Shown: in pieces, positions 1-64,000 of the stretch | Numbering within the stretch: position 1 is the stretch's first letter | Layout: each line of letters starts with the position of its first letter | Source of the DNA: Vicinamibacteria bacterium | GTDB lineage: Bacteria > Acidobacteriota > Vicinamibacteria > Fen-336 > JAGNNV01 | Assembly: GCA_031412915.1 (NCBI GenBank) | Contig: JANODX010000034.1 | Coordinates: 5,425 to 69,424, forward strand | DNA length: 64,000 nucleotides | Direction: 5' to 3' | Translations under genes and position numbers: made by a program | Notes under the pieces: model-generated | Database searches by the model: none | Told to the model about the DNA's origin: nothing | What the model saw: only the letters and a program-made list of their open reading frames with translations

Positions 1-366
1 TGTGCCGCCGGCCAGGCTCGGCCGGGCGCCATGCTCGCGCTCCAGAACGCGGTCATTCCGGATCGATCGGTGACGGTGTTCGCCGGCGTCGATCGTGACG
101 CGGTGGAACGGGCACGAAACCACATGAAGGGCTATGCGCCTTCCTCCCCCAGCATCGGCCTTTTCAAGGACGGCAAGCAGGTCTTCATGCTGGAGCGCAC
201 CGACCTTCAGCGATTGAACGAGCCTCAGGTCGCGGAGGCTCTGCGCCAGGCCTTCAACGCCCACTGCTCGAGAACCGGGCCTTCGATCGACGCCGAGACG
301 TTCAAGCAAATCCGGCCTTACGAGGGCTGCGGTTCGCGCATTCCGATGATGCCTGTCCGGGCCTGA
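1..366 (+). CDS. Bacilliredoxin-like thiol-disulfide oxidoreductase, YphP/YqiW (BrxA/B/C, DUF1094) family; 5' end outside window
   Basis: Frame is open from nt 1 to the TGA at 364-366. TVFAGVDRDAVERARNHM..PSSPSIGLFKDGKQVFMLER..LRQAFNAHC matches the conserved C-terminal half of Bacillus BrxA/BrxB. The CGC redox motif would lie upstream of the window. Confidence 0.7.
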   Translation, partial: CAAGQARPGAMLALQNAVIPDRSVTVFAGVDRDAVERARNHMKGYAPSSPSIGLFKDGKQVFMLERTDLQRLNEPQVAEALRQAFNAHCSRTGPSIDAETFKQIRPYEGCGSRIPMMPVRA

Positions 367-454
367 AGCAGACTTTCGGAGAATTGGCGCTCGACCCGGG
401 TCCCACGACCTTCGACCGGAACCGCTGCGGCCGCGCTGTTTGCGGGCGGGTGAA

Positions 455-844
455 TCACCCTTTCTCGACGAAGGCCCGGAGCCGGCCGAGTGCCTGGTCC
501 CACTGGTCCGAAATCTGATCCAGATAGCGGCGAGCTTCGCTCACTCGCCTCGCTTGAAGCTTCCAGACACGCTCGCGACCGGCCCGATCGCTGCGGACCA
601 AACCCGCTTCTTCAAGCGCGCACAGATGTTTGGTCACGGCCTGACGGGAGACCTTGGAACCTTCAGTCAATCGTACGATCGACAGGGGGCCGCCACCACA
701 GAGTCGAGCCACTATGTGCAGGCGCGTTTCGTCGCCGAGAGCGGCGAAGACCGGAGCGGCGCCGAACAGGGGCGCGCCCGCTGCGCGCTTCTGGGGCGAG
801 GCGCTCCGATTTCCCACCCGGGTGCGCGGGGTGAGCGCCTTCAT
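455..844 (-). CDS. ArsR/SmtB family winged-helix transcriptional regulator
   Basis: FAALGDETRLHIVARL...SIVRLTEGSKVSRQAVTKHLCALEEAGLV is a classic ArsR HTH. There is an ATGA start/stop overlap with the upstream SRPBCC gene. Confidence 0.85.
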   Translation of the reverse strand: MKALTPRTRVGNRSASPQKRAAGAPLFGAAPVFAALGDETRLHIVARLCGGGPLSIVRLTEGSKVSRQAVTKHLCALEEAGLVRSDRAGRERVWKLQARRVSEARRYLDQISDQWDQALGRLRAFVEKG

Positions 845-1335
845 GCCCTTGGCGGGAGGGTGAGGAATTTCTCGATGAGCTTGACCTGAAGCGTCCAGCC
901 GCCGTCGTTGGCGGCGAAGGCCTTCGCGCGTCGTTCCAGGGGTATCTGATCGAAGCCCGACTCGGAAATGGTCAGCAGTGTGCCGCCCGACGCTTCCTCC
1001 AACTCGAACACGATGCGTGTCGTTGGCTCAGCGGAGTAGTCGACCCCCGGCTCGACCGCGAAAGGATGCCAGCGGAAGCAGATTCTTTGCATGGGTTCGA
1101 TGCGGTCCACGAAGAAGTCGAACGCCTTTCCGGCGTAAGGCTTCTGAAGCTCGGCGACTCCTTCATCGACGGTGGTGGGGACGATGGTTCCAGTCAGGCG
1201 GGCGCCCTCGCGGAAAGGAGCGTCGAACGCCACCCCGAACCAGGCGCCAAACTGCGCGGCCTCGCTCACCGCGCTCCACACGCGTTCGCGCGGCGCCAGC
1301 AGCAGGATTTTCTTTTCAATGCGATCGGTGTTCAT
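841..1335 (-). CDS. SRPBCC superfamily protein (AHSA1/activator of Hsp90 ATPase homolog-like)
   Basis: 164 aa. The N-terminus IEKKILLLAPRERVWSAVSEAAQFGAWFG is typical of AHSA1-type SRPBCC proteins, which are commonly co-transcribed with ArsR regulators. Confidence 0.75.
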   Translation of the reverse strand: MNTDRIEKKILLLAPRERVWSAVSEAAQFGAWFGVAFDAPFREGARLTGTIVPTTVDEGVAELQKPYAGKAFDFFVDRIEPMQRICFRWHPFAVEPGVDYSAEPTTRIVFELEEASGGTLLTISESGFDQIPLERRAKAFAANDGGWTLQVKLIEKFLTLPPRA

Positions 1336-1366
1336 CTGGGGGCTCCACCTTTTTCAGAAATATTCA

Positions 1367-1428
1367 AGCAACCGAAAGGTTGCTCTTTTATAACACCCCG
1401 CCGCGCTTAGAGCAACCGAAGGGTTGCA
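1367..1428. promoter_or_regulatory. Two palindromic operator-like sites upstream of the SRPBCC-ArsR operon
   Basis: AGCAACC-GAAA-GGTTGCT (1367-1384, perfect 7-bp arms) and AGCAACC-GAAG-GGTTGCA (1411-1428, 6 of 7). They lie 32-93 nt upstream of the ATG at 1335, next to an AT-rich patch with CAATGATC repeated at 1448 and 1462. Confidence 0.55.
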
Positions 1429-1597
1429 TGTTCCGCCCCACCCGGGGCAATGATCAATAATCAATGATCCGAGAGAGGGTTTCGGCCCTTGACGGAACGA
1501 CCGATCCTCCGTAAACACGGCTGGCCGAACCTGGCCTCGATCTCCGCACAGAAAGCCTTGAACAGTCGCCGGCGTTGGTCCGGTGTCCGCCGCCGCT

Positions 1598-1625
1598 GAC
1601 GCCGGCCAGGAGCCTTGCCGGCGTC
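1598..1625 (-). terminator. Stable hairpin just downstream of the BNR-protein stop codon (candidate terminator)
   Basis: GACGCCGGC-N10-GCCGGCGTC forms a perfect 9-bp GC-rich stem 12 nt beyond the stop at 1637. No clear U-tract follows. Confidence 0.4.
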
Positions 1626-1636
1626 AGAACTCGACT

Positions 1637-4600
1637 TCAGCGGTCGTCGTCGTCGTGGTTGTGGCCGCAGGGATGGGGAGACGTACACACACTCGCCTGC
1701 GCCGTCAATGACGTGAAGGGTGTGTTCGTGATCCCGCTGACGGCGATGTCGTCGATCTCCCAGCCGGGGGCGCCGGTGGACTCATCGGCGCCGATCCGGA
1801 ACCGGATCTTGACGTCCTGGTTCGCGAAGGCCGTGCCCAGGTTCAGGGTGACAGGGGCGAAATTCGGCCACCCCACCATGCGATTCACGAAGGCCGGGCG
1901 ACTGGCGCCGATGGGAGCGATGGTGGCGACGTGGGTCAGGCCGTTATAGGGGGCGCCCGTGCCGATGTCGGCCCAGGTTGCCCCGCCGTCGGCGCTCAGC
2001 TCGACCACGCCGCCGTCCCAGCCGGCGTTCTCGAACGAGAACCGGTGCGAGAACGAAATGACCAGGGGGCCTGTCCCCACATGTAGTGTGGGCGAGACCA
2101 GGATCTGCTCATCCGGCAGGTCGGCCCTGACGCCATCGGTCTGGCCGTTGTTGTCCGGTCCCCAGAAGACCTTCCGCGTCGGGGAAAGAGCACGCTGCTG
2201 CCAGGCCCCGATATTGGGTGCGGTGGTCGGGTCGCCAAGAATCGTCCAGGCGGTGTACGCAGACTCCACCGTCTCTACAGCCGAGGACGCCGCGTTGTCG
2301 TCGTAGTTCAGACGCTGGGTCGAAACCACGTTCAAGGGACCCGGCAAACCGAGCCGGGGAGCCGAGATACTGATCTGTAGATCGGCCGCCTCTATTCCCA
2401 CGGCACCGTTCAAGGCCACCCGGATCGACCTCGAGGTTTCCTTTTGCCTGGCCAGGGCCGGGAATTCAACGACATTCCCGGACGGGAACGTCAGGTGGGG
2501 GTTGCTGGAGGCGACGGTCACGGTGACGGCCTCCAGTTCCTTGCCCTGGTTCTTCAAGGTAATGCGCAGGCGGCCGGTTTCACCGTTGTCGAGCACATCA
2601 TCGTCATCGCAGGTGTCGCGGTCGGTGAGGGTGGCACTCACGAATTCGACCTGAGGCATTTCCCAAATCCCTCGTCCATAAGTCGCGATGCGGACGAAAC
2701 CGCCGTCCGGCGGCATGTAGATGTCGTTGACGCGCACGGTGGGAAGTCCGTTGCCGTACGTTTCCCAGGTCGCTCCGCCGTCGATCGTGCGATAGATACC
2801 CACGTGGGTGCCCGCGAAAATGGTGTTCCGGGTCGCGTCTTGCGGGTCGAAGTAAACCCGAGTGACCGGCAGGTCCGGCAGGCCGGCCTGCCTCACACTG
2901 AACGTCGCGGTCGACCAGGGGTCGGTCGGATTGGCGATGGAGGCCTTGATCACGCGGATGGCGCCGGTCGCCTGGGCTACTGAGGTGATCCACAGATTCT
3001 GGTTGTCCTGCCAATTCACGTTGGTGACAAAGCCCAGGTACCCGGGAACCGCGGTCGTCAGGTTGATGTCCGTCCAGTTCGCCCCGCCATCGGTGGTGAT
3101 GTCGATGAAGCCTCCCGCCGCCCCCACCGCGATACGATTCAGGTCGGTGGGGCTCACGCCGAGGTTGTACGGACTCGAGCGGAATCGCCGCGCGGGTGGC
3201 AGGCCGGGAGAGGGCACTCCCACCGCAGATCCGATCAGGGCCCAACTCAACCCTCCGTTGACGCTTCGCCACACGCGGGCGTTCGAGAAATGGAAGAACA
3301 CGCGGCCGCTCGGGTCCAGACCCGGGGGGGCCGGAACGATCGCAGTGAAGAAACCGAAGCCCACGTCGCTCAAACCGGAAGTGGCCGCAGCCCAGTTCTG
3401 GAAGACCTCCGGGGGAGTGTTGCTGAGGTTGGTCCGCATGCTGGAGCCCTGCGCGCTGCCGATTACGGTGTTCGTATTCTCCTGGCTGTACGCGGCGCCC
3501 ATGCCGTCGCCGCCGATCACCTGGTTGTGAATGGTCCCGTTGTCGGTGCGAAGACGAGTGCCGTTGTCCTGGGTGCCGCCGATGACGAGGTTTGGGAGAG
3601 TGGGGTTGCCGGCGACCGTGTAGTACAGGTGCGTCACCAGACCGTTGTTCTTGTCGCTGCTGAACGTGGCGCCATTGTCTTCGCTGACGTTGAGTCCGCC
3701 GTCGTTGCCCAGGATGATGGTCGGCGTGCCGGTCCTCTTGAACGCCGCGGCGTGGTGGTCGGCGTGGGCGTAGGGCAGGGAGGGCACCTGGCTATAGAGC
3801 CACCAGGTCTTGATGGTCCAGCTCCCGCCTCCATCGGCGGTCCGGGCCGTACCCAGGTCGCCGCCGATCCAGACGGTATTTCGCGTCGCATCCGTCGGGT
3901 CGACCAGGATCATCTGGTTGTACCAGCACTGCCCATGGCAAATGTTCATGTCCGTCATGGTGGACGCCCCGGTCACGGGATTCGTCGGCGCCTTGGTCGA
4001 ATTCACGCCGTTGGCCACCCAGGTCTGTCCGCCGTCGGCCGAGCGATAGACGTCCCTCATCGCGGCGTCGGTCTGGGTGCTCGAATACGCGTAGACCACG
4101 TTGTCTCCGGGTACGGCGACGCCCAATGTGGTGCGGCCATTGGCGCTAAAGACACCGCCGCCGTTCGTGATGGGGACCCAGGTGGCTCCGCGATCCGTGG
4201 ACAGGTAGAGCGTCGTAGCCAGTCCGCACCGAAGGCCGACCGCCGCGACCGGGCAGGGCTGCGCCGAGGCCAGCCAACCGGCGCTGGTGCGTTCGATGCT
4301 CCACACCGACAGACCGTTGAAGGTGGCGACGGGACCGTACGTGGCGCCCTCATCGGCAGACCTGTACAGACCGTTGTCCGTGGCCACGAGGACGATGTCC
4401 AGTTTGGTGCTGGTGTCGACCTTCACGTCGCGCACGGAGACCGCGGCGCCAAGTTCGATCATCGTCTGCCATCTCTCGCCTCCGTTCTTCGACTTCACCA
4501 TCGACCCGCCCACGAGGATCTGGTCGTACGGATCGCCGAGACCGAGGTAGAGGGTGTTCGGATTCCGGCCAAAGGCGACGGAGCCGCCGCCCGTGGTCGG

Positions 4601-5119
4601 CAGATCGTCGGTCAGCACCCTCCACTTCGTGTCCGCGGCCGCCCAGTTGTTGGTCTGCCACAGGCCGCCGCCCGAGGTCAGGACATAGACGATGTTCTTG
4701 TTCGTGGGATGGGGAAGGATGGTGCGGGCCCGGCCGCTGTCGCGCACGTGGCCGGTGAAGCTTCCGTTCTGCTCATAGTCGGCGCCGGTGGGGCCGATGT
4801 TGACCCATCTCGGCCCGTTCACGCCCCTCCTGTCCTCGCGGTCTTTCCTGTCCCCATGGCCCCTCCCTTCCTTCATGGCGAGGCTGCGGAAGCCGGGAGT
4901 GACGACACCCCAGGCCCCGCGCTGCCACTCCAGCCTAGCGGTCGCGTCGTCCTGGTCGATTCCGGCTCCGTTGGCATCGGGATCTCCTCCGGTCTTGGCA
5001 ACGCTCTCCGTGGAATCCACGGGCTTGACGTCTTGTGATTGTGTCCATCCAGTCGATGCGATGCCGAAGAGGGCAGCGCTCAAAACAAGACCAAACCGGT
5101 TCGAAGAAAGTGCTCTCAT
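1637..5119 (-). CDS. Large secreted BNR/Asp-box repeat protein (sortilin-VPS10/GH74-like beta-propellers) with a C-terminal jelly-roll-like module
   Basis: Start moved to ATG 5119, where MRALSSNRFGLVLSAALFGIASTGW is a signal peptide. About ten SxDxGxTW-type Asp boxes are present (SKNGGERW, SADEGATY, STDRGATW, SADGGQTW, TADGGGSW, SEDNGATF, SVNGGLSW, TTDGGANW, TIDGGATW, SADGGATW). The C-terminus carries GWEIDDIAV. Confidence 0.8.
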   Translation of the reverse strand: MRALSSNRFGLVLSAALFGIASTGWTQSQDVKPVDSTESVAKTGGDPDANGAGIDQDDATARLEWQRGAWGVVTPGFRSLAMKEGRGHGDRKDREDRRGVNGPRWVNIGPTGADYEQNGSFTGHVRDSGRARTILPHPTNKNIVYVLTSGGGLWQTNNWAAADTKWRVLTDDLPTTGGGSVAFGRNPNTLYLGLGDPYDQILVGGSMVKSKNGGERWQTMIELGAAVSVRDVKVDTSTKLDIVLVATDNGLYRSADEGATYGPVATFNGLSVWSIERTSAGWLASAQPCPVAAVGLRCGLATTLYLSTDRGATWVPITNGGGVFSANGRTTLGVAVPGDNVVYAYSSTQTDAAMRDVYRSADGGQTWVANGVNSTKAPTNPVTGASTMTDMNICHGQCWYNQMILVDPTDATRNTVWIGGDLGTARTADGGGSWTIKTWWLYSQVPSLPYAHADHHAAAFKRTGTPTIILGNDGGLNVSEDNGATFSSDKNNGLVTHLYYTVAGNPTLPNLVIGGTQDNGTRLRTDNGTIHNQVIGGDGMGAAYSQENTNTVIGSAQGSSMRTNLSNTPPEVFQNWAAATSGLSDVGFGFFTAIVPAPPGLDPSGRVFFHFSNARVWRSVNGGLSWALIGSAVGVPSPGLPPARRFRSSPYNLGVSPTDLNRIAVGAAGGFIDITTDGGANWTDINLTTAVPGYLGFVTNVNWQDNQNLWITSVAQATGAIRVIKASIANPTDPWSTATFSVRQAGLPDLPVTRVYFDPQDATRNTIFAGTHVGIYRTIDGGATWETYGNGLPTVRVNDIYMPPDGGFVRIATYGRGIWEMPQVEFVSATLTDRDTCDDDDVLDNGETGRLRITLKNQGKELEAVTVTVASSNPHLTFPSGNVVEFPALARQKETSRSIRVALNGAVGIEAADLQISISAPRLGLPGPLNVVSTQRLNYDDNAASSAVETVESAYTAWTILGDPTTAPNIGAWQQRALSPTRKVFWGPDNNGQTDGVRADLPDEQILVSPTLHVGTGPLVISFSHRFSFENAGWDGGVVELSADGGATWADIGTGAPYNGLTHVATIAPIGASRPAFVNRMVGWPNFAPVTLNLGTAFANQDVKIRFRIGADESTGAPGWEIDDIAVSGITNTPFTSLTAQASVCTSPHPCGHNHDDDDR

Positions 5120-5444
5120 GTGACGCCTCTTGGAAAGTTGGGGGAAGTTGCGCGAGGGGAAGCGGACCCGGGTCGAAAACCGACTACTGCTGTTTGGGAT
5201 CCATGGAACATACGCCGCGTCACGGCGGTCGTCAATCACAATCTTCGGTTTTGCGATTCCATCTCTCGCGAAATCGGGACTCTCTCCAAGATACGCCCCG
5301 CCCACCCGGGTCCCCGGTCGCTGTCGTCTCGATCGGCGCGGCCACGGACTCAGGTGGTCATCTCGGGCCGGTTTCTTTCGCCGCCCACTAGAATGTGAGT
5401 TTCCAAGGGCTCCCTTCAAAAGACCGGGTCCCCACAGAGGTTCC

Positions 5445-6497
5445 ATGAAGTCCACGTTCACCATCGCGGGAAGAAAGATCGGAATCTCTGAGCCCGCTTA
5501 CGTCATCGCCGAGGCCGGGGTCAACCACGACTGCCGCCTCGAACGGGGCCAGGCTCTCATCGACACCGCGAAGGCCGCGGGTTTTGACGCGATCAAGTTC
5601 CAGAGCTACACCGCGTCGAAGATCGCCACCCGGGTGGCCCCGCGGTATTGGGTGGAGCCGCAGGATCCGAACGGGACGCAGTGGGACACCTTCGCCAAAC
5701 TCGACAAACTGAGCGACGCCGATTTCAAGACGCTGATCGGCTACGCCCGCGCCGCGGGGCTCGTCGCTTTTTCCACACCCTTCGACGATGAGGCCGTCGA
5801 CTTCCTGATCTCCCTGGATATGCCGGTGTTCAAGATCGCGTCGGCCGACCTCACCTGCAAGCCGCTTCTGGAACGGGTGGCGCGGGCGAAGAAGCCGGTG
5901 ATCCTCTCCACCGGCACGTCCACCCTGGCCGAGATCGATGAAGGGATCGAAACCCTCGCCTCGAACGGCTGCGACGAAGTCGTCCTGCTGCACTGCACCC
6001 TCAAATATCCCTGCCCGCCCGAAGGCATCAACCTGCGCATGATGACCCACCTCATGCAGGCATTCCCGGGAATCCCGGTGGGGCTCTCCGATCATTCCCT
6101 CGGGATCAGCGTGCCCCAGGCCGCGGTGGCGCTCGGCGCCTGCGTGGTCGAAAAGCATTACACCATCGACAAGACCATCCAGGGTTCGCCCGACCATCAT
6201 CTCTCCGTCGATCCCGTCGAAGGCCGGACCATGATGGACGGCATCCGCACCATCGAGAAAGCCCTCGGCAAGTCCGTGAAGGGCCTCGAGCCCCTGGAGA
6301 AAGAGGCGTTCCTGTACGCGCGCCGAAGCGTCACCTCGGCCCGGACCATCCCCGCGGGGGCCACCATCACCCGCGACATGCTCACCTACAAGCGTCCGGG
6401 CACGGGGATCTCGCCACGTCATTTCGATCTGGTGATCGGACGCACCGCGAGGCGGAACATCCCCGAAGACACGACCATAACCTGGGAGATGGTTTGA
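5445..6497 (+). CDS. NeuB-family nonulosonic acid synthase (N-acetylneuraminate/pseudaminate/legionaminate synthase, SpsE-like)
   Basis: Start moved to ATG 5445. FTIAGRKIG..PAYVIAEAGVNHD...DAIKFQSY is the NeuB N-terminus. The C-terminal SAF domain reads RRSVTSARTIPAGATITRDMLTYKRPGTGISP. Confidence 0.9.
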   Translation: MKSTFTIAGRKIGISEPAYVIAEAGVNHDCRLERGQALIDTAKAAGFDAIKFQSYTASKIATRVAPRYWVEPQDPNGTQWDTFAKLDKLSDADFKTLIGYARAAGLVAFSTPFDDEAVDFLISLDMPVFKIASADLTCKPLLERVARAKKPVILSTGTSTLAEIDEGIETLASNGCDEVVLLHCTLKYPCPPEGINLRMMTHLMQAFPGIPVGLSDHSLGISVPQAAVALGACVVEKHYTIDKTIQGSPDHHLSVDPVEGRTMMDGIRTIEKALGKSVKGLEPLEKEAFLYARRSVTSARTIPAGATITRDMLTYKRPGTGISPRHFDLVIGRTARRNIPEDTTITWEMV

Positions 6498-8191
6498 GAG
6501 TCACCGTCGTCATTCCGGCCCGGGGCGGGTCGGATCACGTTCCTTATCTCAACATCCGGCGACTGGGCGACTCCCCTCTTCTCGCCCACACCATCCGCGC
6601 CGCGAAGGAAGCCAAGGGCATCGACCGCATCATCGTTTCCACCGACGACGAGACGGTGGCGGAAATCGCGCGCGCCCACGGAGCCGAGGTTCCGTTCCTG
6701 CGGCCCAGAGAACTCTCGGGCGATCTCTCAAGCCTCATGCCGGTGGTCCGGCACGCGGTCGCCGAATCGGAGAAGGGCCACTCGCGGCCCGACGTGGTGG
6801 TCATCCTCCAGGCCACCGCCCCCTTCCGGCTGGCCCGGAGCATCGAGGAAGCGATCACGAAGATCGCCACCGGGCAGTTCACCGCCGTGGTCTCCGTGAC
6901 CTCGGATCTTTCGCTTCGGTGGAAGGCCGAAGGCGGCCGGTTGCGTCCCCTTTTCGACCGCGCCGGACGCCGCGACGAACAGGAGCCCGTCTACCTCGAG
7001 AACGGCGCGATCGTAGCCATCAAGCGCGACATCCTCGAAACCGAAGCCCGTTTCGGCGACTCCGTGGGTTTCGTCGTACTCGACAAACGCGAGGGTTTCA
7101 CCGTCCACGATCTCGAAGACTTCTGGATGGCGGAGCGATTGCTGCGCGAACCGCGCATTCTGTTCCGGGTGGACGGCAGCCGCGTGCTGGGGATGGGCCA
7201 TGTCTACCGCTCGTTGGCCGTGGCGGAGGCCCTGCGCGAAAGCTCGCGCGCGGAAATCGGGTTTCTCATGAGCGCCGATCACGCCGAGGGCATCGCCACC
7301 GTTTCCCGGAGCGGTTACCCCGTGCGCGTGTTCAAGCCGGGCGGCCTCGAGGCGCTCCTCGATTCGATTCGGGATTTTGCACCCTCCGTGGTGATCAACG
7401 ACCTGCCCCTGGTCGAGGAGACCTATTTGCGTTCTCTGGCCCACCTGGGCGCTCTCACCGTCAATCTGGTCGACACCCTCGAAGACCTCGAACGGGTTTC
7501 GCAGGACGCCCAATTCGTCATCTCCGTGATGAACGAAGACCGGGAAACGCCCGAGGGCTTCTACGGAGGACCGGCCTTCGCCATCCTGCGACGGCACTTT
7601 CAAGGCCGGGAGCGAGCTTTCCGGGAGAAGCCGGCCCGAATTCTGCTCACCTTCGGCGGGGCCGATCCTCAGTCCCTGACCCTGAAGGTGGCGAAGGCGC
7701 TCGCGCCCTTGACCAAGGACGTGGAAGTCGTCTCCGTCGCCGGTCCCGCCTTTCCCCACACTCTGGTCTTCGAGGCCTTACAGCGAACTTCGGGCTGCCA
7801 CCTCCCCTTGGTCCGAGGGGTGGACGTCCAGATCGCCGACCTGATGCTCGATGCGGATCTGGTTCTGTGTTCCGGGGGCATGTCCGTGTACGAGATCGCC
7901 GCCCTGGGCACGCCCGGCGTGGTCCTCGCTCAAAACGCCCGGGAAGATCGCCGCATGCGAGAATTCTCGCGTTTTGGAACCATCGAATACCTCGGTCTCG
8001 GCGTGGATGTGGACGAGTCGGCCATTCTCGGAACGGTCAGGCGGATCCTGACCGACCCGGGAAGGCGGCGGGCCATGAGCGCCAAGGGCCGGAGCCTGGT
8101 GGACGGTTTCGGGGCGGCGCGCGCCGCCGAGATCGTGCTGGAGCAGGCCCAGGCGGATTCGAACGGGAAAGCCCCGAAAGCAGCGTTCTAA
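6494..8191 (+). CDS. Fusion protein: acylneuraminate cytidylyltransferase-like (NeuA/PseF/SpsF) N-terminal domain plus PseG/SpsG-like (glycosyltransferase-28 C-terminal type) domain
   Basis: TTG start overlaps the neuB-like stop (TTGA). N-terminal VVIPARGGS..IIVSTDD..AEVPFLRP matches CTP_transf_3. The C-terminal half (FRVDGSRVLGMGHVYRSLAVAEAL...LLTFGGADP...CSGGMSVYEIAALGTPGVVL) resembles PseG/SpsG. Confidence 0.8.
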   Translation: MRVTVVIPARGGSDHVPYLNIRRLGDSPLLAHTIRAAKEAKGIDRIIVSTDDETVAEIARAHGAEVPFLRPRELSGDLSSLMPVVRHAVAESEKGHSRPDVVVILQATAPFRLARSIEEAITKIATGQFTAVVSVTSDLSLRWKAEGGRLRPLFDRAGRRDEQEPVYLENGAIVAIKRDILETEARFGDSVGFVVLDKREGFTVHDLEDFWMAERLLREPRILFRVDGSRVLGMGHVYRSLAVAEALRESSRAEIGFLMSADHAEGIATVSRSGYPVRVFKPGGLEALLDSIRDFAPSVVINDLPLVEETYLRSLAHLGALTVNLVDTLEDLERVSQDAQFVISVMNEDRETPEGFYGGPAFAILRRHFQGRERAFREKPARILLTFGGADPQSLTLKVAKALAPLTKDVEVVSVAGPAFPHTLVFEALQRTSGCHLPLVRGVDVQIADLMLDADLVLCSGGMSVYEIAALGTPGVVLAQNAREDRRMREFSRFGTIEYLGLGVDVDESAILGTVRRILTDPGRRRAMSAKGRSLVDGFGAARAAEIVLEQAQADSNGKAPKAAF

Positions 8192-8204
8192 AGGAAGGAA
8201 AGCA

Positions 8205-9182
8205 ATGAAGGTCTTCATCACGGGCGGCGCCGGTTTCATCGGAGGGCACCTCTCGGAGACGTTTCTGGACGCCGGGCACGATGTCGAAATCCTGGACGAC
8301 CTGTCGACGGGATCGATCGAGAACATCGAACACCTGAAGAGCCGCAAGGGCTTTTCGTACGTCATCGATACGGTCATGAACGAAGGGGTGACCGCCGAGT
8401 TGATCGACCGCGCCGACGTGGTGGTCCACCTGGCCGCCGCGGTGGGAGTGAAGCTCATCGTCGAAAGCCCGGTGCGGACGATCGAGACCAACGTGCACGC
8501 CACCGAAATCGTGCTCGCCCACGCCAACAAGAAGCGCAAGAAAGTGCTGCTGGCTTCCACCTCGGAGGTCTACGGCAAGAGCACGGATGTGCCTTTCCGC
8601 GAAGACGGCGACCTGGTGATGGGAGCCTCCATCATGGGCCGCTGGAGCTATGCGTGCAGCAAAGCCATCGACGAGTTTCTGGCCCTCGCGTATCACAAGG
8701 AGCGGAAACTTCCGGTGGTGGTCTTCCGACTCTTCAACACCGTCGGCCCGCGCCAGACCGGCCGTTACGGCATGGTCGTTCCGAATTTCGTTCGGCAGGC
8801 CCTGTCCGGCAAACCCATGACGGTTTACGGCGACGGCCTGCAACGGCGGTGCTTCACCGACGTCTCGGATGTGGTGGCGGCACTGCTGAAACTGTCGCTG
8901 GCCGACGAGGCGGTGGGTCAGGTGATCAACATCGGCAACGATGCCCAGGAAATTTCGATCATGGACCTCGCGAAGCTCGTCCGGAAGAAGACCAAGTCCT
9001 CGAGCGAAATCGTTCTCGTGCCCTATGCCCAGGCCTACGAGGAGGGCTTTGAAGACATGCCGCGCCGCGTCCCCGATCTCACCAAGATCAAGAAGCTCAT
9101 CGGGTACGAACCCAAGATCGGTCTGGACGGAACCCTCGACGGGATCATCGAGCACTTCATGACCGACCAGGGACGCGTCTGA
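8205..9182 (+). CDS. NAD-dependent epimerase/dehydratase (extended SDR, UDP-sugar epimerase/decarboxylase-like)
   Basis: MKVFITGGAGFIGGHL Rossmann motif, catalytic YACSK (YxxxK), 325 aa. Confidence 0.85.
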   Translation: MKVFITGGAGFIGGHLSETFLDAGHDVEILDDLSTGSIENIEHLKSRKGFSYVIDTVMNEGVTAELIDRADVVVHLAAAVGVKLIVESPVRTIETNVHATEIVLAHANKKRKKVLLASTSEVYGKSTDVPFREDGDLVMGASIMGRWSYACSKAIDEFLALAYHKERKLPVVVFRLFNTVGPRQTGRYGMVVPNFVRQALSGKPMTVYGDGLQRRCFTDVSDVVAALLKLSLADEAVGQVINIGNDAQEISIMDLAKLVRKKTKSSSEIVLVPYAQAYEEGFEDMPRRVPDLTKIKKLIGYEPKIGLDGTLDGIIEHFMTDQGRV

Positions 9183-9283
9183 GCGAAGAACCCGTCCCGA
9201 CCCTGAAGCGGCTCGCGAACCTTTCGCTCGCCTACGGGACGGCGGACGTCCTGGCCCAGGGGATAAATTTCCTCCTGGTCCCC

Positions 9284-10621
9284 GTGTACCTGGCGTTTCT
9301 CACGCCGGAGAACTACGGTGCTTTGGCCCTTCTGCTCCTGCTGTCGACGTTCCTCAAGATCGTCTTCCGCCTGGGTCTGGACGCGGGCTTCATCAGGATC
9401 TTCTACGACCTGCGGGAAGACCAGCGGTCGCGATTCGCGGGCACGGTGTCGATCTTCTCGGCGGGCTTTGCTCTTTCGGCCTTCGCCCTGGTCTGGATCT
9501 TCTCCGCGGAAGTCTCGAGGGCCCTGTTCGAAAACACGGAGGGCGTCTTGTGGGTTCGACTGGTGGCCGCGGATCTGCTCGCGTCGTCATTTGTGTTCGT
9601 GCCCTTCGCCCTGCTGCGCATCGAGGGCCTGGCCTCCGTCTTCTCCACCTACTCCCTGGTTCGTCACGCCGCGAACACGGTTCTGAAGGTGATTCTGGTG
9701 GTCATGGGTCTCGGCGTCACCGGCGCCCTGATTTCAGACCTTCTCGGAAGCGCCCTTCTCGCCCTTCTTCTTTTCACCGAATTGAAGAAGCGGGCAACCC
9801 TGGCCTTCGATTGGGCTCCCCTTCGCGAGGCCTTGCGCTTCGGCCTGCCCAAGGTGCCGCATGGAGTTCTGGTCCAGACCCTCAATCTCGCCGATCGTCG
9901 AATCCTGGGATCCTTCGTGAGCCTGGCCGAAGTGGGCGTCTATCAGGTGGGCAACACTTTTGCGGCGGCCATGAAGTTCCCGCTCTCCGCCTTCGAGCCG
10001 GCCTGGCAACCCTTCGTCTTCGAAAACGCCAGGAAAGAAGGCGGGGCCCGCGAGATCGCTCTCGTGGCCACTCGCATGTCGATTCTCTTCGTCACCGCCG
10101 CCCTCGGACTGGCGTTGGTCCTTCCGGACGTGCTCCGCCTGGTGAGTCGCAATGAGACGTATCACGCCGGCGCCTCCGTGGTGCCGGTTCTGGTGCTGGC
10201 CTATCTGTTCCAGGGTTTCTTCCTGCTCTCCTCGGTGGGAATCACGATTGCCAAGGAGGCTCGCTACTACCCGATGATCACCGCGGCCGCCGCCGCGCTG
10301 AACATCGCGCTCAACCTCTGGCTGATTCCCCATTACGGAATTCTGGCCTCCGCCTGGGCCACGGTGGCCGGATATGCGCTGATGGCGTTCATGGGCGCCA
10401 CCATTTCGAAGAAGTTGTACCCGATTCCCGTTCAGTGGCCGCGGATCGTGGCGGCCCTCGCCGCCGGGGTGGCCTGCTTTTTCCTGGGGACACTGTTCGA
10501 CAACCACCTGGTGGGAGCTCTCACTCGAGTGGGCCTCGCTCTGGCCTTCACCGCCTTCGCCTGGAACGCCATTCTCGACGAGACGGATCGGGGCGAACTC
10601 AGGAAAATCGTGGGGCGCTAG
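9284..10621 (+). CDS. Polysaccharide biosynthesis protein / Wzx-type flippase (MOP superfamily); true start probably upstream of the first canonical start
   Basis: Multi-TM protein with a Wzx-like N-terminal motif (LTPENYGALALLLLL). The frame stays open back to 9053, and nt 9203-9283 encode a plausible first TM (LKRLANLSLAYGTADVLAQGINFLLVP) with no ATG, GTG or TTG. Confidence 0.75.
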   Translation: MYLAFLTPENYGALALLLLLSTFLKIVFRLGLDAGFIRIFYDLREDQRSRFAGTVSIFSAGFALSAFALVWIFSAEVSRALFENTEGVLWVRLVAADLLASSFVFVPFALLRIEGLASVFSTYSLVRHAANTVLKVILVVMGLGVTGALISDLLGSALLALLLFTELKKRATLAFDWAPLREALRFGLPKVPHGVLVQTLNLADRRILGSFVSLAEVGVYQVGNTFAAAMKFPLSAFEPAWQPFVFENARKEGGAREIALVATRMSILFVTAALGLALVLPDVLRLVSRNETYHAGASVVPVLVLAYLFQGFFLLSSVGITIAKEARYYPMITAAAAALNIALNLWLIPHYGILASAWATVAGYALMAFMGATISKKLYPIPVQWPRIVAALAAGVACFFLGTLFDNHLVGALTRVGLALAFTAFAWNAILDETDRGELRKIVGR

Positions 10622-10687
10622 ATCCTCCGGCCTCGATGTCGAAGTCCACCTGGGGATTCTAGCGAGCGGTCTAAGATCCGACCTCCG

Positions 10688-12853
10688 GTGTCCACCTTCT
10701 CGAAGCCCCGCGTTCTCATCGTCGACGACGACCCGATTTTTCGGAGACTGCTCGAACATCACTACGCCGCCGCCGCCTGGGAGACGGTGTCGGCCGCCGG
10801 GGTCGCCGACGGACTCGCCGCTTACGAGAAGGGTCCCTTCGATCTGGTGGTCGTGGACTATCTCCTGCCCGACGGCAATGGACAGGACTTCGTTCAGGGC
10901 GTTCGCGAGACCGATCTCGACGTCCCTATTCTGGTGGTTTCGGGAGCCTTCGACATCGACGCTCTCACCGGCTTCGTCCGCGAGGCCATCGATGACGTGC
11001 TGGCCAAGCCCATCGATTTCTTCAGACTCGCCGAGGCCACTCTTCGTTTGTCTCGCCTCGGACGCGAGCGGCGGCGAATGAGGCAACGGGCCGTGACCCT
11101 GCTGGAAGTCTCCAAAGATCTGAAAGTGGGCGGAGACTCGAAGGAGCTGCTGACACGTTTCGCGCGCGCGGTCTCCGAGGTCACGCCCTTTCGAAAGTCG
11201 GCGATCTTCATCACCGAAGGCGACGGTCGATTCGCCGTCCGCGCCGCGGTTCACGGAACCGGAGATCTTCCCGACCGTGTGCCCGCGAGCGAACTCGTTC
11301 GTGCTTTCGATCGAGGTTTCAAACTCGATCTCACTTCCTTTGTTCCCGGCCCGCTCATCGCGGGTCAACAGGCTTCTCCAAGGCCCGCCTACTCGGAGGC
11401 GCGGGCCCGAAGGCACGCACCGGAGCCCGGGGACCACGGCCTGGTGGAGATCCGCTCGCCCCATCGGCTCTGGGGCTACATCCTCTTCGAGGACCCGGAC
11501 GATCATCAAAGGCCCTCGGAAGACAGCATGCGCCTGCTGTCTCTCTTGTCCGGGTATGTCGCGACCGTCCTCGAGAACCGCGACTCCTACGATGCGGAAG
11601 CCCGTCTTCGATCGAGACTGGAGATGGTTCGCGATGTCGTTCACCTCGCCTTGCAGCGCGCCGATCTGGGAGCGGCCCGGTCCGTCATGACCGCGGCCGC
11701 GGTCACCCGCGCGGGCTACGCCTTTTCCGCCTTCCTGGAGAGGAACCGCGAGGGGCTCTGGTCGATCGAAGCTCCCTGCCCCTCGCTGCAGGGAGCCAGG
11801 GCCCCCGCCCTCATGCACGATGTCCTTGAAGTGCAGATGGCGGAGGCCCATCCGGGCGAGGCTCTCCATCTTCCCCGGCAGAGCTTCATCCTCGGACACG
11901 CGCCCCGGTTTTCCTGCGCCATTCCCGTCTTCTCCGGCTCGGAATTCAGGGGCTATTTCGTAATCGAGGACGACGGCCGCGGGGCGATCGAAGACGCGGA
12001 CGAGGCCGCCTTCCTCACCCTCTGCGATCAAATGGGCCTTCTCATCCGCAGGCTCGACTACGAGCAGGAACTCGCCCGAAAGAACGCCGAGGTCGAAACG
12101 TCCTACGCCAAGCTGCAGGCTATCCACGCGGAAAACGTCCGCATGCAGGAGGTTTTGAGACGCTATGTCCCGCCCTCCACCTGGGACAAGATCGACAAGG
12201 GGGGCGCGGGAGGGTTGGAGGGAATCGAAGAGGTGGTCAATCGAGCGGTCATGTTCGTGGATATCTGCGGCTTCACCCATGCCTCCGAGGTGCTCAAGCC
12301 CCCGCAGATCGTGGCCATGCTCAATTCGTACTTCACCGTGGTGGCCTCCATTTGTTACCAGCACGGAGGAGAGATCGTCAAGTACATTGGCGACGGGATC
12401 ATGGGGTTCTTTCCGGACGGCCCGGCCGCGGTGGCCGCGGTGTCGGACATCCTCGACGCCCGGGGCAAGATCGCGGGCCAGCTCCGGCTGAGCGATGTGG
12501 ACCCGATCGAGATTCGTCTCGGAGTGGCCTGGGGTCCCACCATTGTGACTTCGGTGGGACCGTTCTATCAGCAGGATCGAACCCTCCTCGGCGACACCGT
12601 CAACACCGCCTCCAGACTCGAGCATCGGGCCCTCCCGGGCTCGGCCCTGCTGGACCGCGGCCTCATCGGCGACCGGAATCCCGAATCCCTGGGACTCAAA
12701 TCAGTGGGAATCCTGAATCTTCGGGGAAAGAGAAAACCGGTCATGGTTTTGACCTTCGAAGGCGACGCCGACCGCTACACCGTCGCCGCCACCGGCGAAA
12801 TCACCACGGTCCTGAGCGCCGACGATGACCTCGATCCCGACCGTCTCGGGTAG
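10688..12853 (+). CDS. Response-regulator receiver - GAF-like region - class III adenylate/guanylate cyclase
   Basis: REC domain (RVLIVDDDPIFRRLL...DLVVVDYLLPDGNG...AKP). The C-terminal cyclase has both metal-binding Asp motifs (VMFVDICGFT, KYIGDGIMGFF) and GDTVNTASRLE. Confidence 0.85.
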   Translation: MSTFSKPRVLIVDDDPIFRRLLEHHYAAAAWETVSAAGVADGLAAYEKGPFDLVVVDYLLPDGNGQDFVQGVRETDLDVPILVVSGAFDIDALTGFVREAIDDVLAKPIDFFRLAEATLRLSRLGRERRRMRQRAVTLLEVSKDLKVGGDSKELLTRFARAVSEVTPFRKSAIFITEGDGRFAVRAAVHGTGDLPDRVPASELVRAFDRGFKLDLTSFVPGPLIAGQQASPRPAYSEARARRHAPEPGDHGLVEIRSPHRLWGYILFEDPDDHQRPSEDSMRLLSLLSGYVATVLENRDSYDAEARLRSRLEMVRDVVHLALQRADLGAARSVMTAAAVTRAGYAFSAFLERNREGLWSIEAPCPSLQGARAPALMHDVLEVQMAEAHPGEALHLPRQSFILGHAPRFSCAIPVFSGSEFRGYFVIEDDGRGAIEDADEAAFLTLCDQMGLLIRRLDYEQELARKNAEVETSYAKLQAIHAENVRMQEVLRRYVPPSTWDKIDKGGAGGLEGIEEVVNRAVMFVDICGFTHASEVLKPPQIVAMLNSYFTVVASICYQHGGEIVKYIGDGIMGFFPDGPAAVAAVSDILDARGKIAGQLRLSDVDPIEIRLGVAWGPTIVTSVGPFYQQDRTLLGDTVNTASRLEHRALPGSALLDRGLIGDRNPESLGLKSVGILNLRGKRKPVMVLTFEGDADRYTVAATGEITTVLSADDDLDPDRLG

Positions 12854-12870
12854 GCGGGCGAAACGCGCGG

Positions 12871-12889
12871 TCCCGGGCGTGCTCCGGGA
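12871..12889. terminator. Small hairpin between convergent genes (weak bidirectional terminator candidate)
   Basis: TCCCGG-N7-CCGGGA lies in the 45-nt gap between the cyclase stop (12853) and the PRXL2-like stop (12899). Confidence 0.25.
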
Positions 12890-12898
12890 GATCAAAGG

Positions 12899-13420
12899 CT
12901 ACGGCCGCAGCGCCTTCTGAACGGCATCCTTCAGCGATTCGAGGTTTGGGTGGTCTCCCGCGAACCGGCTCGCGAACGTGTAGGGTTTCGATCCGTCAGG
13001 CATCATCAGAACAACACCCCCGAGCTGGAAGGTATCACCCTGGACGCCCGCCTGGGCGAATCCCTCCTGCCTGGCCTCGGCTCCCCGTTTGAACATCTTC
13101 GGGGACAGGAAGGACAGAAGCGGTCGCTTGAAACCGAGAGCCCGGTAGATCAGCCGCTTCTCGTCGACATAGACCGGCAGTTCGATCTTCGTCTCATCGA
13201 CGAAAGCCTTTGCGTAGCGGAGACTGGAGTGACCGATGACCACCGGCTCGACCCCGAGCTTCCGGAACGCTTCCCGTTCGCGATGCACCTGCACCGCCTG
13301 CTCGCGGCAGAAGATTCAGCCAAAGTGACGAACAAAGATGAAAAGTGCAGGCTTCTTCTTCACGATGTCCGCGAGCGACCTGTCCTTGCCCTCGAGATCC
13401 TTCACGAGAAGATCGGCCAT
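12899..13420 (-). CDS. PRXL2/SelU-like (AhpC/TSA_2 family) thiol oxidoreductase with an in-frame UGA (predicted selenocysteine) in a UxxC motif
   Basis: ATG 13420, in-frame TGA at 13316-13318, stop at 12899; 173 codons. The sequence ...KKKPALFIFVRHFG-U-IFCREQA... aligns with RRPGCFLCREE of PRXL2A. Downstream, VYVDEKRLIY and GDTFQLGGVVLM also match the family. The ATG lies 3 nt after the upstream ALDH stop. Confidence 0.7.
13289..13310 (-). other. Candidate bacterial SECIS hairpin 3' of the in-frame UGA
   Basis: The mRNA reads UGA AUCUU CUGCCGC-GAGCAG-GCGG(UG)CAG. An alternative, slightly larger fold is GCGAGCA-GGCGGUGCAGG-UGC(A)UCGC. Not validated by any model. Confidence 0.35.
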
Positions 13421-13423
13421 GGC

Positions 13424-14986
13424 CTACACGCCCCCCTGCTTGAGGATTCGATCGATCACCGGACGCGAGCCTTCGAGGGCGCTGCGCTGCATATAGAAGG
13501 CCAGGCCGCGTTCCCCTCCAAGCTCCTCGCCGTTGCCGGCGCGGCCGGGACCGCCGTGAATGAGTTGGGGCAGGACCGTACCCGGCCCGGGCGAGAGTTC
13601 CGCGATCTTTGCGCTGCCCAGGAAGACCCGGCCGTGGAAGGGTGCAAGGCCCAGCGTCGCTTCGGAGATGAAAGGGACGTCCTCCGCATAGATCGACGAA
13701 ACCAGACCGCCGGCGCCGCGCGAAACCAGCTCTACCGCCTGCGCCGCCGATCCGTCGTAGGGAACGATGGTGGCCGCGGGACCAAAGACTTCGTGAGAAT
13801 GGACGCTTGGAGCATCGGCCCCGGGTTCCACCTCGAGCAGGGTCGGGGAGACGAAGAAACCCTTGTCAGCGGAGGCCCCTTCCGGTTTCAGTCCGGGACG
13901 GGAGTGCACGAGCCGGCCATCCCGAGCCAGAAGGGAAAGCCCTTCGAGGACCACGGTCTTCTGAGCGGACGTGGCCAAAGGCCCCATGCGAACGCCGTCC
14001 GTGGCCGGATTTCCAACCACCACCACGCCGAGGCGGTCGGCCAGATCGTCGCGGACCCGTTCGCTCACAGGCTCCGGAACCAGGATGCGCCTTATGGCCG
14101 TGCATTTCTGACCCGCCTTCTGGGTCATGTCCCGCAGAACGTCCTTGAGAAAGAAGTCGTAGGTCTCGGAATCCGGTGTCACATCCGGACCGAGAACCGC
14201 CGCGTTCAGGGAGTCCGCTTCGACGTTGATTCGAGTCCCCCGCAGGACCACGCCGGACGTGGCGCGCAGCAAAGCCGCGGTGGAAGCGCCGCCGGTGAAG
14301 GCAAGACAGTCCTGTCCTTCAAGATGTTCGGTGAGATCGTCGGCCTTGCCCATCAGGAGCGAGATCGAGCCTCGGGGCCAGATGTGCGCCTCGACCAGCA
14401 GTTCGAAGAGGCGGTGGGCCACCAGGGCGGAACTCGTCGCGGGCTTCGTGAGCACGGGCATTCCCGCGAGAAGCGCCACCGCTGCCTTCTCCGCCAGACC
14501 CCAGGCGGGGAAATTGAAAGCGTTGACGTGGACGGCAACCCCGTGACGCGTGGTCAGGATGTGCTGGCCCACGAAGCGCGGGGCCCGACCGAGCTGCACG
14601 GCCTCTCCGTCCGCAAGGAGACGCTGGTCGCCCAGGGCTGCTCCCACCTCCCCAAAGGCCTGAAGAGTGACGATTGCGCCGTCGATGTCGAACTTCGCGT
14701 CGGACCGGGTATTCCCGCCATTGGCCATCGACAGAGCGATCAGTTCATCGCGATGCTGCTGCAGAAGGCCGGCCGTCTTTTGAACCAGGTCTCCCCGCTG
14801 CTTGAAGGTCAAGGCGCGCAGCGCGGGGCCCCCGACCGAACGGGCAAAGGCGAGCGCCTCCTTTCGATCCAGGCCTTGGGATGAGGCCCGAGCGAGGACA
14901 TCCTCGGTCGCGGGGTTGAGCAGGGTTTCGCCCTCTCCGGCGCCGTCCGCCCAGGAGCCGCACACGTAGCTTCTCAATCTCGTCAT
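13424..14986 (-). CDS. Aldehyde dehydrogenase family protein (PaaN/BoxD-like 3,4-dehydroadipyl-CoA semialdehyde dehydrogenase type)
   Basis: Start moved to ATG 14986 (MTRLRSYVCGSW...). Motifs NAFNFPAW, FTGGASTA and catalytic QKCTAIRR are present. Confidence 0.8.
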   Translation of the reverse strand: MTRLRSYVCGSWADGAGEGETLLNPATEDVLARASSQGLDRKEALAFARSVGGPALRALTFKQRGDLVQKTAGLLQQHRDELIALSMANGGNTRSDAKFDIDGAIVTLQAFGEVGAALGDQRLLADGEAVQLGRAPRFVGQHILTTRHGVAVHVNAFNFPAWGLAEKAAVALLAGMPVLTKPATSSALVAHRLFELLVEAHIWPRGSISLLMGKADDLTEHLEGQDCLAFTGGASTAALLRATSGVVLRGTRINVEADSLNAAVLGPDVTPDSETYDFFLKDVLRDMTQKAGQKCTAIRRILVPEPVSERVRDDLADRLGVVVVGNPATDGVRMGPLATSAQKTVVLEGLSLLARDGRLVHSRPGLKPEGASADKGFFVSPTLLEVEPGADAPSVHSHEVFGPAATIVPYDGSAAQAVELVSRGAGGLVSSIYAEDVPFISEATLGLAPFHGRVFLGSAKIAELSPGPGTVLPQLIHGGPGRAGNGEELGGERGLAFYMQRSALEGSRPVIDRILKQGGV

Positions 14987-14991
14987 GTCGT

Positions 14992-15426
14992 TCAATCCCG
15001 GAGGTGGGACTCCTGCAGGTCCATGGCCCGATTCGCAAGCGCGTCGGCCTCCTTGTTCTGCTCGCGGCGGACATGCTTGATATCGGCGGTTTCGAAGCCG
15101 CGACGCTGGGTCGAGGCCTGCCGCCACAGCCTGAGCATGTCGGGATGCTTCACTTTGTAGACGCCGTTCATCTGTTTCACCACCAGTTCCGAGTCCGATC
15201 GGATCTCGATCCGCCGGGCGCCGCGGGCGGAGGCGAGCCTGAACGCGTGAACCAGGGCCTGATACTCGGCAACGTTATTGGTAGCGGTGCCGATGAAGCC
15301 AAAGTGCTCCGCCACGGTCTGACCCTGACCATCCACGACGTGGACGCCGAAGCCCGACGGCCCGGGGTTTCCCCTCGAACCGCCGTCGATGTGAATCACG
15401 AGTTCGGGCGGGTGAGGGGAACTCAA
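14992..15426 (-). CDS. Ribonuclease H (RNase HI-like, RVT_3 type)
   Basis: IHIDGGSRGNPGPSGFG...NNVAEYQAL...IRSDSELVVKQMNG...REQNKEADALAN carries the DEDD-type RNase H motifs. Confidence 0.85.
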   Translation of the reverse strand: MSSPHPPELVIHIDGGSRGNPGPSGFGVHVVDGQGQTVAEHFGFIGTATNNVAEYQALVHAFRLASARGARRIEIRSDSELVVKQMNGVYKVKHPDMLRLWRQASTQRRGFETADIKHVRREQNKEADALANRAMDLQESHLRD

Positions 15427-15432
15427 GCAGGG

Positions 15433-16173
15433 CTAGCTTGGGAGGGGCGCTTCGATGGCTCCCTGGGGAGGAGGGGCTTCGAAGTACATGATCCGCGAAC
15501 ACGACGAGCAGGTGATGATCCCGTCGTTCCGTTTGACATCCACATACACCTGGGCCCGGAGTTTCACGTGACACATGGTACAGGCTCCGTCCTTCGCCTC
15601 GGCCAGAGCGGTGCCTCGCGCCTTCAGAATCCGTGAGTACTCGGCCAGCAGGTCCGGCTTCAGGGTTTCCACCTTCTTCTGCCGGGCGGCCGCGACTTCG
15701 CCCCTCTTGGCCTCGCATTCTCGAATACGGGCCTCGAGGGCGCTAATCTCCTGGCCCCAGGTCGCTTCCAGCGCCTTGAAGGAAGACTCCTCCTGCTTGA
15801 CCGCGACCTGGCCACCCTCGATTTTTTCCATGGCGTCGAGAATCTGGTCCTCGCGAGAACGAATCTCCCGCTCCACGTTCTCGATCTCGTGAAGGAGGGC
15901 GGTGTATTCCTTGTTCGTCTTCACATCCCCAAGCTGGCCCTTGTACTTCGAGCGCTTGGCCTCGAAATCCTGCACCTCGAGTTCGAGGTGTTTGCGATCC
16001 TTGGACTGACCGTCGAGAGCGAGTTTGGCCGCGTCCAGGGCGGCCCGGTCGGCCATGATCTGAGCGTCGATCGCCGCTTTCTTCTGGGGCAGGGCCAGAA
16101 GCTCTTTGTCGAAACTCCTCAACTCCACATCGGCCCGGTGGAGATCCACCAACGTCTCGAGATCAGGGTGCAT
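15433..16173 (-). CDS. Coiled-coil protein with C-terminal C4 zinc ribbon (COG1579/DUF164-like)
   Basis: Long heptad-rich region followed by CTMCHVKL...ITCSSCSRIMY. Confidence 0.75.
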   Translation of the reverse strand: MHPDLETLVDLHRADVELRSFDKELLALPQKKAAIDAQIMADRAALDAAKLALDGQSKDRKHLELEVQDFEAKRSKYKGQLGDVKTNKEYTALLHEIENVEREIRSREDQILDAMEKIEGGQVAVKQEESSFKALEATWGQEISALEARIRECEAKRGEVAAARQKKVETLKPDLLAEYSRILKARGTALAEAKDGACTMCHVKLRAQVYVDVKRNDGIITCSSCSRIMYFEAPPPQGAIEAPLPS

Positions 16174-16209
16174 AGGCGAACCCCGATCTTACCTTCGGCG
16201 GGCTCTCGT

Positions 16210-17088
16210 TTACTCCACCCAGATCTCGATCGTCTCTCCGTCTTCACTCACGATCGACACGATCTCGCGGATATTGAGAGAGCGCAGACGCTTCCAGAAC
16301 CCTTCCGCGTCATAGCCCTTCATCTGCAGTCCGCGCTTTGTGGATTCGGGCAGGGAGGAGAACACGAACTCCGCGAGCGAAAAAGGCACGGTCACCGACA
16401 CCGTCTGTTTCCCGCCCTTGGAGATCTTGATCCTCAAGAGGCGCGCAAGGCCCTCGGTTTCCTTTTCCGGTGCGGTCGTTCCGGGGGACCGTGCGGGGGT
16501 GGGGGTGGGACGGGCGGTGCGGGCAGGGGGGATGTCGCTCAGGCTCTTCGGTTCGAGGCGAAGAAGCTGGAGTTTCGCCCGCTCGACGATGTCTCTGTCT
16601 TTGGAGGTGGTCACGATCTCCCTCAGCACGCCCGTAGCCTTGCGGGCCTGGGCCGGATCGCTCAGGGAAGCGACCTGCAAGGCGCCGAAATAGCGCACGG
16701 AGGCTCGCTCATCGCCCAGGGAGCGAAGGACGGCGGTGAGGAATCCGGGTTTGCCGGCCCGGCTCAGTTTGGTAGCGAGGCCAATGCGGGAAATCTCGGC
16801 CTCTTCGGCGAGACGCGCGTCCAAAGGGGGCAAGTCCAGGAAGGCTCCGTACTCGCGGAAGGCCCGTTCGCTCTGACCCAGGGATTCGCTGCAGCGGGCG
16901 ATCCAATAGCTGGCCGCTTCGCTCGAGGGGTTCTTCAACGATGCGATCTCCACCCACTTCTCCCGAGACTCCTCATACTTGCGGTCGAAAAAGAGAGCCT
17001 TCGCTTCGTTCAAGTCCGCCTCGGCGAGAAGGGGGAGCCAGGAAGACAACGCCGAAAAGGCGATGAGGGTCGCGACCAGCCTGTTCAT
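16210..17088 (-). CDS. Secreted protein of unknown function (helical repeat N-terminal part, DUF4252-like C-terminal part), last gene of the ECF sigma module
   Basis: Start moved to ATG 17088 (MNRLVATLIAFSALSSWLPLLAEA is a signal peptide). ATGA overlap with the anti-sigma stop. Confidence 0.6.
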   Translation of the reverse strand: MNRLVATLIAFSALSSWLPLLAEADLNEAKALFFDRKYEESREKWVEIASLKNPSSEAASYWIARCSESLGQSERAFREYGAFLDLPPLDARLAEEAEISRIGLATKLSRAGKPGFLTAVLRSLGDERASVRYFGALQVASLSDPAQARKATGVLREIVTTSKDRDIVERAKLQLLRLEPKSLSDIPPARTARPTPTPARSPGTTAPEKETEGLARLLRIKISKGGKQTVSVTVPFSLAEFVFSSLPESTKRGLQMKGYDAEGFWKRLRSLNIREIVSIVSEDGETIEIWVE

Positions 17089-17882
17089 GGCGCGGCGAAC
17101 TCCTGAGCCACCAGATCCATCTTCATCAGCAAATGTCTCCGGTCCACCACGCGAGCGATGGCATCCACCTCGGTGCGTTTCGTGCACTGGGGAAGATCGG
17201 CGACCTGTTGGAGGACACCTTCGACTTCCTCCATGACACCCTGAGCGGAGACAAGCGCCCCTTCGGAGCCCGAAACCAGGGCCGCCCGGCGGGTGAGAAG
17301 AGACCGGCTGGTTCGAGCTTCCCGTGTGACATCGACGCTGTCCTGGGGCGAGTCCGGACAATCGGCGGCGGCCGTGACCTGAACCAGAACGTCCTGCGCC
17401 TCGGCCAGATATCGGGCGGCGCTGGCCCGCAGCCGGGACTTCTCAAGTCTTTCGTAGAACGCCGTGTCGTTGATCGAGGTCTCGCTCTCGTTCTCCGACC
17501 GAGCGGTCGCGGGGCCGCGCTCAACGGTTGCAGGCGAAAAGCGGCTGGTCACAACGCCCGCGGCCAGACCCACGCCGACCAGACCGGCGGCGATCATCGC
17601 GGCCCCGAGGTTCCATGATTTTTGGGAAAACCCTGGCCGCGACGCGGTTCGCACTCGAGCGAGAACGCGGGTTCGAAGCGCTTCGGAGGAGAGGGGAAGC
17701 GGCCGGTCCAAGGCGGCATCGGCCCGCAGGGCGGCGACCGCGCGCTTCAGGTGCGTCAGTTCGCTCTGACACCCAACGCATGTGGAGGCGTGTCTCAACA
17801 CCCAGCCGGCTTCCTCAGGCTCCAGGGCGGAAGAAGCGAGCAGGCCGAGGCGTCGTCGGTATCGAAAATGGAGAAGAGTCAT
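17085..17882 (-). CDS. Anti-sigma factor (zf-HC2 type, single TM)
   Basis: N-terminal H-x3-C-x2-C (HASTCVGCQSEL), a central TM segment (LGAAMIAAGLVGVGLAAGVV), and a 4-nt overlap with the ECF sigma gene. Confidence 0.75.
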   Translation of the reverse strand: MTLLHFRYRRRLGLLASSALEPEEAGWVLRHASTCVGCQSELTHLKRAVAALRADAALDRPLPLSSEALRTRVLARVRTASRPGFSQKSWNLGAAMIAAGLVGVGLAAGVVTSRFSPATVERGPATARSENESETSINDTAFYERLEKSRLRASAARYLAEAQDVLVQVTAAADCPDSPQDSVDVTREARTSRSLLTRRAALVSGSEGALVSAQGVMEEVEGVLQQVADLPQCTKRTEVDAIARVVDRRHLLMKMDLVAQEFAAP

Positions 17883-18451
17883 GCGCTCACCTCGCCCATG
17901 GCCGTTTTCAGTCGGGCCAGCGCACGACTGAGCGAACTCTTCACCGTGCCCGGACGAACCCCGAGGGTCGAGGCGATTTCGCCGAGCGAAAGATCCGAGA
18001 AGTGGCGCAGGATCACCACCGCGCGCTGCCTTTCATTGAGGGAGAGGAGTCCGCGCTCCAGGAAGCGGCGCGAGTCCTCGGTGTGGAGATGGTCGAGCGG
18101 TCCGGACTCGGCCCGGGCCGGAATATCCTGAAGGTCTTCGCTCTCGACCCCCACCTCATGGTGGCCTCGGCGCTTCTTCTGACGGTACCGGTCGATGGCG
18201 GCGTTGATGGCCACCCGGGTGAGCCAGGCCCCGACCTCGGCCCGGGAATCGATGCGGGCCGATTGCTGAAAGAGTTTGACGAAAGTGTCCTGAACGACCT
18301 CGAGAGCATCCTCGGAGTTTCGCAGGTAGCCGTAGGCGACCCCGTACAGCCGGCGCTCGTGCCGGGCCATGAGGGGAGCAAGGGCCGCCTCCTCACCCGC
18401 CGAGAGTCGGGCGAGCAGATCGGAATCGGCGATTCCCTCCCATGGCTCCAC
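17879..18451 (-). CDS. ECF-type RNA polymerase sigma-70 factor
   Basis: Region 2 (RLYGVAYGYLRNSEDALEVVQDTFVKL...WLTRVAINAAIDRYR) and region 4 (LNERQRAVVILRHFSDLSLGEIASTLGVRPGTVKSSLSRA). Confidence 0.9.
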   Translation of the reverse strand: MEPWEGIADSDLLARLSAGEEAALAPLMARHERRLYGVAYGYLRNSEDALEVVQDTFVKLFQQSARIDSRAEVGAWLTRVAINAAIDRYRQKKRRGHHEVGVESEDLQDIPARAESGPLDHLHTEDSRRFLERGLLSLNERQRAVVILRHFSDLSLGEIASTLGVRPGTVKSSLSRALARLKTAMGEVSA

Positions 18452-18472
18452 AAGAAGCGATCTTCGGCGACC

Positions 18473-18895
18473 TCAGCGCAGATAGACAAAGACACGTTCG
18501 CCGTCGTCCTCGGTGACCTCGACCAGCGGCCCCAGGGGCAGTTTTTCGAGATCTCTTCCGCTGAACTTTCGCAGGCGGCGCCGCGCCTCCGAGCAGCCGG
18601 GGTGGGATGAACCGCAGACGTCGTCGTCGAAGCCCAGATCCCAGTCGAACTCGGCATCGCGGGTCAGCCGCTTGACCAGGCCTAGAGGGATTTCGACCCG
18701 GACCAGCTTGCGTTCGTCGGCGTCGTAGACGAGGACGCGAAGCTCCCGGGCCGGCCCGTCCTGGCCGGCCACCGCGCGGGCGCTCCGCATCGCCTCTTCG
18801 AAATAGCGATCGGGATTCGAGACGTGGCTGATGTTCACCAGGCAGCCCGCGCTCGTCACGGCGGCGGCGAGGATGACCGTAAGTTTCTTTCGCAT
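18473..18895 (-). CDS. Small lipoprotein of unknown function, first gene of the ECF sigma module
   Basis: Signal peptide with lipobox (LAAAVTSAG-C). The C-terminus LVEVTEDDGERVFVYLR resembles the C-terminus of the 292-aa protein at 16210-17088. Confidence 0.6.
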   Translation of the reverse strand: MRKKLTVILAAAVTSAGCLVNISHVSNPDRYFEEAMRSARAVAGQDGPARELRVLVYDADERKLVRVEIPLGLVKRLTRDAEFDWDLGFDDDVCGSSHPGCSEARRRLRKFSGRDLEKLPLGPLVEVTEDDGERVFVYLR

Positions 18896-18987
18896 GGAAC
18901 TTTTTCTCCTGAAGGGGACGCTCTCAGGTGTGGTAACGCCCCGCCGGGGAGAAAGGTTCCGGTTCGGCAGGGGATAATGAGCCCATC

Positions 18988-19653
18988 ATGGCAGAAGGCT
19001 TGGGTTTCTCCGGGATCGATTTCTCCGGAAAAGACGCGTGGCGCATGTTCAAGATCATGTCCGAGTTCGTCGACGGCATCGACGAGCTGCAGGACATCAA
19101 CCGGGGGGTCGCGGTGTTCGGATCGGCGCGATCCAAAGAAGGGAGCGAAGACTATGAGGGGGCCCGGGCCATGGGGTTCGCCCTCGCCAAGGCCGGTTAC
19201 GACGTCATCACGGGCGGCGGCGGCGGCGACATGGAGGCGGCCAACCGCGGAGCCAGCGAGGGCGGCGGACACTCCGTCGGTCTGTGCATCCAGCTGCCGC
19301 GCGAGGAAAAACCGAATCCGTACCTGACCCACACCGTGTCCTTCAAGTATTTCTTCGTCCGCAAAGTGATGTTCGTCAAACACAGCCGCGCCTTCGTGGT
19401 GATGCCGGGGGGGTTTGGGACGCTGGACGAGCTCTTCGAAGCCGTCACCCTCGTACAAACGAAGAGAATCAAGTCCTTCCCCATCATCCTGGCCGGGGAT
19501 CGGGCGCACTGGCAGGGGCTGCTGGACTGGATTCAGAACTCCCTGGTCGCGCGTGGCAAAGTGGGGGTGGACGATGCCAGGATCCTGCAGGTCGCGGAAA
19601 CGCCGGAAGCGGTGCTGGAGATCCTGAAGAGAAACCAGGTGGGGGGCGTGTGA
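18988..19653 (+). CDS. LOG family protein (TIGR00730; nucleotide 5'-monophosphate nucleosidase / cytokinin riboside 5'-monophosphate phosphoribohydrolase-like)
   Basis: VAVFGSAR...GGGGGDMEAANRGA...PGGFGTLDELFE signature. Confidence 0.9.
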   Translation: MAEGLGFSGIDFSGKDAWRMFKIMSEFVDGIDELQDINRGVAVFGSARSKEGSEDYEGARAMGFALAKAGYDVITGGGGGDMEAANRGASEGGGHSVGLCIQLPREEKPNPYLTHTVSFKYFFVRKVMFVKHSRAFVVMPGGFGTLDELFEAVTLVQTKRIKSFPIILAGDRAHWQGLLDWIQNSLVARGKVGVDDARILQVAETPEAVLEILKRNQVGGV

Positions 19654-20672
19654 TGAGCGGAGTGCGAAACGGAACCTTGATCGCGGGCGACGGCATCGGC
19701 CCGGAAGTGGTGGCGGCCACCGTTCGCGTCCTCGAGGCCACCGGCGTTGTGATCAGGTGGGATGCCCAGATGGCCGGCGCCATGGCCATCGCCACCCTGG
19801 GCACGCCCCTCCCCCAGAAAACCCTCGACTCCATTCGCAGGAACGGTCTCGCCTTGAAGGGTCCCACCACCACACCGGTGGGCGGCGGTCATGCCTCCAT
19901 CAATGTAGCCCTGCGCAAGGCCCTCAATTTGTACGCCAATGTGCGCCCCACCAAGACCATGCCCGGAGTGAAGAGCCGGTACGACCACGTCGATCTGGTC
20001 ATCGTTCGGGAGAACACCGAGGATCTGTACTCGGGCCTGGAGCACGTCGTGGTTCCAGGTGTGGTCGAATCGATCAAGGTCATCACCGAGAAGGCCTCCA
20101 CGAGGATCGCCAAGTTCGCCTTCAACTACGCTCGGGTGAACGGTCGGAAACGGATCACCGCCGTCCACAAAGCCAACATCATGAAGCTTTCGGACGGCCT
20201 CTTCCTCGACTGCTGCGCGAAGGTGGCCGCGGATTTCCCGGACATCAAGTACGACGACATCATCGTGGACAATTGCTGCATGCAGCTGGTGCTCGACCCC
20301 ACCCGTTTCGACATGCTGCTGCTCGAGAATCTCTACGGCGACATCGTGTCCGACCTGTGCGCCGGTCTGGTGGGCGGGCTGGGCCTCGCTCCCGGCGCCA
20401 ATATCGGAGAGAAGGGCGCCACCTTCGAAGCGGTCCACGGAAGCGCTCCCGATATCGCGGGAAAGAACATCGCGAACCCCATCGCTCTCATTCTCTCGGG
20501 CGCCATGCTGCTCGACTACATCGGAGAGAACGCCGCCGGCAACCGCGTGCGGAGCGCGGTCATGGCGGTGTTGAAGGAAGGCAAGCATCTCCCTCGCGAT
20601 CTGGGAGGTACGGCGTCCACGAGCGAGGTCGAGGAGGCCATCGCCAAGCGCGTTTCGAGCCGGCGGTCTTGA
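19653..20672 (+). CDS. Isocitrate/isopropylmalate dehydrogenase family enzyme (NAD-IDH, IDH3-like)
   Basis: Start moved to ATG 19653 (TGATG overlap with the LOG stop). LIAGDGIGPEV, SINVALRKALNLYANVRP, VIVRENTEDLYSG and NLYGDIVSDL are present. Confidence 0.85.
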   Translation: MSGVRNGTLIAGDGIGPEVVAATVRVLEATGVVIRWDAQMAGAMAIATLGTPLPQKTLDSIRRNGLALKGPTTTPVGGGHASINVALRKALNLYANVRPTKTMPGVKSRYDHVDLVIVRENTEDLYSGLEHVVVPGVVESIKVITEKASTRIAKFAFNYARVNGRKRITAVHKANIMKLSDGLFLDCCAKVAADFPDIKYDDIIVDNCCMQLVLDPTRFDMLLLENLYGDIVSDLCAGLVGGLGLAPGANIGEKGATFEAVHGSAPDIAGKNIANPIALILSGAMLLDYIGENAAGNRVRSAVMAVLKEGKHLPRDLGGTASTSEVEEAIAKRVSSRRS

Positions 20673-21496
20673 GGGGGGCGCGGGCGAGTTCGATCGCCGC
20701 CCTCCTCTCCGTCGTCGGCGCGACCGTGGGCGCGGCCCGAGAAGAGACTCCGCTTCCGGAAGGGAACGCCTACGTAAGGGGCATTCTGGCCGGCCCGCGG
20801 CCTCAGGACACCGCCATCAACGACTACTCCTACGATGTGGAGGAGGTGCGGGAGAACCTGGACGCGAGCGGCCACCCGACCTCGCGCGAGACGCGTGGCT
20901 ACGAGGTCTATTTCGTCCAAACGCGACCGGTCAAGCGCCTCGTCTCAAGGGACGGCACGCCGCTCAGCGCCAAGGAGCAGGCCGAGGTGGATCGAAGAGC
21001 GGAGGCACAAGCCCGGGCGATCGCGGAGGGACGGACGGTGAGCGAGCAGCCCGGAATCCGTTTGAAGACGCTCCTCGATTCATTCGATTTCAAGACGGCC
21101 GGGCGAGAAATGCGGGCGGGACGAAAGACGCTCGTCTTCAACTTCGAGCCCAGGAAAGGCGCGCAGCATCCATCCTCCGATCGCGCAGCCGGCGCGATCG
21201 CGCGCATCCTGGCCGGGCGCCTGCACATCGACGAGGAAGATCGACGCGTGGCCGTGCTCGATGCCCGGAGCGCGCCGGGTGAGAAGGCGAGTGTCTCGAC
21301 GGGTGTGAAGGTCGCAGCCTTCGAGTTGCGGATGGATTACACGGCGGTCGACGAGCATGCCTGGCTCCCGCGGAGGGTCGCGATCCTGACCGTCGGCCGC
21401 GCCTTTGTGTTCAAGACGTTCCGGATTCGGCGCACCACGACCTACTCGAACTACCGCCGCTTTCGTGTGACCACCGATGAGAGGCCGATCGGGTAG
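20669..21496 (+). CDS. Secreted hypothetical protein
   Basis: Only the last 275 codons of track ORF 19757..21496 lie outside the IDH gene. A TTG at 20669 overlaps the IDH stop (TTGA) and yields a signal-peptide-like MRGARASSIAALLSVVGATVGAA. Confidence 0.5.
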   Translation: MRGARASSIAALLSVVGATVGAAREETPLPEGNAYVRGILAGPRPQDTAINDYSYDVEEVRENLDASGHPTSRETRGYEVYFVQTRPVKRLVSRDGTPLSAKEQAEVDRRAEAQARAIAEGRTVSEQPGIRLKTLLDSFDFKTAGREMRAGRKTLVFNFEPRKGAQHPSSDRAAGAIARILAGRLHIDEEDRRVAVLDARSAPGEKASVSTGVKVAAFELRMDYTAVDEHAWLPRRVAILTVGRAFVFKTFRIRRTTTYSNYRRFRVTTDERPIG

Positions 21497-21533
21497 CTGA
21501 AGGGGATCGAAGCGACCGCTGGGGCCTGGCAGC

Positions 21534-21724
21534 TGTGGCCCGCGAGGCTGGGCGAGGAGGGAGCTTGCCGCGCCGGGGACGGCGGGTGCGTCACACTGGG
21601 CGCGCCACGCCGGAATCGTGTGTTCCTTACCCGCCTCGGATCGGCGAAAGGGACGCCCACAGACGGAGCGACTCGCCTCTACGCCCCGACGCGTGCAAGC
21701 ACCCTCCCCGCCCAGCCTCGCTCC
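21534..21724. repeat. Left copy of a ~191-bp inverted repeat
   Basis: Aligns by eye with only scattered mismatches and 1-nt indels to the reverse complement of 22566-22757. Shared blocks include GTGGCCCGCGAGGC, GGGGACGGCGGGTGCGTCACACTGGG, CCTTACCCGCCTCGG, CGGCGAAAGGGACGCCC and GGAGCGACTCGCCTCTACGCCCCGACGCGTGCAAGC. Confidence 0.85.
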
Positions 21725-22116
21725 AGGGTCGCCCGAAGACACCTCACACTCTCGGGAGGCGAGAGCAACGGCCGGCACGCCAAGAGAGCCGTCCCAGCTT
21801 CAGCCGCTTCTTCTGCTCGCGCCACTGCTCAACATTCCCTGGGGTCATGAACTCCTCGTGGGCGCGGCGGGCCGACTTCCTCGCCGCCTGGTGATCCTTC
21901 ATGGCACGCAGGTTCTCTCCGGCCCAAGAGCCAGCGAGCAGAGCCTCGATCTCGTTGTTCAGAAAGGGAATGCCACTCCACAAATCAACGAGCAAGCACC
22001 GTACTGCACCCTTGAAGGTCCTGAGACCGGAGTCGTCCGGCGCTATGACAGCAAGGGCGGTGGCCACCTCATCGGCTCAGTCAGATGAGGAGGCCCCGGC
22101 GTCCGCCGAGCCTGCG

Positions 22117-22275
22117 AGGCCTCTCGACGTATACCGCCCGTGGGCGGAACTTCTCGCTCGCACCTTCGCGGTGGACGTTCTCTCACCTGCCCATCCTGCC
22201 CAGGGGCGTATGAGCTGCTCGCGATGTCAAGGAGCCCGCGAACTCTCGGGCGGGCACGGCGCGGAGCAACCCGCG
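22117..22275 (+). pseudogene. Decayed C-terminal fragment of an IS91-family (Y2) transposase
   Basis: YRPWAELLARTFAVDVLS in one frame continues as CPSCPG..ELLAMSRSPRTLGR in another. This resembles the conserved W-AELL-RVF-DVL-CP-CGG-M tail of IS91-family transposases. It is frameshifted and has no N-terminal catalytic part. Confidence 0.4.
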
Positions 22276-22565
22276 GGGCGGCGCGCTTGCCCAGCGCGTG
22301 CGGTCGAGGTGACGAAACCTCTTCGAAGCGTGAACCAACGGGCCTGCCAGGAGCGTGGTTGCGGTTCCGAGCGCCTGGCCAAGGCGTCACAAACGAACCG
22401 CCAAGGCACGACTTGAAGCGCGAACTCCGCTTGTTTACCTACGATCTGAGAGGGGATCACGGCAAGAACTTCCCTGCCTGAAGCAAGGGGCGGTGTTCGG
22501 AAGGAGCAAGGGGTTCATCGCGCTTCGGCTGGAGTGTCTTCTGATACGGTTGTTCGAACGAGTAC

Positions 22566-22757
22566 GGAGCGAGGCCGGCTGGGGAGAAGGCTTGCACGCG
22601 TCGGGGCGTAGAGGCGAGTCGCTCCATCGGAGGGCGTCCCTTTCGCCGAACCGAGGCGGGTAAGGAGCACACGATTCCAGCGTGACGCGTCCCAGTGTGA
22701 CGCACCCGCCGTCCCCGCTGCGGCAAGCCTCCTCCCCACCCGGCCTCGCGGGCCACA
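22566..22757. repeat. Right (inverted) copy of the ~191-bp repeat
   Basis: Reverse complement matches 21534-21724; see the left copy. Confidence 0.85.
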
Positions 22758-22836
22758 ACAATAGTGGTTGAAGCCTCGGTTCGGTCGGTGCTGCCTTCGT
22801 TCGCTTTGGGCGGGCGGGATGCCCGCGGTCTCAGGA

Positions 22837-23886
22837 TCAGGCCGCGCGAGGAAAGCCGCGATTCGAGAGCAGGGCGAATCCGATCAGCTTGTAGAGAGCG
22901 CGCGCGGCGACGTTTCCATCCCATTCGGAAACGCCGGTGGGATCGGGGGCCACTTCGACGAGGTCGAACCCGACAATCGTCCGACCACTTTCGACCAGGG
23001 TTCGCAGGAGCGCCACCATCTCGGCAAATGACAGGCCTCCCGGGACCGGGGTCCCGGTGTTGGGGCACAAGGTCGGATCGAGACCGTCGATGTCGAAGGA
23101 GACATAGTTGATCTCGGGCAACTCCGCCACGATGCGATTGCAGATCCGCCGCCACGTCCCCCCATCGAAGAGTTCGCGGCGAACATCGGATTCGAAGAAG
23201 GTCTTGATTCGTCCCGCGCTGTCCTGGATGGCGTCGTCTTCCTGCTCGCAATAGTCCCGAACTCCCACCTGCACCAGTTTCGAAACCGCAGGGACTTCGC
23301 GCATGACGTTGTTCATTATCGATGCATGAGAGAACGTAAAGCCCTCGTACGCCACCCTCAGGTCGGCGTGAGCGTCGATGTGGAGGATGCCGAGGCCGGG
23401 GTATTTGTCCGCGATCGCGGTTATGGCGCCAAGGGGTACCGAGTGATCGCCCCCCACGATGCCCACGATCTTCTCGCATTGAAGCCAGGCGCGGGTTTCG
23501 TTGGCCACCCATCCGTTGAGCAACCGGCCCAGATCGTTGACGCGCTCGAGGTTCTGGGCGAGCTCCGGATCGTCTTTCGTCCAGCCCTTCTCGATTATGG
23601 TGTTGGCCAGCGACTTCGCTTCCTCGCTCCAGGCGCGCACCGTCTCGGAAATCGGAAGCATGGCGATTCCGGACTCGTAGGGTTTCCCGGTGTCTCGATC
23701 GAGGAGATCCACCTGACCGCTCGCCCGGAGGATGGCGGACGGGCCATCCCCGGTTCCCGACCCGTACGAGACGGTCGCCTCCCAGGGCACGGGGATAAGG
23801 ACGACCCTCGAGTCCTCCGGGGTGTGAGGCAGGCCGAAGATGCCGTCGGCACTGGCGGGCGCGTTCGGGTCGAACGAAGCAGTCAT
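22837..23886 (-). CDS. Ureohydrolase family protein (agmatinase/arginase/formimidoylglutamase type)
   Basis: Mn-binding motifs GGDHSV, LHIDAHADL and SFDIDGLDP. ATG 23886 is preferred over the TTG one codon upstream. Confidence 0.85.
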   Translation of the reverse strand: MTASFDPNAPASADGIFGLPHTPEDSRVVLIPVPWEATVSYGSGTGDGPSAILRASGQVDLLDRDTGKPYESGIAMLPISETVRAWSEEAKSLANTIIEKGWTKDDPELAQNLERVNDLGRLLNGWVANETRAWLQCEKIVGIVGGDHSVPLGAITAIADKYPGLGILHIDAHADLRVAYEGFTFSHASIMNNVMREVPAVSKLVQVGVRDYCEQEDDAIQDSAGRIKTFFESDVRRELFDGGTWRRICNRIVAELPEINYVSFDIDGLDPTLCPNTGTPVPGGLSFAEMVALLRTLVESGRTIVGFDLVEVAPDPTGVSEWDGNVAARALYKLIGFALLSNRGFPRAA

Positions 23887-23946
23887 CAAGGGTCAGAAGC
23901 TAGCACACCGATTGGCCCTCGTTTCCAGGATGGGAGAATACGTCCG

Positions 23947-24882
23947 GTGAGCCAAGAGCAGTCTGGAACGATCACGGCTGAAGCCCCGCCATCGGTCGGG
24001 AATGTGGCCACGGGCTTCGACATCCTGGGCCACACCATCGAGGGCCCGCGGGATCGGATTTCCGTGCGCAGAACCTCGGAAACAGGGGTACGTCTTCGTT
24101 CCGTCACAGGCGTGGTCGTGGACCTGCCGGCAGACCCCATGCGAAACACGGCCCTGCGGGCCCTTGAGGCCCTAAGAACTGAGCTTCGACTCTCCTTCGG
24201 TTTCGAGGTCGAAATGGTCAAGGGAATCCCCCTCGGTTCCGGAATGGGGGGTTCGGCGGCCTCCGCGGTGGCTGCTCTCGTCGCCGCGAACGGCCTCCTT
24301 GATGCTCCTCTCTCCTCTCTGGAACTCTACCCCTTCGCGTTGGAGGGGGAAGCAGCGGCGAGTGGCGGGCGCCACGGAGACAACGTCGGTCCCATGCTGC
24401 TCGGAGGCTTGACCCTCGCCACCAGGGATTGCCTGATCCGGCTCCCGGTTCCAGAAGGCTTGACCTGCGTCCTTGTCCATCCCCATTTCGTGCTCGAAAC
24501 CCGGCGCGCCCGGGAGGCGCTGGCCATGCCCTACTCTATTTCCGAGTTCGTTCCACAAAGCGCCGGGCTCGCCCGTCTGCTGGTGGGCCTGTTCACCAAG
24601 GATCTCGACTCCATTCGCGTCGGCCTCCAGGATGTCCTGGTCGAACCCCGCCGGGCGCATCTCGTCCCGGGCTTCGGTGAGGTCAAAAGGGCGGCCCTGG
24701 ACGCGGGCGCCCTCGGCGCTTCGATCTCCGGAGGAGGGCCCAGTGTCTTTGCCTGGTTTCACGATCGCCAGACCGCGGAGGCCTCAACCGCACTCATGCA
24801 GGCGGCCTTCGCGGGAGCCGGTTGCGAATCCGATGTTTTCGTCTCTCCCGTGGACGGCCCCAGGGCCCGCATCGTTTCATGA
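23947..24882 (+). CDS. thrB: Homoserine kinase (GHMP kinase)
   Basis: Start placed at GTG 23947, so the N-terminus ITAEAPPSVGNVATGFDILG aligns with ThrB VYAPASSANMSVGFDVLG. GHMP motif IPLGSGMGGSAASAVA. ATGA overlap with thrC. Confidence 0.85.
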   Translation: MSQEQSGTITAEAPPSVGNVATGFDILGHTIEGPRDRISVRRTSETGVRLRSVTGVVVDLPADPMRNTALRALEALRTELRLSFGFEVEMVKGIPLGSGMGGSAASAVAALVAANGLLDAPLSSLELYPFALEGEAAASGGRHGDNVGPMLLGGLTLATRDCLIRLPVPEGLTCVLVHPHFVLETRRAREALAMPYSISEFVPQSAGLARLLVGLFTKDLDSIRVGLQDVLVEPRRAHLVPGFGEVKRAALDAGALGASISGGGPSVFAWFHDRQTAEASTALMQAAFAGAGCESDVFVSPVDGPRARIVS

Positions 24883-26177
24883 AGTTCGTCAGCACGGGTG
24901 GCCGGACGACTGCGGTCGATCTGCAGTCGGCACTTCTGGCCGGGCTCGCTCCGGACGGAGGTCTCTTCTTTCCCGAGTCGATCGAGCCCCAGTCCATAGA
25001 GACGTTCGAAGGGTGCCTCACCCTGCCGCAGGTCGCGCGGGTTTTTCTGACCCCGTTCTTCGCCTCCGACCCGCTGCTCGCGGACCTCCGGGCAATCTGC
25101 GAGGAGAGTCTCGACATCGAAACACCCCTTGAGCCTCTGGCCGAAGACGCCTTTCTGCTTGAACTCTTCCACGGTCCGACCGCGGCTTTCAAGGACTACG
25201 GCGCCCGATTCCTCGCCGGCACACTGTCCCTCATGCGAAAGAAAGACAAGGCGGAAAAACCGCTCACCATTCTGGTCGCCACCTCGGGGGACACGGGCAG
25301 CGCGGTCGCGGCCGCGTTCCACCTCCGGCCGGGGTTCCGGGTCGTGATCTTGTACCCGGAGGCCGGTGTCTCGAAACGCCAGGCGCACCAGCTCGGATGC
25401 TTCGGCGACAACATTCTGGCCCTGCGCGTGCCTTCGGGCTTCGACCAGTGCCAGGCCCTGGTAAAGCAGGCGTTTTCCGATCACGTTTTGCGTAATCGAG
25501 TTCCGCTTTCCTCCGCCAACAGCATCAGCCTGGGTCGGCTGCTGCCCCAGGCGACCTACTACGCGTTCGCGGCGCTCAAGCATTTTCGAGAAAGCGGAAA
25601 ACCGCTTTCCTTCATCGTGCCGACCGGAAACCTGGGCAACGCGGTCGCCGCCTTGATGGCGGGTAAGGCCGGTCTGCCCCTGGGCCGAGTCCTCTTCGCC
25701 ACGAACCGCAATCTCACCGTACCGGAGTTCATCGCGACGGGGGACTATCGGGCGCGGAAAAGCGTCAGCACGCTGGCCAACGCCATGGACGTCGGCGATC
25801 CGTCGAACGTGGCCCGGCTGCGCTTTCTGATGGAGAAGGATCCGACCCTGCGCTCCGAGCTGGCCGCGCATCCGGTCGACGATGAGACGATCCAAGCCCG
25901 CATTCGCGAGGGGGAGACCGAGTACGGGAAGGTCTTCTGCCCACACACCGCCTGCGGGATCGAGATGCTGGAGCGCGAGCGCCGCCTCGGCTCGACCGAG
26001 TCTTTCTGTGTGGTCGCAACCGCCCATCCCGCGAAGTTCGATGACGTGGTCGAACCGCTCGTCGGCCACGCGGTCGAGCCCCCGCCCGCCCTTCGAGCCA
26101 TGCTCGCGAGGGGCTCGAGAAGCGAGTTTCTGGAGCCCGACTACGGAAGTCTGAAGAACCGTCTGCTTCGCTTGTAG
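24879..26177 (+). CDS. thrC: Threonine synthase
   Basis: Start moved to ATG 24879. LFHGPTAAFKDYG (PLP lysine) and ATSGDTGSA are present. Confidence 0.9.
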   Translation: MKFVSTGGRTTAVDLQSALLAGLAPDGGLFFPESIEPQSIETFEGCLTLPQVARVFLTPFFASDPLLADLRAICEESLDIETPLEPLAEDAFLLELFHGPTAAFKDYGARFLAGTLSLMRKKDKAEKPLTILVATSGDTGSAVAAAFHLRPGFRVVILYPEAGVSKRQAHQLGCFGDNILALRVPSGFDQCQALVKQAFSDHVLRNRVPLSSANSISLGRLLPQATYYAFAALKHFRESGKPLSFIVPTGNLGNAVAALMAGKAGLPLGRVLFATNRNLTVPEFIATGDYRARKSVSTLANAMDVGDPSNVARLRFLMEKDPTLRSELAAHPVDDETIQARIREGETEYGKVFCPHTACGIEMLERERRLGSTESFCVVATAHPAKFDDVVEPLVGHAVEPPPALRAMLARGSRSEFLEPDYGSLKNRLLRL

Positions 26178-26190
26178 GATCGGCGGGAAG

Positions 26191-27270
26191 ATGAACCGCG
26201 AGCGCCTGGTGTCGGTCGATGCCTTCCGTGGAGGCACGGTCGCGGCCATGATCCTCGTGAACAATCCCGGCGACTGGAGCCATATCTACTGGCCCTTGGA
26301 GCACGCTCCCTGGAACGGCTGGACCCCCACCGACCTCATCTTTCCCTTCTTTCTCTTTCTGGTGGGCGCGTCCCTGGCGTTTTCGTCCCGTGATACGACC
26401 CGGGCCGCCGCCCTCCGCGCGCTGAAGATCTTCGGTCTCGGTTTCTTCATGGCCTTCTATCCGCGCTTCGACATCTTCACCGTCCGCATTCCCGGCGTGC
26501 TGCCCCGAATCGCCCTGTGCTACTTCGCGGCCTTTCTGATCAAGAAACACTTCGGCCCGCGAGTCGTCGCGGCCATCGCCGCGGCCTGCTGTCTTGGCTA
26601 CTGGTTCCTCATGACCGTCGTGCCTGTCCCCGGCGGCCTCGCCCCCAATCTCGAACCCGGGACGAATCTTGGGGCCTGGCTCGACCGACGACTTTTCGGT
26701 TCGCACTTGTGGGTCACGTCCAGGACCTGGGATCCCGAAGGGCTCCTGTCCTCGTTGCCGGCCCTCGGCACCACTCTCTTCGGCTATCTCGCGGGTTCCC
26801 TCTTCCGCTCGGGCTTGAGCGCGACCGAGATCATTCGCCGGCTGGCGCTCTCGGGCTTCGTCATGAGCGTCGCCGGGATCGCCTGGGACACGGTGTTCCC
26901 CATCAACAAGAGTCTGTGGACTTCCTCGTATGTGCTCTTCACGGCGGGAGCGGCGTCGCTCCTTCTGGCCGGGCTCTACTGGGGAGCGGACGTCAGGGGA
27001 TTCAAGGCGGGGTTGAAGCCGTTCGTGATCTATGGAGTCAACGCCATCGTGGTCTTCGTGGCTTCCGGCCTGCTCGCCAAGACGATGGCTCTCATCAAGG
27101 TCCCCCTCGGCGGAGTCATGGTGTCGTCGCAGGTTTTCCTGTATCGAACGCTCTTCCTCTCGTGGCTGGAGCCGATTAACGCCTCCCTGGGCTATGCCCT
27201 CGCCAACGTGGCCTTTTGGTACGGCGTGTTGAAGTGGATGGACGGGCGCGGGATCCACATCAAGGTATGA
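26191..27270 (+). CDS. Membrane acyltransferase-like protein, NagX/heparan-alpha-glucosaminide N-acetyltransferase-like (DUF1624/DUF5009)
   Basis: RLVSVDAFRGGTVAAMILVNNPGDW...W.GWTPTDLIFPFFLFLVG N-terminus; multi-TM. Confidence 0.7.
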   Translation: MNRERLVSVDAFRGGTVAAMILVNNPGDWSHIYWPLEHAPWNGWTPTDLIFPFFLFLVGASLAFSSRDTTRAAALRALKIFGLGFFMAFYPRFDIFTVRIPGVLPRIALCYFAAFLIKKHFGPRVVAAIAAACCLGYWFLMTVVPVPGGLAPNLEPGTNLGAWLDRRLFGSHLWVTSRTWDPEGLLSSLPALGTTLFGYLAGSLFRSGLSATEIIRRLALSGFVMSVAGIAWDTVFPINKSLWTSSYVLFTAGAASLLLAGLYWGADVRGFKAGLKPFVIYGVNAIVVFVASGLLAKTMALIKVPLGGVMVSSQVFLYRTLFLSWLEPINASLGYALANVAFWYGVLKWMDGRGIHIKV

Positions 27271-28175
27271 CCTTGCGGATCGGCATCGACCTTGGGGGAA
27301 CGAAGATCGAAGGGGTCGCGCTCCGCTCCGATGGCGCCATCGCCTCACGAAGACGCGTGGCCACACCGCGAGGCGAGTACGAGGGCACGGTGCGGGCCAT
27401 CGCGGACGTGGTCTCGTTCCTCGAACACGAATCGGGCTCTTTGGGGTCGGTGGGAATAGGAATGCCGGGGATCGTGTCGCCGGCCACGGGCCTGGTCAAG
27501 AATGCGAATTCGGTCTGGCTGAACGGTCGTGCCCTCGACCGCGATCTCGAAACCGCCCTGGGCCGGCTGGTTCGAATCGAAAACGACGCCAATTGTTTCG
27601 CGCTTTCGGAAGCGAGCGACGGCGCGGCGGCGGGGCGAGGCTGCGTGTTCGGCGTGATTCTGGGCACCGGAACCGGCGGGGGCGTGGTGGTGGACGGCCG
27701 GATCGTGCGGGGCCGGAACGCGGTCGCGGGCGAGTGGGGCCACAATCCCATGCCCTGGCCCGCACCGGACGAATGGCCGGGCGAGCGCTGTTACTGCGGT
27801 CGCACCGGTTGTATCGAAACATTCCTCTCGGGGCCGGGACTGACCCGCGATTTCGCGAGAGAGACCGGACAACCGACGGACTCGGTGGAGATAGTCAGCC
27901 GCGCGGGCGCGGGCGAACCGGCGGCGGTTCGATGCCTCGATCGATATGCGAATCGCCTCGCCCGCGCTCTCGCGTCGATCATCAATGTGCTCGATCCCGA
28001 TGCCATTGTCCTGGGCGGTGGTTTGTCGGGTATCGGGCGGCTCTACGTCGACGTCCCGCGACTTTGGTCGCAATTTGTCTTCTCAGACCGGGTGGAGACC
28101 GAGCTCCTGCCCCCCAAGTTCGGAGACTCGAGTGGCGTTCGGGGTGCGGCCTGGTTATGGCCGGTGGGCGGCTAG
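27267..28175 (+). CDS. ROK family sugar kinase (N-acetylglucosamine kinase/fructokinase-like)
   Basis: Start moved to ATG 27267 (ATGA overlap). IGIDLGGTK, ENDANCFALSE and zinc motif GEWGHNPMP...CYCGRTGCIETFLSG. Confidence 0.85.
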   Translation: MTLRIGIDLGGTKIEGVALRSDGAIASRRRVATPRGEYEGTVRAIADVVSFLEHESGSLGSVGIGMPGIVSPATGLVKNANSVWLNGRALDRDLETALGRLVRIENDANCFALSEASDGAAAGRGCVFGVILGTGTGGGVVVDGRIVRGRNAVAGEWGHNPMPWPAPDEWPGERCYCGRTGCIETFLSGPGLTRDFARETGQPTDSVEIVSRAGAGEPAAVRCLDRYANRLARALASIINVLDPDAIVLGGGLSGIGRLYVDVPRLWSQFVFSDRVETELLPPKFGDSSGVRGAAWLWPVGG

Positions 28176-28244
28176 AGTCGGGGGCGCAGGTTCCCTTCAG
28201 GGGCCCGCGACGGTCCCCCGAGCCGTCCCTACTAGACTCCCGGC

Positions 28245-30323
28245 GTGAGTGGCGCGGTTGGAAAGATGTTGGAACCACCTTTCGCGGCTCTCGTTCCCAA
28301 GACCACCGTCCTCCATGGGGAAACACTGGAAGACCCGTATTTCTGGCTTCGGGAGAAGGAGAATCCGGCGGTTCGGGCGTATCTGCAGGCCGAGAATGAA
28401 TACGCAGACGCGGCTACATCGCATCTGAACGGCTTGGCCAGATCTCTGTACGACGAGATGCTGGCTCGGATCCAGGAAGACGACACTTCGGCCCCGTATC
28501 GTCTTCGAGGCTACGAACATTGGGTGCGCACGGTCAAGGGTGAGCAGTACCCCGTCTACCATCGGCGACGCCTGGGTAACGAGGGGACGCCGAACCCGGC
28601 GGAAACGACCCTGGATGTGAACGAACTGGGGGCGGGCCGGCCCTTCATGTCCCTGGGCGCCTATGCGATGAGCGACGACGGCCGGCTTCTCGCCTACTCA
28701 ACCGACGGCACGGGTTTCCGCCAGTACACGCTCCAGGTGAAGAACCTCGCCACCGGGGTTCTTTGGAGTCGTGCGTTTGAGAAGGTGGTCTCGGTCGCTT
28801 GGGCCGGAGATTCGGAGACGCTCTTCTTCACCGAGGAGGATCACGCGAAGCGCGCGGCGCGCCTGTACCGGATCCGCATCTTCTCGGAGGCAGCCCCGGT
28901 TCTGGTCTTTGAGGAAAAGGACGAAAGGTTCAGCCTGGAAATCTCCCGTTCGCGCAGCGGCGCCTTCCTGTTCCTCGTGACCGCCTCTCACACCACCGCG
29001 GAGGTCCGAAGCCTCGAAGCCTCGAGGCCTGAAGGTGCGTTCAAGCTCGTCGCTCCGCGGCGTCAGGACCATGAATACGAGCTCGATCATCAAGGCGACC
29101 GCTTCCTGATTCGCACGAACGACCGCGGACGCAACTTCCGGCTGGTCGAGGCTCCGGTGGCGGCGCCGGACGAAGGGAACTGGCGCGAGATCGTCCCCCA
29201 TCGGGAAGACGCCATGCTCGAAGCCGCACTCGTCTTCGAGCACGACATCGTTCTGTGTGAGCGATCGGGAGGACTTCCGGGATTTCGGTCCCTGAACCGC
29301 CAAGGAAAGGTCGGCGTCGAGGCCCTCTTCGACGAGCCAACCTACGCCGCCCTTCCCCAGGACAACCGCGAGTACGAGTCCTCGACGTTCCGCTATACGT
29401 ACCAGTCGCTGGTGACGCCTCCCTCGGTCTTCGACCTCGACCTCACCACCGGTGAGAGCACTCTGGTCAAGCAGGTCAAGGTTCTGGGCTCGTTCAATCG
29501 AGACGACTATCTCTCGGAGTGGACAGCCGCCTTGGCCGAAGACGGAACCAGGATTCCGATCTCTCTGGTGCGACGGCGCGACACACCGGTCGACGGATCC
29601 GCGCCCATGCACCTCCTCGGCTACGGCTCCTACGGCTTCCCCTATCCCGTCTCGTTTGTTTCCCAGCGCCTCTGCCTGCTCGACCGCGGTTTCGTCGTGG
29701 CCCTCGCCCACGTTCGCGGGGGGGGCGAGATGGGCAAGCCCTGGCACGACGCCGGGCGCATGGCCGCGAAGGTGAATACGTTCACGGATTTCATCTCGTG
29801 CGCAAGGTCTTTGATCGAACGCGGCTATACGTCGAGCTCGAAACTGGTCATCGAGGGCGGATCGGCGGGAGGCCTGCTGATGGGTGCGGTCACCAACCTG
29901 CGGCCCGATCTCATGAAGGCGGTTGTCGCCAAGGTCCCCTTTGTGGACGTGATCAATTCGATGCTGGACGAAGACCTGCCGTTGACCGTGGGGGAGTTCG
30001 AGGAGTGGGGCAACCCCAAGGTCCTCGAGGACTTCCGAGCCATGCGCGCCTACTGCCCTTACAGCAACCTCGAAAAGAAAGCCTACCCCGCGATCCTGCT
30101 GCGGAACTCGTTCAACGATTCCCAGGTTATGTACTGGGAGGCGGCCAAGTACGCGGCAAGACTGCGCACCCTCAAGACCAACGACGCTCCCTTGCTTCTC
30201 CGCACCCTCATGGAGGCGGGGCACGGAGGAGCCTCCGGGCGCTACGACGCCTTGCGCGAAACCGCGTCCGACTACGCTTTCATCCTCTGGCAGGTTGGCA
30301 CGGTCGATCTCGATAGAGTCTGA
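28245..30323 (+). CDS. ptrB: Oligopeptidase B / protease II (S9A prolyl oligopeptidase family)
   Basis: HGETLEDPYFWLREKENPAVRAYLQAEN N-terminus and catalytic GGSAGGLLMG. The start could instead be ATG 28266. Confidence 0.85.
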   Translation: MSGAVGKMLEPPFAALVPKTTVLHGETLEDPYFWLREKENPAVRAYLQAENEYADAATSHLNGLARSLYDEMLARIQEDDTSAPYRLRGYEHWVRTVKGEQYPVYHRRRLGNEGTPNPAETTLDVNELGAGRPFMSLGAYAMSDDGRLLAYSTDGTGFRQYTLQVKNLATGVLWSRAFEKVVSVAWAGDSETLFFTEEDHAKRAARLYRIRIFSEAAPVLVFEEKDERFSLEISRSRSGAFLFLVTASHTTAEVRSLEASRPEGAFKLVAPRRQDHEYELDHQGDRFLIRTNDRGRNFRLVEAPVAAPDEGNWREIVPHREDAMLEAALVFEHDIVLCERSGGLPGFRSLNRQGKVGVEALFDEPTYAALPQDNREYESSTFRYTYQSLVTPPSVFDLDLTTGESTLVKQVKVLGSFNRDDYLSEWTAALAEDGTRIPISLVRRRDTPVDGSAPMHLLGYGSYGFPYPVSFVSQRLCLLDRGFVVALAHVRGGGEMGKPWHDAGRMAAKVNTFTDFISCARSLIERGYTSSSKLVIEGGSAGGLLMGAVTNLRPDLMKAVVAKVPFVDVINSMLDEDLPLTVGEFEEWGNPKVLEDFRAMRAYCPYSNLEKKAYPAILLRNSFNDSQVMYWEAAKYAARLRTLKTNDAPLLLRTLMEAGHGGASGRYDALRETASDYAFILWQVGTVDLDRV

Positions 30324-30348
30324 CCTTGAATCACAGGAGATCCGCCCC

Positions 30349-32328
30349 ATGTTTCTGACCCTTGCCACCGTGCTTACCCTGGCCGCGCCGGATTTCACCG
30401 CCAAGGACCTGCACTCTCTCAAGCGTCTGGCCGATCCGCAGGTTTCGCCGGACGGCAAGTGGGTTCTGTATCAGCAGACCATTATCGAACTGGGCCAGAG
30501 CCGCAACTCGGATCTCTTCCTCGTGCCTTCGACCGGCGGCGCGCCCCGCTCCCTCACCTCGCACCCCAAATCGGACTCTCAGGGCCGGTTCTCCAAGGAT
30601 GGAACCCAAATCGCGTTTCTCTCGTCCCGAGACGGCGCCCCGCAGGTCTACATCCTGGATCTGCGCGGGGGCGAGGCCCGGCGCGTGACTAATCTCTCGC
30701 AGAGTGTGGCCAACTTCCGCTGGGCCACCGCGGACAAGCTGGTGGTGGTCTCGGATGTGCACCCGAGTTGCACGGGCTCCGATTTCGACGCCTGCACGAA
30801 GATGAAAGTGCAAGAAAGAGGCGAGAGTGTCCGCGTCTACGACAAGCTCTTCGTGCGTCACTGGGACACCTGGGAGGATGGCCTGCGCTCTCATCTGTTG
30901 TGGGTCGACGTCAAGACGGGACAGGCGGCCGACCTGACCAAAGGCGACGCCGATGTTCCGCCCTACCCCGGACCGAACGATTTCGACATCGCCCCGGATG
31001 GCTCGGAGGTGGCGTTTGGTCGAAACGACGACAAGGACGAGGCCTCCTCCACGAACGCGGACCTGTTCACGGTCCCGACCTCCGGGGGGCCGGCCAGGAA
31101 GTTCGGCGGAGCCGCGGGCTTTGATGGCCTGCCCTCCTACAGCCCCGATGGATCCATGATCGCGTATCACGCCCAGATGCGCGCGGGCTTCGAGGCCGAT
31201 CGCTTTCGTCTGATGGTCTACGACCGCAAGACCGGGCTCACGCGAAACCTGACCGAGCCCTTCGATCGCAGCGTCGACGAGATCGCGTGGGCGCCCGATT
31301 CGAAAACGATCTACTTCACCGCCGGCGATGGGCCGCACAACCCGCTGTTCGCCCTTTCCGCCGCGGGAGGGGTGCCGCGCAAGGTGGCCGATGGCCATCT
31401 CACCCAATTGTCGATTTCGAAGGATGGTCTCAGGGCGGTGATGGCCAAGGACTCGCTGAGCAAGCCCGCGGATGTGGTGACCATAGACCTTGCGAGCGGC
31501 AAGGTCTCGCGCATTACCGACACCAACGACGCGGCTTTGGCCGGGTTCGCGCTTCTGCCCTCCGAGTCGGTCTCCTATGCCGGGGCGCTCGGCAAGACGG
31601 TCCAGGGCTGGATCACCAAGCCCGCGAACTTCGACCCTTCGAAAAGATACCCGTTGCTCCTCATCGTCCACGGGGGACCGCAGAGTGTTTTCGCGGACAG
31701 CTGGAGCTTCCGCTGGAATCCGCAGGTCTTCGCGGGAGCGGGTTTCGTGGTCTTCATGCCCAATCCCCGCGGCTCCACCGGTTTCGGGCAGGCCTTCACC
31801 GACGATGTCTCGAAAGACTGGGGCGGGAAAGCCTACGAAGACGTGATGAAGGGAACGGATTTCGCGGCAGCCCTTCCGTATGTGGACAAGGACCGCGTTC
31901 TCGCGGCCGGGGCTTCGTACGGCGGCTACATGGTCAACTGGATGTGCACCCAGACCAAGCGATTCAAGGCCCTGGTTTCGCATGACGGCGTTTACAATCT
32001 CGAGTCGATGGCCGGTTCCACCGAGGAGCAGTGGTTCACTGACTGGGACCTCGGGGGACCGCCGTGGAAGGACCGGACTCAGTACGACAGGTTTTCGCCC
32101 TCCCGCTTCATCGCGCAGTGCACGACCCCGACCCTCATCATCCACAACGATCGTGACTATCGCGTCCCCGTCGAACAGGGTCTCCAGATGTTCACCGCCC
32201 TTCAGCGCCAGGGCGTGCCCTCGCGCCTGGTGATGTTCCCCGAGGAAAATCACTGGGTCCTGAAGGCGGAGAACTCGGTGCGCTGGTACGACGAGGTCCT
32301 GGGGTGGCTCAAGAAATGGGCGAACTGA
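30349..32328 (+). CDS. S9 family serine peptidase (acylaminoacyl-peptidase/dipeptidyl aminopeptidase-like) with N-terminal beta-propeller
   Basis: Start moved to ATG 30349, preceded by AGGAGA. Has a signal peptide, catalytic GASYGGYM, and a C-terminal D..H. Confidence 0.85.
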   Translation: MFLTLATVLTLAAPDFTAKDLHSLKRLADPQVSPDGKWVLYQQTIIELGQSRNSDLFLVPSTGGAPRSLTSHPKSDSQGRFSKDGTQIAFLSSRDGAPQVYILDLRGGEARRVTNLSQSVANFRWATADKLVVVSDVHPSCTGSDFDACTKMKVQERGESVRVYDKLFVRHWDTWEDGLRSHLLWVDVKTGQAADLTKGDADVPPYPGPNDFDIAPDGSEVAFGRNDDKDEASSTNADLFTVPTSGGPARKFGGAAGFDGLPSYSPDGSMIAYHAQMRAGFEADRFRLMVYDRKTGLTRNLTEPFDRSVDEIAWAPDSKTIYFTAGDGPHNPLFALSAAGGVPRKVADGHLTQLSISKDGLRAVMAKDSLSKPADVVTIDLASGKVSRITDTNDAALAGFALLPSESVSYAGALGKTVQGWITKPANFDPSKRYPLLLIVHGGPQSVFADSWSFRWNPQVFAGAGFVVFMPNPRGSTGFGQAFTDDVSKDWGGKAYEDVMKGTDFAAALPYVDKDRVLAAGASYGGYMVNWMCTQTKRFKALVSHDGVYNLESMAGSTEEQWFTDWDLGGPPWKDRTQYDRFSPSRFIAQCTTPTLIIHNDRDYRVPVEQGLQMFTALQRQGVPSRLVMFPEENHWVLKAENSVRWYDEVLGWLKKWAN

Positions 32329-33401
32329 GGGCTCTCGAACTCGCCCAGGAACTCGGCCACGAGGAAGTCGTCCTGCTTCACGACCGGGAGTCCGGCCTGC
32401 GGGGCGCCATCGCCATCCACGACTCCACTTTCGGACCGAGTGTCGGGGGCACAAGGATGCGTGCGTATGCCACGTATGACGACGCCGTGGTCGATGCCCT
32501 GCGTCTGGCCCGGGCCATGACCTACAAGGCGACAATGGTCGAGATGCCCTACGGCGGGGCCAAGGCCGTGATCGTGGGAGACCCGAACCGGGACAAGACC
32601 AGGCCTCTGCTCGTGGCTTACGCCCGGGCCGTCGAAAGGCTCGGCGGCCGGTTCTTCACCGGCTGCGACATGGGAATCGAACCACGCGACCTCAAGGTGA
32701 TGCAACGCCACACCAAGCATCTTTCCCACGCGAACGAGGACTCGCCCCTGGACACGTCGTATCTTGCCGCCCTTGGAGTCTTTGAAGGGATCGCCGCGGT
32801 GGCCGCGGTTCTTGGACGTTCGTTGTCGTCACTTCGGGTTGCCATTCAGGGTGTGGGTGCGGTCGGTTTTCCTCTGGCCAAACTTCTGGTTGAACACGGT
32901 GCCCATGTGATCGTGGCCGATCCCGACCCGGCTCGCGCGCGGCGGGCCGCGAGCGAGATCGAAACCCAGGTGGTCGAACCCGACGGCATCTATGACGTCG
33001 AGGCCGACGTGTTTTCGCCCAACGCCATGGGCGGGATACTGAATGACGACACCATCGCCCGCCTCAAAGCCCGGGCCATCGTGGGGGGGGCCAACGAGCA
33101 GTTGCGGGAGCCTCGTCACGGCGCAGTTCTCCACTCCGTGGGAATCCTGTGGGCGCCCGACTACGTGGTGAACGCGGGCGGTCTGCTGAGCCTCCTCTAC
33201 GAAACCAGGCAGACGGACGCGGAGGGCGTGGTCGAACGGGTCCACCTGATCGGCCCCCGGTTGGCCGACATCTGGCATCGATCCGATGAAGAAGAGCAAC
33301 CTCCAGGGGTCATCGCCGATCGCATCGTCGAAGAACGACTCGCCCTGGGCAGGCGGGCGAAGTCGGAATCGGCGCGACGAACCAAGTATGAAGACGATTG
33401 A
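32316..33401 (+). CDS. Glu/Leu/Phe/Val dehydrogenase family (leucine/valine dehydrogenase-like)
   Basis: GPSVGGTRM, YGGAKAVI and Rossmann VAIQGVGAVG. The ATG at 32316 overlaps the peptidase 3' end. Confidence 0.85.
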   Translation: MGELRALELAQELGHEEVVLLHDRESGLRGAIAIHDSTFGPSVGGTRMRAYATYDDAVVDALRLARAMTYKATMVEMPYGGAKAVIVGDPNRDKTRPLLVAYARAVERLGGRFFTGCDMGIEPRDLKVMQRHTKHLSHANEDSPLDTSYLAALGVFEGIAAVAAVLGRSLSSLRVAIQGVGAVGFPLAKLLVEHGAHVIVADPDPARARRAASEIETQVVEPDGIYDVEADVFSPNAMGGILNDDTIARLKARAIVGGANEQLREPRHGAVLHSVGILWAPDYVVNAGGLLSLLYETRQTDAEGVVERVHLIGPRLADIWHRSDEEEQPPGVIADRIVEERLALGRRAKSESARRTKYEDD

Positions 33402-33422
33402 TCGAGGGAGCGAGGCACGGCG

Positions 33423-34208
33423 ATGAAGATCTCGGTCGGGGGAGCGACCATCGGGTACGCGGACAAGGGACATGGACCGGCCGTCCTGTTTCTTCACGCC
33501 TTTGGCCTGTCCCTCGGAATGTGGGACGGCCAGGACGCTCTCGCTCCGCGGTACCGGATCGTCCGTTTCGACGCGCGCGGTTTTGGCGCATCGAAGGTGG
33601 GCGATGCGATCCTCACCATGGACCGCATCGCCGACGACGCGAAAGCACTCATCGAACGTCTGCGCCTGGGGCCGGTGATCCTGGTCGGGTGTTCGATGGG
33701 CGGTTACGCGGCTTTCGCCTTCGCGCAGAAACACGCTTCGCTCCTGCGGGGCCTGGTCCTGGCGGACACCCGCGCGGGAGGCGATTCTGCCGAGGCCCGG
33801 AAGGGCCGAAGCGACCTCGCGGCCAAGGTCATTAAGGAAGGGCCGCAGGCCGCTCTCGACTTCTTTCTCCCTCGTGTCTTCGGCGAGACCACCAAGAGAT
33901 CGCGGGCTGAAGTCGTGGCCCGGTTCAAGGACATCCTGCTCGCGACTTCGCCTCGAGGGCTTTCCGATGCCCTGCATGGTATCGCCGCCCGCCAGGATTC
34001 GACGCCGCTCCTACGCGAGATCTCGGTTCCCACCCTTGTGATCTGCGGCGAGGAGGACGTCATCACGCCACGAGCCGAGGCGGAAATCATGCAGCGAGGG
34101 ATCAAAGGCGCCGAGTTGGCGATGATTCCGAAAGCCGGCCACCTCCCCTCGATGGAAACACCCGAGGAGTTCAACGCCGTGCTCGGGAAGTTCTTGGGCA
34201 GGTTCTAA
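33423..34208 (+). CDS. Alpha/beta hydrolase (3-oxoadipate enol-lactonase-like)
   Basis: VLFLHAFG, nucleophile elbow GCSMGG, C-terminal AGHLPSMETPEEF. Confidence 0.8.
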   Translation: MKISVGGATIGYADKGHGPAVLFLHAFGLSLGMWDGQDALAPRYRIVRFDARGFGASKVGDAILTMDRIADDAKALIERLRLGPVILVGCSMGGYAAFAFAQKHASLLRGLVLADTRAGGDSAEARKGRSDLAAKVIKEGPQAALDFFLPRVFGETTKRSRAEVVARFKDILLATSPRGLSDALHGIAARQDSTPLLREISVPTLVICGEEDVITPRAEAEIMQRGIKGAELAMIPKAGHLPSMETPEEFNAVLGKFLGRF

Positions 34209-34260
34209 CAATCGAGACAACCCGCCGCCCCCCCGATGGCCGGAGTTCGGCGACTCTAAG

Positions 34261-34291
34261 TCGAATCGTCCGATTCACTCGGACGATTCGA
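34261..34291. terminator. Perfect 13-bp hairpin between convergent genes (bidirectional terminator candidate)
   Basis: TCGAATCGTCCGA-TTCAC-TCGGACGATTCGA. A second palindrome, AAGGGGCCCCTT, lies at 34331-34342. Confidence 0.5.
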
Positions 34292-34366
34292 GCGTCACTA
34301 GTTCTCGCCGAACGCAGGCCAGGGGGTTCTAAGGGGCCCCTTGTCCGTGTCTCGGACCCCTTGGCG

Positions 34367-35377
34367 TCAACGAGAATTCAGGTCGTATTTCATGATCCGG
34401 CCGTGCCGGCCTTCGCGATCTCTTTCCGCTTCGTAGACATCGCCGGGGACGCCCCGGCCGGAGAGTCCATTCAGAAGGGCGAGGTCCTGGTCGTCCAATC
34501 GGACCTCCGGGGCGGCCAGGGTTTGAGGAAGATGGTCGGCGTTTCGGGCCCCCACGATGACCGCCGCCACTTCAGGTTGAGCCAAAACCCAGGCGATGCC
34601 GATCGCCCCGATGGTGACCTCATGCTTTCGGGCCGTCCGGTGTACGGTCCGCAGCAAGTCCTGAAAACCGTCCCAGCCAAGCGCTTCGTCGATGATGAGC
34701 TTGTATTTCGTCAATGACCGATTCTCCAGGGGCTGGTCCGGCTCGGAAACGCCAAGCCATCGCTCGGAAAGAAAACCGCCGAGGAGCGAGCCGTAGCAGA
34801 GGAAACGGATGTTGCTCTCCGCGCACAGCGAGGCCATCGAGCCGGCGGGACGACGATCGAGAAGCGAGTACTGAACCTGGTGCGAGAGAACCCGCACCCC
34901 GGCCTCAAGAAGCGCGCGCAGATGGGGGGTGTCGAAGTTGGTGACCCCGAGGTGGCGGAGGACTCCGGCGCGGCGCAGCCCCTCGAGATGCAAGGCGACC
35001 TCGACGTATCGGTCAACCGCATAGTCCCACCAGTGAAACTGAACCAGGTCCAGTGTTTTTCGGCGCAGACGCCGGCCGGAGCGCTCCACGATCTCGCGCA
35101 CGCCCTTGAGGTCCACCGTGGCCAGGGAGACGAGGTCCGGAACGTACTTGGTGTGCACTTGAATCCGGCGACCCTCTCCCGGGTCGAAACCGCCAATGAG
35201 ATCCTCGACCCCGGTGTAGATGTCCGCGCAGTCGAAAGTCGTGATCCCGTTCTCCACGAAAGCTTTCATGTCCGCGAGTGCTGTGGCGCTCGCGTGGGCG
35301 CTGTGCCCGGCCGCGAGCTGCCATCCCCCCTTGATGATCCGGGAGATCGAATATCGAGGCGCCAGTTCAACGCGCAC
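34367..35377 (-). CDS. Aldo/keto reductase
   Basis: GITTFDCADIYTG, FHWWD, LGVTNF, and a C-terminal family pattern. Confidence 0.85.
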   Translation of the reverse strand: MRVELAPRYSISRIIKGGWQLAAGHSAHASATALADMKAFVENGITTFDCADIYTGVEDLIGGFDPGEGRRIQVHTKYVPDLVSLATVDLKGVREIVERSGRRLRRKTLDLVQFHWWDYAVDRYVEVALHLEGLRRAGVLRHLGVTNFDTPHLRALLEAGVRVLSHQVQYSLLDRRPAGSMASLCAESNIRFLCYGSLLGGFLSERWLGVSEPDQPLENRSLTKYKLIIDEALGWDGFQDLLRTVHRTARKHEVTIGAIGIAWVLAQPEVAAVIVGARNADHLPQTLAAPEVRLDDQDLALLNGLSGRGVPGDVYEAERDREGRHGRIMKYDLNSR

Positions 35378-35771
35378 GTTTTCGGGGACGCCGGTTCCGG
35401 GTTGCCGCCTTCAGGGGTACGGCGGTCACGTCGTCGTGCTTGAAGACGGTCGTACCGATCCGCCTGATTCGAAATCGCCCACCGCAGTGAGGATCGGGGC
35501 AGGCGATGAGGGAGTCGGTGGTCATCCAGTCGTGAGGATGAGTTTCACGCTGCTTGGCGGGAAGGAGAGGAAGCAACGCGGCCAGCGGATACAGGGGAAA
35601 AGTCTGCCCCTTTGGCCAGGACAGGTTCTCTCCTCTCAGCTCGAACTGGTCGCCGACCTTGTGATTGCAGATCATGGGCCGGCCCTTCGCCTGCTCGACA
35701 TCGACCCGCAGGTCGTACAGGCGGAAGGTCGCGGGTTTCGCGCGTTGTTTTTTGCTTCGCGTGGCGGCCAT
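35367..35771 (-). CDS. TIGR04076-family small protein (function unknown)
   Basis: Start placed at ATG 35771. ICNHKVGDQFEL...LIACPDPHCGGRFRIRRIG resembles the TIGR04076 pattern recalled from memory. It overlaps the AKR start by 11 nt. Confidence 0.45.
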   Translation of the reverse strand: MAATRSKKQRAKPATFRLYDLRVDVEQAKGRPMICNHKVGDQFELRGENLSWPKGQTFPLYPLAALLPLLPAKQRETHPHDWMTTDSLIACPDPHCGGRFRIRRIGTTVFKHDDVTAVPLKAATRNRRPRKRAR

Positions 35772-35793
35772 TGCACTTAGCATAGCCACCCCA

Positions 35794-37185
35794 ATGAACG
35801 ACGGTCTCCCCTCCCTGCGGCTTACGTTCCATGGCGGGATCGGGGGAGCCATCCTTCCCGCCCTGGTCTTCCTGGCCGGGGTGACCACATTGGCCTTGAA
35901 AGGCGCGCCGGACGAACGTGGTTTCTGGCCCATCGTTCTCGGGGCTCTGTGCCTCAGCCTCCTCCTGGCCCGCGATCGGACGCTCTGGAGCGAGGCCGTG
36001 ATTCGGTCCATGAGTCAGGAGATTGTGGCATTGATGATTCTCGCTTGGCTGCTCTCGGGCGTCCTTTCCGAATTGCTTCGCGCGGCCGGTCTCATCCAGG
36101 CGCTCGTCACCAGCGGTTCTTATCTTGGCCTTCAAGGCGGCGGCTTCGTCGCCCTGTCGTTCCTGATCTGCTGCCTGGTCTCCACCGCCACGGGAACGAG
36201 CTTCGGCACGATTCTGGTTTGCGGTCCCCTTCTCTATCCCGCGGGCGGTTCCCTGTCGGCCGATCCGCGGTGGCTGGCCGGGGCGATTCTGGCCGGATCC
36301 ACGTTCGGCGACAGCATCTCACCCATCTCGGATACCACCATCGCATCCGCCGGAACCCAGGGCGCGGATATCGGCGGAGTGGTGAGCAGTCGCTTCGGCT
36401 ATGTCTTTCCTCCGGCCCTCCTGGCGGTGATCGCATACCTTCTTTTCGGTCGAGGCCCTGAAGGCGGGAGCCACGCGAGTGCTGCGGGCTCGCTTCGGGC
36501 CCTGCCCATGCTGATCGCCCCGGTGGTTGTCCTGTCGCTCCTGTTGCGAAAGAAGCATCTGCTCGAGGGACTGCTCGTCGGCATCGTTCTGGCCGTCCTG
36601 TTGAGCCTGAGTCTGGGTCTGGTGCCCGCATCCGATCTCCTGTTTCTCGACCGGGAGAACTTCCTGGCCCGCGGCCTGATCCTGAAAGGGCTGGAACGCG
36701 GCGTGGGCGTCTCCATTTTCACCCTCCTGCTGATGGGTCTCGTGGGCACCCTCGTGGCCACGGGAGTGCAGGACGCCCTGGTGGATCTGGCCCGAAAGAA
36801 AGCCCGTACCACCCGGGCGGCCGAGGTGTGGATCGTGGTGGCGGTGAGCGTCGCGGTCCTCTTCACCACTCACAGCGTGGTGGCGATGCTCGCGGTGGGG
36901 ACATTCGCCAAAGAAACGGGACGGCGCTTCGGACTGTCCGCCTATCGGCGGGCCAATCTCCTCGACGTCACCGTGTGCACCTACCCGTTCCTGCTCCCCT
37001 ATTTTCTGCCCACGATCCTGATGTCCTCGGCCACCGCAGCGGGCCCGGCGTTCGGCATGCCGCGTTTGAGTCCCTTGGATGTGGGTCTGTTCAATGTCTA
37101 TTCGTGGGGCCTTCTTGCCATGATAGGAGTGGCGGTGGCCTCGGGATACCTCCGAGGTCCCCTCGAACAGGAGAGCGCTCCTTGA
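35794..37185 (+). CDS. Na+/H+ antiporter NhaC family membrane transporter
   Basis: Start moved to ATG 35794. Multi-TM, with the GDSISPISDTTI motif. Confidence 0.8.
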   Translation: MNDGLPSLRLTFHGGIGGAILPALVFLAGVTTLALKGAPDERGFWPIVLGALCLSLLLARDRTLWSEAVIRSMSQEIVALMILAWLLSGVLSELLRAAGLIQALVTSGSYLGLQGGGFVALSFLICCLVSTATGTSFGTILVCGPLLYPAGGSLSADPRWLAGAILAGSTFGDSISPISDTTIASAGTQGADIGGVVSSRFGYVFPPALLAVIAYLLFGRGPEGGSHASAAGSLRALPMLIAPVVVLSLLLRKKHLLEGLLVGIVLAVLLSLSLGLVPASDLLFLDRENFLARGLILKGLERGVGVSIFTLLLMGLVGTLVATGVQDALVDLARKKARTTRAAEVWIVVAVSVAVLFTTHSVVAMLAVGTFAKETGRRFGLSAYRRANLLDVTVCTYPFLLPYFLPTILMSSATAAGPAFGMPRLSPLDVGLFNVYSWGLLAMIGVAVASGYLRGPLEQESAP

Positions 37186-37814
37186 TCATCGAAACCTTCC
37201 CGGTCGGACCTCTTCAGTGCAACTGCACGATCCTCGGCGATCCCGAAACCGGCGAGGCCATCGTGATCGACCCCGGCGACGAGGCTCCCAAGGTCCTTCG
37301 GCATCTGGCCGCCCAGGGCCTCACCGCCAAGGCCATCCTGATCACCCATACTCATCTCGACCATGTGGGGGGCAATCACGAAGTGCGGGAGAAGACGGGC
37401 GCGCGGGTGATGCTGCACGAGATGGACCTGCCCCTCTACGACAACCTCGGCATGCAGGCTCGGTTCATCGGCATAGACACCCCTCTTCGCGCCAAGGTGG
37501 ATGAGTACATCCATGAAGGCGACGTGATTCCCTTCGGCGGGCAGGGCGACTCCATCCAGGTGTTTCACACGCCCGGCCACACCCCGGGGTCGTGTTCGTT
37601 CTTCCTGGGGAGTCAGAATCTTCTTCTTTCCGGGGACACTCTCTTCGCGGGCAGCGTCGGACGCACAGACCTGTGGGGCGGTGATTTCGACACCGAAGTC
37701 CGCTCCATCCGCAGCAAGTTGCTTCCCCTGCCCGACGCCACTCGGGTGATCACCGGCCATGGGCCCGACACGACCATCGTCGAGGAGCGCCGGTCGAACC
37801 CCTTCCTTACTTGA
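37182..37814 (+). CDS. MBL-fold metallo-hydrolase (hydroxyacylglutathione hydrolase-like)
   Basis: TTG start overlaps the NhaC stop (TTGA). THTHLDHVGG and TPGHTPGS are present. Confidence 0.85.
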   Translation: MIIETFPVGPLQCNCTILGDPETGEAIVIDPGDEAPKVLRHLAAQGLTAKAILITHTHLDHVGGNHEVREKTGARVMLHEMDLPLYDNLGMQARFIGIDTPLRAKVDEYIHEGDVIPFGGQGDSIQVFHTPGHTPGSCSFFLGSQNLLLSGDTLFAGSVGRTDLWGGDFDTEVRSIRSKLLPLPDATRVITGHGPDTTIVEERRSNPFLT

Positions 37815-38604
37815 GGCCGGCGTTGGGATTTGGGGGGACGAAGCCCGCCTTCGCGATTTCTTCGACCACGATTCTCTGGGTCAGGAAGAAGACATCGCAG
37901 TAATCGGCGGGAGTGCTGCAGGGCCTGATCGCGGCGACCGGGCCGGCCGCGTTGTGGTCGACCGTCTCGATGATCGGGGCCGGCGATTTCAAGACCTTCG
38001 GCTCTTGAGCCAACCGATTCTTCACCGCGTCGTAGAAAGCGCAGGGATCGCAGGCCCAGGGGAGTTGAGCGCGCGCGTCGATGCGGCGGTGCGGACCGCC
38101 GGAGAGATTGTGGATATTGTCGTTGAGCGCTCGGGCGTTGCCCACGATGACCTTCGTGCCGTCGGGCGCCAGAAGGGACGTGCCAAACAGACCGATCTGT
38201 TCCACCTCGCCGAGGACACCCCCGATCTGCACGGTGTCGCCCTTCTTGAACGGTCGCAGGGACACCATGAAGACGCCCGCGGCGATATTCGAGAGCAGGC
38301 CCGACCAGGCGACGCCCACCGCAACCCCCGCGGCGGCGAGAAGACCGGCGAGCGAGTTCGTCTGGACCCCCAGCACGCCCAATGCCGCGAGCACGAGAAC
38401 AATGGTCAGCACCACGCTGAGGGTCTGGTCGATGTACTTCGAAAGCGTGGGGTCGAGTTGGCGATGCTCGAGGCCTCGGCGAACGAAGCCGCGAACGCCC
38501 CTGATCACCCAGCGACCGATGAGGTACAAGGCGATCGCGGCCAACACCTGGAGCACGAAATCGACGCCCCGGGTCACGAGAAAGTTCCTGGCGGTTTCCA
38601 TCAT
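37807..38604 (-). CDS. Small-conductance mechanosensitive channel (MscS family)
   Basis: Start moved to ATG 38604. The TM3-beta domain signature is GLLSNIAAGVFMVSLRPFKKGDTVQIGGVLGEVEQIGLF. The 3' end overlaps the MBL gene 3' end by 8 nt. Confidence 0.85.
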   Translation of the reverse strand: MMETARNFLVTRGVDFVLQVLAAIALYLIGRWVIRGVRGFVRRGLEHRQLDPTLSKYIDQTLSVVLTIVLVLAALGVLGVQTNSLAGLLAAAGVAVGVAWSGLLSNIAAGVFMVSLRPFKKGDTVQIGGVLGEVEQIGLFGTSLLAPDGTKVIVGNARALNDNIHNLSGGPHRRIDARAQLPWACDPCAFYDAVKNRLAQEPKVLKSPAPIIETVDHNAAGPVAAIRPCSTPADYCDVFFLTQRIVVEEIAKAGFVPPNPNAGLK

Positions 38605-38680
38605 GCGGCGATCATCCGACAACCGGGTGGCGAAACGAAGCGAGGTCACGTAATAGGGTGACCTCTGGCCGAAAGACCTC

Positions 38681-40264
38681 ATGACCCCGCACGAGAACCC
38701 GACCCCGGAAAAGGCGAAGCGAGCGCAGCACGCGCATTTGATTCTGGCGGTGCTGTTCGCCGTTTCGATTCTGAATTTCGTCGACCGCCAGATCCTGAGC
38801 ATCCTGGCGGGCCGGATCAAAGCCGACCTCCTGATCACCGATGCTGAGCTCGGCTTCCTGTACGGGACGGTCTTCGGGGTTTTCTATGCCGCCTTCGGCG
38901 TGCCCCTGAGCGTCTATGCCGACCTCGGATCGAGGCGAAAGTTGATCGGCTGGGGTCTCGCCCTGTGGAGCCTCATGACCGCGTTATCCGGAATGGCGAC
39001 GGGTTTCACCAGCCTGGCCCTGGCCCGTGTCGGAGTGGGGGTGGGAGAAGCCACCGCCTCGCCGGCTGCTTACTCGCTCATCGCCGACCTCTTCCCTCGA
39101 GCGCGCCGGGCCACCGCTTTGTCCATCTATGCGCTCGGCATCTATGTCGGGATCGGCCTCAGCTCATTCCTTGGGGGCGCAGTGGTCGATGGGTGGAGTG
39201 CCGCGTTTCCCCCGGGCCAAGAGCCTCTTGGCCTGCGGGGATGGCAGGTGGCGTTCCTGATCGCGGGAGTTCCAGGACTGCTCCTCGTGCCCGTGGTGCT
39301 CTCGCTTCGCGAGCCGGAACGTGGAGGCTCGGACGGCGCAAAGTCCGCGGCGTCCGATCGCCCTGAGGTGGCCGGCTCTCGCCCGAGCGCGGTGAAAGCG
39401 GCCGTGCTTGAAGGCCTCGCCCTCTTACCCCCTTCCTCGTTCTTCTTTCTCCTTCAGGACCGCGTTCCCATGGCCGCCAATGTCGCGACCTTCGCGGTTC
39501 TGGCCACGGGCGGCGCCGTCCTCTGGCTCGCCTTTGGCGACCCGGCGCAGTGGGGGTGTGTCTCGTTGGGTCTCTATGTGGTCGCGACCATGGCCCAGCG
39601 CCTCAAGGCCCGGGAGCCGGATGCCTTCGCCCTGATCTTCATGACTCCGTCCCTTCGCCTCGCCACCCTTGGCTTCTCGTTCCTTTCGTTCACCGGTTAC
39701 GTGATCAGTTTCTGGACCGCCCAGTTCTTCATTCGCTACCACGGCTTCTCGGTCTCCGAAATCGGCGATCGCCTGGGCGTGATCTCCGCCTTAGGGGGCG
39801 GCCTCGGGGTCACCCTGGGGGGCGCGCTCGCGGATCGGTTTCGGATCAAAACCCCTGCAGGTCGGTTGATCGTGGGCATGATGAACGCCCTCCTCCCCAT
39901 TCCCCTTCTGCTCCTCGCCCTCAGCACCCGCGATCGAAACGCGGCCCTGGCCTTCTTCGCAGCCGCCCAGGTGTTCGCGGCCATGTGGCTGGGGGCCGGC
40001 AGTTCCACCGTGCAGGATCTCGTTCTGCCTCACATGCGGGCGCGGGCCTCGGCAGTCTTTCTGCTTTTCGTCACTCTGCTCGGTCTGGCTCTCGGACCTT
40101 ACGTGGTCGGCAGGCTGAGTGACTTGTGGGGAGATCTGCGCCTCGCCTTCATGGCCGCCACCTCCGCCAACCTCGTCGCCTTCGTGTTCTTTGTCATGGC
40201 CGCCCGAAGCATCGCCCGAGACGAGGAAACCAGAATGGCCCGGGCGGCGGCGGCCCGGGCATAA
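38681..40264 (+). CDS. MFS transporter (spinster-like)
   Basis: About 12-14 TM segments. LNFVDRQILSIL and GxxADxxxRR-like motifs. Confidence 0.8.
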   Translation: MTPHENPTPEKAKRAQHAHLILAVLFAVSILNFVDRQILSILAGRIKADLLITDAELGFLYGTVFGVFYAAFGVPLSVYADLGSRRKLIGWGLALWSLMTALSGMATGFTSLALARVGVGVGEATASPAAYSLIADLFPRARRATALSIYALGIYVGIGLSSFLGGAVVDGWSAAFPPGQEPLGLRGWQVAFLIAGVPGLLLVPVVLSLREPERGGSDGAKSAASDRPEVAGSRPSAVKAAVLEGLALLPPSSFFFLLQDRVPMAANVATFAVLATGGAVLWLAFGDPAQWGCVSLGLYVVATMAQRLKAREPDAFALIFMTPSLRLATLGFSFLSFTGYVISFWTAQFFIRYHGFSVSEIGDRLGVISALGGGLGVTLGGALADRFRIKTPAGRLIVGMMNALLPIPLLLLALSTRDRNAALAFFAAAQVFAAMWLGAGSSTVQDLVLPHMRARASAVFLLFVTLLGLALGPYVVGRLSDLWGDLRLAFMAATSANLVAFVFFVMAARSIARDEETRMARAAAARA

Positions 40265-40308
40265 GCTCACGGGTCAAGCTTCGTCCCTCCCTTCCCAAAG
40301 GAAAACGC

Positions 40309-41094
40309 ATGAGACCCACCGCCACCGCCACCATCTCCTTCGGAATGGTCTCCATTCCCGTCAAGCTCTTCTCCGCCACCGAGAGCAAGGCCTCCATCTC
40401 CTTCAACATGCTCCACGAGAAGTGCAAGGGGCGCGTGAAGCAGCAGTACATCTGCGAGCGGGACCAGAACATGGTGGTTCCGAGAACAGAGATGGTGAAG
40501 GGCTACGAGTTCGCCAAGGAACAGTACGTGGTGTTCACTCCCGACGAGATAAAGAAGATGGAGGAGGAGAAAACCGGGCTCGTCGACATCGTGGAGTTCC
40601 TCGACATCAAGGAGGTCGACCCGATCTACTACGAGAACGCCTCCTACCTGGCCCCGGACAAGGGCGCCGAGAAAGCCTACCGCCTGCTCTGCGACGCGAT
40701 GAAGAAGACGGGCCGGGTCGCGGTCGCGAAATGGGCGGCCCGGGGCAAGCAATACCTCGTCCTCCTGCGCCCTCTCAAGAACGTGGTGATCCTGCAGCAG
40801 TTGCGCTACCCCGATGAGGTCCGGCCGCTCGACGAGGTGCCGGTCGGGACCGCCGAGTCCAAGGAGAACGAGTTGAAGCTGGCGGTTCAGTTGATCGACC
40901 AGATCACGTCCGCCGCCTTCGATCCGGCACAGTACGAGGACGAAGTCAGGAAACGGATGCAGGCCGCCATAGATCGCAAGATTCAGGGCCAGGAGATTTC
41001 GAGCGCCCCCGAGCAGCCGCGCGTCCAGATCATCGACATCATGGAGGCCCTGAAGGCATCTCTTTCCGCGAAGAAAGAGGCGGCCAAGGCCTGA
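40309..41094 (+). CDS. ku: Ku protein (non-homologous end joining)
   Basis: Start moved to ATG 40309. ISFGMVSIPVKLFSATE...KGYEF.KEQYVVFT...YYLAPDKG...LLRP is the bacterial Ku core. Confidence 0.9.
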   Translation: MRPTATATISFGMVSIPVKLFSATESKASISFNMLHEKCKGRVKQQYICERDQNMVVPRTEMVKGYEFAKEQYVVFTPDEIKKMEEEKTGLVDIVEFLDIKEVDPIYYENASYLAPDKGAEKAYRLLCDAMKKTGRVAVAKWAARGKQYLVLLRPLKNVVILQQLRYPDEVRPLDEVPVGTAESKENELKLAVQLIDQITSAAFDPAQYEDEVRKRMQAAIDRKIQGQEISSAPEQPRVQIIDIMEALKASLSAKKEAAKA

Positions 41095-41193
41095 TCGCCC
41101 TCAGGTCCGGCGGACCGCGGTTACGGTCCCTCCGACGGGCTCAGGGACCGGCTTGGCTCGACGCCTCGCGTCTCGTCCTACCTCCGGAAGACA

Positions 41194-41487
41194 TCACTGG
41201 GCGCTTCGCGCCTTCTCCGCGCATTCTTGAGAACAGAAGTATGCCGTCGAGCCCAAGTAGCGCCCCGCGATGGCCGATGACCGGGCGGTGTGAACACCGC
41301 AGACCGGGTCCCTGACGAGTTCTTCCACCTGCCCGGCGGTCTTTGGGCTCGATCGCCGCGCCGGACCGCCCGCTCCCGGTCGCCTGCCTTGAATCACCCC
41401 TCCGAAAAACGCGCGCAGCACGATGGCGGCGAGCCGAAAGACGAAGAGAAAGAGGATGGCGCGGATAATGAAGGCCAGGAGGGCCAT
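41194..41487 (-). CDS. Small membrane-anchored TRASH/YHS-type zinc-ribbon protein
   Basis: N-terminal TM segment (LLAFIIRAILFLFVFRLAAIVL) followed by DPVCGVH...YFCSQEC. Confidence 0.6.
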   Translation of the reverse strand: MALLAFIIRAILFLFVFRLAAIVLRAFFGGVIQGRRPGAGGPARRSSPKTAGQVEELVRDPVCGVHTARSSAIAGRYLGSTAYFCSQECAEKARSAQ

Positions 41488-41509
41488 GGTGTCCCTGGTG
41501 TCCTGCCGC

Positions 41510-42508
41510 CTAGAGCGCGAGCGTCGACCAGCGCAGGACAGCCGACCCCACCGTGAAACCGGCGCCCACCGAGGTCATGAGCAGATTGTCATCCGGGCGC
41601 AGGCGCTTCTCCTCGAGGGCGGTATAGATGCCCAGGGGGATGGTGGCGGCGGTGGTGTTGCCGTAGGTCGCGATGTTCTTGACCACCTTCGCATCCGGCA
41701 AACCCAGTCTCGCTTGAGCGGCGTCGATGATCCGGATGTTGGCCTGGTGGGGAATGAACAGGTCGATGTCTTCGTTACGCAGTCCCGCCTTCAGGACGGC
41801 CGCCAGGGACGCCTCGGCCATCTTCCTCACCGCATACTTGAAGACCGGCTGCCCATCCTGTTTCACGAAGTGCATTCTCTGGTCGACGGTCTCATGAGAA
41901 GACGGATGCAGGCTGCCGCCTCCAGGTAGCTTCAGGTACGCGCCCCCCGAGCCATCCACCTCGTGGGTGAAGGCGAGGAGGCCGCGGTCATCGTCGGAAG
42001 GCTCGAGCAGGATGGCGCCCGCTCCATCCCCAAAAAGAACGCAGGTGCTTCGATCCTCGAAATCGAGAATCGAGGACATGACGTCGGCCCCGATGACCAA
42101 CACCCGGCGGTGGGCGCCGCTTTCGATGAATTGCGCTCCCACGGTCAGGGCATAGACGAAGCCGGAGCACGCGGCGGAGAGGTCGAAGCCCCAGGCCCGG
42201 GAGGCCCCGAGTCTCGTCTGAACCAGGCAGGCGGTGGCGGGAAACGCCATGTCCGGGGTGACCGTGGCCACGATGATGAGATCGAGGTCGTCGGGGCCGA
42301 GGCCCCGACGTTCGAGGCACTCCCGGGCGGCCGCGGTCGCGAGTTCGGAGGTCCCGACGCCTTTGTCGACGTGGTGGCGGGTGGTGATTCCGGTTCGCGA
42401 GCGGATCCATTCGTCGTTCGTGGTCACGAACTGTTCGAAGTACTTGTTGTCGAGGACCCGAGGAGGGAGGAAACGTCCGATCGAGGTGATGGCGGCGCGA
42501 CGGGTCAT
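41510..42508 (-). CDS. fabH: Beta-ketoacyl-ACP synthase III
   Basis: NDEWIRSRTGI, active-site AACSGF, HQANIRII and GNTTAATIP. Confidence 0.9.
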   Translation of the reverse strand: MTRRAAITSIGRFLPPRVLDNKYFEQFVTTNDEWIRSRTGITTRHHVDKGVGTSELATAAARECLERRGLGPDDLDLIIVATVTPDMAFPATACLVQTRLGASRAWGFDLSAACSGFVYALTVGAQFIESGAHRRVLVIGADVMSSILDFEDRSTCVLFGDGAGAILLEPSDDDRGLLAFTHEVDGSGGAYLKLPGGGSLHPSSHETVDQRMHFVKQDGQPVFKYAVRKMAEASLAAVLKAGLRNEDIDLFIPHQANIRIIDAAQARLGLPDAKVVKNIATYGNTTAATIPLGIYTALEEKRLRPDDNLLMTSVGAGFTVGSAVLRWSTLAL

Positions 42509-42577
42509 AAGGGGCAGTGGAGTATATCGACCGCTTCGTGCCGGGCTCTTCCTTCCCCTTGATAGATTGGGGTATTC

Positions 42578-43546
42578 GTGAACATCATCCTTCCTCCCGA
42601 GCGCCTCCAGGCCCTGCCGCGCGCCCCGCTCATGGGCGGGGTGACGCCCATAGACCGGCTGGAGCGGTTTGAGCGGGCGATCAAATCACCGTATCCGATC
42701 TTCATCAAGCGGGACGACGCGATTCCGTTTGGCCTGGGCGGGAACAAGGTGCGCAAGCTCGAACTGGTCATGGCCGACGCCCTTCGCGAGGGTGCCGACA
42801 CCGTCATCACCTGCGGAGCCGTTCAGTCGAACCACTGCCGGGCCACCGCCGCCGCGGCCGCCCGTTTGGGTCTTCAGTGCCATCTCGTCCTTTCCGGAAC
42901 GGCCCCCGAGACTCTCTCCGGAAATACCCGACTGGACGAGATCTTCGGAGCGAAGATCCATTTCGTGGCCGGTCGCGCGGATCGAACGCCGGCCATGGTG
43001 TCTCTCGAAGCGTCTTTGCGGGCCAACGGGTTGAACCCCAGGGTTATTCCTCTGGGCGCTTCCACGGCCACGGGCGCCACCGGTCTGGCTCTCGCCATCT
43101 TCGAGATGGTGAATCAGGGTCATCGGCCGGATGTGATCGTGCACGCTTCGTCCTCCGGCGGAACCCAGGCGGGGTTGCTCGCAGGACTGGTCCTCTCCGG
43201 TCTGAAGACACGGGTCATCGGCATCAGCGCCGACGAGAACGAGGCCTCTCTTCGGGCCACCGTCGAGACCCTTCAGAAGGAAGTACTCGATCTGGCCGGC
43301 TCGGACCTGCCCCACGCACAAGCGGACGTGTGGGATCGCTTCGTGGGCGAAGGCTACGGAATCCCGACGGAAGCCTCGCGCGAAGCCCAGACCCTGCTCG
43401 CCCACAGCGAGGCGATTCTGGTGGATCACACCTACACGGCCAAGGCCCTGGCCGGCCTCATCGCCCTGGTGCGCGAACGGTCGGCGACGAATGCCGCCTC
43501 GATTCTCTTCTGGCACACCGGCGGTCAGATCGGCGTCCTCGCCTAG
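42578..43546 (+). CDS. PLP-dependent ACC deaminase / D-cysteine desulfhydrase family protein
   Basis: GTG start. KRDD..PFGLGGNKVRKLE and GAVQSNHCRATAAAAA are present. Confidence 0.8.
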   Translation: MNIILPPERLQALPRAPLMGGVTPIDRLERFERAIKSPYPIFIKRDDAIPFGLGGNKVRKLELVMADALREGADTVITCGAVQSNHCRATAAAAARLGLQCHLVLSGTAPETLSGNTRLDEIFGAKIHFVAGRADRTPAMVSLEASLRANGLNPRVIPLGASTATGATGLALAIFEMVNQGHRPDVIVHASSSGGTQAGLLAGLVLSGLKTRVIGISADENEASLRATVETLQKEVLDLAGSDLPHAQADVWDRFVGEGYGIPTEASREAQTLLAHSEAILVDHTYTAKALAGLIALVRERSATNAASILFWHTGGQIGVLA

Positions 43547-44823
43547 TGACGGCTCGTTCCGCCGCTCCGTTCATTCTGCGCCTGGCCTTCCGGAACCTGG
43601 CCCGGCATCGCCGCCGCACCGGCCTCACCATTTTCGCCCTGGCCTTCGGCATCGCCCTCATGGTTCTGGGCCAGGCCTGGACGGACGCCATGGAACGGGC
43701 GGTGGTGGAGCCCGCCAAGAACGCCACCCTCGGACACGTTCAGGTCTACCGCGCCGATGCGGCCGCGGACGAAACCGGTGAGATCTCGTTCATCATGCCT
43801 CAGAACAACTACCGTTTGATTCAGAACCCCGAGAGCCTGATCGAGGAGGCGAAGCGCCTGGACCCGAGAATCGAGTCCGGCCTCGCCCGACTGATGGTGG
43901 GTGCGCTTCTCTCCTTCAAGGACGCCACCATGGATGGCGTGCTCATCGGAATCGACGCCTCGGCCCGAGCCGCGACCTATCCGGACCTTTCGGTGGTGGC
44001 GGGCCGGCACTTCGTGCCCGGGGAAAAAGGCGTGCTCATCAATCAGGGAGTGGCCCGAAAACTCGCGATCGGCCCGGGTGATGACCTGGTGGCTCTTGGA
44101 ACCACCTCCGATGGCCGCCTGAATGGGACCAAACTGAAAGTCACGGGCATCTTCACGATCAAGGGACTCGAGGCCTATGAATGGGGATCCTGCTACGCCG
44201 ATCTGGCCGCGGTGCAGGATATCCTCGATGTCCCCGGACAAGCGGGGGTGCTGGTGTTCAGGCTCGAGAACTCGGGGCGCGAGGCGGATGCGGTACGCGA
44301 CAAATTGAACGGGGCATTTCGGCGACAGGGAACCAGAGCCACCGCCTTCACCTGGGAGGACATGGGAGGACCCTTCATCGGCGGCATGCTGGTGACGAGA
44401 TTCATCGCCACCATCATGAACGTCGTGATGGGGATCATCGTCGCCGCCTCGGTCTTGAACACCGTTCTCATGGCTACCTTCGAGCGGACTCGGGAAATGG
44501 GCACGATGCGTGCAATGGGGGCTCGAAAAAAGGACGTCCTTTCCGTCTTTCTCTCGGAAGGATTCCTGCTCGGCCTCTTTGGAGCGACTCTGGGAGCGCT
44601 CATGGGAGGGGCTCTCATCGTGTTCTTTTCGCGTTATGGGATCCCCGCATTCAGCGAGGCCCAGAAGTACACGTATGGGGGCGACCGGCTCTTCCCCATG
44701 CTCAAGCTCGAAGACGTCCTTTTACCCCCCGTCATCATGCTTGCGGTCAGCGTGGTCGCGGCCCTCATCCCGTCTGTCTCCGCGGCGCGGACAAGGCCGG
44801 CGGAATCGCTGCGCTACGTGTGA
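43546..44823 (+). CDS. FtsX/MacB-LolE-type ABC transporter permease (no cognate ATPase adjacent)
   Basis: GTG at 43546 (TAGTG overlap). N-terminal FRNLARHRRRTGLTIFALAFGIALMV, a large periplasmic domain, and a C-terminal FtsX block (ERTREMGTMRAMGARKKDV). Confidence 0.8.
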   Translation: MTARSAAPFILRLAFRNLARHRRRTGLTIFALAFGIALMVLGQAWTDAMERAVVEPAKNATLGHVQVYRADAAADETGEISFIMPQNNYRLIQNPESLIEEAKRLDPRIESGLARLMVGALLSFKDATMDGVLIGIDASARAATYPDLSVVAGRHFVPGEKGVLINQGVARKLAIGPGDDLVALGTTSDGRLNGTKLKVTGIFTIKGLEAYEWGSCYADLAAVQDILDVPGQAGVLVFRLENSGREADAVRDKLNGAFRRQGTRATAFTWEDMGGPFIGGMLVTRFIATIMNVVMGIIVAASVLNTVLMATFERTREMGTMRAMGARKKDVLSVFLSEGFLLGLFGATLGALMGGALIVFFSRYGIPAFSEAQKYTYGGDRLFPMLKLEDVLLPPVIMLAVSVVAALIPSVSAARTRPAESLRYV

Positions 44824-45647
44824 GCGTGGCCACGAGCGACCTCGTCGTTTTCGGCCTGACCGGAGCCCTGACCGGCCTGGTGGGAGCTCTCCTCGGCTTG
44901 GGGGGCGGAGTGTTTCTCGTTCCCCTGCTCGCCCTGGGCTTCCATCTGGAGCCCCGGGTCGCGGTGGCCGCGAGCCTCGTGGCCGTGGTCGCCAGTTCGT
45001 CCGCCACCACCATGCTCAACATGAAGAGCGGGCTGGTCAACGTCCCCCTGGCCTTCACCCTGCTGCTCTCGACCTCGATCGGCGCTCACGGGGGCGGCAC
45101 CATCGCCCAGCACATCTCGACGCGAACCCTCTATTTCATCTTTGCCACCACCCTCTTCGTGGTCGCGGCGGTGATGACCTCAAGGTCCAGGACTCGAAAC
45201 GTTTTCGATGACGCCGGTTTGGACGTTGGTCGGCTGGGGGGACGCGTGGTGGAAGAGGGGAAGACGCTCAGTTACGTGATGAAACGACTGCCCCTGGCCA
45301 TGGGCGTGTCGCTGTTGGCGGGCGCCATTTCCGGTCTGCTCGGAGTCGGCGGCGGGGTGATTCAGGTGCCGGTTCTGAACTCCTTCTGCGGTATTCCCAT
45401 TAGGGTCGCGGCGGCCACCTCGGCTTTCATGATCGGCCCGACCGCGGCCATCTCCGCCTTTCTCTATCTGCGCCGCGGCGACATGGATCCGCTCATCACT
45501 GCGGCTATCGCCCTCGGTTCCCTTCCCGGAAGCGCCCTCGGGTCCTGGCTCTCACGAGCCATGCACGTGAGGTCCATCAAAGGCATTCTGGCCGGGTCTT
45601 TGATCCTGGTGGCACTGCGCCTTTCGGTGGCCGCATTCTGGATGTGA
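44820..45647 (+). CDS. TauE/SafE (TSUP) family anion exporter
   Basis: GTGA overlap with the permease stop. Contains duplicated 4-TM halves, each with an LLGxGGG motif. Confidence 0.8.
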   Translation: MSVATSDLVVFGLTGALTGLVGALLGLGGGVFLVPLLALGFHLEPRVAVAASLVAVVASSSATTMLNMKSGLVNVPLAFTLLLSTSIGAHGGGTIAQHISTRTLYFIFATTLFVVAAVMTSRSRTRNVFDDAGLDVGRLGGRVVEEGKTLSYVMKRLPLAMGVSLLAGAISGLLGVGGGVIQVPVLNSFCGIPIRVAAATSAFMIGPTAAISAFLYLRRGDMDPLITAAIALGSLPGSALGSWLSRAMHVRSIKGILAGSLILVALRLSVAAFWM

Positions 45648-45725
45648 TCCGGCTCACCTGCGCTCTTTCTTTGGCTCGGTCGGGCGTGCGCCTCTGATAG
45701 TGTCACTCCCCCTCACAGGGTATCC

Positions 45726-46793
45726 ATGACCAGCACGCACTCTCTTCCCAAGATACTGGCCCGGGTCTCCGACGGGCCAGAGCAAGCCTCACTGAAACAC
45801 AGTCGGGCGACCGATCCGCTTCTCGAGGCCGTCACCAAGGAGATGCCCCGGCCGCCCTTCCCCAGAATCTTCGGAACGTACCTGCTCGAGGAGATGCTCT
45901 CGCGCGGAGGCATGGCAGAGGTCTACCGGGCGCAACGCACGGGGCCGCAGGGTTTCCGAAAGACCGTCGTTCTCAAGAAGATCCTCCCGGGCCTCGCCCG
46001 CAACGAGGATTTTCGCCGGCTCTTCATCGAAGAGGCGAAGACGGTGGCACTCCTTGACCATCCCCACATTGTCCCGGTTCACGAACTGGGCGAGATCAAT
46101 GGGGATCTCTACATGACCCTGGAATACGTGAACGGCTTCGACCTCAGGACCCTGCTTCGAAAGGCCCGTGAAAAGGGCCTGAAACTGCCCCTGGACCTTG
46201 CCGTCTATGTGGCCGCGCGCGTCGCCAGTGCTCTCGACTTCGCCTTCACCCAGGAGGGCCCGGAGGGCCGGCCGCTGGAAATCGTCCACCGGGACGTGAG
46301 TCCTCCGAACATTCTCATTTCCTTCGCGGGCATGGTGAAGCTCACCGACTTCGGAATCTCGAAACCGTCGTCCTACGTGGAAGCCCGGAAGCATGCGCCC
46401 CAGGGGAAACTCCAGTACATGAGTCCGGAACAGGCGAACGGCGCGCCTCTGGATGCCCGGTCCGACATCTTCTCCCTGGGCGTCATCCTGTACGAGATGA
46501 TCGCCGGACGCCGCCCGTTCGCCGGCGATCCGGACTTTCCTTCCCTGGATGCCGTCCGAAGAGCCGACATCGTTCCCCTCAGATTCATCTCGTCGCGGGT
46601 CACCCCAAGACTCGAGAGGGTCGTGATGAACGCGGTGGCGAGTTCGCCCGATGACCGCTACGCCGATGCGGGAAAGATGGCGGCCGCCCTGGATCGAGTC
46701 CTGCACGAACGCCCGGCCGTCGGTTCTCCCCAGCTGGCCCAGTTCATGCGCCTCGTGTTCGACGCAAACTCGAGAGAGACGACGGCGCTTTAA
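45726..46793 (+). CDS. Serine/threonine protein kinase (Hanks type), kinase domain only
   Basis: GGMAEVYRA, VLKK, HRDVSPPNIL, DFGIS and SPEQ. Confidence 0.85.
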   Translation: MTSTHSLPKILARVSDGPEQASLKHSRATDPLLEAVTKEMPRPPFPRIFGTYLLEEMLSRGGMAEVYRAQRTGPQGFRKTVVLKKILPGLARNEDFRRLFIEEAKTVALLDHPHIVPVHELGEINGDLYMTLEYVNGFDLRTLLRKAREKGLKLPLDLAVYVAARVASALDFAFTQEGPEGRPLEIVHRDVSPPNILISFAGMVKLTDFGISKPSSYVEARKHAPQGKLQYMSPEQANGAPLDARSDIFSLGVILYEMIAGRRPFAGDPDFPSLDAVRRADIVPLRFISSRVTPRLERVVMNAVASSPDDRYADAGKMAAALDRVLHERPAVGSPQLAQFMRLVFDANSRETTAL

Positions 46794-46928
46794 ACCCCCT
46801 GGCTCCGCCCTCCCCCTTGTGGGGCGCGGTAAGCTCATGCGAGTGGCCGCGTCTGCGGCCTCCCGCCCCGGCCGGTACCGGTCGATCCGCGGTCTGGTCG
46901 TTCCCGAAAAAAGAGGGGGTTTTGCCTT

Positions 46929-47768
46929 TTGGCCTGGTTCAAGCGCGAAGACCAAAAACTTCCGGTGGGCGAGCAGGTCAATCGCGTCCCCGAAGGCCTG
47001 TGGATCAAGTGCGCGGGATGCCGGGAGATCATTTACCGAAAGGATGTCCTCCAGAACGCGTCGGTGTGCCCGAAGTGCGCCTTCCATTTCCGCATCACCG
47101 CACGGGAACGACTGGAGCTCCTTTTCGATGGGCCGTATCAGGAATTCGACCGGACCCTGGCGAGCGCCGACCCCTTGAAATTCGAGGATACGAAGGCCTA
47201 TTCGGCCCGATTGCGGGACGGCGAGGAGAAGACCGGTGGAAAGGACGCTCTGGTGAGCGCCTCCGGCCAACTCGACGGCCGCGAGGTCCTGATCTGCGCC
47301 ATGGAATATGGCTTCATCGGCGGATCGATGGGGGTGGTGGTGGGAGAGAAGATCACGCGCGCGGCGGAGCGCGCCATGAATACGAAAGCGCCTTTGATCG
47401 TCGTGTCCTGCTCGGGCGGCGCTCGCATGATGGAGGGGGCGCTGTCGCTCATGCAGATGGCGAAGATCTCGGCCGCCCTCGCCCGACTGGACGACGCGAA
47501 GATTCCCTTCATCTCCGTGTTGACCGACCCCACCACCGGGGGAGTCACCGCGTCTTTCGCCATGCTCGGCGATTTGAACATCGCGGAACCGGGGGCTCTC
47601 ATCGGTTTCGCCGGACCACGGGTGATCGAGCAGACGATTCGTCAGAAGCTTCCCGAGGGCTTCCAGCGCTCCGACTTTCTTCTCGCTCACGGAATGATCG
47701 ACGCGGTCATAGACCGCCGCGAGATGAAGGCCGCGATCGCCATTAGCCTGAAGCTGTTTCTCGACTAG
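46929..47768 (+). CDS. accD: Acetyl-CoA carboxylase carboxyltransferase beta subunit
   Basis: TTG start. Zinc ribbon (WIKCAGC...CPKCAFHFR) and GGSMG. Confidence 0.9.
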   Translation: MAWFKREDQKLPVGEQVNRVPEGLWIKCAGCREIIYRKDVLQNASVCPKCAFHFRITARERLELLFDGPYQEFDRTLASADPLKFEDTKAYSARLRDGEEKTGGKDALVSASGQLDGREVLICAMEYGFIGGSMGVVVGEKITRAAERAMNTKAPLIVVSCSGGARMMEGALSLMQMAKISAALARLDDAKIPFISVLTDPTTGGVTASFAMLGDLNIAEPGALIGFAGPRVIEQTIRQKLPEGFQRSDFLLAHGMIDAVIDRREMKAAIAISLKLFLD

Positions 47769-47798
47769 CCGCCCCCACCCCTCGAAGGCTCGCCCGAA

Positions 47799-48578
47799 AT
47801 GTCCGGCATCATCGATCTCAACGCTGACCTGGGCGAGAGCTTCGGCGCGTGGTCCATGGGGAGCGACGAGGCCCTGCTGCCCTACCTGACGTCCGTCAAT
47901 GTGGCGTGTGGCTTCCACGGGGGCGATCCACTGACCATGGACCGGACCGTGGGCGCAGCACTCGAACGGGGAATCCGAATCGGCGCGCACCCCTCGCACC
48001 TGGATCTTCGCGGTTTCGGCCGGCGGGAGATTCAGGCATCGCCGGACGAAGTGGAAGCCGACGTGTTGTACCAGGCGGGCGCTCTTCGCGCGTTCGTGGA
48101 GTCGCGGGGCGGACGACTGTGGCACGTGAAGCCTCACGGCGCTCTCTACAACCAGGCCGCGCGCGATCCCACCCTCGCTCGGGCCGTGGCCCGAGGCGTG
48201 CGGCGGCTGGGCGGCGGGGTGACCCTCGTGGGCCTCGCCACCTCGCCGGTCTTTCGGGCTGCCGCGCAGAGTGAGGGAATTCCATTTGCGGGGGAGGGGT
48301 TCGTGGATCGGGCCTACGAGAGGGACGGGTCGCTCGCCCGACGCGGAAGTGCGGGGGCTCTTCTGGAAAGCGGAACCGCCGCCGCCGAGCAGGCCATAGG
48401 CATCGCCGCCCAGAGCCGAGTGACCGCGCGCGACGGGTCGACGGTGACGGTGGACGCCCAGACCCTGTGCATCCACGGCGACAACAAGAACGCGGTGGAG
48501 ATTGCCCGGGCGGTGCGCAGCGCCCTGCTCGCTGCGGGAGTCAAGGTTCAGGCTCTCGGCCCGTTCGGACCGGCTTAG
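47799..48578 (+). CDS. pxpA: 5-oxoprolinase subunit A (LamB/YcsF family)
   Basis: IDLNADLGESFG, NVACGFHGGDP and VKPHGALYN. Confidence 0.9.
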   Translation: MSGIIDLNADLGESFGAWSMGSDEALLPYLTSVNVACGFHGGDPLTMDRTVGAALERGIRIGAHPSHLDLRGFGRREIQASPDEVEADVLYQAGALRAFVESRGGRLWHVKPHGALYNQAARDPTLARAVARGVRRLGGGVTLVGLATSPVFRAAAQSEGIPFAGEGFVDRAYERDGSLARRGSAGALLESGTAAAEQAIGIAAQSRVTARDGSTVTVDAQTLCIHGDNKNAVEIARAVRSALLAAGVKVQALGPFGPA

Positions 48579-48583
48579 GGCCG

Positions 48584-50176
48584 ATGAGGGAGACGTATCC
48601 GCGCGTTCTCTCGGTGGGCGACGGCGCGGTCAGCGTGGAACTCGGCGCGTCGCTCGATGAACAGACGGTGGGACAGGTTCGGGCGCTCGACGCCCGACTG
48701 AAAGACAAAGCGTTTCCGGGAATCCTGGAGAGCGTTCCCACCTACGCCTCGCTGCTGGTGTTGTATGACCGGCCTCGCCTGGCCTTCTCTGAGCTGAGCG
48801 AAACGCTCCTCGATCTCGCGCAGGGACTTCCGAACGCAACCGCCCCGGGACGGCTGGTGGAGATTCCAGCACTCTACGATGGCGAGGATCTGGACGAAGT
48901 CGCACAGGGCTGCGGTCTCACCAAGGAGGCGGTGGTCGAACTGCATTCGGGCCGGGAGTACGAAGCGCTCATGCTCGGTTTTTCTCCGGGCTTCGCCTAC
49001 CTGGGCTTCGTCGACGAGCGACTGCGACGACCGCGCCTCAAGACCCCACGCACCCGTGTCCCCCCGGGGGCTATCGGGATCGCCGGACCGCAAACCGGGA
49101 TCTATCCGCGCGCGCTGCCGGGCGGTTGGAACCTGCTGGGCCGCACTTCGGTGCGCCTCTTTGACTCGCTGGCCTCTCCGGGCGACTCCCCGGGGGCTCG
49201 AGGCCCGTCTCTGCTCATGCCAGGCGATCGTGTTCGCTTTGTTCCGACCCTGTCTCTCGAGCCCACCCAGGGCGCCCCGAAGACCGAGTATCGGGGGAGC
49301 GGCGTCCAGGTTCTCGAGCCCGGTCTTCTGACCACGATCCAGGACGGGGGTCGGAAGGGATTGCGACGAGTGGCGGTTCCGCTCACCGGCTTCGCGGATG
49401 CCGGAGCGGCCCGCGTGGCGAACCTGTGCGTGGGAAATCCGTGCGACGCTCCCGCCATCGAGATCTGCGGGCCGGGGCTCACGCTTCTCTTCGAGAAGAC
49501 CACGTTCGTCGCCATCGCCGGCGCTTCCGTGACCGCGGACCTGGAGCGCTTGGACCTCGACCCCGGCCCGATGCCTATGCCCCAGAACGTCGCGGTTCGA
49601 GCGCGCGCCTCGAACATACTGACCATCCGGGGGGTTGAAAACGGAGTCAGAGCCTACGTGGCGATCGGCGGAATGAACGCGCCTCGAATCCTCGGATCAG
49701 CCTCGGCCGATCTTGGCTCGGGCTTCCTGCGGCCTCTACAGGCGGGCGATCGATTGTCCGTGGAAGCCGTCGACGCGGACCTGGTAAGGCGGGAACCCAT
49801 GGCAGTCGTTCCGCGAAACACGGTGGTCCGCGTGATTCTCGGACCGCAGTCGGATCACTTCGACGCACGGACGCTCGGCACATTTCTTTCAGCCCCTTGG
49901 CTCGTCGGTCTCGATTCCGACCGCGTGGGGGCTCGCCTCGATGGCCCGCGCCTCCCGCATTCCGGCCCGGCTGAAATCGTCTCCGACGGCATGGTGCCTG
50001 GATGCGTCCAGGTTCCACCCGACGGCCGCCCCATCGTGATGCTCTCCGACTGCCCCACCACCGGGGGCTATCCCAAGATTGCGTGCGTGGTGAGCGCGGA
50101 CCTGGGGCTGATCGCTCAGGCCACCCCGGGGCGGACCGCGCTTCACTTTGTGTCGGTTCGAATCGAAGACCTCTAG
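48584..50176 (+). CDS. Fused 5-oxoprolinase subunits B and C (KipI/KipA; allophanate hydrolase subunit 1 and 2 domains)
   Basis: Start moved to ATG 48584. The N-terminal half has the PxpB pattern (GFSPGFAYLG...GIAGPQTGIYP...PGGWNLLGRT). The C-terminal half has the PxpC pattern (GLLTTIQDGGR...DRVGARL...TTGGYPKIA). Confidence 0.85.
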   Translation: MRETYPRVLSVGDGAVSVELGASLDEQTVGQVRALDARLKDKAFPGILESVPTYASLLVLYDRPRLAFSELSETLLDLAQGLPNATAPGRLVEIPALYDGEDLDEVAQGCGLTKEAVVELHSGREYEALMLGFSPGFAYLGFVDERLRRPRLKTPRTRVPPGAIGIAGPQTGIYPRALPGGWNLLGRTSVRLFDSLASPGDSPGARGPSLLMPGDRVRFVPTLSLEPTQGAPKTEYRGSGVQVLEPGLLTTIQDGGRKGLRRVAVPLTGFADAGAARVANLCVGNPCDAPAIEICGPGLTLLFEKTTFVAIAGASVTADLERLDLDPGPMPMPQNVAVRARASNILTIRGVENGVRAYVAIGGMNAPRILGSASADLGSGFLRPLQAGDRLSVEAVDADLVRREPMAVVPRNTVVRVILGPQSDHFDARTLGTFLSAPWLVGLDSDRVGARLDGPRLPHSGPAEIVSDGMVPGCVQVPPDGRPIVMLSDCPTTGGYPKIACVVSADLGLIAQATPGRTALHFVSVRIEDL

Positions 50177-50178
50177 AT

Positions 50179-51540
50179 TCAGGCTTCGAGATCCTGAAGC
50201 GTCTGCCTGAGCCGAAGTAGCGCGACGATGAGCAGGACGCTGTTCACGACCGCGAGTGCGGCCGTGAGATCGAAGCCCGGGGCCATTCGGAGGCGGGCCA
50301 CCTGATCGGCCAGGGGGAGCACGCTCCGCCACTGGGTCCCGTAGTAGCGCCCCAGGCCGTGCAGGCAGACGCTGCCGAGCACCGTGGCGGTGGCCGCGGC
50401 GGCGGTGAAGACTCGCAGGAACGGCGTTCGAAGTCCGGTGGCGATGAGAAGAAGGAAGAGCGGGTGGTTGTGGTTGTCGTGAACGCCCACGGTGAGGATT
50501 CCCCAGGAGAAGAGAAGGAGTGCTGCCACATAGACCGCGGACCTCGCGGTGACGATACGCCGGGCCTGGAACAGGACCCAGGCGGCGACCAGCCCGGCGG
50601 CGACAAAACCAATGAGCCCGAGAGGCAGCGCGAAGGCGTCGCGCCGCACATAGTCGATCGGGTCTCCCCACTCCGCCTGGTCCCGCAGCACGGTGCCGAC
50701 GTGGCCGATGAGCCACCAGGGATTGGCGTACCCGCCCGATATCCGCTCCTGGGAGAACAGCCGAACGATGTGAACGACGGCGGTGGTAAGGGTCCCCGCG
50801 AATACAAACGGAAGAAAGACCGCCATGGTGACGAGGGCGCCGCCGGCCACGACCCGCGCCCACCCCGGTCGCGGGGCGAGGAGGAAGATCGCGGGCAGCG
50901 CCACCGCGACCGTGGGCTTGATCAGACACGTCACCGCAAAGACCGCTCCCCCGACGAAGGGGAAGGCCCCCGGGATGAGAAGGCTGACGAGGAGGAAAGG
51001 CGGAACGAAGCCGTCGAAATTCCCGTGGACCGCCGACGAGATCCACGTGAGCGGAAAGATCCAGTAGAGGGCGGCCAGGGGCACCGCGATTCGGATCGCC
51101 CCACGAAACGCCCACAAGAGGACGGCCACGGCCAGAACGTCGCCTACGACGGCTGGGAATTTCACCGCCAGGTTCTCCGCTTCGTCTCCTCGATAGGGAC
51201 GGGGTTTGGAGGTGAAGAAGCGCCAGGATCCACCCCAGGCGGCGAGGGCCAGAGGCGGATAGTCGATGACGAACTGTCGATCCCGAAACGAAACCTCCCA
51301 CCGAGGCTTCTTTCCGGTCAGCTGTTGCAGGAACTCTCCGTCGGGAACGGAATCCCGCCCCCCGTAGGCTTGGGTGATTCCGGCGGTGACTGTCTGGTTC
51401 GCCCAGGCCTTCCGATACTCCGTGTCCCAGGAGCCGTGGGAAGTGATGAAGTACAGACGAAGGTATGTTCCCGCACCGAAGGCGGCCACGACCCACAGCA
51501 GAGTGGGCAGGCTCAGTTTCTTCTTTGTTTCCGCAGTCAT
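50179..51540 (-). CDS. GT-C fold integral membrane glycosyltransferase (ALG6/ALG8- or DUF2029-like)
   Basis: More than 10 TM segments, with an early loop motif IDYPPLALA. Confidence 0.5.
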   Translation of the reverse strand: MTAETKKKLSLPTLLWVVAAFGAGTYLRLYFITSHGSWDTEYRKAWANQTVTAGITQAYGGRDSVPDGEFLQQLTGKKPRWEVSFRDRQFVIDYPPLALAAWGGSWRFFTSKPRPYRGDEAENLAVKFPAVVGDVLAVAVLLWAFRGAIRIAVPLAALYWIFPLTWISSAVHGNFDGFVPPFLLVSLLIPGAFPFVGGAVFAVTCLIKPTVAVALPAIFLLAPRPGWARVVAGGALVTMAVFLPFVFAGTLTTAVVHIVRLFSQERISGGYANPWWLIGHVGTVLRDQAEWGDPIDYVRRDAFALPLGLIGFVAAGLVAAWVLFQARRIVTARSAVYVAALLLFSWGILTVGVHDNHNHPLFLLLIATGLRTPFLRVFTAAAATATVLGSVCLHGLGRYYGTQWRSVLPLADQVARLRMAPGFDLTAALAVVNSVLLIVALLRLRQTLQDLEA

Positions 51541-51605
51541 GATCGGGTCGGTCCGCGCAGGTTAACCGAGGCGTTTCCGACGGCCCGACTCACCGGCAAG
51601 ATCCT

Positions 51606-52346
51606 CTATCGCGGTGTCGGCGGAGTCAGGCCAGGCAAGACGGCCATCAGGCTCAACGCTTTCTGGTTCGCAGGTTCAAGTTTCAGAACGGCGAGGGCTT
51701 CCACCCTCGCTTCGTCGAGGCGACCCAGGTTGGCGAGGGTCGCGGCGAGATTGAGACGGGCGCCGACCCGGGACGCGTCCAGGGCCAGGCATTCCCGGAA
51801 CGCCGCCACCGCTCCTTCGCCATTGGCCGAGAGCGACAAGGCCTGACCGTACCGGTCCAGGAGCGAAGCGGTCTTCGGCAAACCGGCCTTCATAGCGGCC
51901 TCGAAGAAACGTGTGGCTGAAAAGGGGTCCCCCGAGACCAGAAAGTACTCCGCGATCGCCAGATTCTCTTCCTTGATGAGCGAGCCCCCGACTTTGGACA
52001 AGAGCGCGGTCGCCGGACCCACCTGGCCCTCATGCAGGAAGGCGCGCCCCACCCGGAGGCGGAGCGCGTCCACGTTCCGGGAGCGAATCTGAGCATCGAC
52101 CATGAGGGCTCGGGCCTCGTCGTTCTGGCCCGCGGCGATCAGGGCTTCGATGTGGACGACCTCCGCCTCGGTTGTCTCGCGGTGGGCGCGATAGTAGTTG
52201 TAGGCGGCGGCGGCTCCCAGCAAAATCAGCAATCCCAGAGCAATCACCAGGAATCGGCGCCCGGTGGGAGCCGGTGGCGTGGGTCTCGGCGCGGAACCGT
52301 CTTCGGTGGTCTTCGTGGTACGCTCCTCGGTCTTCACGCTACCCAT
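51606..52346 (-). CDS. Membrane-anchored TPR repeat protein
   Basis: Start moved to ATG 52346, because the longer track ORF would overlap the tRNA. One TM segment (FLVIALGLLILLGAAAAY) followed by TPR-like helices. Confidence 0.65.
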   Translation of the reverse strand: MGSVKTEERTTKTTEDGSAPRPTPPAPTGRRFLVIALGLLILLGAAAAYNYYRAHRETTEAEVVHIEALIAAGQNDEARALMVDAQIRSRNVDALRLRVGRAFLHEGQVGPATALLSKVGGSLIKEENLAIAEYFLVSGDPFSATRFFEAAMKAGLPKTASLLDRYGQALSLSANGEGAVAAFRECLALDASRVGARLNLAATLANLGRLDEARVEALAVLKLEPANQKALSLMAVLPGLTPPTPR

Positions 52347-52382
52347 CCTAAGCGGCCCTTGCGGGCCGGGTCGACCGATCGC

Positions 52383-52474
52383 GGAGAGATGCCGGAGTGG
52401 CTGAACGGGCCAGGTTGCTAACCTGTTGTGCGGGGTTTCCTGCACCGGGGGTTCGAATCCCCCTCTCTCCGCCA
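52383..52474 (+). tRNA. tRNA-Ser (anticodon GCU), type II with long variable arm, CCA encoded
   Basis: Acceptor GGAGAGA/TCTCTCC, anticodon loop TT-GCT-AA, 7-bp variable arm GTGCGGG/CCTGCAC, T arm GGGGG-TTCGAAT-CCCCC, discriminator G, then CCA. Confidence 0.9.
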
Positions 52475-52650
52475 GCTTTTCCGGGCCTCTGGCCCGAAAA
52501 GCCTGGCGAAAGAGGTGGCTTCGGTCCTTCGCTCCCGCTCAGTCTCAAATCCCTCGGCCAACGCGCACTTCCTCGGGCCAGGGCCCGAAAAGCAGGCGAG
52601 AGAGGTGGCTTCGGTCCTTCGCTTCACTCAGTCTCAAATCCCTCGGCCCG
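52475..52650. repeat. Two tandem ~90-bp imperfect direct repeats, each predicted to fold into two hairpins, immediately 3' of the tRNA-Ser
   Basis: Core unit GGCCCGAAAAGC(C/-)(T/A)GGCGA(A/G)AGAGGTGGCTTCGGTCCTTCGCT(CCCG/TCAC)CTCAGTCTCAAATCCCTCGGCC occurs at 52491-52559 and 52582-52648. The first hairpin, GCTTTTCCGGGCC-TCT-GGCCCGAAAAGC (52475-52502), may terminate the tRNA transcript. The second contains a UUCG loop. Confidence 0.8.
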
Positions 52651-52762
52651 AATTTCGATACGAGTTCCTAGGCTCGACCGGTCAAGGCCCACGCCTGCAC
52701 AGAGCGAACCGGATGTCTTCCTGTGCTGCCACCGCGGCAATGCAGGGCATGCGCACCTCGCA

Positions 52763-54715
52763 CTATCTGACAATCCTGATCGTGGCCTCGATTCGTGATT
52801 CGCCTGACGCCTTCATGGTCGCGGTGAGCACGTGACCGCGGTCCTCCTCGGGACCCGTGGTGATCGAACCGGGCGGTCCTGGCACCTTGAGCTTGCCCAC
52901 CGCACGAGTGACTTCGGCGTTCTTCGGCTCCGCGATCACGACCTCGATGGCCGGCTCGCCCTTCTGGCCGTTGCGGTAGACGCCGGGAGACGCGACTTGA
53001 AACGGCGTGTCCGATTGAACGCGCCAGTCGACCGTCGTCGGATCCTTCAACGTGAACCGGTCGGAGACGATGAACGCCGCCTTGCCGTCAAACTTAAGGG
53101 TGCGCGTGAACGCGGACAGGCCGGTGACCCCGGGATACGCGGCACCGAGATCGGCTTCGATCGCGAGACCCTGACCCTCGGCTTTGGCGCTGCGAATTCG
53201 AATGCCGTCGAACGAGGCATAAGGCGCCCCGCGCCAGACATCGTGGTGGCCTTCGACGCCTTGTCCGATTCCGCCGAAAGTCACCGTGTTGTGATTGCGG
53301 GCGGTCGGCAGCCCCGCATAGCCGGTGTCGCCGGTCAGATAGCGACCGTGCGCCCAGATGATGAAGCTGCCGGCATCGGGATGCGCGTGCCCGCTGTCGA
53401 GCGACCACTCTGGCATTCCGGGCAGGAGGGCTGCCGTGCGATGACCTTCGGGCGGGCCGGCCTTGAACGCGAAGGCGAGGGCATCCTTCTCCCACGACGT
53501 GCGGTAGTAGAAGACCCCCATGTCCTTGAAGTGGTGCTCACGAGGGAAGGCGGTCATGGGCGCGGGCTTGATCGCCGCATCGCGCCAAAGAAGGGTCCAG
53601 TATTCCTCGAGATTGCTGTGACCGAAGCCGGCGTAGCGAAGGGCGATGGCCTGAGCTTCGGGGTCCTTCAGCCGCGCGGCCACGCGATACATCGAGTTGA
53701 AGTTGCTTTGCAGCCGGCCTTCAGGGAAGGCGCGTTCATAGTCGCCACCTTTCTTCGTGCGGGTGAGGGGGCCTTCCCAGATGTCGCCGAAGTCGAAAAC
53801 GTTCTGGCCGTCGGGCAGGAGAGTGTGCGCGAGGTACGTCTTCCAATTGCGGAAGACATCGCGGCTCCAGAGGCTCTCGCCGGTTGCGTGCTCCCACGCG
53901 TCGAGGAAGTGGACGAGCCAGGGGGTCGAGAAGATCCAGTACTCCATGCCCTCGTAGTAGTAACCATCGGGGCTCAAAAGCTGACCGGTACGATGGTGAT
54001 GGGCGCGGGCGAGGGCGGCCCACTTCTCGGCGTCCTTCGACTCCCCCATCAGGGCCAGGGCGGTGATGGCGAGTCCGGCGGTGGGAATGAAGTCATGATT
54101 CTGCGTGAAGTGGAGCTTCCGGCCGGCCTTGGGGGCGAAGGCGTCGTAGACCAGTCCGGCGTGACGCTCGAGCGAAGTCCGAATCCTCAAGCGTTCGGCG
54201 GGCGTGAACTCGTCGTACAGGAGGTCGTAGGCCCAGCCGATCGCATAGAGAAGGTGACCGGCGGCGAGGTCGGTGTTGGGCTTGTTGTAGGTGTAACCCC
54301 AGGGTTCATAGTCGATGGCGGCCAGGGTCCAGGCCTTCGCCGCGACAAGAAACTCGGGATTGCGCTCCACCGCAAAGGCGAGGCTCGCCTCCGCGATGGC
54401 GAAGGCGGCGTTGTTCTGGGAGCGCCGCTCCTGGGGACCGGGGGCCGGCGGAGGCGGGCTCTTGAGCGCGGCGAGATTCGCGATGACTTTCGACCACTCG
54501 GTGCTATGGGTGGTTCGTGCTCGCTCGCGCAGGCCTTCGAGACCGGCCCTGGTTACGAACACCCGAGGATGCACGCCTACCAGCTCAGGCTTGAGCGCGA
54601 TCTTGTGGGCGAGCAGTTCATCGAAGGCCGGGACAACCTCCTGGGCCGCGGCGATTGGCACCGTCGATACGGCCAGAGTCAGGGCCAGAGCCGCGGTCGC
54701 GAGGTTCGTTCTCAT
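52763..54715 (-). CDS. Heparinase II/III family polysaccharide lyase-like protein (secreted)
   Basis: Start moved to ATG 54715 (ATGA overlap with the MFS stop); signal peptide MRTNLATAALALTLAVSTVPIAAAQ. An alpha/alpha toroid part is followed by the C-terminal Hepar_II_III pattern (GHAHPDAGSFIIWAHGRYLTGDTGY..NHNTV). Confidence 0.75.
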   Translation of the reverse strand: MRTNLATAALALTLAVSTVPIAAAQEVVPAFDELLAHKIALKPELVGVHPRVFVTRAGLEGLRERARTTHSTEWSKVIANLAALKSPPPPAPGPQERRSQNNAAFAIAEASLAFAVERNPEFLVAAKAWTLAAIDYEPWGYTYNKPNTDLAAGHLLYAIGWAYDLLYDEFTPAERLRIRTSLERHAGLVYDAFAPKAGRKLHFTQNHDFIPTAGLAITALALMGESKDAEKWAALARAHHHRTGQLLSPDGYYYEGMEYWIFSTPWLVHFLDAWEHATGESLWSRDVFRNWKTYLAHTLLPDGQNVFDFGDIWEGPLTRTKKGGDYERAFPEGRLQSNFNSMYRVAARLKDPEAQAIALRYAGFGHSNLEEYWTLLWRDAAIKPAPMTAFPREHHFKDMGVFYYRTSWEKDALAFAFKAGPPEGHRTAALLPGMPEWSLDSGHAHPDAGSFIIWAHGRYLTGDTGYAGLPTARNHNTVTFGGIGQGVEGHHDVWRGAPYASFDGIRIRSAKAEGQGLAIEADLGAAYPGVTGLSAFTRTLKFDGKAAFIVSDRFTLKDPTTVDWRVQSDTPFQVASPGVYRNGQKGEPAIEVVIAEPKNAEVTRAVGKLKVPGPPGSITTGPEEDRGHVLTATMKASGESRIEATIRIVR

Positions 54716-55986
54716 GCTGATTGTTCCTTCTGTTCGATGACCACACTTCCAATGCGACCGGCGAGCCACAGGGTCACCACGAGACCGAGCGGCCCGAGAA
54801 CTCCCGCGACCAGGAACACCGGCGTGTATCCGTAACCGTCCACGATGCGGCCGGTGGCCCAGGTGAAGAGAACGCTCGCCACTGCGGCCGCAGCACCACT
54901 GAGGCCGAACACCGAGCCCACGGCGCTGCTCGGGAAGAAGTCGCTGGGCAAAGTCTGGAGGTTGTTGACCCACACCTGGAATCCGAAGAGCACCACCGCC
55001 ATCCAGGCGAGGGCGACGTACGGATCGTCCGCGCGCATGGCGAGAATCCCGGCGGGCGTCAGCATCGCGCCGAAGATCATGACCGCCTTGCGGGCGCGAT
55101 CGACGGTCCAGCCGCGGGAGATGAGAGCGCCCGAGGCGTAGCCGCCGGAGAGCGCGCCGATGCCGCCGGCGAGGAACGGAAGCCAGGCGGAGAGGCCCAC
55201 CTCCTTGAGGCTGAAGCCTCGCGCCTCCTGAAGGTAAGAGGGCAGCCAGAAGATGTAGAGCCACCAGATCGGATCGGTGATGAACCGGCCCATGACCACC
55301 GCCCAGGTTTGTCGATACTTGAGCAACTGGATCCAACCCGGCCGCCAGACCGGCCCGGCGGGGGTGGCCGAGGCTCCGTCGAGGATGTGCGCACGCTCGG
55401 CCTCTGTGATCCACGGATGCTGCGACGGCGTTCGAAAGAAGATGAGCCAGAGGGCGAGCCAGACGAAGCCCAGCAGCCCCGTGACCACAAAGGTCATCCG
55501 CCAGCCGTAGGCGGTGGCGAGCCACGCGATGATCGGGGGAGACAAAGCACCACCCACCGCCGCGCCGGTATTGAAGATCCCCATCCCCAGCGCGCGCTCT
55601 CGCACCGGGAACCACTCGCCCACCACTTTCGCGGCGCCCGGCCAATTGCCTGCTTCACCGAAGCCCAGCATCGCGCGGAAGACGCCGAAGGCTGTGGCGG
55701 TGCGCGCGGTCGCGTGGGCGAGGGCGGCCAGAGACCAGACCACGATGGAAAACACAAAGCCCAGACGCGTGCCGATGATGTCGTAGAGCCGGCCCGATAC
55801 CATCTGGGAGATGCCGTAGAAGACGAGGAAGCTGTTCTGTATCGCCGCGTAGTCGGAGTTCGAAAGGCCGAGGTCCTGACTGATCGCGGTCTTCAGAACC
55901 GAAACCGTCTGCCGGTCGATGTAGTTGATGACGGTGGCCAGGAAGACCAGGCTCACCATGAACCAGCGCAGGCCGTTGATCTTCAT
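54712..55986 (-). CDS. MFS transporter, hexuronate (ExuT)-like
   Basis: RWFMVSLVFLATVINYIDRQ..., GEAGNWPGAAKVVGEWFPVRERA, 12 TM segments. Confidence 0.8.
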   Translation of the reverse strand: MKINGLRWFMVSLVFLATVINYIDRQTVSVLKTAISQDLGLSNSDYAAIQNSFLVFYGISQMVSGRLYDIIGTRLGFVFSIVVWSLAALAHATARTATAFGVFRAMLGFGEAGNWPGAAKVVGEWFPVRERALGMGIFNTGAAVGGALSPPIIAWLATAYGWRMTFVVTGLLGFVWLALWLIFFRTPSQHPWITEAERAHILDGASATPAGPVWRPGWIQLLKYRQTWAVVMGRFITDPIWWLYIFWLPSYLQEARGFSLKEVGLSAWLPFLAGGIGALSGGYASGALISRGWTVDRARKAVMIFGAMLTPAGILAMRADDPYVALAWMAVVLFGFQVWVNNLQTLPSDFFPSSAVGSVFGLSGAAAAVASVLFTWATGRIVDGYGYTPVFLVAGVLGPLGLVVTLWLAGRIGSVVIEQKEQSA

Positions 55987-56741
55987 CGCATGTTCATCCC
56001 GCCGTTGATCTCGATGGTCTCGCCGGTCAGGAACGAAGCGTCCGAGGAGGCGAGGAAGGCGACAACGGTGGCAACTTCGTCGGGCGTTCCCGCCCGGCCA
56101 AGGAGCACGCCCTTGGCGGCGTTGGCGAAGGCGTCAGGCGCGGTGAAGCGTCCATGGAACGGAGTCTCGCCGATGAGTCCGGGGGCCACGCAGTTGACGC
56201 GGATCCCGTGCGGCGACATCTCCTTGGCCAGAGCCTTGGTGAGCGAAACGATCGCCCCTTTCGCAGCTGAGTAAGCGCCTGCGCCTGGGCCGCCACCGTT
56301 CCAGGCGGCGAGCGACGACATGCTGATGATGGTTCCACTCTTGCGAGCGACCATGGCCGGGCCCACGGCCCGGGACATGAGGAAGGCGCTGGTGAGGTTC
56401 ACGTCCATCACCGAGCGGAAGAACTCCTCGGTCATCGAGAGCAAGGGCTGCCGCGCGATCAGGTCGCCCGCGTTGTTGACCAGGATGTCGATGGTCTCGA
56501 ACCGCGCGGTCACGGCATCGACCAAAGCCTTCACGTCGGCCGACTTCGTGAGGTCGGCCTGGAACGCCGCGGCCTCGGCTCCGGCGGCCTTGAGGGTCGC
56601 CACCACTTCATCCGCTCCCTCGCGACTCTTCATGTAGTGAACAGCCACGCGCGCGCCACGTTTGCCGAGGGTGAGGGCGCACGCTCGTCCCAGCCCCGCG
56701 CCGCCTCCCGTCACCAGAGCCACACCTTGGATCGCTGTCAT
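55983..56741 (-). CDS. Short-chain dehydrogenase/reductase (FabG-like)
   Basis: TGGGAGLG, NNAG, YSAAKGA. 4-nt overlap with the MFS gene. Confidence 0.85.
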   Translation of the reverse strand: MTAIQGVALVTGGGAGLGRACALTLGKRGARVAVHYMKSREGADEVVATLKAAGAEAAAFQADLTKSADVKALVDAVTARFETIDILVNNAGDLIARQPLLSMTEEFFRSVMDVNLTSAFLMSRAVGPAMVARKSGTIISMSSLAAWNGGGPGAGAYSAAKGAIVSLTKALAKEMSPHGIRVNCVAPGLIGETPFHGRFTAPDAFANAAKGVLLGRAGTPDEVATVVAFLASSDASFLTGETIEINGGMNMR

Positions 56742-56784
56742 TCTATTTACCTCTTGGAGAACGGGGAGCGGAATGGAACGCGGA

Positions 56785-57546
56785 CTATCGACCCAGCCAC
56801 CCGCCGTCGACGGCCAGGATCTGGCCGTTCACATAGTCGGACGCGTGGGAAGCCAGGAACACCGCGGCGCCGTTCAAATCTGCGGTCTCACCCCAGCGGC
56901 CGGCGGGAATTCGCTCGAGAATCTGACGATTCCGGGTCTCGTCCTTCTGCAGCGCCTCGGTGTTATCGGTGCGCATGTAGCCGGGGGCGATGGCGTTGAC
57001 GTTGATGCCTTTCCCCGCCCACTCGTTCGACAACTCGCGGGTGAGCCCGGCGACCGCACTCTTGGACGCGGCATAGGCGGGCACGTTCAGGCCGCCCTGA
57101 AACGAAAGGAGGGAGGCGATATTGATGATCTTGCCGCCCCGTCCCGATGCGACCAGGTGGCGGCCGGCGGCGCGGCACAACCGGAAGACGCCGTGGAGAT
57201 TGACATCGATGACGGCGTGCCAGTCTTCATCGGTGGTGTCGACGGTGGGACCTCGGCGGATGATTCCCGCGTTGTTCACCACGATGTCGAGACCACCGAG
57301 GGCAGCCAGGGTTTCGCGAACCAGCCGATCGGGAGCCTCCGGGTCGGCCATGTCCGCCGCCAGCGCGACCGCCTGGCGACCGAAGCCGCGCACCCGCTCG
57401 CAGGTGGCTTCCGCAGGATTTGCATTTCCGTGAGCCGCCACATTCGCGCCCGCCTCGGCGAACGCCCGGGCAATGGAGGCGCCGATGCCCCGCGACGCGC
57501 CCGTCACCAGAGCGACCCGCCCTTCGAGGGAGAAAAGACCCGTCAT
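56785..57546 (-). CDS. kduD: 2-dehydro-3-deoxy-D-gluconate 5-dehydrogenase
   Basis: TGASRGIG, YAASKSAVAGLT and the KduD-like tail GYMRTDNT..IPAGRWG..DL.GAAVFLAS.ASDYVNG..L.VDGGWL. Confidence 0.75.
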   Translation of the reverse strand: MTGLFSLEGRVALVTGASRGIGASIARAFAEAGANVAAHGNANPAEATCERVRGFGRQAVALAADMADPEAPDRLVRETLAALGGLDIVVNNAGIIRRGPTVDTTDEDWHAVIDVNLHGVFRLCRAAGRHLVASGRGGKIINIASLLSFQGGLNVPAYAASKSAVAGLTRELSNEWAGKGINVNAIAPGYMRTDNTEALQKDETRNRQILERIPAGRWGETADLNGAAVFLASHASDYVNGQILAVDGGWLGR

Positions 57547-57549
57547 GAG

Positions 57550-57918
57550 CTAGCCCAACGCCTCGCTCGGCTTCAGGAAGTCTTCGCGAATGGGCGAGAA
57601 GATGTCGATGAGCACGACTTCTTCATCCAGCATGGTGGCGCCGTGCCAGAAGGTGCTCGGGAAGAGCAGGACGTCGCCCGGGCCGAAGACCTTCTCCTCG
57701 GATCCCACCACGAAACGGACGCGACCCTTCTCGACCATGGTCATCTGCTCGTGAAAGTGATCGTGGGCGGCGGTCACGGTCCCGGGCGCGAAGGTGAGCC
57801 GACAGATCATCAAGGTCTCGCCATGGATCATCTGACGCACGACTCCCGGGGCAAGGTCCTCCTTGGGAATCCTGGCCCAGTTCCAGGTCTGGTGGGGAAC
57901 CGTCGTCTTGGTGGACAT
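57550..57918 (-). CDS. Cupin domain protein
   Basis: 122 aa; cupin metal motif AAHDHFHEQMTMV...G...P....H. Confidence 0.7.
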   Translation of the reverse strand: MSTKTTVPHQTWNWARIPKEDLAPGVVRQMIHGETLMICRLTFAPGTVTAAHDHFHEQMTMVEKGRVRFVVGSEEKVFGPGDVLLFPSTFWHGATMLDEEVVLIDIFSPIREDFLKPSEALG

Positions 57919-57920
57919 CG

Positions 57921-58760
57921 TTACTTCGCCTTTCCGGCTTCGAGGCCCGAGCCGCCCTGCTTGAAGTCGGGGTGAACATTCACCACGCCGAACAGCCGGT
58001 CTTCCGTCTCGCGATTGGCTGCCATCATCCAGAGGAAGTTGATCGATCCCCCGGGGGCGGCCACATTAGGGTGGTAGCCCCTGGGCATCAACACCACGTC
58101 GCCTTCGCGCACCACCACCGCGAGTTCCGGCGTGGTCTTGTCGGTGTACACCATCTGGAGACCGAACGAGGGAGCGGGCATGTCGATGTAGAGATAAGCC
58201 TCTTCGGCCAACGCCGCGTGCTCGTGGGGCGGCCACGACGTCCAGTTTCCGGGAGCGGAGAACGTGACGCCGGCCATGATGCGGCCGGCCTGGATGTTCT
58301 TGCCAAAGACCACGTTCAGCATCCGCTCCGCCGAGGGGCCGCCGGCCTTGAAGTGCAGTCCGGGATCCTTCTGCACGTCGGCGAAGGGCACGAACTGCAC
58401 GGGATAGAGCTTGTCGACCGGGGCCGAGACTTCGGCCAGATCGCAGCCGCCCGGGCCGGGCTTCACTTCGACCTTGCAGTCGCGCGGGACATAGAGGCCG
58501 TCATAGCGCCCGAGAGTGAAGGTCTTGCCTTCGGCCGCAATCGTGGCCGCGCCATGGAGCGCGATGAAACCGGTTTCGTGACCGCCGGTCGAGAAGGACA
58601 GGGCCGCATCGGCCTCGTCGAGGATGATCCGACCGTAGTGAAGGTGCTTCGCGGAGGTCGGGCCCGGGCTCACCGTGCGCGTGCGCCCCTTGCGGGCCGC
58701 GGTGTCTCGGACGACGCAGGTTTCGAGAGTCAGGGGGGTGGTGGTGGTAGCGGTGCTCAT
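57921..58760 (-). CDS. KduI/IolB family 5-deoxy-glucuronate / 4-deoxy-L-threo-5-hexosulose-uronate isomerase
   Basis: NWTSWPPHEHAALAEEAYLYIDM...GLQMVY...VVLMPRGYHP matches the IolB-type pattern. Confidence 0.7.
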   Translation of the reverse strand: MSTATTTTPLTLETCVVRDTAARKGRTRTVSPGPTSAKHLHYGRIILDEADAALSFSTGGHETGFIALHGAATIAAEGKTFTLGRYDGLYVPRDCKVEVKPGPGGCDLAEVSAPVDKLYPVQFVPFADVQKDPGLHFKAGGPSAERMLNVVFGKNIQAGRIMAGVTFSAPGNWTSWPPHEHAALAEEAYLYIDMPAPSFGLQMVYTDKTTPELAVVVREGDVVLMPRGYHPNVAAPGGSINFLWMMAANRETEDRLFGVVNVHPDFKQGGSGLEAGKAK

Positions 58761-60655
58761 CGTGTGGGGTTCCTTTGGTCAATGGCGGAGACGGCGAGTG
58801 AAATCTCCCACGTCCTTGGGCGTCCGGCCTGGAGTTGGATGTTCCGGGCTTCGAGGGCCAGGTGGGTGGGTATGGCGCCGCGGGCCGAGCGGCCGAGGGG
58901 TTCGTCGCCGCCGAACGAGAGAAGCGACGGGGTGACGACAAGGTCACCCCTGGTCCGCACCTCGAGCGCGGCCTCCGGGCCTTCGAGGCGAATCGCCTCC
59001 GGCGAGGCGCGGGTGGACAGGGGCGGGTGACTCTTCGCGGTCGAGGGCAGGACAAAGTGAAGGCGGCGAATCATGACCTCGCGACTCGAGGCCAGAGTCT
59101 CCGCGCGGGTGAGGGTCGAACCGCTGATGGTCCAGGTGAGGGAGACGGTGAATCCGGGCTCGACCCACTCCCCGGTCTTGCCGCCCCTGGTCACAAGCCG
59201 CCTCCACGTAGCGTGCACGGAGCGACCATCGGCCGAAGGCACGATCTCGTCGGCGCCTTCGGTGGCCACGAGAATCTGTCCATCCGGCATCTCGAAATAG
59301 GAAGCGCCCGCCGGGTAGGGCTGCTCGACCGGAACGGCGAAACCCGGCAGGCCATGCGGAGCGGGCAGATAGTCGGCAAAGCCCGGCTTGGTGCCGGTAG
59401 TGAAGGGAAGCGCGAAACGCAAGAGGCCGTCTCGAACCAGCCAGACCCCGGCCGGACGATCGCCTTTGCGGAAGAACTCGAAGCGGGCGACTTTGGGGAG
59501 GTTGGGCAGGGCGGGAAACGAATCGATCTTCTCCTCGGCCAAGGCTTTCATGAGGGTGTCCTGAGCCATCAGGGCCTTGCCGAAGAAGCCCACGGTCTGC
59601 TGCCATTCCCGGTCTTTGCTGATGTAGGCGTAGTTGCCGCGGCCGGGAGCAAACACCGAGAGCAGGTGAGTCTCGGGCTTGTAGTCGTGACTGAGCCAGA
59701 GCCAGGCGAGACGGTACTCGCTCACGAGATCCTTGATCGGCGCGGGTCGATACGCGGGATGGGCGGCAAGAAAGGCCACGATCTCGAGGGTGTCGAGGTA
59801 ACTCACCACCCCGAGGCTGCGGCCCCATGGATAACCGTAACCATCGGGCGAGACCAGGTCCCACCAGAGTTTCATCTGCGCGGTCAGGGTGGGCTTAAGG
59901 GCTTTGACAAGGTCGTCGCGTCCCACCGTCTCGGCCGCCTCATAGACGTAGCGCGCGTACTCGTTCGAGTAACGGTCGTAACGCCCGGTGGCGCCCGCAT
60001 CGTCCGCGTAGAGGGCGCCCTTGCTGAAGGGCTCGGCCGCGCGGTCCAGCAACGAATCGACGAAACCACGATCCTCCAGAACCCCCATCTGGAAGCCCAG
60101 AGTGGCCACCCGGGACGCGACGCCAAGGTAGTTCTCAGGAAGGTTGATCACCTGGCGCGTTTTCGGATTGTAGAAGCGGGTCGGATCGAGCAGGGACTTC
60201 CAGGCCACGCGGTCGCCCTCCGACAGCGATTGCCATACCGCGTTCCGGGTGAGGTCTTTGCCGAAGTGTCGCAGGGCCAGGGCCGCGTAGAGCTGAGCAA
60301 AGGCTTTGCTGCCCTTCTCCGACTCGCTGACCCCCACTCGCGCGATCAGCGGAACCACGTCCCGCCCGCTCACCGTGCGGGTGTGCCGCGTCTCCGCGTA
60401 GGCCGCGAGCGAACGAACGTAGGTTCCCCACGAGAACTCGCCGGTGGTGATCGCCCCGTGAACGCGGTCGGGCAGCGGACCCTGGAGCGGAATCTGAGCC
60501 AGGTGAGAGGCGACCTCGCGGTCGAAGAACGCGTCAACTTCGGTCCGGAGTGCGGAGGTTCTTATGAGTTGGTCGGCTGCGATGGCCTGGCCCGACGCGA
60601 AGGCCGCGACCGCGCTGGCGGCGAAGGCAAGGGCGCGCACGATCGACCGGTTCAA
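58757..60655 (-). CDS. Secreted protein of unknown family (candidate polysaccharide-active enzyme)
   Basis: Signal peptide MNRSIVRALAFAASAVAAFASGQAIA; 632 aa. I recognise no motif. It has 4-nt overlaps with both neighbours inside the uronate locus. Confidence 0.6.
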   Translation of the reverse strand: MNRSIVRALAFAASAVAAFASGQAIAADQLIRTSALRTEVDAFFDREVASHLAQIPLQGPLPDRVHGAITTGEFSWGTYVRSLAAYAETRHTRTVSGRDVVPLIARVGVSESEKGSKAFAQLYAALALRHFGKDLTRNAVWQSLSEGDRVAWKSLLDPTRFYNPKTRQVINLPENYLGVASRVATLGFQMGVLEDRGFVDSLLDRAAEPFSKGALYADDAGATGRYDRYSNEYARYVYEAAETVGRDDLVKALKPTLTAQMKLWWDLVSPDGYGYPWGRSLGVVSYLDTLEIVAFLAAHPAYRPAPIKDLVSEYRLAWLWLSHDYKPETHLLSVFAPGRGNYAYISKDREWQQTVGFFGKALMAQDTLMKALAEEKIDSFPALPNLPKVARFEFFRKGDRPAGVWLVRDGLLRFALPFTTGTKPGFADYLPAPHGLPGFAVPVEQPYPAGASYFEMPDGQILVATEGADEIVPSADGRSVHATWRRLVTRGGKTGEWVEPGFTVSLTWTISGSTLTRAETLASSREVMIRRLHFVLPSTAKSHPPLSTRASPEAIRLEGPEAALEVRTRGDLVVTPSLLSFGGDEPLGRSARGAIPTHLALEARNIQLQAGRPRTWEISLAVSAIDQRNPTR

Positions 60656-61866
60656 GCGACCACTCTTTCTGCGAAGGACGGGGCCGCCACCAGCGCCGCC
60701 GCGCCGCGAAGGCGCGGATACTGCTCCGGCGGCACGATGGTGATGGGCGTGGCGCCGGCCGACGGCGTCAGGGCACGTTCGGCCAGCCCGGACCTTACGG
60801 TCGCTTCGATGAGATCCCAGGCCGCGGTGATTTCACCGCCGATGTAGACGTGGGATGGATCGATGGCATTGACCACGGAACCGAGGCCAAGGCCGAGATA
60901 CCGCGCGGTCGAAAGCAGAGCGGCCATGGCTTTGCCGTCCCCGCCCCGAGCCCGGGCAATCAGATCGTCCACGGTGAGGTCGGCCACGTCGGCGGCCATG
61001 CGGCGTTCGCGAAGGTCGCGCCCGAAGTACCGCGACAAAGTGGCGAGGTTGGAGACGTAGGCCTCCCAGCAGCCGGTGGCCCCGCATCCGCAACGAGGGC
61101 CGTCGATGTTCAAGGGCACATGACCGAACTCCCCTGCGATGTTGTGCTGGCCCCGAACCAGTTCCCCGCCCATGACGATCCCCACGCCCAGGCCGTCCGA
61201 CACCGTGATGTAGACAAAGTTAGTGGGCGCCTTGGCGTCCCGGGTGGCCCACAGTTGCGCAAGAGCGCAGGCCTTGCCGGAGTTTTCGATCTGGACGCGC
61301 AGGCCGAGCGCCGTGGCGATGGGCGCCTGAAGCCCGACATCCTTCCAACCGAGGTTGGGAGCGAGCAGGACGCGGCCCGTCTCCGACTCGACCATGCCGG
61401 GCACCACCACGCCCACGCCCTGGCAGCGCCCGAGGTCTTTGTGCTCTACCAGAATGGCCTTGATTCGCTTCACCAGATCCAGGACAAAACGCCTCGGCTC
61501 GCGTTCGGTGGGAAAGCTGTTGACGCTCGCGAGCTGCCGTCCCACCAGGTCGGTCACCATGATGAAGGTGCGGGTCGGGCGAATATCGACGGCGACCACG
61601 CATCGCTTACGGGAGTCGACATAGAGGAAGGTGGGCTTGCGGCCGCGCTTCGCTTCGCCGGTGGCTCCCTCGTAGATGGCGCGATCCTCGATCAACTCGT
61701 TGACAAGCAGACTGACCGCGCCCCGCCTGGTTCCCATGAGTCGGGCGAGGTCGGCTCGCGAGATCGGCTGATTGGTGCGGATGAGGTTCAAGGCGATCCG
61801 GCGGTTGATCTCCCGGGTGGTGCCCCGGGTGGCCACGCGCAGATTCGGAGAGTGAACGGACCGCAT
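60652..61866 (-). CDS. ROK family transcriptional regulator (NagC/XylR type)
   Basis: N-terminal wHTH (INRRIALNLIRTNQPISRADLARLMGTRRGAVSLLVNELI), a ROK sugar-binding domain, and zinc motif GEFGHVPL...CGCGATGCWEAYVS. Confidence 0.85.
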   Translation of the reverse strand: MRSVHSPNLRVATRGTTREINRRIALNLIRTNQPISRADLARLMGTRRGAVSLLVNELIEDRAIYEGATGEAKRGRKPTFLYVDSRKRCVVAVDIRPTRTFIMVTDLVGRQLASVNSFPTEREPRRFVLDLVKRIKAILVEHKDLGRCQGVGVVVPGMVESETGRVLLAPNLGWKDVGLQAPIATALGLRVQIENSGKACALAQLWATRDAKAPTNFVYITVSDGLGVGIVMGGELVRGQHNIAGEFGHVPLNIDGPRCGCGATGCWEAYVSNLATLSRYFGRDLRERRMAADVADLTVDDLIARARGGDGKAMAALLSTARYLGLGLGSVVNAIDPSHVYIGGEITAAWDLIEATVRSGLAERALTPSAGATPITIVPPEQYPRLRGAAALVAAPSFAERVVA

Positions 61867-62020
61867 TTGTCTTATCTACGTCCAATATAACTCCAGAACC
61901 GGCGGCAGAAGCAAGCATTTTCTACCGGCGCTTCTCCGCTCCGGCCGTTCCGAAGGGCGTTTCCTTGCGAATTGGCATCTTCGATGGCCGGCGCGAGTTG
62001 AGCCAGGCGGAGATTTTCAC

Positions 62021-62050
62021 TTGACAGGAGATCGGATGCGGGCATATTGT
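62021..62050 (+). promoter_or_regulatory. Sigma-70-like promoter candidate for the TonB-dependent receptor gene
   Basis: TTGACA (62021-62026), 18 nt, then TATTGT (62045-62050), about 60 nt upstream of ATG 62111. GGAGA lies at 62101-62105. Confidence 0.4.
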
Positions 62051-62065
62051 CCCGTTCAAGGACAA
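62047..62065. promoter_or_regulatory. Inverted repeat overlapping the -10 element (candidate ROK-regulator operator)
   Basis: TTGTCC-CGTTCAA-GGACAA with perfect 6-bp arms, in the divergent regulator/receptor intergenic region. Confidence 0.35.
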
Positions 62066-62110
62066 ATACTGCGTAACGTCGGAAAAAGAGATCACTCTCA
62101 GGAGAACCCA

Positions 62111-64000
62111 ATGAAGGCACCGCGCATCACCGAATCGGCCCGTTCCCGTCGTCCTCGTTGGATCACCTTCGCGAGGATCACCGCCGCCGTACTGGCCACC
62201 TTGCTCCTTTCGCGCCCCACCGAGGCCCAGATCCCCACCGGGAACATTCTCGGAACGGTCAAGGACGCCCAAGGCGGCGCCATACCCGGAGCGACCGTGA
62301 CCGCCACCAACACGGGCACCCAGTACTCGCGGACGGCCACCACCGACGGGACCGGCCAGTACGCGCTCCGGCTCCTGCCCGTGGGGAGCTACACGCTGGT
62401 CGTCACCATGCCCGGTTTCAAAACTTTCTCCAGGGCGGGAATCCTTCTCGAGGTCGGCCGCAACGCTCGCGTCGATCCCGTGGTCGAACTCGGCGCCCTG
62501 ACCGAAGTCGTTTCGGTGGTGGGAGACATACCCTTGATCGAGACCACTTCCGCCACTCTTTCGCGAAGCGTTGGCCAGAACGAGGTCATGAACCTACCCC
62601 TGGTCAATCGCGATCTCTACACGTTGCTGAGCATCACCGGCGGGGTGAGCAGTAACAGCACCGGCAACAATCTGGGCGGACCGGAGCAAAACACCACCAT
62701 CAACGGCTCCGGCAACGCCCAGATGGGCACCGTCAACTTCCAACTCGACGGCGGCAACAACACCGCGGGCCTGCGCGGCACGGGAAATCCCGCGCCCAAT
62801 CCCGAGGCGGTTCAGGAGTTCCGGGTCCTGACCAACGGCTATGCCGCCGAGTATGGCCGGTACTCAGCGGGTGTGGTCGACGTGGTCACCAAGTCGGGCA
62901 CCAACGAATTCCACGGCGCGGTCTTCGAGTACTTCCGGAACGAAAATCTCAACTCCAAGCGGTGGGCCCCTCCGGGAACCACCGCGGTCAAGGACCCGCT
63001 CGATCGCAACCAGTTTGGCGGCGCCCTCGGCGGCCCGCTCAGAAAGGATCAGACGTTCTTCTTCCTCAGCTATTCCGGCCTGCGCCAGGAGGAGACCTAC
63101 TATCGCAATACGGCGGTGGTTCCTACCGCGCGCGAGCGAGCGGGCGACTTCTCCTTGTCCGCCCTCAAGCCCCGGGATCCCCTGACCGGGCAGCCGTTCC
63201 CCGGCGGCATCATCCCGGCCGCGCGCTTCGACGTGACGGCCAGGAACATCCAGGACAAATTCGTTCCGGCCTCGAACCTGCCCAACAACTTCTACGAGGT
63301 CAGTCGCCCGGATCCGGTCAACAGCAACGAAGCGACGCTGAAGCTCGATCACAAGGTCTCGCCCACCCAGACCATGGCCCTGAGCTACTTCTATCAGAAG
63401 GGCACCGATACCCAGCCCCTGTCCGTCAGCGGCAACATCCCGTGGGTAGACCGCGACTTTAAATGGAGCCAGCACAACGTCAACCTCGCCCACACCTGGA
63501 CCATGGGTTCCAACAGGATCAATCAATTCCGCGCTTCCTACATGCGTCAGTTCGGCGGCCGGGTGAACAACCCAACCACCTCCCTGGCTGACCTCGGCTC
63601 GAAGTTCACCCCCCAGGGCGACACCACCCTTCCCCGACTGACTGTCACCGGATACTTCACGGGCCAGACTTCCATCGCCGGCCCTGACGCCGGAAGCGAC
63701 TACTTCGGACTCAAGGACGCCATCAGCGTCAGCCGCGGCAATCACTCCTTCAAGTTCGGCGTGGATCTCTCCTACGAGAAGATCGTTCACGACACCCAGC
63801 TCGACAACTACGGGGTCTTCGCCTTCAACGGCAGCAAGACGGGCAACGCCTATGCCGACTTCCTCCTTGGCGTCCCCAGCACCTTCACTCAGGACGCGCC
63901 CATCCGCAAGACCGACAACGGGACCTACATCAGCCTGTTCGCTCAAGACGATTTCCGATTTCACCCGCGGGTGACCTTGAACCTCGGCCTGCGCTACGAC
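62111..64000 (+). CDS. TonB-dependent receptor with N-terminal carboxypeptidase-regulatory-like domain; 3' end outside window
   Basis: Not in the ORF track because no stop is reached. My manual translation is open for 630 codons. The signal region is followed by ILGTVKDAQGGAIPGATVTATNTGTQYSRTATTDGTGQYALRLLPVGSYTLVVTMPGFKTF, a plug region (RGTGNPAPNPEAVQEFRVLTNGYAAEYGRYSAGVVDVVTKSGTNEFHG), and then beta-barrel repeats. Confidence 0.85.
   Translation, partial: MKAPRITESARSRRPRWITFARITAAVLATLLLSRPTEAQIPTGNILGTVKDAQGGAIPGATVTATNTGTQYSRTATTDGTGQYALRLLPVGSYTLVVTMPGFKTFSRAGILLEVGRNARVDPVVELGALTEVVSVVGDIPLIETTSATLSRSVGQNEVMNLPLVNRDLYTLLSITGGVSSNSTGNNLGGPEQNTTINGSGNAQMGTVNFQLDGGNNTAGLRGTGNPAPNPEAVQEFRVLTNGYAAEYGRYSAGVVDVVTKSGTNEFHGAVFEYFRNENLNSKRWAPPGTTAVKDPLDRNQFGGALGGPLRKDQTFFFLSYSGLRQEETYYRNTAVVPTARERAGDFSLSALKPRDPLTGQPFPGGIIPAARFDVTARNIQDKFVPASNLPNNFYEVSRPDPVNSNEATLKLDHKVSPTQTMALSYFYQKGTDTQPLSVSGNIPWVDRDFKWSQHNVNLAHTWTMGSNRINQFRASYMRQFGGRVNNPTTSLADLGSKFTPQGDTTLPRLTVTGYFTGQTSIAGPDAGSDYFGLKDAISVSRGNHSFKFGVDLSYEKIVHDTQLDNYGVFAFNGSKTGNAYADFLLGVPSTFTQDAPIRKTDNGTYISLFAQDDFRFHPRVTLNLGLRYD

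Follow-up and report, generated by a model that had tools for sequence, protein, structure and literature searches.

The 64-kb stretch of Vicinamibacteria DNA analyzed here (hereafter the window) very probably encodes a 173-residue selenoprotein on its minus strand, at positions 13420..12899, in which the UGA at codon 35 is recoded to selenocysteine (Sec). The recoding signature consists of a conserved UGA, pairing of Sec with Cys, selected codons upstream of the UGA, and a covarying SECIS with synonymous constraint. Family matches and a structural model of a homolog place the product among the thioredoxin-fold proteins of the SelL-related/AhpC-TSA_2 (PRXL2-like) family.

Gene structure and reading frame

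Translation of the minus-strand frame from the ATG at 13420 (start codon 13418..13420) to the TAG stop at 12901-12899 gave 173 sense codons, the lone internal stop being the TGA at 13318-13316. The conceptual product reads MADLLVKDLEGKDRSLADIVKKKPALFIFVRHFG-[TGA]-IFCREQAVQVHRE..., with IFCREQ directly after the TGA. Its UxxC redox motif is U-I-F-C (Sec35, Cys38); codon 35 (13316..13318) supplies the first position and a TGC codon (13307..13309) the resolving Cys38. The list of open reading frames (ORFs) gives for this gene only a 131-aa call with a GTG start at 12899..13294, minus strand. A sequence-only reading of the same DNA had pointed to this short call, to the single TGA bridging to the ATG at 13420 with 173 codons in all, and to the position of that ATG 3 nt past the stop of an upstream aldehyde dehydrogenase (ALDH) gene; the ORF list and the translation agree with it on each point, the ALDH TAG lying at 13426-13424 and being followed by the spacer GCC and then by the ATG. 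A window-wide scan found no other credible in-frame TGA in a redox-motif context. The frame also seems to run on, past another TGA at 12703, into an ORF of 963 aa on the minus strand (9734-12625). We rejected this as a GC-rich shadow ORF without family matches; it is the plus strand that carries the true gene of that region.

Family assignment and predicted fold

With U read as C, the window protein matched the Pfam model AhpC-TSA_2 (PF13911; 1.3e-17, 64.7 bits versus a threshold of 27). It also matched Redoxin and AhpC-TSA (PF00578; 46 bits); the latter match spans residues 3-101, indicating that the N-terminal extension contributes to it. Against NCBIfam NF040769, the model for a "SelL-related redox protein" with a curated cutoff of 120 bits, the read-through protein scored 122.7 bits and matched nearly the whole profile (positions 5-171 of 173). 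The 131-aa call reached 71 bits over profile positions 45-171 and failed the same cutoff. Sec forms from three related loci (L016, L019, and L030) and one Cys-containing homolog (P0113) also passed, and four other relatives (L039, L029, P0118, and P0120) missed slightly, with 110-117.5 bits. The score of the window protein itself barely exceeds the cutoff.

The best match by sequence in the PDB was human PRXL2B (9us9; E = 1.4e-9), in which RRFGCVVCR aligned with RHFG[U]IFCR of the window protein. PRXL2B also ranked first by fold (Foldseek, TM 0.69-0.87; 9usa is the C44S/C47S mutant) and was followed by PrxQ/BCP peroxiredoxins. In the AlphaFold (AF2) model of P0113, the closest full-length Cys homolog (pLDDT 82, pTM 0.78), the motif Cys caps the N terminus of helix 44-54, which strand 33-38 immediately precedes; this is the canonical position of CxxC in a thioredoxin fold. 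The assignment to an AhpC/TSA_2 family of the PRXL2/SelU type, made earlier from the letters of the sequence, was thus borne out by the PF13911 score and by PRXL2B ranking best by both sequence and fold. The same reading had noted that the 131-aa call lacks the redox motif, and that fragment is indeed missing strand beta-1 and the whole motif.

Conservation of the UGA and of the codons upstream

In the full-length homologs P0113-P0120, which read FVRHFGCIFCREQ, the residue aligned with the TGA is the first Cys of CxxC; these full-length Cys homologs are 182-189 aa long and 35-40% identical to the window protein. A replacement of the first Cys of CxxC by TGA is what had been proposed from the sequence, and the alignment places the codon there. 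Scanning one genome per GTDB species for relatives yielded 40 loci, of which 39 reach the N-terminus. All 39 carry a TGA at the exact RH[FY]G-TGA position. They belong to Vicinamibacteria, other Acidobacteriota, Myxococcota/"deltaproteobacteria," Spirochaetales, Dormibacterota, and Desulfobacter latus, that is, to at least five phylum-level groups. Orthologs had been named as the place to look for either Cys or TGA at this position, and both were found, TGA throughout these loci and Cys in the distant full-length homologs. The resolving position is Cys in every locus except that of Desulfobacter latus (L039), which has Ser.

The segment upstream of the TGA evolves as coding sequence. For the 34 upstream codons, a comparison of 15 Vicinamibacteria orthologs gave a median dN/dS of 0.145 at a pS of 0.56, compared with 0.084 for the part downstream, and the codons contained zero stops and zero frameshifts. 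An ATG or GTG occupies the identical aligned start position in 15 of 15. Since the N-terminal codons are under purifying selection and are free of stops and frameshifts, a decaying pseudogene is excluded. The N-terminal extension proposed earlier is accordingly real, and the additional stops or frameshifts that had been named as evidence of decay do not occur in these relatives.

These data bear on the reading implied by current annotation, in which the TGA is taken as a nonsense mutation and the locus makes nothing functional or at most a 131-aa fragment from the GTG at 13294. Gene callers and 112 database entries treat the gene in this way, and the 64-kb window showed none of the Sec machinery. 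Against this stand the occurrence of the same TGA in all 39 loci across several phyla and the purifying selection on the 34 intact codons upstream, as well as the nature of the fragment, which lacks strand beta-1 and the redox motif and remains far below the family cutoff. In addition, the supposed start, the GTG at 13292..13294, is really the Val43 codon and lies inside the 5' strand of a covarying RNA stem (see below). We regard truncation or pseudogenization as extremely improbable, and conservation effectively refutes it.

A candidate SECIS element within the coding region

A hairpin at 13280..13297 on the minus strand (hairpin A) is the candidate bacterial SECIS (bSECIS) of the gene, on the basis of published bSECIS criteria, covariation, four-fold sites, and a control with Cys forms. 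It reads GCGGUGC-AGGU-GCAUCGC, with a 7-bp stem formed by 13297-13291 and 13286-13280 and the apical loop AGGU at 13290-13287. Published criteria comprise an apical loop of 3-9 nt with G in the first two loop positions, a stem of 4-16 bp, a UGA-to-loop distance of 16-37 nt, and an MFE of at most -7.5 kcal/mol (PMC13188914, Fig. 2A). With a UGA-to-loop distance of 25 nt and an energy of -10.1 kcal/mol, hairpin A falls within four of four. Using a strict contiguous-stem scorer, 37 of the 40 loci passed all criteria with one of two hairpin registers, A or B, compared with 8.7% of shuffles. Register A was found in 31 of the 40 loci with varying stem sequences (GUCGCGC/GCGCGAC, GCCGCGC/GCGUGGC, and GUCACGC/GCGUGAC). 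Six loci have register B, in which a hairpin with perfect or almost perfect pairing lies 8 nt nearer the UGA (GCGAGCA-GGU-UGCUCGC), with 17 nt to the loop.

Comparative analysis indicated that hairpin A is maintained as a structure. Across 25 distinct sequences, its positions were paired in 98.3% of cases, with compensatory double changes at 4 of 7 pairs (34 cells), and none of 500 shuffles reached its paired fraction and covariation score. Shifting the 3' partner by 1-3 columns lowered pairing to 14-61%. In the 15 Vicinamibacteria orthologs, the third base was invariant at 3 of 44 four-fold sites at which the amino acid is invariant, and all three sites (Ala42 GCG, Val43 GTG, and Arg47 CGC) are in the stem; the probability of this placement by chance is 1/C(44,3) = 1/13,244. 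The third base of His46 is exclusively U or C, either of which pairs with the opposing G. As a control, four genes encoding Cys forms were compared, and hairpin A is missing from all four; they formed 1-5 of the 7 pairs at the A/B positions. Three of the four had no bSECIS-like hairpin at all, and the fourth contained an unrelated hairpin that happens to meet the bSECIS criteria.

The stem-loop originally suggested as the SECIS was a different one, CUGCCGC-GAGCAG-GCGG(UG)CAG. This hairpin is present in the sequence, but as a SECIS it did not stand: its stem (alignment columns 12-18 / 25-33) shows 83% pairing without a single compensatory change, its measures lie at or below the shuffle mean, and it is mutually exclusive with hairpin A. 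The expectation that a conserved stem-loop follows the TGA nevertheless proved correct, the conserved and covarying one being the next hairpin, at 13297-13280.

Searches of 13150-13450 against Rfam at E<=10 gave no match, and at gathering thresholds the whole window yielded a tRNA alone. The absence of a match carries little weight as evidence, because published bSECIS elements are often mutually dissimilar (PMC13188914). The folding stability of the whole segment was unremarkable (MFE, z = -0.82); the informative signal comes from the local comparative analysis and not from whole-segment MFE. Compared with the E. coli fdhF-type bSECIS, hairpin A is alike in being an in-frame stem-loop downstream of the UGA, in its 7-bp stem, and in its 25-nt spacing. 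Like bSECIS elements, it also has a loop of 4 nt in which the second position is G and the next is G or U. In sequence it resembles no Rfam model. A further difference is that the SelL-related family has two alternative registers inside one protein family, with either 25 or 17 nt to the loop.

Decoding of the UGA

In the mechanism that we propose, hairpin A would act as a bacterial SECIS from within the coding region. Its small AGGU loop, 25 nt past the UGA, would be presented to SelB carrying Sec-tRNA(Sec), and the SelB complex would deliver Sec at the UGA in competition with RF2. Insertion of Sec at this codon is thus predicted from the sequence comparisons above. ARAGORN found no tRNA-Sec in the window or in the 40 loci, which together are a small genome sample; the window tRNA is a tRNA-Ser(GCU) at 52383-52474 alone. 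Likewise, tblastn with E. coli SelA, SelB, and SelD probes found no selA, selB, or selD in the window and ~700 kb of related loci, as expected at such a sample size. The lone weak match, in the Desulfobacter latus locus, turned out to be EF-G.

An amino acid other than Sec could in principle be inserted at the UGA, for example Cys by a tRNA(Cys) that mimics tRNA(Sec) (selC*), or a residue carried by a suppressor allo-tRNA. The selC* tRNA(Cys) may be an opal suppressor in Deltaproteobacteria, and acidobacterial allo-tRNAs may be missense or nonsense suppressors (PMC5389517); the window itself has a tRNA-Ser(GCU) as its sole tRNA. Nevertheless, general suppression needs no conserved local hairpin, and the hairpin found here fits the SelB-type bSECIS consensus in its spacing and G-containing loop. 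The family is moreover catalogued as a selenoprotein family, and a Sec/Cys pair at a catalytic CxxC is the classical selenoprotein signature (PMC13188914). We therefore consider read-through with another amino acid very unlikely.

Alternatively, termination at the UGA might dominate, with read-through being minor and selenium dependent and the hairpin serving mainly as a translational or mRNA-stability element at the 3' end of the ALDH operon. As PMC4513850 outlines, Sec recoding has RF2 as a competitor and, even in E. coli, reaches only partial efficiency, and the gene is the last one of its operon, beside a convergent gene. Both halves of the protein are under strong purifying selection, however, and the full UxxC domain is kept in many contexts, including fusions with a large SDR domain downstream of the UGA. 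Selection on both halves together with the SDR fusions beyond the UGA shows that selection acts on the full-length product, so that predominant termination appears highly improbable. Recoding of the UGA to Sec is the reading that we follow below.

Relationship to known selenoproteins

The window gene is an unannotated addition to an already catalogued selenoprotein family and not a new kind of system. Two catalogued groups of prokaryotic selenoproteins resemble it. One is the "AhpC/TSA family protein" (pfam13911/cd02970, UxxS), first described from Olavius algarvensis symbionts (PMC9312934, PMC13188914). It has PF13911 and a first-position Sec in common with the window gene and differs in its UxxS motif, whereas the window gene and most of its relatives are UxxC; the Desulfobacter latus protein, with U-V-F-S, is the exact listed UxxS form. 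The other is the "Prx-like thiol:disulfide oxidoreductase," with a UxxC or UxxU motif and assigned to pfam00578, attributed to Kryukov and Gladyshev 2004 as cited in PMC9312934 and PMC13188914; catalogs have listed UxxC "Prx-like" selenoproteins since 2004-2008. Like the window protein, which also matches PF00578, these have a thioredoxin-like UxxC in a peroxiredoxin-like fold. They are listed under PF00578, with WP_010940744.1 as reference protein, whereas the best model for the window protein is PF13911, in a comparison made by model and motif only.

Sec lies where a peroxiredoxin has Thr, and the window protein is therefore no canonical peroxiredoxin. It has U-I-F-C in place of the peroxidatic T/S-x-x-C motif (TxxU if Prx contains Sec), and its PF00578 match is weaker than that to PF13911. 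The literature likewise separates "Prx-like UxxC" from Prx "TxxU" selenoproteins. Eukaryotic SelL, which has a UxxU motif, is described in secondary literature as a Prx-like protein with two Sec residues (PMC3316567). The window gene has one TGA, with TGC (Cys38) at the second position, and not the UxxU with two Sec residues and a single SECIS that characterizes SelL. We call the protein SelL-related, not SelL proper, because it would contain one Sec and not two.

CxxC or UxxC occupies the same structural position in PRXL2B (9us9/9usa, catalytic C44/C47) as in the window family. The identity of the window protein to PRXL2B, eukaryotic SelL, and SelU/PRXL2A-C is only ~22-26%, and the eukaryotic SelL and SelU genes carry their SECIS in the 3'-UTR, whereas the hairpin of the window gene is within the coding region.

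Genomic context and possible function

The ORF directly upstream (13424..15127, minus strand) matched NCBIfam NF008868 over residues 48-563 (690.7 bits, cutoff 444) and encodes a PaaZ-like ALDH of the 3,4-dehydroadipyl-CoA semialdehyde dehydrogenase family; translation of the latter probably begins about 40 codons into the ORF. No promoter-like site was found between it and the selenoprotein gene. Downstream, the neighboring gene (10688-12853) lies convergently on the plus strand and codes for a response regulator-GAF-adenylate/guanylate cyclase. Given this convergent gene and the shadow nature of the minus-strand ORF at 9734-12625, the selenoprotein gene is predicted to be the last gene of an operon with the PaaZ-like ALDH.

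Linkage to dehydrogenase genes recurs among the relatives. Synteny was read for the ALDH and SDR cases only, since greedy ORF picking and same-strand neighbor lists were too noisy in the GC-rich loci. The ALDH gene is directly upstream of the selenoprotein gene in the window, in all Vicinamibacteria loci, and in L016. In nine loci from Myxococcota/"deltaproteobacteria"/Spirochaetales (L021, L022, L024, L025, L028, L032, L035, L036, and L038), the protein has a C-terminal SDR fusion (adh_short, 1.6e-23). In Desulfobacter latus, an SRPBCC(lipid-binding)-SDR gene lies 55 nt downstream. Among the Cys forms, P0120 adjoins an SDR gene and P0113 a Zn-ADH gene.

The catalytic chemistry and substrate can be approached by analogy. 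PRXL2B, the nearest relative that has been characterized, is a prostamide/prostaglandin F synthase, which reduces a lipid endoperoxide. Sec35 would cap the N terminus of helix alpha-1, with strand beta-1 immediately before it, and would serve as the nucleophile of the U-I-F-C motif. By analogy with PRXL2B, it would attack an oxidized substrate, which may be a disulfide, an organic peroxide, or an endoperoxide. A Sec35-Cys38 selenenylsulfide would then form and be re-reduced by a thioredoxin-type reductant.

The recurrent dehydrogenase linkage in unrelated lineages, together with the reduction of a lipid endoperoxide by PRXL2B, suggests a bacterial peroxide-reduction pathway. In this possible and as yet undescribed pathway, the selenoprotein would reduce a lipid or other organic (endo)peroxide to an alcohol or aldehyde, which the partner dehydrogenase would then process. 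Alternatively, the fused SDR domain might recycle the selenenylsulfide directly. Judging from gene order and fusions, it is conceivable, although rather unlikely, that SelL-related UxxC/CxxC proteins form a fixed module with NAD(P)-dependent dehydrogenases acting on hydrophobic carbonyl or alcohol substrates. This association is the sole, modest lead from the window gene toward new biology or function.

Truncated entries in public databases

The short call is not peculiar to the window. The 112 close database homologs (60-82% identity) were all called as proteins of ~128-132 aa that cover the C-terminal 73-75% of the query, indicating that all are cut at the same place. The Vicinamibacteria clade is deposited as truncated entries named "AhpC/TSA family protein," "peroxiredoxin-like, partial," or "hypothetical protein." Standard gene callers had been expected to truncate this gene, and the ORF list and the 112 homologs are truncated alike. 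With a profile built from database sequences, a search of 1.84 billion representatives recovered 7,670 members of the family with E<=1e-3; with E<=1e-30 there were 241. Of the best 150, ~28 start right after the Cys/Sec column and are 123-143 aa long (264-469 aa if fused), and the others are full-length Cys forms. A start right after this column is the signature of a miscalled Sec form.

This is a textbook-type case: Sec pairs with Cys, the in-frame SECIS covaries, and gene callers place the start codon wrongly, inside the SECIS stem. The gene and more than 100 close public relatives are stored as ~130-residue fragments that lack the catalytic motif, and selenium use by Vicinamibacteria is therefore invisible in standard annotation. 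Read correctly, the gene would add a selenoprotein to this widespread class of soil acidobacteria and would imply a Sec-decoding trait.

Candidate SECIS element and its surroundings

The spacer that separates the UGA from the hairpin in the selenoprotein gene comprises codons 36-41 (window 13298-13315, minus strand), which read ATC TTC TGC CGM GAG CAG. Among the 15 Vicinamibacteria orthologs, these codons were nearly invariant at synonymous positions, the exceptions being the third base of Arg39 and one ortholog, L014, that differed more widely. The codons for R31, F33, and G34, just upstream of the UGA, varied freely in the same 15 orthologs. Constraint extends past the 7-bp stem and into the spacer.

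The first 45 nt after the TGA were compared between six loci (L026, L030, L031, L034, L039, and L040) and the remaining loci. Within this single protein family, the SECIS hairpin occurred in two alternative registers, one with 25 nt from the UGA to the loop and an AGKU loop, the other with 17 nt and a GGU loop. Sequence that formed an arm in one group served as spacer or as the opposite arm in the other, an apparent evolutionary shift of the SECIS element by 8 nt between the groups.

Three loci (L029, L033, and L037), from Candidatus Dormibacterota and one unidentified bacterium, constituted a divergent subgroup with the motif U-[TI]-H-C-K, as opposed to U-x-F-C-R-E. Their hairpins were weaker and interrupted by a mismatch, with 6/7 pairs, and those of L033 and L037 did not pass the strict SECIS scorer.

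A hairpin was also observed in a gene encoding a Cys-form homolog, P0113 from Dehalococcoidia (L041:3001-3549). This 7-bp hairpin (GCAGGUC-CGU-GACCUGC, -10.1 kcal/mol), positioned 21 nt downstream of the Cys codon, conforms to the bSECIS criteria. It could have arisen by chance (8.7% expected) or could be a leftover of an earlier Sec form.

Genes neighboring the selenoprotein gene

On the minus strand, a 963-aa ORF (9734-12625) is in frame with the selenoprotein gene via an additional TGA at 12703. It had no family matches and appears to be a GC-rich shadow ORF. The genuine gene in this region is on the plus strand (10688-12853); it overlaps the 963-aa ORF, is convergent with the selenoprotein gene, and encodes a response regulator-GAF-adenylate/guanylate cyclase.

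Upstream of the aldehyde dehydrogenase gene, a CT398-like protein with a coiled coil and a C4 zinc ribbon is encoded at 15433-16173 (minus strand); it is CdsZ-like, below the NCBIfam cutoff. The gene occupied the same position in 13 Vicinamibacteria loci, that is, all except L012, which lacks upstream DNA. The sole tRNA in the window is a long-arm tRNA-Ser(GCU) at 52383-52474 (plus strand). The same type of tRNA lies ~5.5 kb downstream of the selenoprotein ortholog in L002 (14574-14665), indicating that the gene order of the locus differs among relatives.

Domain fusions and a cultured relative

In nine loci (L021, L022, L024, L025, L028, L032, L035, L036, and L038), from Myxococcota, 'deltaproteobacteria', and Spirochaetales, a single fused gene encodes the SelL-related Sec domain and a C-terminal short-chain dehydrogenase (SDR) domain of ~300 aa (adh_short match, 1.6e-23). 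These genes start ~100 nt before position 10103 of the 20-kb loci. Since the Sec domain is N-terminal to the SDR, a large domain follows the Sec-UGA. In databases, entries such as P0198 (469 aa) start immediately past the UGA.

The relative in Desulfobacter latus AcRS2, a cultured strain (L039:10103-12011), carries U-V-F-S rather than UxxC, and this UxxS motif is the form listed in reviews. A gene encoding an SRPBCC (Polyketide_cyc2)-SDR fusion lies 55 nt downstream of the selenoprotein gene, a neighbor suggestive of a lipid or otherwise hydrophobic substrate.
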